64,000 bases of DNA. It comes from Eledone cirrhosa. Its lineage: Eukaryota. A program made the translations under genes and the position numbers. Positions 1 to 64,000 of this stretch are shown in pieces (within the stretch, counting starts at the first letter, position 1; each line of letters starts with the position of its first letter). The stretch lies in contig OZ024743.1 in assembly GCA_964016885.1 (NCBI GenBank), forward strand, positions 28,086,001 through 28,150,000. Direction: 5' to 3'. Under the pieces are notes generated by a model, which made no database searches, had not been told where the DNA came from, and worked only from the letters and a program-made list of their open reading frames with translations.

Positions 1-800
<800 letters not shown>

Positions 801-1286
801 CGCGCGCACATATAGGCCTTTATGTATGTAGACATATATGCATTCATGCATATATATGTATGGATATGTGTGGCGCGTGGGGCGTATGGAAGTGTTACTT
901 TATAATAATGTCTATGTATATAGGAATGTATATGTAAATTCGTGCATAAATTTGTGTATGTCTAGGTAAATAGATTTTGGTATTTACATGGAGTAAATCA
1001 GAGAGTGTGTTTTGAATATCAATATTACAGCATGGTAATTTCGAAGAGATTGTTGTACGTTTCAGAATGTTTAAAACTTTTGCTATGTATAGCTCAGCAG
1101 TTTTAAGTTCTATATAGGCTGGGGAGAGATTTAGCTCAAAACTATGTTTTTGAGTCACTCTTGTAAATTTTCAGTTAACGTTTAATATATATACTCAGCT
1201 TCATGTATTGAGTTTCTTCAGTTTGTACCATCAAACTTACATATATCTAGATATCTAGATACACACACACACACACACACACACAT

Positions 1287-1324
<38 letters not shown>

Positions 1325-1364
1325 GATATTAAACAAATGGAAACTATATTTATAAAACCATATT

Positions 1365-1430
1365 TATTTCGTTATATATATTTCCGGGATATCACATTAA
1401 AAATATGGTATGCCTTCCTCAGACAAAATA
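1365..1430 (-). ncRNA. Hammerhead ribozyme, family A (inverted pLTR copy)
   Basis: Reverse complement of 4367-4432. Confidence 0.8.
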
Positions 1431-1555
1431 CAATATATAAGCCGTTTTATAAATAATTTTGACATACCCTAGAATAATGCAACTTCCATTTAAAAAGTTG
1501 ATTTGGTAGTGAAACTGTTGAGGACAGTTATAGAGAAAGAAAGACGACACCTGGC

Positions 1556-3079
1556 TTGACCTTGTGGAAGGGAACTGGGAAGGTCATTGAGTGGTTTAAT
1601 GAAATTAAATATAACAATAATAATAAATTTATTCAACTAGATATTGCTAACTACTATTCATCCATTACCCCTAATCTACTAAATAAGGCACTAAATTACG
1701 CATTCAAACATACAGACCTAACTACCAATGAAATGCACATTATATTATCGGCTAGGAAAACATGGATAGAATTTAATAACCAACTATGGACTAGGGCAGA
1801 TAGAGATAATAATTTCGACATTACTATGGGATCATCAGACTCAGCTCAGGTAACGGACCTTATGGGCCTATTTATAATTAATTCGCTGCATAGGAAAATA
1901 CCCGGTGTTACCGGAGGTTTATATAGAGATGACATGCTTTTACTTATTGAAAATAATAACTCTGAACTAAATAGAAAAAGAAAACAAATTATACAATTTT
2001 TTAATTACCTTAATCTAAAAATAGAAATTGAGAATAACCATAGAATAGTCAATTTCCTAGACGTAACATTAAATCTCAACCCATGTCTTCACTATCCATT
2101 TCACAAGTTAAATGAAAACTTGAATTATGTCAATTTTAGCTCCAATCACCCCAGATCTGTCAAAAATACTATAGTGAACTCTGTTCAAAAACGTATCTCT
2201 AGAATCTCTTCCAATAAAAATATTTTTGACGAAAAAGCCCAGTATTACAATGAAGCGTTAGCTAGAGCAGGATATAGTGATAAAATTATGTACATCGATA
2301 ATAGACAAACTAACCAAAATAACAACAATTTTAATTACGGCAACAACTTTAACAACTATAATAGAAAGCACTACAATAATTCCAAAAACGAGAAAAGAAA
2401 TAGAACTAGAAATATAATATGGTTTGCCCCCCCCCCCCTTTCTCACTAAACATTAAAACCCACATCGCTAAACTATTTTTTAATGCTCTTGACAAACGCT
2501 TCCCTAGAACACATAAGTATCACTCAATTTTCAATAGACATACTATAAAATTAACATACTCGTCCACCAAAAATTTAGCACAAAATATTAATAGAATAAA
2601 TAATAGGAATCTAAAACCTAGCCAAAATACCGAAAATAGCCTAAACAACTGTAACTGTAGAGATAGATCTAAATGTCCGCTAAATAACAATTCCTTAGTT
2701 AAAAATATAATATACAACTGTAATGTTAAAACTGACTTAAATTCTTTTAATTATGTTGGTTCCACCTCGACAGAATTTAAACTTCGCTATAATAATCACA
2801 AAAATTCTTTCACGATTTCCAAATAAAAAATCTTCAACATCACTATCAGGCTTACTCTGGCAACTTAAACATGATAAAGTTGGATATTCGATGGTTTGGA
2901 ATATAGTATCAAAAGGCATTCCTTTTAATTCCTCTTCTGAGACATGTGACCTCTGCGCGGAGGAGATATTCTTTATACTGAAATCTAAAAATTCCCTTAA
3001 TTTACGAACCAATTTATTCAGCTGCTGCAGACATAGATTGAACTCAACTTTTAAATATAAATATAAATTTAAAATGTAG
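1556..3079 (+). pseudogene. PLE reverse transcriptase + GIY-YIG endonuclease, frameshifted (~2430, ~2815) and 5'-truncated
   Basis: DIANYYSSI, FDITMGSSDS, GLYRDD, NFLDVTLN, SNHP; linker CNCRDRSKC (CxCx5C); IIY..YVG..RYNNH; CDLC..E; CCRH. Confidence 0.9.
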
Positions 3080-4366
3080 TATAAAATGTAGTATATTTAC
3101 TTAAGATATTTAACTATTTATGAAACTTGGCGATAAATCTTTCGATTCCTTCAATTTTTTTTTTTTTTTTTTTTAAACCTTTCTGCATGAATATATAATT
3201 AATGAGATTAATTAAACTACCCTTGTTGGCGATGTTCCAAATCTTTTGAATAAATTTTTAAGCTAGATAAACTTCTATAATAAATATAAGAGCATTTGTA
3301 GAATAAGTTTTGAATGATTTCTGCTAAATAAGGTTTGTTGAACAATTTGGGTTTTTGTTTGCTTTTGATTCTGATTGCTTCTAATGAACTTGACAACATA
3401 TTGTCAAATAAATTGGAAGGGTGGTTTTATGTGACTGATATGCGTGGCATACTATGTTCTCTTACGTCCCTAGATACTCTGTGGAGTGACGAAGATATTC
3501 TTGGCGTTTTTAATTTTTAATATTGATATCTGTTGTCTAATTTTTAATATTGATATCTGTTGTCTATTCTATTCTTGATCGATAATCATGTAAGTGAGGG
3601 CAGGAATATTACTATAAATGTTAATGTATATTTTATGTCTATATATATGTATGTACATATATGTATGGTGGAATCTTTTGTAACACAATGAAGATTTTCA
3701 TGAAAAATAAGAATCTGCGGAGCATATCACGTAAGTTCACATGTGTGTCTATAATTATCAACTTGAATTTGAGATAACCTTCTCTTTTCTCTTTTTTCTT
3801 TTTTCATGAGAATGCATATATACTTATGTTTGAGGTTTTGTCTCAGATTTTGCTTATAGACCTAAGAATTTTTAAACTAAGCATGGGGTCATTTTTTTCA
3901 CACATTATGGATATGTGTCTCATTCATGAATATTGATATTTACATTATAATACCTAATTCATAAAAATTGATAATTCAAATGGATGAGACATAATATATT
4001 TTAAATATATCATCTTTCTTTCTTTTTCTCCTCTACACTGGACGTGATTTATCTGTCGGCTATTTTAACTGTATCCCTTCCCTCCTTAACCTCTCACTTG
4101 TACGATGATCATCTGTCCCCAAGCTGCCTACTATTTTTTCACTTCCTCAATATATTTCTCTCTCCCATATCTCCTTCTCTCTCTATCTCGCTCTGTTGTT
4201 TTTCTTTACATACATATCTTCATCTTCTTCTTTTTATCTTCGTTTTTCTTCGTCTTTCTTTCTCTATAACTGTCCTCAACAGTTTCACTACCAAATCAAC
4301 TTTTTAAATGGAAGTTGCATTATTCTAGGGTATGTCAAAATTATTTATAAAACGGCTTATATATTG

Positions 4367-4432
4367 TATTTTGTCTGAGGAAGGCATACCATATTTTTAA
4401 TGTGATATCCCGGAAATATATATAACGAAATA
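4367..4432 (+). ncRNA. Type I hammerhead ribozyme in PLE pLTR, family A
   Basis: tattttgt-CTGAGGA-stem II-GAA-ATATATAT (palindromic stem III)-A-acgaaata (pairs stem I); predicted cleavage after 4424. Confidence 0.8.
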
Positions 4433-4560
4433 AATATGGTTTTATAAATATAGTTTCCATTTGTTTAATATCGTAAACCTACTCCAAAAACTGTTGAGTG
4501 CTTTTATATCAGTTATAAAATATTTACTCGTTGTAACACAACAATTTTAAATAAAACTTT

Positions 4561-4598
<38 letters not shown>

Positions 4599-4606
4599 GT
4601 AATATT

Positions 4607-4795
4607 AATTGTTTCTACTTTTAGCACAAGGCCAGCAATTATTCCAGTGAATTACTGGTACTTTATTTTATCGACTCCGTAAGGATGAAAGGCAAAGTTA
4701 ACCTCGGCGGGATTTGAATTCAGACCATAAAGGGGAGTAACTCTATGCTGCAAAGCATGGCGTCGGACTCTCTACCGATACTGTTAACACACTCA
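4607..4795 (-). mobile_element. tRNA-derived SINE (window's dominant SINE family)
   Basis: Reverse complement of the 13048/59985 copies; B-box and ctttcatccttacgg..tcgataaaataaagtaccag core. Confidence 0.85.
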
Positions 4796-5281
4796 TTGAT
4801 ATAGTAATATCAATGAAAGTAAATTTTACTCAATTACTAGGTGCATTTTAGCTCAATGCAATGATAGGATCATGTAGAGACATTATATATTTAACATTTG
4901 CTTACAAAAAGAAAATTAAAAGCTCAAGTCATTTAATCACTGACAATTGTTTCTTCCCACAGTTATATACGACAGATAGCATTTATTTTATTTAACATTC
5001 TGCCATCAGTTAGCATAGACTATGGGTATCATTAGATTATAATTATATACACCAATACAAATATCTCAAGAAAGAAAAATAAACAGATAATATCTATCAC
5101 TTATCAAAATATCAAAATAAATCACAATTAAAAAAGGTTATAGTTCAAAAAGTATGGCGTTATTTGTGTTAAAAGTTATTTGGAAGTGGTAGTTTTCTTA
5201 TGATGAATTGGAAAAATATCATAGTTCAAAAAGTATAGTGTCAGTTGTATTAAAAGTTATATTTATATATATATATATATA

Positions 5282-6875
5282 CAGTGGCGTAGCTAGGGTA
5301 AACGGTGCCCAGGGCAAGCCCCCCCCCCTAAAAATTCAAGATCCACAAAGACGAAATTGCGGTAGAATTTATAATAAAAAAACAAAAAACGGTTACTTTT
5401 CGGGCTTTTAATGAGGCAAACTGGTTGATAATTTCCTCGAAATCAGTTCGTTCAAACTGTTCGATTTCTACACTCAAAAGGGCGAGGTCAGTCAGCCGTT
5501 GTTGGCCCATTGAGGTTTGCAAATATGAATATATTAGCTGCAGCTTGCTGAACGACCTCTCGTAACTGGCAATTGAAATAGAAATCGTCAACATTATTTG
5601 AATGCTGATTCGCAAATTGGGAAAAAACACATTCATCGCCGTATTGTATGATGAATTGGAGAAGTGCCTCCGGCTTTAAAATTGGGTCAGCTGTCCTAGT
5701 AGCCAGCAAAGATCGGCAGTCCAAGATTTCCTCATACAATTGCTCTCCGTCGATGTCGGAGTTGTATAGTTCGGCAAGACTGAGGCACCTTTGTTTAAGG
5801 ACAAGGTTATCAGGAGCAGCCAAATAAAACAGATAGTTGACATCAAGAAGAAAGCCAAAACTTGAGTCGGTTTCCTTAAGTCGAATAAACGGTTCTTCCA
5901 TTTCTGTTTGAAGACGATTGAGTGAAACCTTGCATTGCTCTCTCTATCTCTTTTCTGGCAGCCACCTCGAGGTCCTCAGTAATTTCGGTATTGGTTTGTC
6001 GTCTTCCTCGCCTCCTCGGAAAATCGACATTCCATTTCTGGCAGAGGTCGAAGCCCATTTCAAAAGACTCGTGGATTAAGGGTGTTCTTTCTTCTTTAAA
6101 ATAAAGTTGAAGAGCTCCTATATCAGCTGAAGCATCGTGAAAATTCATTCTTGGATCTTAAAGTCTCTTTTGAACCCGGTCAATTCGTGAGAGAATCGTC
6201 TTCCAGAATCCAATCAAGTTCAGGAATTAATAACTCAGTATCCGATTATGGAGATTACTGGCATCACTTCTACTCTCGCATGTCTCTGTTTCATCATCAC
6301 TAATTTTTTCGAGAACTTGAACAATCAGCGTCAAATAATTCGCAACCGGTCTGACTGCGGTACATCTAGCACTCCACCGCGTGTCGGAAGGATATTTAAC
6401 AACCACTGGCGCAACTTCTTTAATGGCTTCCCATCGTCGTGTTGAACGAGAAAAAAAGTTGTATAACGAGTCAATGCAACTGAAGAAGTTCATCATAGCA
6501 GAATCGTTTTTGGCTGCATGAAGACCAGCCAGATTAAGTGAATGGTTATCGCAATTAACGAAGTGAATCAAATTATTCTTCTCTCTCATTCTCTGCTGAA
6601 CCCCACTGCGGTGCCCAGCCATTATGGCAGCATTGTCGTAGCACTGCGATCAACAGTTCTGCAGTGGTAGGTCATCTTTTTCTAGCTCTTTCACGATTGT
6701 TTCAACAAGGCTTGCTGCATATTCTTTGATTACTTGAATGAATCCAAGAAAAGATTCCCTCACAACGACTGTCTTCATATTGAAATCAACATCGACATAC
6801 CGCACAGCTTTTGACAGTTGTTCTCGGTGCGCCTGGTCAGGGGTCGAATCAATCAACAGACCATAGTATCTTTTA
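5282..6875 (-). mobile_element. hAT DNA transposon relic (Tip100/ZMYM1-like transposase); right TIR present, 5' part lost
   Basis: Terminal cagtggcgtagctagg at 5282; motifs IDSTPDQAHREQLS, YDNAAIMAG, CDNHSLNL, TRWSAR, ERSFSKL..TSMGQQRL; stops and frameshifts. Confidence 0.9.
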
Positions 6876-7741
6876 TTAATATATGAAACCTGTCGATAAA
6901 TCATTAGATTCCTTCATATTTTTTGACTGATTATACACTCAAGTAAAAATAACTTTTCTTCCTAAATATAAATAAATATAAATATAATAAACTATTCTAG
7001 AGAAATATATTGAGAGCTCTTGAAAGGAGAAAATATTTCCTATTTCTTATTTTTTTTATTTGTTTATTGTTTTCTTATTGTTCTGACAGCTTCTCCTATT
7101 TTCGAATGTTTATCCTTTCAAAATTTTGAGTTGATACGTAAGATAAATTTCTATACTAAATCTATTAAACATACTATTATTTTGAAATTATAACTTAAAA
7201 TGTTCTATAATATTTTAAAATTGTATTGCTTTTAAAGTTATATTGCTTATAATTATATTTCCAAAATGTAATATAATCCTTTTGTATTTTATGTACTCAA
7301 TTATACTATGTACTGTATTGATATATACTTCTCTCTATATGTGAGTATATATGTATATGTGTGTATTGACATACATGTACATATGTTATATAAATATATA
7401 TATATGTATGTATGTATGCATTTATGTATGTATGTTTTGGTTGCCGACTCTGTGCAAGACATTTTAGATCATTGGCTGGGCTAAAAAGCCGCATTCGATC
7501 GCAGCGATGTTAGTTGCTATCGTGTGTGTGTATAGATATGTTTATGTGTGTGCGTTTGTGTGTATGTGTGTATATATATATGTATATTATTATTGTTGCT
7601 GTTGTCGTTATTATTATTGTTGTTATTATTATTATTATTATTGTTATTAATATATATGTATGTGTGTATATGTATGTATATATATATATATTTTTTTTCC
7701 TTATGCAATGGCCATACTCGATAACCAGGGGGCAGCCATCA

Positions 7742-7780
<39 letters not shown>

Positions 7781-9129
7781 ATCTTTGTGTGTGCGTGTAT
7801 AATACGGTGTTTCATATTTATAGGGAAACATTTATTTTGAGGGAATAACCTCATGTCGGTTGCGCCCTCTACAGACGAAAATATGTGGAGATACTAATAT
7901 ATTTAGGGGTAGTACATAACACCCTCTCTGACATTAATATAGTTCATAATGGAGATAATTCATTCTAGACTCTGATTGTTATTCTACTATTATTGACGTG
8001 TCAAACATTTATCAGAACATCTTTTTCTTTCTCTCTTGTAACTTTCTATCAAATAGCAGTTTACTGCATCCTACTTACCGTTATCTTAGAAGTCTATCTA
8101 AATTCTATTAAGCTCCGATAATAATTTTAATGTGTTTCTATATTTGCCGAATAAGCAAAGTGTTTTACTGAGCGAACAGCATCTGATACCAATCAACAAA
8201 AATTGACAATTTTACCACACAATCACATATAGCATCTAAAAAAACAAACAATAGCTGTCTTGAATCTAATGTACGTTGATACAAATATGTGTACATGTAC
8301 GAACATATGCACACAAACACACATACATCCATGTACGCAATTATTGCATATTATAAACCTGACATGTTTTCGATCGATTTTGATAAAAGGTCATTATGAT
8401 AATACCCTAGAGCTGATTTTTATATGTTATATATTATAAGATTTGAAGAGTAGAGGGCGATTGACAGCCAGTCACGTTTGTGATACAGTTTCATCACAGA
8501 CTTCTCTGAAGCAGCGCGTCAATTTAAGAAAATGATTGCAGCATATAATAGCATTTATCACCCATTTTGTCACTAACACAAACAATCTAGATGATCGCCA
8601 TCTGCAACTACGTCAGCAGACGTTACATTATCCGTTCTGTAGAAAGAGAGAGGAGGACAACGTAACATACAGCTACTTGTGAATGAAAAAGTTTGAATAA
8701 CAGTCTCTATGTGCATCTCATTGTACGCAACATATTCAATCCTCACACAAATTAATTAAAGTTTTGAGATAAGGCACTGGGTCCAATATCATTGACTAAA
8801 ACCTTTGTAAACTGTACGTTAGAATGTCGGCAATCCTATGACTAAATCACGTACAGTACCAAAAACATTTCTGTACGTAGACATGGTCGGATACATGTGT
8901 ATATTTGTATATAAATTTTGTTGTGTGCTCTAGCACGTCTCTCATTATGTCATATTGGAGCAAAATTTGACAAGTATATATTTATCCTTTTTTAATATTT
9001 CCATCATTGTATAACTTTTGTTCAATAAATACAAGGTTTTTCTAACAGCAAAAAAAAAGAAGAAAAAGAAATAGACTGAAATGGTTTCAGATATATCAGA
9101 GGTTTGTGGGAAACGCATCCGCATGTATT

Positions 9130-9510
9130 CATTTGCATGCATTCATTTGCATGCGGTGAGCTCGTCGAATGTGACAGTCGTTGTCAGACGGATGTGAAGT
9201 GATGTACTAATTAATCGTCATGTTTCATTTCGTCCGATAATACCAACAAGGATCTGAAGATCCTAAGTACAATGATAACTGGGGATGAGACATGATTATA
9301 GGAGTACAACCCGAAAACCAAAGCTCAGTCATCACAAGGAAGCATACAATGTGTTACCAAGGCCTCCCCAATCACGTCAGGTACGGAGCAATGTCAAGAT
9401 TATGTTGACCGTTTTCTTTAGCCGTAGAGGCGTTGTGTGATCACGAATACACACTACAAGAACAAACAGTTCAAAAGAAATAATATCAAGAAGTTCTCCA
9501 GCGTCTTCGT
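9130..9510 (+). mobile_element. Mariner transposase fragment (decayed)
   Basis: ITGDET*LxEYNPKTKAQSSQ and VKIMLTVF-like motifs. Confidence 0.7.
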
Positions 9511-10039
9511 GATGCAGTCCGGATCTGTAAACCTCGCAAAACTTGCTGACAACACCTCTGTTTACTGGTCGCAGCTGATCCCAGGTTTTTGGCAAATAAA
9601 GGCATTTTACTCCCTTGCCAGTCTCCTTACACTCCAGACATGGCTCCTTCTGAGACCTGGCTACTTCCAATACTGATGATGCTACTGAAAGGCTCACGTT
9701 TTTATAGATGATAGCACATAAGGCGAACTGTGCTGACAGAACTGTGAGCCATTCCAAAAGACATATTCCAGACATGTTTCGAAGGATGGCTGAGCAATGT
9801 GTTTGCTGATACATGGTTCTACTTCGTTGGGGAATAGCAAATCAATCCCACCAAATATGTAATTTCTTTTCACAGCCTAAAATCGGATACATTTCGAAAA
9901 ACGACACCATGATTTATATGATAAACGTAACTTGTTATTTATGTTATCATTTTATATTTGCTGTTTCCCTTACATTTGATAAGCATGGGGATAATTTATA
10001 GACTAAAACAAATACAATAAATATTAAGGAATAATTCGC

Positions 10040-10061
10040 GTATGTGTGTGTGTATGTGTGT

Positions 10062-10122
<61 letters not shown>

Positions 10123-10485
10123 TGTGAGTGAGTGTGTGAGCTGTATGTGTGTGAGTGTGTGAGTGTATGTGTGTGTGTGTATAGGTGTGTAAGTATATGT
10201 GTGTGTGTGAGTGTATTTGTGTGTGTGTGTCAGTGCATGAATGTATGTGTGTGAGTGTATGTGTGTGCGTGAGTGTATGTGTGTGTGAGTGTGTGTGCGC
10301 GTGTGTGAGTGTATGTATATGTGTGTATGTGTGTGCGTGAGTGTATGTGTGTATGAGTGTGTGTATGTGTCTGTGTGAGTGTATGTGTGTGCGTATGTGC
10401 GTGAGTATGTGTGAGTGTATTTGTGTGTGTTAGTGTAGTGTGAGTGTGTATGAATGTGTGTGTGTGTTGTGTGTGTATGTGTGCG
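10040..10485. repeat. Compound (TG)n microsatellite with GA/TA interruptions
   Basis: Direct reading. Confidence 0.95.
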
Positions 10486-11009
10486 GTCAATTGTTTATTA
10501 GAATTTGCTCTAAGACGAGTAAATTTGATTTTTTTTTTTTTTAAATAGACTTTCAGTTTTCTTGGTAGTTTTTTCTAAGAAGTGTAAAATTGCGAATTAA
10601 CTACTAGTTCAACTATAATTTCGATGATTAGATTTTTACATTCCTAAAATGAAGTTTTCTCGAAAATTTCATATTTGCTGAGAACGGAATGAAATGGAAA
10701 AATACGCAAAATAATAAATATCATTCGTAGATTTTGAGAAATAGTTTTATCTGCTTATGATAAGATATTTAAATGATTTCATGATTGGTTATTTTAAAAT
10801 GAGATACATGTTTTAGAAATATATATTTACGAATATTAATTTTTCACATCAGCATAAAGCTATAAAATTGTGTGGAATAAGTAGAGATAACTGACCGCCA
10901 CCCGTGGCTGTCCTAATCAGTCGTTCGGTTTAACGAACTAACCTAGTTCTTTGGTGTCTTTAGTGGTCTCTTTTGATATAACGATATATTAATACCCTAC
11001 CTCTTCTTG

Positions 11010-11150
11010 CTGGCGATGAATTGGCAAAGTCGCCAGAGAGTTGTATATCTTACTTTATGTTATGGCTTTTTTTCAATCTGAGTCCAAATCATACTGACGT
11101 CGTCTTTGCCTTTCATACTTCCGGGACTGATAAATAAAATAACAGCCAGT
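11010..11150 (+). mobile_element. Diverged SINE copy
   Basis: tggcaaagtcg...ctgagtccaaatc...ctttgcctttcatacttccgggactgataaataaaa. Confidence 0.6.
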
Positions 11151-11362
11151 CTTTGTATTTGATTCTTGTCTCCTCCTTTCCCCCCACTTCCCTCAGAATT
11201 GGTATTTTACACCACAGGGAGGATTATGTGTGACCACACGTGGCTTCAGAAATGCAGAAATGTTAAAGAAAGGGCTAGCAACATTTTCTCATAAAACATA
11301 TGATAAGGGAAGTATATAAAGACAGTTTTATGTTGATTACAATATACAACGGTAATCAGTCT

Positions 11363-11575
11363 TTTCTATTTCTAATATTGGCACAAGTTCAATAATTCAA
11401 GGGGAGGGGAAAGTCAATCGCATTAACACAGTACTTAAATGTTACATTGTTTTATTGACCTCGGAAGAGATGAAAGGCAAACATGATCTCGGCGGAATTT
11501 GAACTCAAAATATAGAAAGTCCTGACCTGAAAGCATTGTCCGATGTTATACTGATATTACTAACCCACTGCCCAA
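11363..11575 (-). mobile_element. Diverged SINE copy
   Basis: gatgaaaggcaaa...ctcggcggaatttgaactca. Confidence 0.7.
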
Positions 11576-11639
11576 TATACACACAAAGGAAATAATCTAT
11601 TAATATATAATACCTTTGTGTTTTTGTCCGTCACAAGAG

Positions 11640-11742
11640 ATGACTGACGAAGGAACGGGTGATGACAAACTGAGAAAGGTAGGGGTGATAACATCGACTG
11701 GCGAAGAAAGGGGTGATAACGTCGACTGAGAAAGGAAGGGCT
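11640..11742. repeat. Degenerate ~28-30 bp minisatellite, about 3.5 units
   Basis: Repeated gactg...gaa...ggggtgataac.tc. Confidence 0.7.
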
Positions 11743-13047
11743 AAACGTTCGATATTCGCTACATCTGTGTGTCTATATGTATAGCGATTTGGCTACACAC
11801 ATTGGATGTTATGATTATGTGTGTGTTTGTGTGTGTGTATATGTGTTTGTGTGAATTATATTTATATATATAATATTTGTGTTTCTGTGTGTTTATTTAG
11901 AAAGATACATAGACAATAGAATTATAAATACACACGAATCTACACACACATGTATATAAACAGACACACTTAGAAAAAAATAATTATTACTCACATACAT
12001 CTATGTGATGACTGAGTAAGTGGGAGGGAGAAACTATAGAAGTCCAACGTTCTAAGATTTGTCACAGCTCTGTGTGGATAAATGTAGTGATTTGGCTACA
12101 CACATTGACTCTATGTTTGTATCGCTGTGTGAGCGAACGCGAAGGAACCACCCAACCAAACAAACAAACATCTCTTTTTTATATTATGTATACATATTAC
12201 AATTAGTCAACCTTTTTGACGGCCCGGGGCCACCTAATGAATAATAAAGCTTCTTATTGCAATAAACATACATTACTCAACTTTTGGGTGTGCTTACCTT
12301 GAGCACACCCATCCTGAAAGGTCTGGTTTCGGTAATGTCTACTATATCTATTTCTATGGGCATGAGGTCTCGTTTATGCCTGGGACTATTCAGATTGTTT
12401 TCTTACCCATTGAAAAAGAACTTTTCCGGCCACCGTTAACCAATATTTTTGATGTACTTTACACACCATTTAGGATTCGTATATCCTCTTCTTTCTACAG
12501 TAACAAAACAGATATCTAATTCTAGCGGCGAATATCGACCACGCTCACACTTTTACTCACCGGTCCAAGATTGGATGGCTGCTGAATTCGCCACCACATT
12601 TGTGCTTTTAATGTTTTTCTCAATATATATATATTCTCTAAAAGCATAATTTTAAAGGAGTGAGAAAAAGAAATTAACCTACAGCGCATTTGTGTCGTAC
12701 TCGTTCGGCAATAAATTGAAAAATAAAACTTTAAAATAAAATCCTGAAAAGCAATGTCATAACAAATTTCCTTTTACTTATAAAGGAAAATAAAATACGT
12801 GGAATGTAGTTCAGATAAAAATGGTTGATATCATTTGAACGCTCTGAATATGGAGATCTTCCAAGTGTTTTTCAATGTTTCGGGAATGTTTCAAAAATGT
12901 TATTATCAACATCACTTTAATTTTTATAAGCTATCAAAGTTAGCATTAAGAATCTTACCAGAGCCCTATAAATTGGTATTCAAATAAGTTAAAAGAAAAG
13001 AGAAATCTGTAAAAACAATCTACAAATTTAGCCGACATTATATATGA

Positions 13048-13229
13048 ATTGGCAGTATCGGTAGAGGGTTGGACTCCATCCTTTCTAGCATAGTTACGTC
13101 CCTTTACGGTCTGAGTTCAAATCCCGTTGAGGTTAACTTTGCCTTTCATCCTTACGGGGGTCGATAAAATAAAGTACCAGTAATGTACTGGGTAATTGCT
13201 GGCCTTGTACCAAAAGTAGAAACAATTAT
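13048..13229 (+). mobile_element. tRNA-derived SINE
   Basis: A-box tggcagtatcgg, B-box gagttcaaatcc, conserved core, 3' end agtagaaacaattat. Confidence 0.9.
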
Positions 13230-13259
13230 ATAATTCTTAACAAGAACACTTTTAATTTT

Positions 13260-14330
13260 GTAAAAGTAGAGCAATATCGCCCACACACTCAACATTCAAC
13301 AACTCATTTAAGGATAGAATCTTCAGTAAGCCATCGAAGATCCTTGTATATAAGAAGTCCTGTCTACATAGAATTTACTTCGTTCAGTAAATTCTGAAAT
13401 TATCCATTTTAAAGCACGTGTAGATATATTATAGTTACCCTGCTTACACCTTTTAACCCATAATACAATGAATGCTATTTCCCACCATGAAAACAAATTT
13501 ACAAAGCTGGCTTCTATACCAGTCATGCTGTGCACACCGGCGTTTGCCGCATAAATTATCTTTGAAAGATCAATCCCTCGATTTCCAAATTCATGGTCTA
13601 ATGCATTACATATTTCAGCCACTGTAGTATACTGATGTAACATTATAAAGTACTTCGATAGGGCGGTGGATTGGCAGTAGAGCGTCTAAGGCCATGCTTT
13701 GCAGCATAGAGTTACGGCTCTTTATGATCTGAGCTCAAATCCCGCCGAGGTTAACTTTGCCTTTTATCCTTACGGCGTCGATAAAATAAAGTAGCAGTCA
13801 CGCACTGGGGTCGATTTAATCGATTTTCCCCTCCCCCCAAAATTACTGGCCTTGTGCCTATATAAGAAACCATTATAAAGTACTTCGATATTTTATCACG
13901 TTCACAAACTCGAGCAATAATAGCTATTCTAGCAGATTGTATAACATCCATGTTCTATTCTAAAGATATGGAAAAGAATTTACATAAACCATTAACTGTT
14001 TTCAGCTTTTCAGATATGTTTGTTTCCATTGTAATATTCAATATTTCGTTCTATTTCTACTCACTTGCAAATCACTAATGCGCAGAACATTTGTTACTTT
14101 CCATAGAAAAATATATTTAAAAGTAAAGAACATTGTAGATCTGCTACTTTAATATATCATCATCACTATTTGGTTTACTATGCTGAGTAATAATCTTTGA
14201 AATGTTAAAACCAGCAGCTAGTTGCCTAAGACTAACTGGAACAAACTTTTTCAAAACATTTGTCGGTAGATTATTTTATAAACCAGTAATATTACGTATT
14301 GAGAGATTTTACTGAGAACAAAGTCAATAC
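13260..14330 (-). mobile_element. Highly decayed hAT (Charlie/SPIN-like) transposase, interrupted by a SINE
   Basis: Degenerate FSISLExNMDVIQSARIAIIAR (cf. FSLALDESTD..AQLAIF) and IDLSKII..AxAGVHSMTG...FVNL (cf. ATDGAPSMxG). Confidence 0.6.
13661..13876 (+). mobile_element. tRNA-derived SINE
   Basis: ggcggtggattggcagtag...gagctcaaatcccgccgagg...gtcgataaaataaagta; flanked by repeated ttataaagtacttcgata (probable TSD). Confidence 0.9.
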
Positions 14331-14405
14331 ATTAATCCGCACCTTTCATAAACACTGCTAGATAAGTTTTCTCTGATGAATTTTAAATAAAATATTCTAT
14401 TACAA

Positions 14406-14449
<44 letters not shown>

Positions 14450-14740
14450 TGTTGACAGAAAATTGTTCTGTTAAAATCACCAAATTACAAAGTGAAGGAG
14501 ATGGAATGATAAACGTGTCCACAAAGAAAAATAACTCATTTTGTTTTTATAATAGATACAATCCACATCATTCCACGTATAACTACAATCATGAACTCTC
14601 TCTCTTCTACTTCTAATCATAGAAAAGTTACGATAATAGTTCAATTATAATCCATTAGTATGCAAGTATGATCTACAAAAGTATTCCTTCTTATGCTCTC
14701 GGAAGAATTATGCTGTCATGGATAACCATATCAAATTTGA
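14331..14740 (+). repeat. Copy 1 of a ~380-410 bp dispersed direct duplication
   Basis: Colinear with 17456-17833. Confidence 0.85.
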
Positions 14741-16078
14741 TTTCTTGAGAAATGTGTTTTTGCTCACGTTCATCGTAAAGCAAACAACGAACTGTTTTGT
14801 AATGCCACTTTACGCAGAAAGTCCAAGCAATGTACTCCGGGCAGCCACAACTATTCTGCTCATCTTATGAATATGACTTCTCTGCTCACTTGATAGTTTA
14901 AAGCAACACGATTTATGATTTCCTCACAAGCCATTAAATGTTTTTAGGCGACATTATGGGACTACTTTCAGTTAATTCGTATATTTAGCTAGAACAAATT
15001 CCATACTAGATTTCTTATAACAATTGCGAAAATAAATATTGTAAGTCGCTCACCATTTAAAAATATTTATATTTTATAGATCGGAATTATCGGTGTATTA
15101 TTAAGAATCGTTACACTACAAATGTCTAAAATTCTAATATGAGAAAAATTGTCTTTACATTGTTACCATTGTTATTTATAAAACGACTAAATTAGAAAAT
15201 ATGAAATCAGAGTGACCCTCCGCCACCACCGCGACCACCACAGTCAACGTCAACGTAAATGAAAGGATTGACTAATTAGAGGATCTCTTCCAAGCGCTTT
15301 CTTTGATGACATAGTATTAAATACAGAAATTGACAGTAAATTCAGAGATCAAAGTCATACATATATTGCTACCATAATCATAGGTTCTCATTTTTATTTA
15401 TCTTTTTGAGGTGACATCTCATAAATCAAAGGTAGCTAATTTTGAAAATAAAACCACCATTTAAAATTACAACGCCCGCGTGCCAAGAAAGCATCTTTAC
15501 GTGCCGCAAGTCACCACACTTACATTAGGTAAAGTGCTGTGTATTGGAGAGGATTGCAGTTGCGTTAATCCCATACACCTAGCAATGTATACTGGTTTCA
15601 AATGAAATCCTTCTTTTGTACAGCTAAACGAATTTTCAACGCAAAATTAGTTAATAATAAAACGCAAAATATTTCACACTACTAATGTACGGTAATGCGA
15701 CAAAACGAATAAAGCGTTAAAGGTATTTTCAGCTAGTTCATAAATATAAGTCCACTGAGTAAAGTCCAAGTTATATTTCTTGTGTTTCAACATGATTAGG
15801 ACTCGTATATGTGACAAATGTCTGTTTCCCCATCTTTACATTCCCTTGTTTTTATTGAGGGAATGGTGAGATAGGCTACAGGAACTATCCTCGGAAGTAT
15901 TCAAATGAATCATACTCTCCTAACGAGAAAAATATTAAAGTACGTTCAGACATTTGCATATTAACGATTACTATTAAAAGAAACTACATCTCTGAAATTA
16001 TACACCTCTCTAGTAAATATATATATATATATTGCACTGGCGTATTCATCAGAGTTCCGTTTATATATATATATATAA

Positions 16079-16438
16079 AATGATATTAAATAAATGGAAA
16101 CTATATTTATAAAACCATATTTATTTTATTATATATATTTCAAGGGTACCAAGACAACATTGGTACGCTTTCATCAGATAAAATACAAAGTTTGTTTTAT
16201 AAATAGAGACGTACCCATGAAAATCATACATTATCGGTTGGAAATCACTGGATAGTCCAGTGAAAGCGTACCAATGTTGTCTTGATATCCTTGAAATATA
16301 TATAATAAAATAAATATGGTTTTATAAATATAGTTTCTATTTATTTAATATCATTGAATATTTACTCCAGTAACAGTTGAGTGCTCTAAATCAGTTATAA
16401 ACATTTATATTCCAACAAATTAAATAGCCCTTCTACTT
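16079..16438. mobile_element. Non-coding family A pLTR fold-back insert in (TA)n
   Basis: 16079-16173 is inverted relative to 16261-16355, followed by the unpaired 3' tail; homologous to 4330-4563. Confidence 0.85.
16122..16185 (-). ncRNA. Hammerhead ribozyme, family A
   Basis: Minus strand: tattttat-CTGATGA-...-GAA-ATATATAT-A-ataaaata (perfect 8-bp stem I). Confidence 0.85.
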
Positions 16439-16493
16439 ATATATATATATATATATGATTCGTTTCTTATTGGCAACACGACCCTCCCAAAGC

Positions 16494-16550
<57 letters not shown>

Positions 16551-16601
16551 TAGGCCGAATTTGCTTGCAAACCGCCAGAGATTCGATTTTACTAAATTTC
16601 C

Positions 16602-16671
<70 letters not shown>

Positions 16672-17038
16672 GTTAATATATATACATATATAAAATACGT
16701 TAATATATATATATATATAAAATACGTTAATATATATATATATAGTATTTTAAAGAGCTCAGGATTCCTTTTCCTTTGAGCACATTATTGACAGGGAATA
16801 ACGAGAGTCTATGGCTCCGTTAATTTATCGTGATATTTCGCTCCTTATAACAGTCTTTCCTCTCTCTCTGTTTGGTTGAGCACACTTCGTTGAGTGGTTT
16901 TTGGGCTGCCCTTTCTAGCAGCTCGTCCCTGAGATACCACTGGTTCACTGCCCTAAACACGGTGTGACATCTATCTGCCACGTGTAGCTGGACGGTCGCT
17001 TTAGATTCTCTTAGAGTTGTCTGGAACGTATAGTCTTG

Positions 17039-17119
17039 CACGCGCTGATGAACCATGGGTTATTTCATTTCAGTCAACAACCTCCTGGCGAAACAGATCT
17101 CTTTGGATTTGTACGCGTG
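17039..17119 (+). ncRNA. Canonical type I hammerhead ribozyme in a ~510 bp non-coding insert (about 16745-17260)
   Basis: cacgcg-CTGATGA-a-cca..tgg-c-GAA-acagatct-cttt-ggatttgt-A-cgcgtg; GUA site at 17113. Confidence 0.85.
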
Positions 17120-17308
17120 TGTTATATAGTTATAGAGGTGGGTATATTAATTTTAATTTATATTTTTAATTATTGTGTGTCTACCTTGCCTTCCATACAG
17201 TATAGATTCCATACACTGGTGGTTTTCCCTGTTTTATTGATGGCAACTTTCTCTCTCTAGTGTGTTACCTTTTCAACATATTGTATATATATATATATAC
17301 ATATATAT

Positions 17309-17339
<31 letters not shown>

Positions 17340-17369
17340 CATATATACATATATATACTGTGTATATAT

Positions 17370-17448
<79 letters not shown>

Positions 17449-17455
17449 CCTATAA

Positions 17456-17833
17456 ATTAATCCGCATCTTTCACAAGCACTTCTAGATAAGTTTTTTTCA
17501 ATGCTGAATTTTAAATAAGATATTCTATTACACGTGTATATGTATATTTGTATTTTGTTGACAGAAAATTGTTCAGTTAAAATCACCAAATTACAAAGTG
17601 AAGGAGACGGAATGGTAAACGTGTCCATAAAGAAAAAAAGACTCATTTTTTTCCCAGATAGAATCCACATCATTTCACGTTTAACTTCAATCACGAACTC
17701 TCTCTTCTAATTATGGAAAATCACGACAATAGTTCAATTATAATTCATTAGTATGCAAGTATGATCTACAAAAGTATTCTTTCTTATGTCCTAGGAAGAG
17801 TTATGCTGTCATGGATGACCATATAAAAATTGA
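17456..17833 (+). repeat. Copy 2 of the dispersed direct duplication
   Basis: Colinear with 14331-14740. Confidence 0.85.
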
Positions 17834-17994
17834 ATGGCCGCTACGGTCAACATATGTCCTCAGGATAAACCCTGACCAATCCAAGAAAGTTCGGTTTGGC
17901 CATATAAGTTTATTCTGTTAAAGAGTAAAGACTTCTTCTTCTTCTTCTCCTCCTTCTTCTTCTTCTTCTTCTTCTTCTTCTTCTTCTTCTTCTT

Positions 17995-18760
17995 GGGGAT
18001 GTCGTGGGGAAGAGTCTCAAACACTCCTTCCAGTGGGTCCTGTCAGAGGCAACATTCTCTAACTAATCTGATTGGAACCCCACGCGAGACCAGCCTAGCT
18101 CATCCAGCCATCCAGCCATCGTTTTCGGGGTCTACCCCTGTGTCTCCTGGAGTGACTTTCTGATCTCCCAGCTATGCACTCTATCGAGTAAGTTACTCCA
18201 GAGACCCTTGAGAGGAACCCCATTTCGGTCACTTGTATTTGCTATCATATTTGTTCGGTCATTACCCAAAATTCATAACCATAGGTATGGGTTGGCACGA
18301 AAACCGAATTGAAGATAGTGAGTTTGGCTTTTACACTTACCTCCTTTCTTCTCATTACAGAATGCTGAAGCTGGCGCATTACTGCACCAGCTCCTGCAAT
18401 TCTTGCACTTAATTCAACCTCTTGCCTTCCATCACTTGTGAACACGGCCCTGAGATACTTGAACTTCTCCATCTGCTTCAGTGGAACTCTATTCAACATG
18501 TATAGCGCACTGCGCAGGCTTGCTTGAGAGGACAAGTGTCTCAGATTCCGCAGCACTGATTTTCATTCCAGCCATGCAACACTTGGCATCAAACCTATCA
18601 AGTGCAAGTCGGAGATTACCTTCTGTCGAGTTAAATAACATCATATCGTCTGCAAATTCCAGTCGACTGATTTCCCAGCCGCCAGTCATGATACCACATT
18701 CAACCAAACTGCACATGTCAATCCTATTCATGAAATTATGAACAGGAGAGGTGACACTTC
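17995..18760 (-). mobile_element. RTE-like non-LTR retrotransposon 3' fragment with (GAA)n tail
   Basis: LEFADDMML, EKFKYL, ELSARIAGAGAVMRQL, IFNSVFVPTxTYGYEFW; (TTC)n at 17933-17993. Confidence 0.8.
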
Positions 18761-19928
18761 GTACTTATAACAGAAAATATGATTCGAAAATATTACTCGT
18801 AATTTGTGATGGTGTATAATTCAACTATATATGTATATAAGTAAATCTAAAATATTTAAAGGAAGTTAAATTTAATTATTCATAAATTAATCAAATGCAC
18901 GCAGCGTTTCCCTTCAAACACTAAAGAAATAATTTTGTACTAAATATTATTTAATACACATTAAGTTCTGTTGAAATTGAGGGAAAACGGAACAGTTGTA
19001 TTAAAAAAGAATAAGGGTATCTTAAGACTGATTGATAGTAAATATCGAAAATGTGTTCGGAGAAGACTAACGAAAAAATTTTCTTTTTCCGATCAGTGCT
19101 ATTAAAAACCGAGTTCGTGAGAGAGTATAAGAACACAATTAAAATTCCTGGAAGTCACCATACAGAAAATTATCAAATCAGTAATTGACAGCATGTTTAC
19201 TATGACTGTGATAAACATCGGGCTAGCATATTCATATAGTACTTTATGATTGTATATTTATTCAACATCTTTCTTTCATTGGGGGAAATAACATTTCATT
19301 CCTTCTTGACAACAAATGAACACCAAAGAAATATGATTATATTGAAAACGCTCACATATTATGTTTTTAATCTTATAGGCTAATATGATTCTAAGAGTTA
19401 TTGTATAATAGAAAATCCCCTTTATTCTGCAGCACAGCAACGGGAACGTGATGTATGTCAGCAATGATAGTCGTAGTAGCAGCAGTATCATTATTTTTAT
19501 TATTAATATTATTATTAGTAGTAGTTTTATTAGTATTAGTAGTGGTAGTAGTAGCAGCAGCAACATACAATGTTCATGAACTGTGAACTGTTATTAATAA
19601 GTTTTTATTTGAGGATTAGATATAAATTACGCAACACATGATCGATCGAATCTAAGATAGAATTTTACTAATTCTAAGGAATTTCAAGTTATTCCATTGA
19701 TGAAGGAGTTGAATGAAATATGAAAGAAAGTTATATTGCTCTTCTTTCTGCGGCAATCAATTATTTTAAGAATCGCGTATCAAAGAAATTAAATCCAAAC
19801 TAAAACAGAAATTGCTGCGATTCGATGGAACCTTGGATTTCACTGAAAGTTAAATGTAAAACGTTTTACAGGAAGTATGTTGCTTATCAGGAATTTATTA
19901 AGTTATATAAAGGAATTACACACACACA

Positions 19929-20061
<133 letters not shown>

Positions 20062-20224
20062 GGTATGGTTGTGTGTGTATTTATATATACACATATATAT
20101 TTGACTGTGATAGTGTGCATGCATGTGTCTGTGCATATCAAGATGAATTCCAATTCATTAAAGACTTACGTCATACAGTACGATACTACCTACCTGCTTT
20201 TATACTAAAAAGAAATCTACTGCA

Positions 20225-20413
20225 AAGGATCCAACCCTGGAGACTTCTGGGGTACTTGGCCCTAGGGCTATCTCCCTACCTACCACCATAGGCGCTGAGC
20301 TGGTGAGCCGCAGTTGTGGGCCTAGCGAGATAGAATGACTCTTCCAGCGCATCTCCCTTACCATCCTCCGGGGAAACGCCTTCTCCATTCTGTCCGCCGG
20401 GGCCATGGGGTGA
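20225..20413 (+). mobile_element. C-terminus of a restriction-like-endonuclease non-LTR element (CRE-like)
   Basis: LETSGVLGPRA...IG..L...E*LFQRISLTILRGNAFSIL. Confidence 0.7.
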
Positions 20414-21179
20414 CCAGCGCATGGGACCCCATTTGCTCATAATGGTGAGAGATGGGGAGGGCGAGAGAGATGATGGCGGTTACAGTGGGAGTTCGGCTCC
20501 TCTGTGTTCGGACCTGGTGTACGTGTATGTTTACACTCTTTTCATAGAGAAGTAGCTCCCCAGTACTAACTGCTTGAAGCTATAATACCGCCTTTACATT
20601 ATTTTCTCATCATCTACAGGTAACTGACTATTTCATCTTCAAATACACTTATATACTACTCGTATACTTATATTTTCTGTCAGTACGTTTGTGTCGTAGC
20701 TACCCTCTCATGTTAATAACATATATAACAAGAAAGCAAATTCATACACACACACACACACACACATACATGTATATACACACGCACACACACACACTCA
20801 CACACATATATATATACATACATATGCTTTCATACTCGTATGTGTATTTAATACCTGTATCTGGATGCGTGTTAACTATATTATCTTACAATTTCTTTTT
20901 CAACTCATATTATATACGTATTTGTGGTCACATATACACAAATATACCTGCCCTCATATATGTACTTACGCACACATTTTCACCATACACATGCATTTGT
21001 ACATACACACATATGTACATTTGTGAGTGTATATGCATACATATACACATACCCTAACTATATTTTCTTATTTTTTTATATATCTCTTGCATTACTGTTA
21101 TTTATATATTTTTTGCCCGGTAAACTCTTGCATTTCTTGAGGAGACTTTTCAAATATTTTACTACTTTACTATTTTAAA

Positions 21180-21253
21180 TTGCCTTGTCCGACGAACGAA
21201 TGAGGACGTTTTTCGTATTCGTCTTATTCGGGAAACCTCTGGTAATGAGGTAA
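21180..21253 (+). ncRNA. Degenerate hammerhead ribozyme (core CCGACGA)
   Basis: ttgccttgt-CCGACGA-cgaatgaggacg/cgtcttattcg-GAA-acctctggt-A-atgaggtaa. Confidence 0.6.
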
Positions 21254-21355
21254 ATATATTGTATTGTTTATTATACATTAAATTTTGCTCTGGTACTTAC
21301 ATAGAGCACTCTTCACTCCTATGACTTTTTCAATTTTCAACGGAAACGTCAATAT

Positions 21356-21390
<35 letters not shown>

Positions 21391-21409
21391 ACTACTCCAT
21401 TGCCAACAG

Positions 21410-21519
<110 letters not shown>

Positions 21520-22000
21520 TACAATATATTAATAAATGGAAACTATATTTATAAAACCATATTTATTTTATTATACATATTTCAAGGGCCATCAAGGCAG
21601 ATTATGGTGCGCTTTCATCAGATTAAATACAGATTTGTTTTATAAATTAATATTGACATACCCGGAAAAAAAGACAACCTTAACGGTTGGAGCTTCCTGG
21701 ATAGTGGAGATATTACATTTATTGAGGGTGATAGAAAATTATGAGTGAGTATGCAAATGAGTGTCTGAAAGGTTGAAAAGATAACGGTTTATTTAAATTA
21801 AACTGTTGGAAGAAGGTGATATGTGAGGGAGAGAGAAAAAAAGAAAAACAGAAGAAAGAGATGAGAAAGATAGAAGAGGAAAGAAAGAATGATTATATAT
21901 ATGTTGACAGTGAAAATAGCGTGCGTGAACTGAAGAGTTTCAAAGGATAAATACAGCGTAAGTATATTTAAGTGAGAGAAGAAATGAGTTTCAAAGGATA
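21520..22000 (-). mobile_element. Family A PLE 3'UTR/pLTR, split by the Gypsy insertion (continues ~25242-25955)
   Basis: Homology to 1322-1547; the unit gataaatacagcgtaagtatattta occurs on both sides of the Gypsy element. Confidence 0.75.
21564..21629 (-). ncRNA. Hammerhead ribozyme, family A variant
   Basis: Minus strand: tatttaat-CTGATGA-...-GAA-ATATGTAT-A-ataaaata. Confidence 0.7.
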
Positions 22001-22289
22001 TGTAGCAAGAGTTGCCTTCCTTGTTATGACGATCGCATCAGCAGCAGCGCTGGTACAAGAACGAGAGTCTGACTGCATCGTCCGAAGAAACCAGACGTCA
22101 ATAGCTTCGCTCTGACGATTAACCACGTGATGGGATCCCCACCGTCATGTGCTAATCACTGCAGTCTATTCTTCGGAACATTAAACATTCCAGGTATAAC
22201 CAAAGCATTTATTCTTATTATTATTGTTGTTTCATCTAATAACCGTGTTAATCCATTTGACAATAATTATAACATTTAATTCTTATAAT

Positions 22290-22312
22290 TGGTGACCCCG
22301 ACGTGATTTGAA
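22290..22312 (+). promoter_or_regulatory. Primer binding site complementary to the tRNA-Trp 3' end
   Basis: TGGTGACCCCGACGTGATTTGAA is the complement of the eukaryotic tRNA-Trp 3' end including CCA. Confidence 0.9.
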
Positions 22313-23689
22313 TACGTAGCCTATTTGAATTAGCCATTCGTTTTAATGGCAATGTGGAGTGGCTTAACATTTGGAATATTCGAATCGGGTTGCTCGACTA
22401 ACGTAGCGTAAGTCCATAAAATTCATAATGTTCCATTTGTTGAAGCATGCGGCCTGCACAATATTTCTGTCATAACTTTCATGGTAACACTATTGACTCA
22501 CGCATACAGACGAACACAAAAATACAACACAAAAGAAAGCGTATTTTTCGACGACTAACAAAAAAATTTCTCTTTTCGATTGAATATTGTGCGATGTCTT
22601 CTATCCGGTTGAGGTGGTTTGGTATATTTCAATTAGTTGATAAAATGAGTACGTCATTTTCGTTGAGATGTATCAGCTACCTTTTCGAAGATTACTACAG
22701 CTCGTTCTATGTTTTCGTCTGGCGTGGAATTACAATCCTGCGATAATATGAAAATTTCTTTCGCATGTGCTTCGACGATTAATTTGTTGCTTTTCAACGA
22801 TGATGTATCGTTACGATTTTTAACGAACAAAATCGGATATTTGGCATTGGTTTTTCGAAATGTACATTGTATTTGCTGATTTTAAACCTTCACACGTTCA
22901 TTGCAAAAAGTTTTCACAGTCTAAACGCAAAAAATTCAAGATGGCCGCCTTTTTCCCGCTTTTTGACTTTTTGATTTCATTATCGGCACCGCCATCTTTG
23001 CTTCTTCTTTAAATGCAGCCATTTGATTGGCTTAGCCTCGTCACGAGGACCATATCCTTGTTTTGGAAAAGAAATGCGACGCCATCTTGTTTCATAATGC
23101 TATCATTGATCCACTCTTCGGACTTTCGCTGCTATTTCTTGTACTGTGACTGAATTTCTTTTGCTTGCGGCAACTTTTGAGATGACATTTTTTTTCTCTC
23201 CGCGAGACATCAGCAACATCAATAACAACAACACAGCTTCATCTTTGCTTTATCAACAACCAAAACCAGCAGAACAAAACACAGAGAATTTATTTTTGCA
23301 GCACTCTTCCTGTAAGAAAATCCCACCGCCTTCGGAGTTTGGCAATTTCACGTTGTACCACAGTCTAGAAACCACCTGCATACATTCTCGTGAGGACACA
23401 CTCCCTTTCCTGCTGTCATGTGCTTACATATGTCATGTGCTTTAATTTGAACTTTGTTTATAATTATGTTCGAGCACGTTTCTTTGCTCCTTTGACCTCT
23501 TCTTTTAAGTTGATTACATTGTATCTTTGTGTGATGGATAGATAGATGTCCAGTTGTTCTCTGGCCAAGAACGGTTGGCTACCTTGATATCTATCATTAA
23601 TTGATAAAAATCTATCATTAATTGATTAAAAGCGCATCTTATTCAGCAAGATCGACAGGGGCAAGCATTTGCCCTGGTAACGCTAGAGG

Positions 23690-24545
23690 AACACCAATGG
23701 ACATCGTGGGACCTTGGCCAGTCAGTGGTGGTCATACTTATCTATTGACTGTTATTGATCGTTTTTCGCGATGACCTGAATCCATCCCCTTGAAATACAT
23801 CACTGCTGAAACGACAGCGCGTGCCCTAGTATCAGGATGGATTGCTCGCTTTGGAGTGCCAACCACGATTACAACGGACCGTGGAAGACAGTTTGAATCG
23901 AATCTCTTCCATGAATAAACGAAAATCATCGGCGCTAAACGCATCCGAACGACTGCATATCATCCTGCCTCTAATGGAATGGTGGAGCGTTTCCACCGAC
24001 AACTAAAAGCCGCTCTACGGACTTCTCCTGACTCTACGCGTTGGAGCGAGTACCTCCCTATTGTGTTGTTGGGGATTCGGTCAACAATAAAGGAGGAGCT
24101 TGGGTTCTCCCCGGCCGAATTGTTATATGGTGCTTCTCTAGCGTTACCTGGGCAAATGCTTGCTCCTGTCGATCTTGCTGAACAAGATCCGCTTTCCTAC
24201 GTATCCCGTTTGCGTTCTTATTTTCAGAACCTGCCGCCGATGGATACGAGGAAACAAACTGTAAAATCTGCAGTCCCGAGGGATATTGCCTCGTGGACCC
24301 ATGTGTTCGTAAGAAACGATGCTGTGAGACCACCTCTCACACAACCGTACTCTGGACCCTACCGTGTGTTGGCTCGTTCTGATAAACATTTCACTGTAGA
24401 CATTAAGGGATCCAGAGAGACCATTGCGGTTGATAGACTTAAACGGGCCCACACAGATGCTCACACACCTGAGCCACATACACCCCCATCTTTCTCTTTT
24501 GCACACACACCTGTTTCTTTGTCCCCCCCCCCATCACCAAGATAA
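23690..24545 (+). pseudogene. Gypsy integrase (DDE core + GPY/F), with in-frame stops
   Basis: [65 protein letters not shown]. Confidence 0.9.
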
Positions 24546-25957
24546 GACTACGACCCGTTCCGGTCGGAGGGTTCATTGGCCCCAAAAACTGTGTAGCATG
24601 GTATATTTTTAAACTGCTATTTTGCGGTGCTTTAATCCTGTAGTGACTATTGGAACTTTTAGGAAATTGTATTTACATTTTATTACATTTGTTTTTTCCT
24701 TTCACGTTCTTGAATGCTTGTTTAATATGTATCTTTGAAATTTGTTGTGCCCTTCAGGCTCGGTTGGGCAGATTGCTCCTTGGTTTGGGATTTTTGATAG
24801 TTGCTAATCGGTTTTTATACATACATGATTCGATGAACCGATTTTTATTTAATTTTCTAAAATTCTGGTGGGAGGCCATGTAGAAGATCACGCCATCTAC
24901 CGTCGACTGTGAAGGAAGTCGATTAACTGCCCTTAGTTCTGACGTCACATTCTGACATCAGTAGCTGAGACAATAACACTTGGACAATGAGAGCTCAGAG
25001 ACAATAGGCGTGCTATCTATATGCAGTGATCCAAAGGATGATATCACACCACGCGGCAGTATATGACGACTTAAATATATCCCAACCAAGGAGCACTAAT
25101 GTATTTGAATGTATTCTGTAATTGCTCCTATTAAAAAAATGTTTTTATAACATAAAATTGAGGTATGTTCTTTCTTCCTTGTTGACTATATGCCAGTAAA
25201 CAATAACCAATTAGACGGGATGTCTGACCACCCCGCCTAAAGATAAATACAGCGTAAGTATATTTACGTTAGAGAAGAAATGAAGAAATGAGAATAGCAT
25301 GGAAGAATAATATTTATAATGCAGGATTCATTATGTTTTGATTATAATATTTATAATGATAGGTTGAAAAATTAGATTAAAATTAAAATTAAATTAAATT
25401 AAAATTAAAAAAAGTAAAAAAGTAGAAATCAAAATTAAAATTTACCTTAATATTAAAGATTTAATTTAATAATTTAATAATTAGTTTAAATGTGTATGTT
25501 AAGGATTATAAATTATTTAATTAAATATATATTATTTTACATTAGAGCAAATCTAGTATAGTTTATTTTATTAAAAAGTTGTAAGTCAAAATTTTAAACA
25601 TCCAAATAATTCTAAATTTATGGAAAATTTTCGAGAGTTTACAAAAGAATAACCACTTAGTTATATTGTAAAAACAGTAAGGGAGCGTAAAGGAAGTTAT
25701 AAGTGATTTTTTAAGAACTCAGATGACTCTAAGGATTAAATGCTATAAAGTTAAGAAGTTAAACATTTTTTATCTTAAGAATATAATTAAAACATGAACC
25801 ATATGTTATTTTATACGAAGTCATAAATTTACTTGCTATAAAGTTAAAACATTAAAAAAAAATTTATCTTAACAATATATTTAAAGCATAAACCATAGGT
25901 TACTCCACATATATATAAAAAAACCATATGTTTTTCCACATATATATAAACATTTGG

Positions 25958-26043
<86 letters not shown>

Positions 26044-26646
26044 TGTTGGTAATGGAGTAGTTTATTTTGTGTTGTTCACTCTCTAATTAAATAGATCTGT
26101 TCTATACATAGAGCATTCTTCTTTCCTTTTCCTTTGGAATTACGTAACACACACCCACACACCCACCCACACACACACATATATATATAGTCAAATTTTC
26201 ACTTATTCTTAATCTTTTGTCTCCCGCACTCTTCAGCTTTTGTGAAGCGTATCGTAAAGAAGGTCGATATAATTTCAATATAAATTGCAAATATGTTGAC
26301 ACTTATATGTGCTCACACACATACATGCACCCGCACTCACGCACTCGCTCACTCACACACACACACACACTCACACACGCTCACACACGCATATATGTAT
26401 ATTTATATATGTAACTGTATGTGGTAGAGATAATACATTGTTGCATAACTTCTGTCACATTTCCTGTGACTATTTTTGATGCACAAGGAATCATTTTTCG
26501 ATTTAATTATAATTAAATTATTAGGTTATAATAATTATTATATCATTAAATTTATTCTGTTAATTTTCATCTGATTTTAGAATTTATATCTATTTTATTT
26601 ATTTGAGATACGAGAGAAAAATCTACGACAGCACCAAATATATACG

Positions 26647-26732
<86 letters not shown>

Positions 26733-26765
26733 CTTATGCCTATACATACCCCCACACATACACAC

Positions 26766-26818
<53 letters not shown>

Positions 26819-27359
26819 CTTGAAGAAACAAGGAGTTGTGTGGTTACTTAATATAATGTATTTAGAAATAAGAGAAAGGCACAAATGAGCGACATTCCCA
26901 TCATTAGTTGTCTGCTGGAGATCACGGACATTTCTACGCATTAATGACAGCCATTCCTGCATAGCCAGCAAACGTCATGAGCTTGAGTCTTGTGGATATC
27001 GCGAACTGATATGGCTTTTTAAGTCAGCAAGTGACGTACAGGGTTTTACACAGATTTAGAAGGTGTACAACGCTCTCGATACCAAAAGTTGGAGCGACCA
27101 ACTTCATCAGGTCACCTTTTAAAACTAGGGTTAGCTATTCGCCTCATTCAAATAGCTTATAATATCGAGTGTTGCTTGTGCGTGAAGCTTTTTATAGTGA
27201 ACAAAACCCTTGCAATGGAACAACCCCACTCACTGAGTAACAATATGTATAATCTGAAAAGAAGAATAGCTCAACATCATCAGTTAGCTGCAGGTTTTAC
27301 ATTCCACACTCAGAAACCAACTTGAGTATTTATATAACCCTGCGCGTAATATATATAAG

Positions 27360-30563
<3,204 letters not shown>

Positions 30564-30761
30564 TTAAGTCGTTTGGAAGCCTCGACAATGCAAATGGGTA
30601 AATCTCCGGGTAACAAGGTCCGGTGGTGGAGAGAGAGATGTAAGTGGGTGTACGTTGAGATGCGTGGTGTGTATAAGATGTGTGAGGTGTGTAGAATGAA
30701 GGGAAGAGTATAAAGGATAAAATAAAAATAACAACACAAGAGAGAGTTACGTTATATAATT

Positions 30762-30812
<51 letters not shown>

Positions 30813-31158
30813 TACATACATACATATATATATATAAATATATAAATATGTCCTTAACACTATAACTAAATAATTACAGTACTCCCTCCCTCCTAAATCT
30901 CTCAATTTGTATGATGAATTATTATTATTCATCTGTTGCCTCAGCTACATCTCTTTTTTCACCTCCTCACTATTTCTCTCTCCCCTATCTCTCTCTATTT
31001 CTCTCTTTTTTTCTTTACATACATTTCTTCTTTTTCTCCGTCTTTCTTTTTAACTGTGCTAACACTAAATATTTATAAACATCTCTCAACAATTATATGA
31101 AAGACGTAAAATAAGAAAATTTTAAATACTAAAAATCAACTTACTTACTAAAATTTTC

Positions 31159-31240
31159 ACTGCAACTAATTAGTTTCTGTAAGGGGATAAATATAGTTAC
31201 GTAATATAACTATAGAGAATTCCTTACGTTATCAGGGAGT
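31159..31240 (-). ncRNA. Hammerhead ribozyme, family E, mutated copy (CTGATAA)
   Basis: Reverse complement of 31974-32055 with G8A and a stem I mismatch. Confidence 0.6.
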
Positions 31241-31973
31241 CTATTCTCAGCTAAGTTCCCAGGCGATGCGCGGACACTAGTAACCCATATAAAAATAATA
31301 ATTCAGTGGATGGAATAAAGCTAGCGAGGACTAAATTCCAGAGCACTGAAAAAATTCACTGCCTCTGGTCAGTGGCAGATTCTAAAGAATCAATCACGTG
31401 ACACTGAGGTTAATCAGTTAGGAGCGGGGTGGTATTATGACAAGAGCCTACTACTACCATGAATCAGCAGTAAATTTTGGCAAGTTTTGCTCAACAAATA
31501 ATTTGGAGATAAATATAGAGAATTAGAACATTACCAACATATATTTTTAATTTTTAAAATTTTCTTATTTTACGTCTTTCATATAATTGTTCTGCATCCC
31601 CCTGCATAGAACCACAAAGGTACTAAGACATAACATATATATTTGCTAGCATGGCTGTACATCTGTACACATATGTTGGTAGATGTACTAATTCTCTATA
31701 TTTATCTCCAAATTATTTGTTGAGCAAAACTTGCCAACATTTACTGCTGATTCATGGTAGTAGTAGGCTCTTGTCATAATACCACCCCGCTCCTAACTGA
31801 TTAACCTCAGTGTCACGTGATTGATTCTTTAGAATCTGCCACTGACCAGAGGCAGTGAATTTTTTCAGTGCTCTGGAATTTAGTCCTCGCTAGCTTTATT
31901 CCATCCACTGAATTATTATTTTTATATGGGTTCCTAGTGTCCGCGCATCTCCTGGGAACTTAGCTGAGAATAG

Positions 31974-32055
31974 ACTCCCTGATGACGTAAGGAATTCTCT
32001 ATAATTATACTACGTAACTATATTTATCCCCTTACAGAAACTAATTAGTTGGAGT
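31974..32055 (+). ncRNA. Hammerhead ribozyme, family E
   Basis: actcc-CTGATGA-c-gtaagg..ccttac-a-GAA-ACTAATTAGT (palindrome)-T-ggagt. Confidence 0.85.
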
Positions 32056-32286
32056 GAAAATTTTAGCAAGTAAGTTGATTTTAAATTTTTAAAATTTTCT
32101 TATTTTACGTCTTTCATATACATATATACATATATATATTGCTCCGAAAGCATTGCAAGTGTCCCAAGGACCCGCAGTTATAGAATCAGTCAGATCCATA
32201 CAATGATCATGTCTCGAGCTATCTGCGGCGAAACAATTGTAACACGCAATAAACTGTGTCTAGATGCATCACTGATTTCTGTTTTT

Positions 32287-32387
<101 letters not shown>

Positions 32388-32826
32388 TAGATAGATAGAT
32401 AGATAGATACAAATATAAATTCAGCGAGAATCGCATTTCGGCGGGTAGAAAAAGCGAAACGTAACGCAGATTCCGAGTCATGCTGTCAAGCGCTCCATGG
32501 GCTAAAAAAAGACCAGAGCAATAAACATACGTTCTAAGGCCATACAAACTGAGAAGGCGGTCAAGAAGCCATAAACCACCTAAGCCAAAAAAACAAGTCA
32601 AGCTAAACAGGTCAGACAAAATAAATGACATTGATATATATAATAACAAATCCTTGGAATTGATGGCAAAATCCAGTACAGGGTTTCTGTGACACCTAAA
32701 TCAATAATACTGTCTGCTTAAATCAATAAGCTTTTGGTATAAAGATCGAACGAGGAATATCACGTTATCAACAGATATTTTGTTCTGCGCCAGTGTTGTG
32801 GATGACACAGTGGTTCGTAAAAGCAC

Positions 32827-32862
<36 letters not shown>

Positions 32863-33096
32863 AGGTACAAATTAATTGAGTCCATAGGTGGTATGCTGAA
32901 TGAGCACTCGGTGCTATGGGAAGCAGAGTATCAATAGTATTAATATATAAGTGGGAACAAAGAATCAGTGTTGCATCATATACATATTTAATTACATATT
33001 ACATATGTTTCCTTGTCGATCAGCCCGAGGAACCATCGATTAAATATGTATATAATGCAACACTGATTCTATATTCTTTATTCCCTTACATATTAA

Positions 33097-33180
<84 letters not shown>

Positions 33181-33294
33181 GGAAATCAGCAAAATCGAAT
33201 CTCTGGCGGTTTGCAAGTGAATTCGGCTTACTTATATGAAATGATGAGTTAGCAAAGCACTCGATAAGATAGGTCCTTAGAGTAATAACATACG

Positions 33295-33334
<40 letters not shown>

Positions 33335-33357
33335 AAGGACTTAGCATAGTAAAAGAA

Positions 33358-35197
33358 TTGAAAATATCTTATAGAAACGAGCCTCTAACCCCTTATAACC
33401 CTACATTTAATCTAAAGGATCACAAAAATAATTTCGAAATAGACCCCGCAATTAGATTAATATGCCCATCGAAGTCGGATATAGGTAGAATTAGCAAGTA
33501 TATACTAGATAGAGTAATCGCACAAATCAAGGACAAACTAGTAATTAAGCTATGGGTTAACACTAACGAAGCAATAGACTGGTTCAGCAAAATAGACACT
33601 AGAGAAACATCCAACTTCGTACAGTTCAACATTAATGACTACTACTCATCCATATTCCCAGTCACCCTAGATAAAGCGCTTACCTTTGCCCAGAAAAATT
33701 CGGACCTTACCTCGGAGGAAATTAAAATAATACTAGCTGCTAGGAGAACTATCAGTAGATACGAAAATAGTTACTGGGAACGAAAAAACAGACAGAATAG
33801 CTTCGATATCACAATGGGATCTAACGACTCAGCACAGGTAACGAAGTTGGTGGGAATATATATAGCGCACAACTTACATAAGGAATTCAATAACCTCCAG
33901 GGAGGAATTTATAGAGACGACACACTCCTTTTAGCCAAAAACCTAAATAATCAAAACATGGAAAATTACGAAAAAACACCAGAGTCTTCTTCAACAAACT
34001 AAGCCTAGGTATTACTTTCGAACTTAAAAGTAAAAAAGCAAACTTCTTAGATGTAACGCTCAAACTAAACACAGGATTAATAGAGCCCTTCCATAAAAAT
34101 AACGAGAATCTAGCCTACATTAGTTATAACTCAAACCACCCCGATCCATAATTAACTGCATAGCACATAGTATATCCATCAGAATATCCCGCCTATCTTC
34201 TAACCTAGAGACTTTTAACGAACACGCAAACTATTATAACATAGCTTTACATAAGGCAGGACATAAAGAGGGCCTGGAATACATACCAGATAGAGAGAGC
34301 AGCAACAAACCTAACGACAACTACACTACCCACACCTATAGAAATAACAAACATAGGACTATGCATAGAATTAGACGACGAGCACCAAAAATGACTGATC
34401 CGAACACTAATATAAGGACCCCTAAGAACTATAGAAGATCCAGAGATAGAAAATACCTATGGTTCAATCCAATATTCAAATCCTCTTTAAAATCCAAACT
34501 ACCTTCTACATTCTTTAAGCTAATCGACAAACACCTCCCTAAACTACACAAATACCATAGAACTTTTAATAGAAGAACTATCAACCTATCTTCTGCAGCC
34601 AACGTAGAACCACACATAGATAAAATCAACCACAAACATATCTCTAAAGAAAATAACCTATCAATATACACCATAGCACCAAATACAAAACGCAAACACA
34701 TAACAACATCGCAACCACAAACATATCAGGGCGCATCACAACAAAACACTAATAGGGCTAAATCTCAATTCACCCACAACATACAAAACCGCAACGGAGA
34801 ACCTGCACACAGAAAAGCCTTCCACTGTAACTGCCACCTACCGGATAAGTGCCCACTGCAAAATAGATGCCTGGTTTCGAGTATGGAGTACCTGTGTACT
34901 GTAAATTCAGGCAACTCTACTTGGCACTACATAGGTCCCATGGCTGGGGAGTTAAAAAAAAGGTGGTACGTCCACAGACACTCCATGAAGAACCGTAGAC
35001 TGGAGAACTCTACGATGCTCGCCAATAAAATTTGGCAGATTAAAAACACAAACCAGGAATATAGGATTATCTGGTCAAAATTATCAGAAGCAAAGGCCTA
35101 CAACAATGGCATGTCCCACTGCGGACTTTGTAATATGGAGCTATTCAATATTTTAAGGTACGATAAGATGCTGCTTGACAGCAAAATAGAAAGATAA
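33358..35197 (+). pseudogene. PLE RT + GIY-YIG, frameshifted (~33978, ~34142)
   Basis: IRLICPSKSDIGRISK, YYSSI, FDITMGSNDS, GIYRDD, NFLDVT, LWFNP, CNCHLPDKCPL, EY..YIG..KRWYVH, CGLCNME. Confidence 0.9.
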
Positions 35198-35885
35198 ATT
35201 CTGTAGGCTTAAAATAGCTACCAGGTTCACACATTTCAAACCACCGTTATTCAATCCCCCAAATTAGAACTGACCCACCTGGATTTTAACGTATGCAATA
35301 CACACCATCACACCGCTATTAGCTGTCAAACGGCCAACAGGTCACTAGATCATAAATATCTTAACATCTCTTTCACCCTCTCTCCCTGAAACCGCATCAA
35401 CCCCATTAAGACAAGACAATCAGCAAAACATTTACCACCACAAATTTGTCAAACCTCCCTTCACCATCCACCCTTAGCCCTTAGATCTCATACTAGTATC
35501 TCCCAATTAATCTCTAATTTATTGCTTTTTCTTTTATCTGTCACTACCTCAGACACTCTACACGTATCTATGTATATTTCGAATATGACTTTTCATGTTA
35601 GCACTAAACCCACCACAGAATCCTTATACGGATACTCACCTCCGCCACTATCATAGTCTGTGCTTATATGCTCTTACTTATCCTTATTTCTTTATATTTG
35701 TATTATTTTTCTATTTTCTTACTTTTTTACTGTATCTTTTTTCTTATCTTTTACTTTTTACTTTTTACATCTGTAACTTCTCTACCTATTTATCATATAT
35801 ATTTTATTATTGATGTTATTGTTTTGATTATACGCTATTTCTCTATATAATAATTCACACAAGATGCCTTGTGTGAATTATTTTT

Positions 35886-35996
35886 GTATTCTGAGGAGTT
35901 GATCAGAGGTAAATAATGTAATGGAGATCGAGTGACGCAACTTCGAGTGATTAACGGCCTCTAGACTCCCCTGATCAATGAAACAATTGTCAATAC
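35886..35996 (+). ncRNA. Hammerhead ribozyme with extended stem II at the PLE 3' end
   Basis: gtatt-CTGAGGA-g-ttgatcag...ctgatcaa-t-GAA-ACAATTGT (palindrome)-C-aatac; GUC site at 35991. Confidence 0.88.
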
Positions 35997-36049
35997 CTGA
36001 AACAAAGCCCCTTGTTATACAGTCAACCATGTTACTCTTCATTCCTTCA

Positions 36050-36084
<35 letters not shown>

Positions 36085-36311
36085 ATATGGAAAACGAATA
36101 ATCAATGATGCATCGGAACACAATTTATTACATATTACAATTGTTTCCCCGGCGAACAGCTCGAGTTGCGATCTGTTCGTGGATCGAATTTGACTCTGGA
36201 TTCGCAACTTCCCCAGGTACGTCTAGTGATTTCGAAGCAAATCTCTGCTCCGAAGGAGCATAGAGTGCTCAACAGCCATACCGCCTATGGACTCATCCAA
36301 GCAACCTTAAT

Positions 36312-36850
<539 letters not shown>

Positions 36851-36853
<3 letters not shown>

Positions 36854-37076
36854 TGTTATACTTTGGGAGGGTCATGTTGTCAATAAGAAACACACGCACC
36901 ACTTGCTTCACTTCAATTTATTATATATTTATAAATTTATAAATATATAATAAATTGAAGTGAAAGCAACTGGTGCGTGTGTTTCTTATTGGCAACATGA
37001 CCCTCCCAAAGTATAACAATATCGGTTTCAACACATGATTTCAGATAAAGAATCTTGCTAAACAAATTCAGAAACG

Positions 37077-37080
<4 letters not shown>
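36851..37080. mobile_element. Family C fold-back insert (palindrome 36851-37022 + 3' tail)
   Basis: ttgttatactttgggagggtcatg...catgaccctcccaaagtataacaa, then tcggtttc...cgaaat|(TA)n. Confidence 0.85.
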
Positions 37081-37123
<43 letters not shown>

Positions 37124-37133
37124 TATATGTATG

Positions 37134-37515
<382 letters not shown>

Positions 37516-38886
37516 TATGCATATATGTCCCATAACGTATATAGAAACAATACAATATTCGTTATTAATTGTGACTCTTAGAAGTGTCACCGACGTTTGA
37601 TAAGCTAGTAACTTCCATATAAACAATCCCTATTATTAAAAACATTGTGTATGTACTTATATTGATGCATACGTTTCTAGGCAAATTTATCTAAAATACA
37701 TTGATCGAAAACTTATTAGACATAGAAAAGGCAGAACACTCGTTGAAATGTCATGATTCAACTAAATAGGTAGAAAAATATATTCATTGATATTTTCCAT
37801 AATGATTTAAAGTCCAAAAACTTAGAAATGTTTAGTGTATGCATCAAATGAAGCAATTTATATATTAATCTACACAATTTTGACCTCGAGTTGAGGAAGT
37901 CATTAATAATATCTATAAAACACTCTCATCACACAATCCTGAGTATTCATGATTACGATATGCTGGGAATACAATACTTAATTGAGGTTGACTGTTTACG
38001 TATCAATCAGGTACCAGCAATCCTTTGACATTTTTCTGTCTGGATACCTATGTAATAATTACGCATGAATTGCGTTGCGAGGCGATGGACACGTCGAACG
38101 TCGAAACATTAGGCTGTAGTGCTAAATTGCTATTTGGCTCCTGCGTTCAAATTCAGTCATGATTAACGATGCCCATCATATTTCATAAGACGATAAAATA
38201 TGTATTAGTCAAATCATTTAGTATATCTAATCAACTGTATTCCGATTATAATGTGTGTGATCGCAGGCGTGTGTATATATTAAAACATTGATTGTTTTCG
38301 ATGCTATATACAACAAAAACAATCGGACACTCATGTATACAGAGTGGTATCTGTCAAGATTGAATTTCTAGTATTTCTGTTTACATGAATTTTCTTATTA
38401 AAACAAACAGATAGCCTGACACTAAAATGAAAATATATTTTATGTAGAAAATAATCATTTGTTATTATTCTGAAGTCGTGATAATTTGTTTTAAAAAATA
38501 GTCGATATTAAGTTTCGCTTTTCTACGAATATGACTTCTGACTATGTTGTCTTTCTATTGTTATGGCTCTCCAACAATATGCTTTCCTCTAGTCTCTTTT
38601 CACCAAATGCGCCGTATACAAACAGTAACACCCACACAACCCCTTCTACACACACGCACACATACATACACACACACATACATACACACACATGCATAAA
38701 CACACATACATACATACATACACATATTCATACATACATACATACATACATACATACATACATACATAACCAATTTTTTTAATTTTGCTCGTTTACTTCC
38801 TCCCTATTCAGCCTTTTCGGGGATTGGCTATGTTGGAGTGTTTATCGTCAACGTTTTAGCATAACATTCTGGAGAATGCTATGAGT

Positions 38887-39110
38887 AGGCGCGTGGCTAA
38901 GTGGAAAGAGAGTTGGGTTCGTAATCGTGTGGTTGTGAGTTCGATTTCAGGACCAGCCGATGCGCTATGTCCTTGAGCAAGCTACTTTATTTCACGTTGT
39001 TCCTTCTACCTGGAGTTGCGACCGATAGATAGTATTAGCCATTGGAAAGACCAATGGAAACATTATTTCCCCGGTCCGAATTTTACGAAAGTTGATCGAC
39101 TGTTGATTCT
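38887..39110 (+). mobile_element. Second tRNA-derived SINE family (CORE-like)
   Basis: A-box tggctaagtgg, B-box gagttcgatt, gtccttgagcaag core motif; 3' part recurs at ~44565-44600. Confidence 0.75.
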
Positions 39111-39149
39111 GGAGATCTGTTTTCAATTTGAATTTTATCTTTTTCCAAA

Positions 39150-39830
39150 TTGCTGTTGCTTTACGTGCCTGTATTTTTATTAGACTCATAAATTCAGTTT
39201 TTATTCTAAATTTATTGACTTCCTTGAACACAGAAAATATTTCTTTGTTTTTTTTTTATATTTCGTAGCTACTTGTATTAACTTTCTATTATTCCTCATT
39301 AGATATTATTTTAGTTCTGCATTGGTTATTTTATAATTGTTTTCTAGTTGCATGAAGCCCCTTTCTCCCTGTGTTCCTGGTATGTATAATTATTCTATAA
39401 TTGATTTTGAGTGGTGTATTTTGAATGCAGTCAATATTTTCCTTGTTTTTATGTCTAGTCCAGCTAGTATTTTAAGCGTCCAGTTCAGAATATTAAAACT
39501 GCAGTTTATTACTGGAATCACTACAGTATTAAAGCATAATACCTTATTCTTTGGATTTAATTCTGTCTTATGTAGTAATGCAATTCTTCTATAGTATTTC
39601 GTTCTAAGCTCTTCTTTTGTCTGCGTTTTCTAAAGACATCTAAAAAAATTCCTAAATATTTGTATGTTTGTGTTTGAACTAAGTTTCATATCTCAGTATC
39701 TTTATCTAGCGTGATATTAGTGTCTTTCCTCCCCTTAGATTTGCCACGGGATGCTTATGTCAATTAAGATACATGTTTTTCTATATGGTCCATTACAATT
39801 ATATAAGGTCTATAAGCATTGATTGTTCTG
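39150..39830 (-). mobile_element. Decayed non-LTR RT fragment (R4/NeSL-like)
   Basis: QTYKYLG and YIPGTQGERG (cf. LYxPRxxGGRG) on the minus strand. Confidence 0.5.
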
Positions 39831-40226
39831 TTAGTGATCACAAGGAAATCTTATAAGATTGTCACATTCTCGCCTCCTGCTACTGCATCTAGGTGATGGT
39901 TGCACCATTTCTCCTCTGTTTTTATACCAATTTAGTTAACGTATAATTAATATTCTACTAATGATGAACTACATAATTTTGCTTTCCTTCTTACAACTAT
40001 CATTTCCTAAAACTGATACCATTAAGTAAACATATATAATGCTTTAACTTCATGTTATGACTCTATGTTCCTTGAAAACTATATATATTTATTATTTCTC
40101 ACTAATAAATTTAATCCCCCCCAATAATTATATGTATATGTAAGTGTGTATGTGTATATATATATATATATGTATGTATATATGCATGTATATGTATGTA
40201 TATATATATATATATATATATACATA

Positions 40227-40275
<49 letters not shown>

Positions 40276-40967
40276 ATATGTGTGTATGTGTATATATATG
40301 TATATATATATATATAAGTATATATATATATTATTTTTATACTCTTTTAATTTCCCCTCATCTTTAACAGCACTTTTCAACTGCATCTAACTCTTATTTA
40401 TCATATCTATATGTATTAGTATAATTTTATCAATATAAATATACCCATCAATTAAATTAATTTATATTCTTTTCATAGATGTATTTTTTTCACTAACATT
40501 CTTATCGTAAAACTTTAGTCACCTTAGATATTTGTATTGGCATTACTATTTCATAACAGCAACTGCTTGTATACCTTTTACTGACCACCTTACCTATTTT
40601 CACCCCTAAAATAAGCTTCAATTACTACTATTTTACCATTTGGCCAATTATTAACTTTCTATTGGTTAATTCTAAACCTCTTACCAGACAGACAGAATAT
40701 ATTAGATCTTTGTTGGTTTTATTCAATGAACAAATAAAATTATTTCTGAGGTCAGCATAAGACCTATTTCTTCCCTAAAATAATCCTTCATTCATAATAT
40801 TCTTTTCCATCCAAAACTGAAATCTACCTTCCTCTACCCATAATTTAAGGTTCTTCTACTACTATATTACTATCTTGACCCTCACTATCTCTCTATTGGT
40901 CAATTCAAAACCTGTTCCCAAACAGACCTATTGTATTGAATCTTTGTTTTTTTCAATAAACAAATAT

Positions 40968-41107
40968 CATTATTTCTGAAGACAGCATATATATGTGTAG
41001 GTATGTATATTCCCTCTGATAGTTTGTATAAATATTGTACATAGATCTATAGAATATGCATACCAACTCTAACACATATATATCCTAGAAACGATCGTAA
41101 AATGATG
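40968..41107 (+). ncRNA. Hammerhead ribozyme with ~105-nt stem II region
   Basis: cattattt-CTGAAGA-...-GAA-ACGATCGT (palindrome)-A-aaatgatg. Confidence 0.7.
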
Positions 41108-41309
41108 AATTTTTTTAATATAAGGAACTGTTTCTTTGTTTATTCATTATTTTATTAATTTATCTTGACTCTGTTTTCCGTTTATTTTTCACCGAAAGTA
41201 GTTTTTGAATGCATCTTCTCTTTTCATGATATCCGGATTGGACACTACCGTAAACTTTTGGTAGATTTATCTACATAGATATATAGATATATAGATATAC
41301 ATACATACG

Positions 41310-41403
<94 letters not shown>

Positions 41404-42108
41404 CATGTATGTTTGTGGGTAGACAATATGGATAGCTTTATTTTTTTGTATTCTCTTTTTAGTGGGGCGGGATAATTGAGTTTTCGGAAATCAATATTGA
41501 TTAAATGTGCAACTTCTTCACTTTTGTTTATATTCCATTCAACAGTTAGCATGGCTAGAATAGATATATGGTTATTACTTTTTATTTCATTGTCTTAATC
41601 TGTTATCTATATGTTTAGTCTTTCTTTTCTAACATATCTGTTATGGCAATACATCGATATATATATTCGATATGTTGACATAATTGTAATTGAAGAATAA
41701 GATCAGTTTTATTAGAACAGAAATCTCTATTTGTCTAATTTATTGATTTGTTATGAGATATATCATTGAATTTTATGATATAAATATTATATCATAGTTC
41801 ACACATTGCCTACATGGTGTAGACAATTATAGGAGCATATCTATTGATCGTATCACTCAATAAAAACGGAGGAGAATGAACTTCATATTATCTCTGTCCC
41901 CGTTTCTCTCACCCTCTCTCTTAAACACACTCACACACATGCATACACACACGTACACACATACACACACACTTTTCCTCTCTCTCGCTCTCTTTCACGC
42001 TCTCTCCCTTTCTCTCCCCATCTCTCTCTCTCACACAGTCACACAGACACACACACACATACACACACACACACTCTCACACACATACACACTCTCTTTG
42101 TCTCTTTC

Positions 42109-42140
<32 letters not shown>

Positions 42141-42288
42141 GGAACAAGTATGACCCCGACGGCAGAGCTCAAGCCGTTTCGACGGCTATTTCTGGACTAA
42201 ATCCTATTACCCACTCTACTACCCTAAGTATTGAGTACTTTGGTGCGTTACGGTCCATCTGGTTGCTTACCACAATTCCTTCGTTTTA
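42141..42288. mobile_element. Family D insert (inverted arm + tail)
   Basis: Homologous to 37243-37435. Confidence 0.8.
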
Positions 42289-42454
42289 TATATATATATA
42301 TAGTGTAGGTGATTCAGTGAATCACTGGAGTTGGTGCCAGAGCAAGCACTCTACGCACAGGCTCAGTGTATATATCAAAGAAAACGAGAAATTTTCATTT
42401 ACATGTATAATATATTTATTGTTTATTGACCTATATTTTTTTTTTGTCACATCA

Positions 42455-42548
42455 CGAGTCTGAAGAGCAGATCGATGGTGGAGTCGGGTCCATAAATCCA
42501 TATGGGTGACATTGAGTTATTCCTCTGTGAAATGTTCATAACAGCTCG
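42455..42548 (+). ncRNA. Probable hammerhead ribozyme in a ~310 bp insert (42302-42610)
   Basis: cgagt-CTGAAGA-gcaga...tctgt-GAA-atgttcat-A-acagctcg. Confidence 0.6.
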
Positions 42549-42606
42549 AACACAAAAACTGTGTACATGTAAACGAAACTTCCTGGTTTTCTCTAATATA
42601 TTTCTT

Positions 42607-42688
<82 letters not shown>

Positions 42689-42704
42689 TAAAATAACAGG
42701 TTAA

Positions 42705-42755
42705 AGTTTAAGCAAAGAATCGCTGCTTTCACCCTTAACGGGATCTTCTGAAACT
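42705..42755 (-). ncRNA. Degenerate hammerhead ribozyme (core CAGAAGA)
   Basis: Minus strand: agttt-CAGAAGA-t-ccc/ggg-t-GAA-agca..tgct-T-aaact. Confidence 0.6.
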
Positions 42756-42958
42756 AACAAAGTCAATCTGTGAACGCAGAAGTGAATATTTAAAAAAACG
42801 TTGCAACCGGAGGGAGACAGGAAGACGATACTTTGGTTCGTGGAAACGTTCCCTGGAAAAGAACGGGAAATTTGCTCTACGGTTCTTATATATTTGATAT
42901 ATATTTATCCTATCGAGCCCTCTTTGGATTTTAGTCTACACATTTATTATTATTACTA

Positions 42959-43028
<70 letters not shown>

Positions 43029-43204
43029 AGACAAAAAACAAATCCTCCATCTCAATTCCACTTTTGAAAAGCATAAGAACTGTGAAACTGGCAAAAGAAA
43101 TAAATAGATATTTTTATGAAGTCTCCAGTTGCATTTTCGATTTCTTTTCCTTATGTTTTTACCCGTGTAGAACATCTCGTTTTTTTATTAAAAAAAATCA
43201 TTTT

Positions 43205-43385
<181 letters not shown>

Positions 43386-43404
43386 GAGAGAAAGAGTAAG
43401 AGTA

Positions 43405-43710
43405 AGACAGAAGAATCGGAGACGGATGCGATGAAATTGAGAGTAGGATGGAAAGGTTGGACAAAAGAAAGAAAACAGTTGAGCTGTTCTCGTGTTAGAG
43501 AGGTGGCGCCGATACAGTCGCCGATATAACGATCGTATAGCTCAGGAGTTGGTCCAGCATACTGCGAGAAGATCTGGGCTTCGACGTAGACAACAAACAA
43601 GCTGGCATAGTTTGGACCCATTCTGGTTCCCATGGCTACCCCAAAGACCTGCTGGTAAAAAAATTCACCCGAAAAAGAAAAGGAAGTTGTAAAGGGAGTT
43701 AATAACAAAG
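43405..43710 (-). pseudogene. PLE (Neptune-like) RT core fragment
   Basis: FYQQVFGVAMGTRMGPNYASLFV..E, RYIGDCIG (YIDD mutated), FHPTLNF. Confidence 0.85.
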
Positions 43711-44055
43711 GAAGGTAATTAATGTTGTTGATAAATTAAGGGTTGTTATAATATTGTGGTAGTGTTATAAATTATATAGAGTATATAAAATATAACATAT
43801 AAAATATTCTTGGTTATATAATTGCTATCTTTTAAACTTGTGTGTGTGGGGGGGGAGGGGGGGATTGGGGGGGGGGGGGGGGGGGTAAGAACGTTTTTTT
43901 AAACTTAGCTTTATTATAACTAGATAGTTTTTATATAGTAAGTATATGCATACATAATATAAGGCATATACATATGTGTGACAATGTATAAACATATATA
44001 CACACACACACATATCTGCACCCACACTTATACACACATATACACACCCACCCAC

Positions 44056-44088
<33 letters not shown>

Positions 44089-44598
44089 TACACATATATA
44101 CACATACACACACACCCATATATACCTATATATATATACATATATATATATATGTATATATATATATGTGTGTATGTGTATATATATGTGTGTATAGGCT
44201 TGTGATTCTTTTGCTTGTACTTTTATCTTTTACTTATACCTATTACACTTCCAACCAGTGCTGCCTGTAATTGTGTTATTTCAAGCGGAACATCTTTGTA
44301 ACTCCAGAATCTCCACATGATGCCTTTGACACCAATAACAACTATGTACCCTAAATGTTATAAATGAGTAGGATTCTAGTTACACGTTTTCGACATTCCT
44401 TATGCTCCGATGATTCCAGACTTCCCCCTGGAACAAACGCTTGTCACCTAATAAATGTTCTAAACTAAAATTTGATCGTTTTAACACTTTGTATATATAT
44501 ATATATATATGGAACGAGTGATGTCCTTGGTCCAAGGACATAACACATCACCATCACAGTGTTTCCTTGGTCCGATTTTACGAAAGGTGATCGACTGT

Positions 44599-44633
<35 letters not shown>

Positions 44634-44699
44634 GAAGAGAGAAGAAACATTTAGATATAATTAGTAATAAAATGTATCATACCTAAACTGCTCCTAGAT

Positions 44700-44789
44700 T
44701 CCTCGACTACGTAGTTTCGTGGCATAAACAAAAACAATACATCATAAAGATATAGAGTCCTTGCGAGGTCTGCCGACTTATCAAGAGGA
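44700..44789 (-). ncRNA. Hammerhead ribozyme with U3-A8 core variant
   Basis: Minus strand: tcctc-TTGATAA-gtcggca...tgccac-GAA-ACTACGTAGT-C-gagga. Confidence 0.75.
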
Positions 44790-45294
44790 TGCCTCATTTT
44801 ACTAGCCTCAAGAACGCGTCTACACGACGTGAGAAAGAATCCCAAAAGGCGGAGGGGGAGATAGTCACGCGATATAACGGTCGAGAAACAGAGCTAAGCC
44901 TCTTATAATCCCGAAGAAAATACCACGGAGGCGGAGGGGGTATTTATATCGAAGCCGCAGAAGAGGTGGTGAAGGAGGTGGGAGAAGTATGAGTAATGGC
45001 AGCTTTCCAGCAGTCACCACACTTCAAAGATTACTCAACCAGAGGGAGTTATTAACAATATATTAAGAAACACACAGATACATGCGGACACACACATATA
45101 CATGAATGCATCCACACCCAACCGTGAGTTAAGGGTGCCAACCTCACCGATGTTGCTCAATGAATGACTGGGACAGACCAATCCGGTTGAACCAGACTGA
45201 ACCAGTATCAGAGTTAAAAATACATTATGAAGAGAGAAGAAACATTTAGATATAATTAGTAATAAAATGTATCATACCTAAACTGCTCCTAGAT

Positions 45295-45384
45295 TCCTCG
45301 ACTACGTAGTTTCGTGGCATAAACAAAAACAATACATCATAAAGATATAGAGTCCTTGCGAGGTCTGCCGACTTATCAAGAGGA
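45295..45384 (-). ncRNA. Hammerhead ribozyme with U3-A8 core variant (second monomer)
   Basis: Same motif 595 nt away. Confidence 0.75.
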
Positions 45385-45808
45385 TACCTCATTTTACTAG
45401 CCTCAAGAACGCGTCTACACGACGTGAGAAAGAATCCCAAAAGGCGGAGGGGGAGATAGTCACGCGATATAACGGTCGAGAAACAGAGCTAAGCCTCTTA
45501 TAACCCCGAAGAAAATACCACGGAGGCGGAGGGGGTATTTATATCGAAGCCGCAGAAGAGGTGGTGAAGGTGGCGAGAAGTATGAGTAATGGCAGCTTTC
45601 CAGCAGTCACCACACTTCAAAGATTACTCAACCAGAGGGAGTTATTAACAATATATTTAGAAACACACAGATACATGCGGACACACACATATACATGAAT
45701 GCATCCACACCCAACCGTGAGTTAAGGGTGCCAACCTCACCGATGTTGCTCAATGAATGACTGGGACAGACCAATCCGGTTGAACCAGACTGAACCAGTA
45801 TCAGAGTT

Positions 45809-45842
<34 letters not shown>

Positions 45843-45849
<7 letters not shown>

Positions 45850-46414
45850 ATACTTTGGGAGGGTCATGTTGCCAATAAGAAACACACGCACCAGTTGCTT
45901 TCACTTCAATTTAATTTATTATATATTTATAAATTTACAAATTTATAAATTTCTGGTTGGTTGGTTGGTTCCACAACCAGATAGTTGTTTATATATATAT
46001 AGTCATAGTTCTTTCGTCACACACTCTGTGACCTCTTCAGTGACTGGGGATTTCTTTCTTCGTTTCTGTGCCTTTCCTTTCTTCTATCCTACGCCATTTT
46101 GTTTGGCGTAGGATAGAAGAAAGAAAAGGCACAGAAACGAAGAAAGAAATCCCCAGTCACTGAAGAGGTCACAGAGTGTGTGACGAAAGAACTATGACTA
46201 TATATATATAAACAACTATCTGGTTGTGGAACCAACCAACCAACCAGAAATTTATAAATTTGTAAATTTATAAATATATAATAAATTAAATTGAAGTGAA
46301 AGCAACTGGTGCGTGTGTTTCTTATTGGCAACATGACCCTCCCAAAGTATAACAATATCGGTTTCAACACACGATTTCAGATAAAGAATCTTGCTAAACA
46401 AATTCAGAAACGAA

Positions 46415-46415
<1 letters not shown>
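45843..46415. mobile_element. Family C fold-back insert: ~255-bp-arm near-perfect palindrome + tail; HHR motifs at 46001-46045(-) and 46155-46199(+)
   Basis: Centre near 46100 (cctacgcca-ttttgtt-tggcgtagg); agtca-CTGAAGA-gtcaca/tgtgac-GAAA-gaact-A-tgact. Confidence 0.9.
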
Positions 46416-46445
<30 letters not shown>

Positions 46446-46929
46446 TAAGAGGAATTCCAACTTTGTCTGATTTACTCGTTTTATTTACAATCCTTTAAAA
46501 TTTATAATGGTATTATAATGAAATAGTATGATAGAATATTAAATGTTAAGTGTTAATTGAACAAGTACTTTCACTATATAGTGTATTGCAAAATACACTA
46601 TATATACATTCATATATATATGGCTATTTCAGAGCTCCAATTCTAATTTTTAATTTCTGCTTGACCGGCAACCGCTCTGTATAATCAGTTCCTGATTATT
46701 TACTAGAATTCTATAAGAATATACCATCAGTGATCTCAACAGACGGGAGGGAGTAGTTAGCCTTGATAAGCATCAACAAATGCAGAAACAAGGCCTTGTC
46801 GGCTTTATCTCCCACTGTTTGCTGAGATTAAAGTAAGTGAGTCTGTCACTATTCTATAACAATAGCATACGGTCTTCAAAATGCTTTTAATTAAGCATAA
46901 AGTGTATTGCAAAATACACTATATATACA

Positions 46930-46992
<63 letters not shown>

Positions 46993-46996
<4 letters not shown>

Positions 46997-47418
46997 ATGA
47001 TATTAAATAAATGGAAACTATAATTATAAAACTATATTTATTCTATTATATATATTTCAAGGGTACCAAAACTTTGGTCGCACTCGTCAGATAAAACACA
47101 AAGTTTGTTTTATAAATATTGACATACCCAGGAAGTTCTTAACGGTTCAAGTTTTTCCTGGAAAAATTTGAACCCTTAAGATCTTCTTCCTGGATATGTC
47201 AATATTTATAAAACAAACTTTGTATTTTATCTGATGAGTTCGTACCAAAGTTTTCGTACCCTTCAAATATATATAATAGAATAAATATGGTTTTATAAAT
47301 ATAGTTTCCATTTATTTAATATCATTGATATTATACTCCAGAAAAACTGTCGAGTGCTTCGAATCAGTTATAAACATATATATTTGCTGAATTACTAACA
47401 AATTAAATATTCCTTCTG

Positions 47419-47421
<3 letters not shown>
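46993..47421. mobile_element. Family A fold-back insert; HHR motifs at 47039-47098(-) and 47223-47283(+, GAAA mutated to CAAA)
   Basis: Palindrome centred near 47160 plus unpaired tail; (TA)n flanks. Confidence 0.88.
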
Positions 47422-47471
<50 letters not shown>

Positions 47472-48449
47472 TTTATTCCTGTAGCTCAAGCAACATGCTT
47501 TTATATTGTAATGTTTGTAGTCGTTGCAATAGAGTGTTGCTCAAGGCAATGTTAGGTAAACAAGAAAAGGATATAAAGTGAAATAAAATAGAAATAGAAA
47601 TGAAATACTATTGGGATATGTACAAATAAATGAGTCTTCATGTGTCAGGAACATTCTGTTTTTTGGAGGAAGGTTTCTAATGAAATGTGCTTCCGTAATT
47701 TGGAGGATTACCGTGTTTATATTTACCGCAATGCTTCCTCTACATTCTTCCTTATATTGGAACATTGTACACGCAGTGCTGTTTAGTGCCATCGTACATG
47801 CACGCACATACGTACATGCACATACATGGTCATATAGCAGCACTGTATCCACACATATGCAAGTACTTGTGAACGTTGCACACACGCTACACAACAGCTA
47901 ATGATGTAACACAACGATACAATAGATACCATATGTAGATTGAAAACAGTGCTTCTAGTACGAAGAACAACTTAAGAAAGGAAATGATTCATATAATCTG
48001 TTTTAAAAACATTCATCAAGACCAAAACATGTACAGGACAAATATGAACTCTTCCAAGAAACGACACTTATCAATAAACAAAGGTCATTCCAATATAAAG
48101 CAAACTTAACTAACAGTAAGAAAGAGAAACAATTCTTCCCACAAAATGTGTTTCCAGTACAATACAGGGAATAATCAAGTAAATGTGTCCGAAATATACC
48201 AATATATATAAAAAATATATCTAGAAACCATCTAGTGAAAAAGAAAAAAAAAAAAAAACATATTTAATAGGAACAACTATATCAGAAAAAAATGTATAAA
48301 AGAAATTTAAATACGTACAATACAACGAACGGGAGTGTCATTATGCAACCTACCAGAACTATTAATGATTATAAGTAACACACACAAGACTCATTTTTTA
48401 GACTAAAGACAGAGATAGCCATACAGTGTTTCCCAGACCGAACACAGAG

Positions 48450-49905
48450 GCATAAAAACAATTGTTTTTATTTTTACCAAGACACCAGATGGAAAAAAAA
48501 GAATTGAATGATATTTAAATCGATATTCTATGTAAGGAACTAAAGTTTACACCTACTCCACAAAAATCTAAGGTAGCGGAAAATAAGAACGAATTTTGTC
48601 GTAAACTAAGATTAACCGAACATTTCTTAGAACAAGTTATAGTTGAAGATGAAATCAATTGTCCATAGTAAAAGAAACGTTTCTTAAAAAGAGGGAAGAA
48701 ATGAAGCACAGGACAATTTTTGCGATTGCTTATATATTTTTACAATAGATACCGTAGAAAAGAGGAATGTAAAATCAAATTTCTCACGACTAGAATGGGT
48801 AATTCTCAAAGAAATATAACAATACATTATAATAGAGAAAGCCGATAAAAGAAACGCAGGTGTCATTATGAATTTTTCTTACTATACACAACTCGACAAG
48901 AACTGCTAGAAAATAGTACCTATTATTAAAACATGCCTCATACCTAAAATAACTCTGGAAACCTTTCTTTGATGGCTGTTTTATCTTATCAAACGAAACG
49001 GTAGAAAAACTGGAAGAGCTTTAAAATATTATAGATAGCATAAGTACCAATATTCAATTCAAGATGGAATTTAGCAAGTAATAACTTCCCTTTTAGATAT
49101 TTTGATAAAGATAATAGATGGTCGGATTGAAACAGATGTCTACTATACTTCAACAGACACAAAAGCAATACTTACTATTCACATTCTACAACATAGACCA
49201 AGACATATCCCTTTGACTTTGGCGAAACTAATGTGCACAATTCTTTCCAACCAGAACAATAAGAGACCAAGGGCTGACTGAACTGCAACGTATATTAATC
49301 CTCCAAAACTGTCCCCGCCAGTTTAGTGAAAAATGAAAAAGAAAGAATGAAAAATATAAATATTTAAAATTTACCGACAGTAAAAAACAAAACAGAAAAC
49401 ACTTCCATTTATAACAACATATACTCCGGGGAATATCGAAATCCATAATTATATTCATAGGAAAATAGCCATTTTATATAATGATAAAAAAATGTAAAGA
49501 ATCTTGGAGAATCCAACCAAAACCTTGAGAAAATTACAGATACAGAACTTCCCACGCCCATGAGAAAAACAATGTGGAAGATCTAATTGCGGAATTTGTG
49601 AATATATGCTCGAAGGCTTGACCTTTAGATTCGAAAATGGACAAACTTTTAAACGTAAAAATAGTTTCACATTACATCGGAATAACTGGCAGCAATTTAC
49701 AAAAACGGATCACAGTCCACTGACAATAAATCCGAGATAAAATTACAAAAAATATTTCCTTGAGTGGACATGTATAAAAATAAGCCGGGAGAAACTTTCA
49801 GAATGTTGTACAATTTATCAATTTGCGGATGACATTACTAAACAACAAAGAATAAAGAAGAAGAAATTACTAATTACCAAATATAAACCCCGCTTGAATA
49901 TTTAA
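48450..49905 (+). pseudogene. Highly decayed PLE (Neptune-like) RT-GIY-YIG
   Basis: IIEKADK, IQFKME..LPF.D, ETDVYY..TDT, CGRSNCGICEY, YIGxTG, KYKPRLN across frames. Confidence 0.75.
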
Positions 49906-50142
49906 GAACAATATTCCACCAAAACACTATTTACCAAGTCGCGAGATTATTGCTAATATTCTTACATTTATGAATTTAATATCAAAACGCTAACATCCTT
50001 TCAACGTGTTCTACCATAGCGTTCTACGATATGCTTGAAGATTAAATGACATTTATTTTCAGTAAAAAGTTACAAATAGTATAATCGCTGAAAACCGATT
50101 TAAGTTTCTACTGTGTGGTGATAAACGGTAATTAATATAATT

Positions 50143-50741
50143 AATTGTTTCTACTATTGGCACAAGGCCAGAAATTACCCAGTACATTACTGGTACTTTA
50201 TTTTATCGACCCCGTAAGGATGAAAGGCAAAGTTAACCTCGGCGCGATTTTAACTCAGAATGGCAAGGGCCGTAACTCTATGCGTCAAAGCATGGCGTCC
50301 GACCCTCTACCGATACTGCCAATCCACCGAATTAATGTTACTGTAACATTATTATTGGCAGTATCAGGGCGCTGGATTGAGCAGTATCGGTAGAGGGTCG
50401 GACGTCATGCTTTGACGCATAGAGTTACGGCCCTTTCCATTCTGAGTTCAAATCCTGCCGAGGTCAACTTTACCTTTCATCCTTACGGGGTCGATAAAAT
50501 AAAGTACCAGTAATGTACTGGGTAATTGCTGGCCTTGTGACAAAAGTAGAAACAATTATTATTGGCAGTATCGGTAGAGAGTCGGACGCCATGCTTTCCA
50601 GCATAGTTACATCCCCTTACGGACTGAGTTCAAATCCCGCCGAGATTAACTTTGCCTTTCATCCTTTTGCGGTCGATAAAATAAAGTACCAGTAATGTAC
50701 TGGGTAATTGCTGGCCTTGTGCCAAAGTAGAAACAATTATT
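50143..50741. mobile_element. Cluster of three SINE copies: minus 50143-50330, plus ~50355-50560, plus 50562-50741
   Basis: Each carries the B-box region and conserved core; the first two are head-to-head. Confidence 0.9.
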
Positions 50742-50848
50742 ATAAACTATATAATATTAGATATACTGCTTGAGACATTTTCGTCTTTATATATTATATA
50801 TATGTGTGTGTGTGAGTGTGAAGTGGATGTATATGACTTAATGTGTCA

Positions 50849-50886
<38 letters not shown>

Positions 50887-51399
50887 AGGGACAGAGAGAA
50901 AATATGTAATGATAAAAGGTTATTTTCGTGAATGTCGGCATAGCCTTAAACTATTTAATAGTAAGAGATAGAGATTTTAAAAAACTGGGTTTCAAATGAA
51001 AATTAACGATGAAGTTAGTGAAGATATTTTACCTTGAAATCCTTAAGCTTCAAAAACTCCACTATACAAAACAATAATGAACAAATATGCATGATGAAGT
51101 AATATGAGAGAAATTAGCTATCTAATTGGCTTAATACTTCATACATTTGTGTCAATTACATAAAAAGTGTTGATAGTATCTTGAAGCTGTGTGCTTCAAT
51201 GCAATCAGGTAATGACCCACGGCTTTTCCGATAATCACGAAGTTCATTTATTTCTTTAGGAAATTGTTTTGCATGTGTCGAGATTTCTGGAAAATCTGAT
51301 ACCTAGAAAGAGGGGGATAATTTGTGAAGTACTTAGGGATTATTTTATTTTAACTAAAGCAATCAAATTGTAATTAACATTCAGCTTTTAACTATTTCT

Positions 51400-51670
51400 C
51401 CTCGTCTTTTAACTTTTGGCCTACTGTGATCCCTTGGGACAACATCAAGGGCCTCATATTCATGCACGATGGAGCCCCTATTTATTTTGCACACACGGGT
51501 TGTGAGTGGCTTGATCTCTAATTTCCAGGGAGTTGGCTGTGTCGGTGAGGTTCACATGAATGGCCAACAATAAAACCTGACTTAATGGCATGCGACTTTT
51601 CCTGTGAGGTGAGTGAAGGAAGAACTGTAAAGTTCGAAACCATTGGAGGAACACATTCTTCATTTACTGA
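51400..51670 (+). mobile_element. Tc1/mariner-superfamily transposase C-terminal fossil
   Basis: FMHDGAP..WLD..FPG.W..R.G..EWP..PDL.ACDFFL*G. Confidence 0.75.
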
Positions 51671-51720
51671 GTAACATACAGCCTGTGTTCCTGATGAAGT
51701 CAGTCAATGATAAAACCGAA

Positions 51721-51930
<210 letters not shown>

Positions 51931-52050
51931 CAGTTAATCACCAACACATCGACACTGTTGTATGTAGAACAGAGCACACTCACACACACTCACACACACA
52001 TATATATATATATATAAATATATATACTGGTGAGACTGGTTATATTATAT

Positions 52051-52236
52051 TAGGCACTATCGGTAGAGGGTCGGACGCCATGTTTTGCAGCATATAGTTA
52101 CGGCCCTTTATGATCTGAGTTCAAATCCTGCCGAGGTTAACTTTGCCTTTCATCCTAACGGATTCGATAAAATAAAGTACCAGTAATACACTGGTATAAT
52201 TGCTGGCCTTGTGCCAAAAGTAGAAACAATTATTAT
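52051..52236 (+). mobile_element. tRNA-derived SINE
   Basis: Same family as 13048. Confidence 0.9.
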
Positions 52237-52670
52237 TACTGTCGCTACTATTAGAATCACTGAAACCGAGTGCCATTTATACTTAACTTATATTCGAAGC
52301 AGTCTAGAGTAATATTGTTGTTGTTATAGACAAATCCATCTGCCACAGCAATCGATTTCTAAGATTACCCTCTACTGTTAAAGCATCTGTGAATAATCTG
52401 ATTCCTGAGCATGTGTACGGCCAAATCTAAGACCATGTTGCCACTAAGGAATTGACGGTGGCTGGATGATGGTCGTGGAACTACCTCTGATCATAGCTAG
52501 AATACTTGTATAATCCTTGTGTTGATGCTGTCAGGCTGTTCATTTTAAGGCATATGTCGCCAGAGTTTTGAGGAAGCAACAAAAATGATCAGTCTGGGAC
52601 ATACCGATGAACTGAAACAAAAGAAATAATTTTTATTTCTTGTTCATGTTTTTTTTCTTTTCGTGTAATA

Positions 52671-52729
52671 GCTGTCTGATGAGGTCAAAACTGTTTCATA
52701 ACTGTTATTATCGAAATATATATAACACC
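52671..52729 (+). ncRNA. Minimal hammerhead ribozyme upstream of a (TA)n tract
   Basis: gctgt-CTGATGA-ggt..atc-GAA-ATATATAT-A-acacc. Confidence 0.6.
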
Positions 52730-52866
52730 GGTCTTCTCATTTTCTCAATAATGTGACTTTGATGGATCAAAGAAGAAAAAAGAAAAACCGATTCTTTAAA
52801 TATATTTCCGTGCTGTTTCCATTCCTATTTTTTCTATAACCTCTGTTTTGTATAGAACTTTACTCC

Positions 52867-52922
<56 letters not shown>

Positions 52923-52929
<7 letters not shown>

Positions 52930-53609
52930 ATGCTTTGGGAGGGTCATGTTGCCAATAAGAAACACACGCACCAGTTGCTTTCACTCCAATTTATTATAAG
53001 TTAAATTTATAAATTTAAGAATTTATAAATTTATAAATTTCCGGTTCGTTGGTTGGTTCCACAACCGGACGGTTGTTCATATATTGTCAAACTTCTTTCG
53101 TCACACATTCTGTGACCTCTTCAGTGACTGGGGATTCTTTTCTTTGTTTTTGTGCCTCTCCTTTGTTCTGTCCTACGCCATATTGTTTTTGTGTGTGTTG
53201 TGTGCTTAGTTTGCGCATGTGTTACATCCGGGTGTCTGTGTGTGTTTATGTTTGTTTATGTATTTGTTTATTTACATGTTGGTTGATTGTTCTAGGTGTG
53301 TGTGTGTTTTCATTTTGTCCTTAATTGTAAGTTGTGATGTTGCTATTCCATTCATGTTTTCTATTTAATTTTGGTTGGAAAGAACTTTGACAATATAGGA
53401 ACAACCGTCCGGTTGTGGAACCAACCAACGAACCGGAAATTTATAAATTTATAAATTCTTAAATTTATAAATTTAACTTATAATAAATTGGAATGAAAGC
53501 AACTGGTGCGTGTGTTTCTTATTGGCAACATGACCCTCCCAAAGCATAACAATATCGGTTTCAACACACGTTTTCAAATAAAGAATCTTGCTAAACAAAT
53601 TCAGAAACG

Positions 53610-53613
<4 letters not shown>
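52923..53613. mobile_element. Family C fold-back insert with long inverted arm; HHR motif at 53086-53128(-)
   Basis: 52923-53078 is inverted relative to ~53399-53555; tail to 53613. Confidence 0.88.
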
Positions 53614-53649
<36 letters not shown>

Positions 53650-53770
53650 AATTGGAATTCACCGCCAAAGCGGGGGTTACCTCCGTTGGAGAAAACCACG
53701 TGTCTATAGAAAAAATTTAATGCTAGAGCATACCGCAGAGGCTAAAGAACACAAGACTTGCTGAAGAAGG

Positions 53771-53811
<41 letters not shown>

Positions 53812-53817
<6 letters not shown>

Positions 53818-55637
53818 ATTAAATAACGGACAAATTTATTCAGTTGTTGCAAACATAGATTAACTCAACGTATAAATATAAATTTAAATTTAAAATGTAG
53901 TATATTTAGTTTGTTTTATATTTATATGAGAACTAGCCGATAAATCTTTTGATTCCTAAATCTTTGATTCCCTCTTTTTACTCTTTTTATTGTTTATTTT
54001 ATTTTATTTATTTTTATTTTTATTTTTATCTAAACATTCCTCATGAAAAATTAAGCTACCTTAAAAGCCGATGCTCCAAATTTTTTTGAATTAACCTTAC
54101 ACTAGATAAACTTATATATTAAATATAGGAGCATATGTAGACATTATTGGACATCATAATCTTTTTTTGCGATATTCCTTGCTAGATGTGATTTGATAGA
54201 TAATTTTTGGCTTTGTCTTGTAATGAACTTGGCAATATATTGTCAATTAACTTTGAAGGGTTGTTCTTTGTGGTTTATTTTTATTTTCATTTTTATTTTT
54301 ATTTTTATTTTTATTTTTATTCTTTTAGTATTGTAGTATTCTATAATATTTTTATTTTTTATTTTATTTTATTTTTATTTTTAATATTTTTATATGTAAA
54401 TTTTTATTTTTAATATTTTTATATGTAAATTTTTAATACGTAATATTTTTAATACGTAGTATTTTTAATATGCAATATTTTTATTATGTAATATTCTTTC
54501 GTAATATTTTTTTTTTTAGTTTTCTATTCTATATTCTATATTTTTATATATTTTTACTTATTATCATTATTATTGTTATCTTTGTTTATAATATAATATA
54601 TATTTTCGATTAGTATATTGAAATCTGCTCTCTATTTCTGCTTGATAGATAATCTTGTAGAGTAATCGCAAGAATAATAATACGCTCAAATTTTTATACC
54701 ACATTGAGAATGTTTTCCGGTAACTTAGAATTTGCGGAGTGAATCAGTTGGATTCACATTGATGTTTGTAGCTGTCACATAGACATATGAATTTTTTAAA
54801 AAACTAAACATAAGATAATGAATTTTCACGCATTGTGAATACTTGTTTCATTCAGGAATACTGATATTTACAATATAGTGTAAGTTTTATAAATACTAAT
54901 ACATTAAAACATAGGGTTTTCTACGCCTCGAATATGTCTGGCTATTTTTAAATTTTTTCTCTCTCTATATCTCTCTATATCTCTCTATATATCTCCCTTA
55001 CATTAATACTTGAGCTAAATAAATAAATAAATAAATAAATAAATGCATCATTGATACACTTACTCAAAATGACCTCCCACTACATAATTTTCTATATATA
55101 TATATATGTATTTATCTCTATTTCCTCTCTCTCTCTATATATATATATCTTTCTGTCTCTTTACATGAAGCTCTTCGCTTTATCTATTTTTCCATCTCTC
55201 TATTTTGTCCCATGCATTTCTTCTTTTTCTTTTTCTTTTTCTTTTTCTTTTTCTTTTTCTTTTTCTTTTTCTTCTTTTTCTTCCTTTTCTTTGTTTTGTC
55301 TTTCTTTCTTTCTTATTTCCCTCTTTTCTCTCTCTCTTTCTTTCTCTCTGTATTTTCACTGCTAGCGTAAACCTCTTCAAAAGAAGTTGATGTTTATTAC
55401 GGTATGTTGAATATATTTATCTATAAAACTGTTTATATTGTATTTTGTCTGATGAAGGCATAGCATATTGTTAATATGATATCCCCGAAATATATATAAT
55501 GAAATAAATATGGTTTTTAAATATAGTTTTCCATTTATTTAATATTGTAAATATACTCCAAATATTTGTCGAGTGCTTTTATATCAGTTATAAATAAATA
55601 TTTACTAGTTGTAACCCAACAATTTTAAATATAACTT

Positions 55638-55643
<6 letters not shown>
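53812..55643 (+). mobile_element. Family A PLE 3' remnant (last codons of ORF + 3'UTR + pLTR) with a 13-bp inverted 5' tag
   Basis: Homologous to 3005-4563; acaatattaaata at 53813 is the reverse complement of tatttaatattgt at 55536. Confidence 0.8.
55441..55506 (+). ncRNA. Hammerhead ribozyme, family A
   Basis: tattttgt-CTGATGA-...-GAA-ATATATAT-A-atgaaata. Confidence 0.8.
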
Positions 55644-55677
<34 letters not shown>

Positions 55678-55745
55678 CAAGGTCTAGCAAATAGAGAAAA
55701 AGTTTTAAAATAAATTTTTAAAAATTCGCTGTACTTACAATATGT

Positions 55746-55827
55746 GCCTTAACCGCGGTTTCAAGTTCCATAATAAACGGATAATCCAAGCGGACTTTGA
55801 TTGAGAAGGGAACCATCTTCAGAAGGC
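55746..55827 (-). ncRNA. Hammerhead ribozyme in a ~505 bp non-coding insert (55673-56178)
   Basis: Minus strand: gcctt-CTGAAGA-tg-gttcc...ggaac-tt-GAA-ACCGCGGT (palindrome)-T-aaggc. Confidence 0.8.
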
Positions 55828-56366
55828 TCTTCTCATTCGGAGAATATTAAATTCCCGAGTTCAAATCACAAACTGACGCCATACAAAACCATTCCCAGAT
55901 GAGAGTGAATGATAAAAAAAATAATTCTGTCTGGTACCGTGTGCAAAGACAACAGGCAGGGTGGACAGGTCAATGTCCTGCCACTAGAAATAGCAGCAGA
56001 CCAAACGGCCAAGTTTTATCTCTACCTTAGGGGAGATTAATAATAATAAAGTATGAATTCCTACGTGTAAAAAATACATATAGGGATACAAGTATTATCC
56101 AACAGTATGCTAATGTGGTTCTATGGCGGGTTAATAAATTAACAAGCCAGAAAATATAAAATCAATAAATGAAATCAATATATATATATATATAAATGGA
56201 AGTACAGCATAGTCGAAGCTCGAGCCGCAGCTAAGCCAACGAATGAAATAGCGATGTATACATGAATGTATGTATAGTATATTTGGCAATATACCGTATG
56301 TTTAATTAAAAACATTTAGAAGACCATACGGTATCAGTTTTAAAGGAGTGACTATGTCACTTACTT

Positions 56367-56406
<40 letters not shown>

Positions 56407-56407
56407 T

Positions 56408-56511
<104 letters not shown>

Positions 56512-56777
56512 ATATATTAAATGTATAAATTGAGTTAGGAACTCAAAATAGTCTCTTACAACAGAATAGCTCTAAGAAAGAGATATTTCTGAGCCGTATA
56601 TTATAATAGAATATAAAAGAAAAGCGAACACAGATATATAGATATATGTGTTCAAATCGCAAGAGACCTGATTCGCTAAGGTGAAAAGAATACTAACTAT
56701 AGACAATTGGGTTTGCTTGTCTCGATTTAAGAAAAGGTTAAGAAAATAATTACAAACCGGAATTGTGGTAACTACCA

Positions 56778-56855
56778 ATCACTCAGACAACTTGTTGTTG
56801 TTTCGCAAAGTTAATTGTAAATAGAAATACTAATCCAAGCTCATCAGTGGGTGAT
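56778..56855 (-). ncRNA. Hammerhead ribozyme, family F (inverted arm)
   Basis: Reverse complement of 57033-57110. Confidence 0.85.
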
Positions 56856-57032
56856 AAATTAGTATCCTAGACACATCTATGTATGCTATATTTAAAAAAT
56901 AAAACAGCGCACATGGCATCCTAGCGAGCCCCACAAACCCACACCACTAAAAATAGCAGCCAGATTTACTCGAGATTTGCGCTGTTTTATTTTTATATGT
57001 AGCATACATAGATGTGTCTAGGATACTAATTT

Positions 57033-57110
57033 ATCACCCACTGATGAGCTTGGATTAGTATTTCTATTCACAATTAACTTTGCGAAACAACAACAAGTTG
57101 TCTGAGTGAT
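57033..57110 (+). ncRNA. Hammerhead ribozyme, family F
   Basis: atcaccca-CTGATGA-gc..gc-GAA-acaac-aacaa-gttgt-C-tgagtgat; GUC site at 57102. Confidence 0.88.
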
Positions 57111-57528
57111 TGGTAGTTACCACAATTCCGGTTTGTAATTATCTTCTTAACCTTTTCTTAAATCGAGACAATCAAACCCAATTGTCTATAGTTAGTATTC
57201 TTTTCACCTTAGCGAATCAGGTCTCTTGCGATTTGAACACATATATCTATATAACTGTGTTCGCTTTTCTTTTATATTCTATTATAATATACGGCTCAGA
57301 AATATCTCTTTCTTAGAGCTATTCTGTTGTAAGAGACTATTTTGAGTTCCTAACTCAATTTATACATTTAATATATTCGGCTCCGTTAATTTGTTGAGCT
57401 ATTTCAAATGTCGAGTAAACCTGGCTGCTATTTTTAGTGGTGTGGGTTTGTGAGACTCGCTAGGATGCCATGTGCGCTGTTTTATTTTTTAAATATAGCA
57501 TACATAGATGTGTCTAGGATACTAATTT

Positions 57529-57606
57529 ATCACCCACTGATGAGCTTGGATTAGTATTTCTATTCACAATTAACTTTGCGAAACAACAACAAGTTGTCTG
57601 AGTGAT
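57529..57606 (+). ncRNA. Hammerhead ribozyme, family F (second tandem copy)
   Basis: Same motif; GUC site at 57598. Confidence 0.88.
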
Positions 57607-57893
57607 TGGTAGTTACCACAATTCCGGTTTGTAATTATTTTCTTAACCTTTTCTTAAATCGAGACAAGCAAACCCAATTGTCTATAGTTAGTATTCTTTT
57701 CACCTTAGCGAATCAGGTCTCTTGCGATTTCAAGACATATATCTATATATCTGTGTTCGCTTTTCTTTATATTCTATTATAATATTATAATATGAACAAA
57801 TATATATATATATATGTGTGTGTTTGTGTGTGTGGGTGTGTGCGTGTGCGTTTGGGTGCGTTTGTGTGTGTGTCTGTGTGTGCGTGCGTGTGC

Positions 57894-57927
<34 letters not shown>

Positions 57928-58855
57928 ATAAATACATATATACTTACATATGGACGCATCCTATCACAACAAGTGTCAATATTTACAGCAACTTGATTCC
58001 ATGGAACGTTTGATTACGATTAAGCTACTCAAAATTATTTGAAACCGGTTATTAGGTAAGTGATTGGGTCTAATGTAACAGGAATATAAAACGTCAGCGG
58101 ATGGAAGAAGAAGAAGGAGGAGGAGGAGGAAAGAGAGGAGGAGGGGAAAGAAGAAGAAGAAGAAGAAGAAGAAGAAGAAGAAGAAGAAGATACATTTGGC
58201 ACCACTGAGTGGGTTGGGCAGTAAAGGCAACATGTGTTCCAGTTGAATTTTGCTATGATTGATTAGTGGATACATTTGATGAATTTATAAAAGAAAAAAA
58301 AATATGAAAAAGGGGCGTAGATTTAGTTTTAATCAGGACTTATAACTTGTCTAGATTTGTGTAATATTTTCATTGGAGATTTCTCCAGTTTTCATTCACG
58401 AAAGATCAGCCCCTAATGCTGTGAATAACATGAAGGGTGTAATTCATCTGAGTATAAACGATGAAAAAATATGTAAATAATAATCCCATAACTTAGATGT
58501 AATTATCTAAGACTTGAATCTTATGTTTGACAAGTGAATTGCTTTCAGTAAAAAAAAAAGCCGATAGTTAATATCACCGCAACTATGTAATATATAATTT
58601 TTTTAAACATAAATATATACCATATACCACAAGGAATGATTGAGGATGGCCTTAGCAGGCATTACTAGCTTTTAAGTTTTAAGAAATAGCCAAGTAGGCT
58701 TTCGAGAGACACATGAAAAAAACTAAACAAAACCATAAAAATAAAGAAAACTATATATCACAAAGATTTAATTTCACTGATATATCATACTTTCTAGCTA
58801 TCCACCTATTTTTTTCTACTTGGAATACATTCTGCTATATGTGACATGCTCGACA

Positions 58856-58937
<82 letters not shown>

Positions 58938-59224
58938 AGAGAGAAGAGAGGGAGAGAATGTAAGATGGAGGGAGCAAGAAAGAGTGAGAGAGAGTGTGTG
59001 TATGTGTGTTTGTATGCGTATGTTTATACGCATACAAACACACACAAACACCCTCCCCCCCACACACACACACCACACACACCCACACACACACATCTGT
59101 ATATGTTTGTGTGTATGTGTACGCATGTTTGTATATATTTCTTTATGGCGTCATAGAAAAGAAAGAGGCCTGGGGTCGCAAAAATTAAAAAATAAAATAA
59201 AATAAAATAAAATTTCAAATCCAA

Positions 59225-59900
59225 ACTAGAAATTGCAGGTTTTCACCTTCGAAATAATCACCCTCGATTTTAATGCCCTTACCCATAGTTCTCCACCACG
59301 CCTCCATGTAATGGAAGGATCTTTCTGGGATCCTCCTCAGCTCCATCGTCACGGCCCTCTTTATCGCTTCCTCGTCCGGAAAACGGATCCCTTTGATGAT
59401 CCTCGTGAGCTTCAGGTCAGGTGAGCCGGGAGGTTGCTCCAGAATGGTAATGTTCTTCTCGACCAGAAACTACCTGATGCTCAAGGCGTTGTGAGCCGGC
59501 GCGTTGTCGTGGTGAAGCAGCTACGAGTTGTCCTTCCACTATTTTTTCTGAAGGAAGCAAACGTCGTAGGGTCTCTATGTAAACATGCTGGTTCATTACT
59601 TTACTCTGTGGCAAGAAACTCTATGTGGACGAGGAGAACGTGATCAACATGAGTTTTACTTTGGACTTCTAGTATCTGACTTTCTTCGCCTTTGGCGAAC
59701 CCGGACTTATCAACTGGAGGCTCTGGCACTTGGTCTCCGGGTTGTACTCGACGATCCATAGCACATCACAGGGGGTGACTCTCCCCAGCAAGTCTGGTTC
59801 GGTATCAAGTTACTCGCTCTAGGGTGTCCTAATATACCTGCATGCACCGCTCCTTCTGATCATCGTACAACTGTTTCGCCACCATCTTCGTGGAAGACCA
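59225..59900 (-). mobile_element. Mariner transposase fossil
   Basis: WIVEYNPETKCQS, VMNQHVYIETLRRL, LHHDNAPAH, PDL-like motifs. Confidence 0.8.
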
Positions 59901-59983
59901 CTTCGATAGGAGTGCTGTTTTCATCAAGTAGAGTACCGAGTATCGGCCGATGCTTACTCTACATACGGTAATTAACAAGCATT

Positions 59984-60164
59984 ATGGCAGTATCGGTACA
60001 GGGTCGCACGCCATGCTTTCCAGCATAGTTATGTCCCTTTACGATCTGAGTTCAAATCCCGCCGAGGTTGACTTTGCCTTTCATCCTTACGGGGTCGATA
60101 ACATAAAGTACCAGTAATGCACTGGGTAATTGCTGGCCTTGTGCCTAAAGTAGAAACAATTATT
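59984..60164 (+). mobile_element. tRNA-derived SINE
   Basis: tggcagtatcgg...gagttcaaatcccgccgagg...ggggtcgata...gtagaaacaattatt. Confidence 0.9.
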
Positions 60165-60196
60165 CCTAAACCGATTATAGATGCACACACACACAT

Positions 60197-60260
<64 letters not shown>

Positions 60261-61470
60261 ATATATACATACGTACATGCTGATTGCTAATTCTTGTCAG
60301 AAGAGTGCCATCCCTTCATTGAACATTGCACGATCATGTGCACGCAGGTGACTTTTCATATCCGCTTTTGTGTTTCAGGCACGTTCACAGATGTGATATT
60401 TTAACTCTGTCATCTGGCAATATTGGCTAGGGTGTGTATTCATACATTCTACCATGTCTGGTCAGTCTACCAATTGATTTGTACTGTGGAGTGCGTGGCG
60501 GTAGAATCATCTCACAAGTAGCTTGATTTCTCCCTTGCTCGTGTGATTTCAGTTGGTTGACAAAACCAACTTAATTCCTGCTGGATTTTTACAGGCACTG
60601 AATTTGTGCCTCACTTACTGAATGAACGATTCAAAACAGCATGCTTCACTCTCAAAGAATTATATCTATACTTGGTGATCATTCCCTATGATGTACAACC
60701 GTCTTCAAATTATATCCTAAGGTGTAACAGAAACGTAACATAAATAAAATGTTGTTGAGAGCAAAATAGGTAAGATCTTCTTCGAGATAACTCTGTTACA
60801 TAGTTAATAAGTTGAATATGTTTGAGAAGAATAAATACCTGACAGTTCGAACAAGGATCTTATCTGAGAGAAGAGACAATCAGAGAATAATATTTTGAAA
60901 TATAAAATGTTGAAAAGTGGAACATTCATCACTCGATGGTAAACTGATCTCCCAGCCAGTAGTTAGATTATTCACAAAACATTAAACATTGCAGCAATTT
61001 ATTGTTTTAATAAAATTCGAATCTCCACCCTCTAAATATATTATCAAGTACCTTACTGTGTGTGGCTATAAAAGCAATAATTTTCTGCTAGATCATATGA
61101 GCATAAAGGTAATCAATATTTGTGGTGCAGAGAAGTAATCATTGATATTAAACTTTAGTAAATGGCAAGTATATTTATATGTAAAAAAGGAACTTGTAGC
61201 AAAAGAAAACAAACAAATCATAGCAATTTTGCTAGGTTATTACAATATCTATTTATGATTGATAAGTATTTTAAATATTATATATGTAAATACATAGGTT
61301 GAACATTTTTATCATTTGAAAAAAATACACATGTAAAATACAAGTTTAAGCACTAATTACTTTGATAACCTCATAAATAGGTATGGATATTAAGTTTATT
61401 TATATTAATCAGTTTACTTTTAAGAATCTCTGAATATAACATATTTCGATATTACATATTTTATTTTCAG

Positions 61471-61593
61471 TTGCATAAACTGTCAACAGACATAAGCAAA
61501 ACTGTACAGCAACTTCCAACAGCAATGCGCCCTCTAGCACTGCAATGCAGCACAGATGCAATGAGGGAACGTCTAAATTCTTTGCTTCAGATT
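61471..61593 (+). CDS. Candidate internal coding exon of an unidentified host gene (41 codons, phase 0-0)
   Basis: Acceptor tattttattttcag|, donor |gtaaga; open frame LHKLSTDISKTVQQLPTAMRPLALQCSTDAMRERLNSLLQI; higher GC than flanks. Confidence 0.5.
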
Positions 61594-61899
61594 GTAAGAC
61601 GCTAATTTTCTACTATAACATTAGTGGTGTAAATGAAGAAAATACCTGAGCTGTTGTATACAAAACAACAGTTGTAGCTCATAATTTAAACCAGAGTTAA
61701 GTCTGCATACCAGATGAACCAAATATTTTGTTCATATTCATTATACAACATAGCGGATTTGTCAGTCAAATAAAAGCTTAGTAGCGGAACTGAACTCATG
61801 ACTCCTCAATAGGTGGTCTAATTCCTTATATATTCAGATATTTAGCCTCTGTAATAACAATGTTATTGCTTGTATTTAACAGATGATTAGCTTTACGTT

Positions 61900-62460
61900 C
61901 AGCAATTCTACATATAATATATCATACTAATAGGGTCGTTTGTTGGGAACATTTCATACATTTCATGCGCATTGTGCTATATATATTCTGACAGAAATCC
62001 AATTTCTGCTTTCGACGATGTTTTACTGTTTCCAACTATAGCGGAAGAAACAAGCAATATTACCATCATTGTCGATTATATACAAACAATCGACAAACGA
62101 AATACGAGTTTGTGGAGGAGCCTCTATGTGCTTGCTAATCCAACAAGAAATAGGAACAGGATTTCTTTTCTACACATTGGACAAAGTATTCCCAAATATA
62201 TAAAATATGATGGCATGATGGCTTGCGGGCAACAAAAAATTAATACACATTAATTTCATATCAAAATGTTGGGCCAGGTCATTCACGATGCAAACATGGT
62301 AGTAGATAGGAAAAATGCAAATTGTTATACATTCGGTATGTTATCTCCTCCAAAATCTTGCTACGTTGATTATATGAAAAATGTAAGGATTCCTTCTCGA
62401 AATGAAAAAGAAAAGCGTGGGAAAATATTTGAAGAGGTCGTAGTCTGTATAGAGTAAGGA
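61900..62460 (-). mobile_element. Possible very old RTE-like LINE fragment
   Basis: FIYLGI..EI..GLAS and KAEIGFL-like remnants. Confidence 0.3.
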
Positions 62461-63064
62461 TAAGGTATCACACTACATTATCAATCGATTATCATCAGGA
62501 ACCACATCATCCCACAGGCTCTTGTAAATAATGCGCAGATTAGAGAGCCGTGTTGATTTTAGATAAATTAGAATTTTCTCAGTTCTACACAACTATTACC
62601 ATTTGATCGATAGCTAAAACCTGAACTAAAATCAATTATTTAACCCTCATGTCGTTAAGCAAGAAATAAACAAACAATTTGTTAACAAAAATAAATATTT
62701 CCCTAGCGTCAAATATTTAAAAAAATATTTTTGTCATTTATTTTTTCAATTGTCTATTGATTTATTTCATTTTTATAGACTTTTTTGCGAAGCTCTCCAT
62801 CTTCTTCACTCGACGAGGATGTGTTTTTCTGTTCTTTTGATCAGATGAAATACGTTTGTAATATCTGAAAACAAAACAAGTGACACGGAGAATTGTCCAC
62901 ATCTTGTGTAAATAACGAATTGTGTTTTCACTAAAGGGGAGGTCAAATATCATTGTAAAATGTGCTAAGATGGCGGTCTCTGTATGACATTATGTTTCAA
63001 TCCTCACTGGATGATATTAGACTCCTTTTACATTGCGAACATTTTATTTTCCTGTCACACATTC

Positions 63065-63190
63065 TCTATTTCTTTCTTTCTCCCTTTCTTCTTTCTCTCT
63101 TTCTTTCTTTCTCCCTTTCTTCTTTCTCTCTTTCTTTCTTTCTCCCTTTCTTCTTTCTCTCTTTCTTTCTTTTTTTTTTTTTTTTCATTT
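63065..63190. repeat. Pyrimidine minisatellite (~29-30 bp ttctttctttctccctttcttctttctctc)
   Basis: Three to four tandem units. Confidence 0.85.
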
Positions 63191-64000
63191 TTCCATTCTA
63201 CTTTTCTCTCCTGTTTATTCATTTATTTTAATGTTCTATTTAATTTTCCATTTATGGGATAACATTTATTATGAATGATCAAGCATATTGTATTCGATTT
63301 GAATTTGTAGCCTGATTTCAAGTTCAGATGGCAGTCATTCTACTTTTTTTACGTGATTGATGTCTTTTAGATAGGCATTAAAAATTCATTTTCTCTTTTC
63401 CTCTAAGCCGAAATTCCCACTTCAACTATCTATACAAAATAGAGGTAGACAAGTTATATATTATTAACAGTGACATTTAATTACGGAACTATGCCCCAGA
63501 AAAATGTGTGATATCTCTGTATCAATGGAAAGTACATATTCTGGCAGAGTACATCAGCGTACTCCTTGCAAAGCTTCACTGAGAGAAGGGCAAAACCAAG
63601 TCATATATATTCCTAATGCTCAGCTAAAACAGCAATGTAGCAACATCAGTGTTTCTCTTTGTGGTTTTCCACAGAAAAATAAATTAATGGAAATGAAGGA
63701 ACGTTGAGAAATAAAACCCTCGTCCCAGACTTCTGAATCAAACTAAGGTGTGGAAATATATTTGACAAAACGCACGCATTGTAAAGCTATCTTGCAATAT
63801 GGAAGCAACGCTCTGATCTCATAGCATAATCAAAAATTGTGTGAGGCACTAATATGGTAGTGTAATGTATTTTCCAGTAGAGATGTTGTCATTAGAAAAT
63901 AGACAAACAAAATAACATATGCATTGTTGGAATATTCATAGCTATAGCTTATTTGGAGATATAGTTGCATGGAAAACGGAGAAATGGTGTGATAATCTCT

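Follow-up and report, generated by a model that had tools for sequence, protein, structure and literature searches.

Insertions of family G, a repeat family met as a dimer in a 64,000-nucleotide stretch of Eledone cirrhosa DNA (contig OZ024743.1, 28086001-28150000; the window hereafter), carry the 'tail' footprint of Penelope-like elements (PLEs): two internal 3' ends, an extension at one end, an inverted 5'-truncated copy and a microsatellite target. It is a likely pointer to the type of enzyme by which such repeats are spread. Judged by its sequence, with tandem hammerhead units, no coding body or LTR, dispersed multicopy loci and signs of retrotransposition, the family can be classed as a non-LTR retrozyme. 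With little more than even confidence, we regard it as a non-coding tandem family with a fixed U3-A8 hammerhead, whose RNA would cut itself, form circles and be copied into TA repeats by a Penelope-like reverse transcriptase (RT).

The window dimer consists of two head-to-tail units on the minus strand (periods 593 and 595, identity ~98.6%), set apart by three substitutions and one small indel region (Table 1). A scan of both strands of the whole window found no canonical type I hammerheads other than the dimer's two. The scan agreed with a sequence-only reading of this DNA, which had described the head-to-tail dimer with two minus-strand hammerheads and a U3-A8 core, and which had placed the predicted cuts correctly at 45300 and 44705, 595 nt apart. 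Its proposal of a retrozyme-type tandem unit holds family-wide, in tandem arrays with one hammerhead per unit. Positions in the unit are numbered q1-q595 from the predicted cut, along window positions 45299-44705 of the minus strand.

Table 1. Features of the dimer insertion and its immediate surroundings (positions in the window).
Feature	Position	Strand	Remarks
Whole insertion (locus L001)	44625..45812	-	One-armed, 1.99 units; runs from just past one site A to the site A that lies two units further on
Hammerhead 1, type I	45295..45390	-	Stem I 45384-45380 with 45299-45295; U3 45379; A8 45374; stem II extended by a hairpin; palindromic stem III; C17, with the predicted cut behind it, at 45300
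Hammerhead 2	44700..44795	-	3' copy of the dimer; U3 44784; A8 44779; C17, with the predicted cut behind it, at 44705; T-to-C change at 44791 private to this copy
Predicted excised monomer, 595 nt	44705..45299	-	Cut to cut; putative release and circularisation
Predicted 5-bp pseudoknot	45360..45390	-	45390-45386 with 45364-45360 in the stem II internal loop
End site A, internal copy, read through	45220..45226	-	q74-80
End site A as 3' end of the dimer insertion	44625..44631	-	Merges into (TA)n
End site B, read through	45057..45064	-	q236-243; second copy 45650-45657
Predicted hairpin immediately 5' of site A	45229..45299	-	Occupies the 3' strand of stem I
Predicted hairpin immediately 5' of site B	45067..45127	-	Folding and subfamily comparison
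TATA-like 8-mer and two identical GC-box-like 11-mers	45443..45543	-	Repeated at 44848-44948
(TA)n flank, 3' end	44601..44630		Repeat scan
(TA)n flank, 5' end	45812..45845		Repeat scan
Neighbour: inverted pair of PLE N 3' ends	45842..46418		Minimal C3-G8 hammerhead in both arms; arm ends at N sites 257 (left) and 317 (right)

Both units read TCCTC-TTGATAA-stem II-GAA-ACTACGTAGT-C-GAGGA on the minus strand and show the core boxes, the three stems (I, II and III) and the open stem I of type I hammerheads. The ribozyme fold has a predicted energy of -25.7 kcal/mol, against a minimum of -26.8 kcal/mol, and stem II runs on past an internal loop into a hairpin extension of ~37 nt. An Rfam scan returned no hammerhead match at E<=1, for which this stem II insertion is the likely cause; an Rfam match is a match to a library and not a defining feature of the hammerhead class. 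The 10-bp stem III is predicted solely as a duplex of two ribozymes (-12.9 kcal/mol), in line with the earlier suggestion that the 10-nt palindrome could pair them; within a monomer, 3 bp with a 4-nt loop would be possible, and no folding of the stem on its own is predicted. Complementarity between five nucleotides 5' of stem I and the stem II internal loop is present in both subfamilies described below (93.8% of cells paired, with no covariation or compensatory change), and a distal extension of stem I that would compete with it is broken in the old one. The conserved complementarity likely represents a pseudoknot. According to the main text of PMC3088659, such a contact occurs in all three hammerhead types. 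Five loci (L150, L152, L155, L156 and L159) represent a young subfamily of their own with a C-to-U change at the bulged base of stem II, compatible with the predicted structure. At L195-L196 (G000:C4:341451222-341454842), tandem units ~565 bp apart have lost most of the stem II hairpin, so that at least one round of copying may be possible without this extension.

Family G was searched for in 3.0 Gb of genome. The core 20-mer had 6094 exact matches against none for a reversed control, and the hammerhead motif is therefore not a chance occurrence; a pattern spanning the cut had 7634 matches. DNA search with the unit gave 2441 candidates, and the full-length matches among the 40 scored were 97-98% identical, in arrays with a period near 593 (most family units measure 591-593 nt). 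These close matches and the low divergence between adjacent units (0.41%, against 2.68% between loci) bear out the view that the window copy is young. Sixty-six loci were examined: 55 covering the first 100 core matches on C1 and 11 matching the 3' half alone. One of the latter gave the first encounter with an old subfamily, which has 114 matches and is ~75% identical to the young one, the majority letters differing at 137 of 593 positions. In contigs from runs X5 and X6 (organisms B and C) the unit is found at low depth, with the usual family letters and no core change listed, as would be expected alike from shared ancestry and from carry-over.

The Watson-Crick pair between positions 3 and 8 is present as U-A in 6067 of the 6094 exact core matches. 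Position 3 is changed in 14 (six C, four G and four A, all with A8) and position 8 in 13, with no double changes. Copies with C3-G8, or with an unpaired C3-A8, are thus far from being the majority: none of the 6094 is C3-G8, and a genome pattern search for a C3-G8 relative with identical stem III gave no match. The earlier idea of a compensatory change from a C3-G8 ancestor consequently finds no such copy in the family to start from. Eight short-loop matches, considered as possible relatives, were all truncated or deleted family copies. Among the 11 loci picked by the 3' half alone, all 16 complete ribozymes are U3-A8 and three are truncated. The old subfamily yielded 29 distinct ribozyme segments, 26 of them with the 5' half, and of these 25 are U3-A8 and one is U3-C8.

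The sequence-only reading had also argued for selection from the agreement of the two dimer copies. Agreement between the copies of one dimer is uninformative about selection, as the two are not independent; it is the comparison of subfamilies that speaks for it. Old and young majority letters agree at all 29 ribozyme positions (core and proximal stems, limited to those not used in picking old copies), whereas 133 of the 543 other positions differ (Fisher p=3.7e-4). The ribozyme, unchanged between the two, is maintained and thus under purifying selection. The stability of the stem II extension is likewise retained despite ten substitutions between old and young (P=0.0025 against random placement); nine of its 14 pairs vary on one side only, mostly through G-U/A-U swaps, and covariation in the ribozyme structures did not exceed a shuffle control. 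A preference for U3-A8 over C3-G8 gains no support from the old-young comparison, and fixation of U3-A8 in the young family can be a founder effect.

The ends of the insertions are far from random. At 55 loci we mapped 87 arms; 83 of them have their 3' end at site A (q76-84; 43 arms) or site B (q238-249; 40 arms), four end elsewhere, and 79 of the 87 run into (TA)4. At these loci the 3' ends are fixed, while the 5' ends are scattered. Half of the 66 loci (33) are two-armed, with inverted arms whose 3' ends all point outward. Where both ends fall at A or B, 29 of 30 loci pair one A with one B and a single locus has A twice (p=3e-8), three further loci being unclassed. One-armed loci end 16 times at A, 16 times at B and once elsewhere. 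Both sites are also used in the old subfamily. The A+A locus (L057) resembles an old and a young insertion side by side, and at L062 a two-armed insertion is present in two copies separated by 2.55 kb, as a local segmental or assembly duplicate.

Sites A and B lie ~163-167 nt apart and both offer short TA-like microhomology. The ends do not simply follow the best TA match, as q197-212 matches (TA)n better than either site and is hardly used, and a shared 7-mer was rejected as the sole end signal on finding that site B of the old subfamily differs. Hairpins are predicted just 5' of both sites in both subfamilies, with P values of 0.015 and 0.0025 for B and ~0.05 for A; the same test on middle and control segments gave P values of 0.06-0.94, one control reaching 0.06, and the modelled hairpin A is accordingly borderline.

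Arms go round the unit up to ~5 times. The sister arm was the best or tied-best match in 14 of 20 cases, and in eight of the ten with an overlap of more than 400 nt. Since sister arms and adjacent units are nearer to each other than to other loci, each insertion likely derives from one template lineage. In 66 young and 21 old-subfamily loci, no arm runs into a coding body; the 5' ends abut (TA)n, unique DNA or the inverted arm, and no ORF of 250 aa or more was found within a family G element.

Next to the dimer lies a 255-bp inverted repeat, formed by the 3' end of a PLE that we named N. N has 2549 pattern matches in the genome and occurs in 4423-bp tandems, with an intact ORF of 1318 aa (L135:653-4609) in which RT, zinc-finger-like and GIY-YIG motifs were recognized by eye. 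So were features of the Neptune/Nematis type (a CX2-5CxxC linker before the C-terminal GIY-YIG, DKG-type, YxDD), which are motifs by eye only. Pfam was blank on this ORF at E<=0.01, and a PDB search with the protein gave only a weak match to a GIY-YIG chain (E=0.27). Near-identical 4423-bp tandems at L134-L136 (G000:C1 ~63.06-63.08 Mb), whose ORF holds a long Asn/His/Thr-rich stretch, were likely active recently, to judge from sequence. N also ends in (TA)n, at a pair of sites separated by 60 nt, and in all 23 distinct two-armed insertions the arms use one site each (read by eye with duplicates merged, many regions having been selected for opposite-strand matches, not for their ends), and its arms run straight into the N ORF. 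The A+B rule of family G was hence rejected as proof of a circle, given that N obeys a rule of the same type.

N is a candidate source of enzyme for family G. The two share no DNA similarity beyond chance-level words and, with no significant sequence in common, N is a candidate partner only. Physical linkage was dropped as support: N ends lie within 150 bp of three of the 66 family G loci and further away at nine. The window holds four or five N insertions (45842-46418, 52922-53615, 36850-37082 and 16462-16503), mostly inverted 3'-end pairs with one short and one long end, and minimal C3-G8 hammerheads of N lie near 46045 (-), 46155 (+) and 53129 (-).

In the scenario of self-cut circles copied by a PLE-type enzyme, the array would first be transcribed, possibly from the block at 45443-45543. 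Its TATA-like 8-mer and GC-box-like 11-mers, which we take to resemble a TATA box and GC boxes, are a possible internal promoter, and the GC-rich 11-mers are unchanged in the old subfamily. Cleavage after GUC would take place during transcription, aided by the predicted pseudoknot and by predicted pairing of the two stem III palindromes, both conserved. Ligation would then give a circle of ~590 nt, whose ribozyme is predicted to be blocked by the hairpin that precedes site A. A PLE protein would nick both strands of (TA)n; copying would start from one nick at A and from the other at B, in both cases directly 3' of a conserved hairpin, as the two kinds of observed ends suggest. Copying would continue across the ribozyme junction, covering as many as ~5 units, and the resulting pair of copies would be joined head to head, or one of them lost, giving the two-armed and one-armed loci described above. 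We put forward more tentatively a narrower version, doubtful as a whole, in which each insertion would record a single retrozyme circle, copied simultaneously from the two nicked strands of the TA repeat, with one primer per hairpin-marked site and with N supplying the protein. Two published results count against the scenario of self-cut circles: hammerhead mutants were without effect on insertion of an anole PLE in vitro, according to the main text of PMC11167929, and eight of nine Xenopus retrozyme dimers showed no cleavage in vitro in the preprint text of bioRxiv 2026.07.22.740005.

The form of the template bears directly on this scenario. Junctions across the cut are free of indels in 120 of 120 cases (112 exact, eight with point changes). 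In a hand count of the first 100 of 191 rows, 31 of which represent point changes, indels or ends just upstream, 5' ends numbered nine at q1, against 13, 2, 7, 6, 7, 3, 8 and 14 at q2-q9; an apparent enrichment at the cut (30 of 61 rows without C17) was rejected, as it disappeared against neighbouring positions. Clean junctions without a pile-up of ends argue against a cut linear monomer as the usual template, and they fit a circle and an uncut multimer alike.

The strongest alternative, which we judge possible though not probable, keeps the PLE-type enzyme and the two start sites and takes an uncut linear multimer as the template, with no circle; the ribozyme would only trim read-through transcripts or act at another stage. 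Besides the junctions and the ends not enriched at the cut, which it equally predicts, it would account for arrays with variant blocks. Variants occur in blocks or in alternation at L004, L006 and L029, so that a single monomer circle would need template switches or later exchange there. According to the main text of PMC11167929, unprocessed RNA was the dominant substrate of the anole PLE in vitro. N itself occurs in 4423-bp tandems with a minimal hammerhead only. A multimer, on the other hand, would have several A and B sites on offer, yet 29 of 30 two-armed insertions are A+B, a weak point given that N behaves likewise. At L088, ten unit segments over both arms share one haplotype save for private single changes; this locus and L159 are compatible with one circle. 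The whole ribozyme, moreover, is conserved across ~25% divergence. One variant alternates unit by unit at L003-L005 (G000:C1:303817646-303820241), which suggests a dimer template or a later duplication of a dimer.

The circular unit folds stably in prediction (z=-3.7, 25 shuffles); there hairpin A takes the 3' strand of stem I, the pairing probability of stem I is 0 and the ribozyme would be blocked. On balance we would prefer the circle as template, at modest odds, because published retrozymes accumulate as circles in the account of PMC7229834 and because the full ribozyme is conserved.

It is improbable that the unit is instead the terminal repeat (pLTR) of a rare, unsampled autonomous PLE, with the arrays as its truncated products. 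The PLE-type footprint would be expected of such an element, ~110 loci of several thousand were examined, and the text of bioRxiv 2026.07.22.740005 reports that 24 of 57 Xenopus retrozyme families matched annotated transposable elements, nearly all PLEs, at their termini. Against this, arms go round the unit up to ~5 times, and not one of the young or old-subfamily loci mapped has an arm entering a coding body, unlike N. Very unlikely is a satellite spread as DNA (by unequal exchange or rolling DNA circles), or a LINE with twin priming, in which the hammerhead would be a relic of the founder. Tandem arrays of up to ~6 units and the local duplicate at L062 agree with such an origin, and inversions of this kind resemble LINE twin priming; the loci, nevertheless, are dispersed and short, with two fixed 3' ends, scattered 5' ends and no poly(A) tail, and neither the purifying selection on the ribozyme and RNA hairpins nor the exact match to the N footprint would be expected. 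Assembly artefacts can be dismissed with near confidence: false duplication or fold-back reads can create long near-perfect inverted repeats, yet the dimer units differ at several places, sister arms carry private changes and end at different sites, and contigs from public runs carry the unit with both ends into (TA)n.

As far as their main texts go, descriptions of metazoan non-LTR retrozymes (coral, mussel and axolotl, PMC7229834 and PMC7761336; vertebrates, bioRxiv 2026.07.22.740005) resemble family G in many respects: the units are non-coding, stand in tandem and each carry a single type I hammerhead; they form dimers to multimers, in copy numbers of thousands; GC is low; and the unit length of family G lies in the reported range. 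Family G differs from them in its family-wide U3-A8 core, in a long hairpin in place of loop 2 and in the predicted pseudoknot. The predicted block of its ribozyme in the circle is as in plant retrozymes and unlike most animal ones, and its two fixed 3' ends, inverted arms and (TA)n targeting are absent from those main-text descriptions. No such two-site inverted-arm footprint was found described for any retrozyme in the main texts of a limited open-access literature, whose supplements may show insertion ends.

These traits are those of PLEs. Reverse transcription of PLEs has two internal start sites from which both strands are extended, and the tail is the stretch between them, as laid out in the main text of PMC11167929; an inverted truncated copy accompanies a tail that is usually on one end only, in the preprint text of bioRxiv 2021.04.23.441226. 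With endonuclease-bearing (EN+) PLEs as presented there, with Poseidon PAc (PMC11167929) and with N, family G shares two internal start sites, one-end extension, an inverted 5'-truncated copy, tandem units, a TA-rich target and a type I hammerhead upstream of the start sites. In contrast to autonomous PLEs, it has no ORF for an RT with GIY-YIG endonuclease, in or joined to the unit, whereas its neighbour N has one. Its start sites are ~163-167 nt apart, against 30-40 nt in the published PLEs of those texts and 60 nt in N; its hammerhead is full, with stem III, whereas that of PLEs is minimal; and it has TA-like microhomology at both sites, whereas PAc, as reported in PMC11167929, started at sites not homologous to the target.

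Within the same limits of partly available sources, published precedent exists for the palindromic stem III, for a U3-A8 core and for a unit of 595 nt (PMC7229834, bioRxiv 2026.07.22.740005, PMC4209133 and PMC3088659). A length of 595 nt, once thought unusual for this dimer, lies within reported ranges of 51-972 bp (bioRxiv 2026.07.22.740005) and 150 to >1000 nt (PMC7229834). Nor is U3-A8 new in animals: ~1,300 matches are reported from Schistosoma in the text of PMC4209133, and PMC3088659 lists it as a natural covariation. Those variants, which include motifs of the Schistosoma Cercyon PLEs, show the same core covariation and are cited in these texts as active in vitro. The Schistosoma motifs are described as heterogeneous, minimal and mostly single, whereas the variant of family G is fixed in a homogeneous tandem family and in an older subfamily. 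Nothing relevant on C3U/G8A rescue, or on a test of the 3-8 pair, was found in the literature searched.

Taken alone, the U3-A8 core and the 595-nt length are of modest interest, and the insertion footprint is the more valuable result. The two-site inverted-arm footprint common to the dimer family and the neighbouring PLE had not figured in the sequence-only reading. Animal retrozyme repeats hold no motif pointing to a partner, in the main text of a 2020 review (PMC7761336), and the 2026 preprint (bioRxiv 2026.07.22.740005) argued for PLEs from co-occurrence and homology, leaving the mechanism open in its main text. Here the PLE signature lies in the insertion ends, at scale, in two subfamilies and beside an intact PLE with the same rule, which makes trans-mobilisation directly testable. 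Should one circle with dual priming and N protein prove right, it would identify both the enzyme and the mechanism behind the spread of animal retrozymes, account for the one-sided tail and the inverted arms of PLEs by dual priming on one RNA and offer a ready protein-RNA pair. Family G also provides a U3-A8 ribozyme that occurs naturally, has long been conserved and has a pseudoknot and an off-switch, both predicted.

Other repeats accompany the dimer in the window. A minimal hammerhead of a different family, with a C3-G8 core and a 6-bp stem II, lies at 369-420 (+). Open frames of 315 and 355 codons, at 1502-2446 (+) and 34130-35194 (+), look by eye like fragments of another PLE family and had no Pfam match; further PLE-like ORFs are present in the window and at the loci. 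The inverted repeat at 46991-47331 (88-nt arms, 95% complementary) adjoins (TA)n and is possibly another two-armed insertion. Finally, a 182-bp unit that looks SINE-like by eye forms a tandem dimer at 50376-50743 (87% matches), and a 3-kb (AT)n tract occupies 27507-30561.
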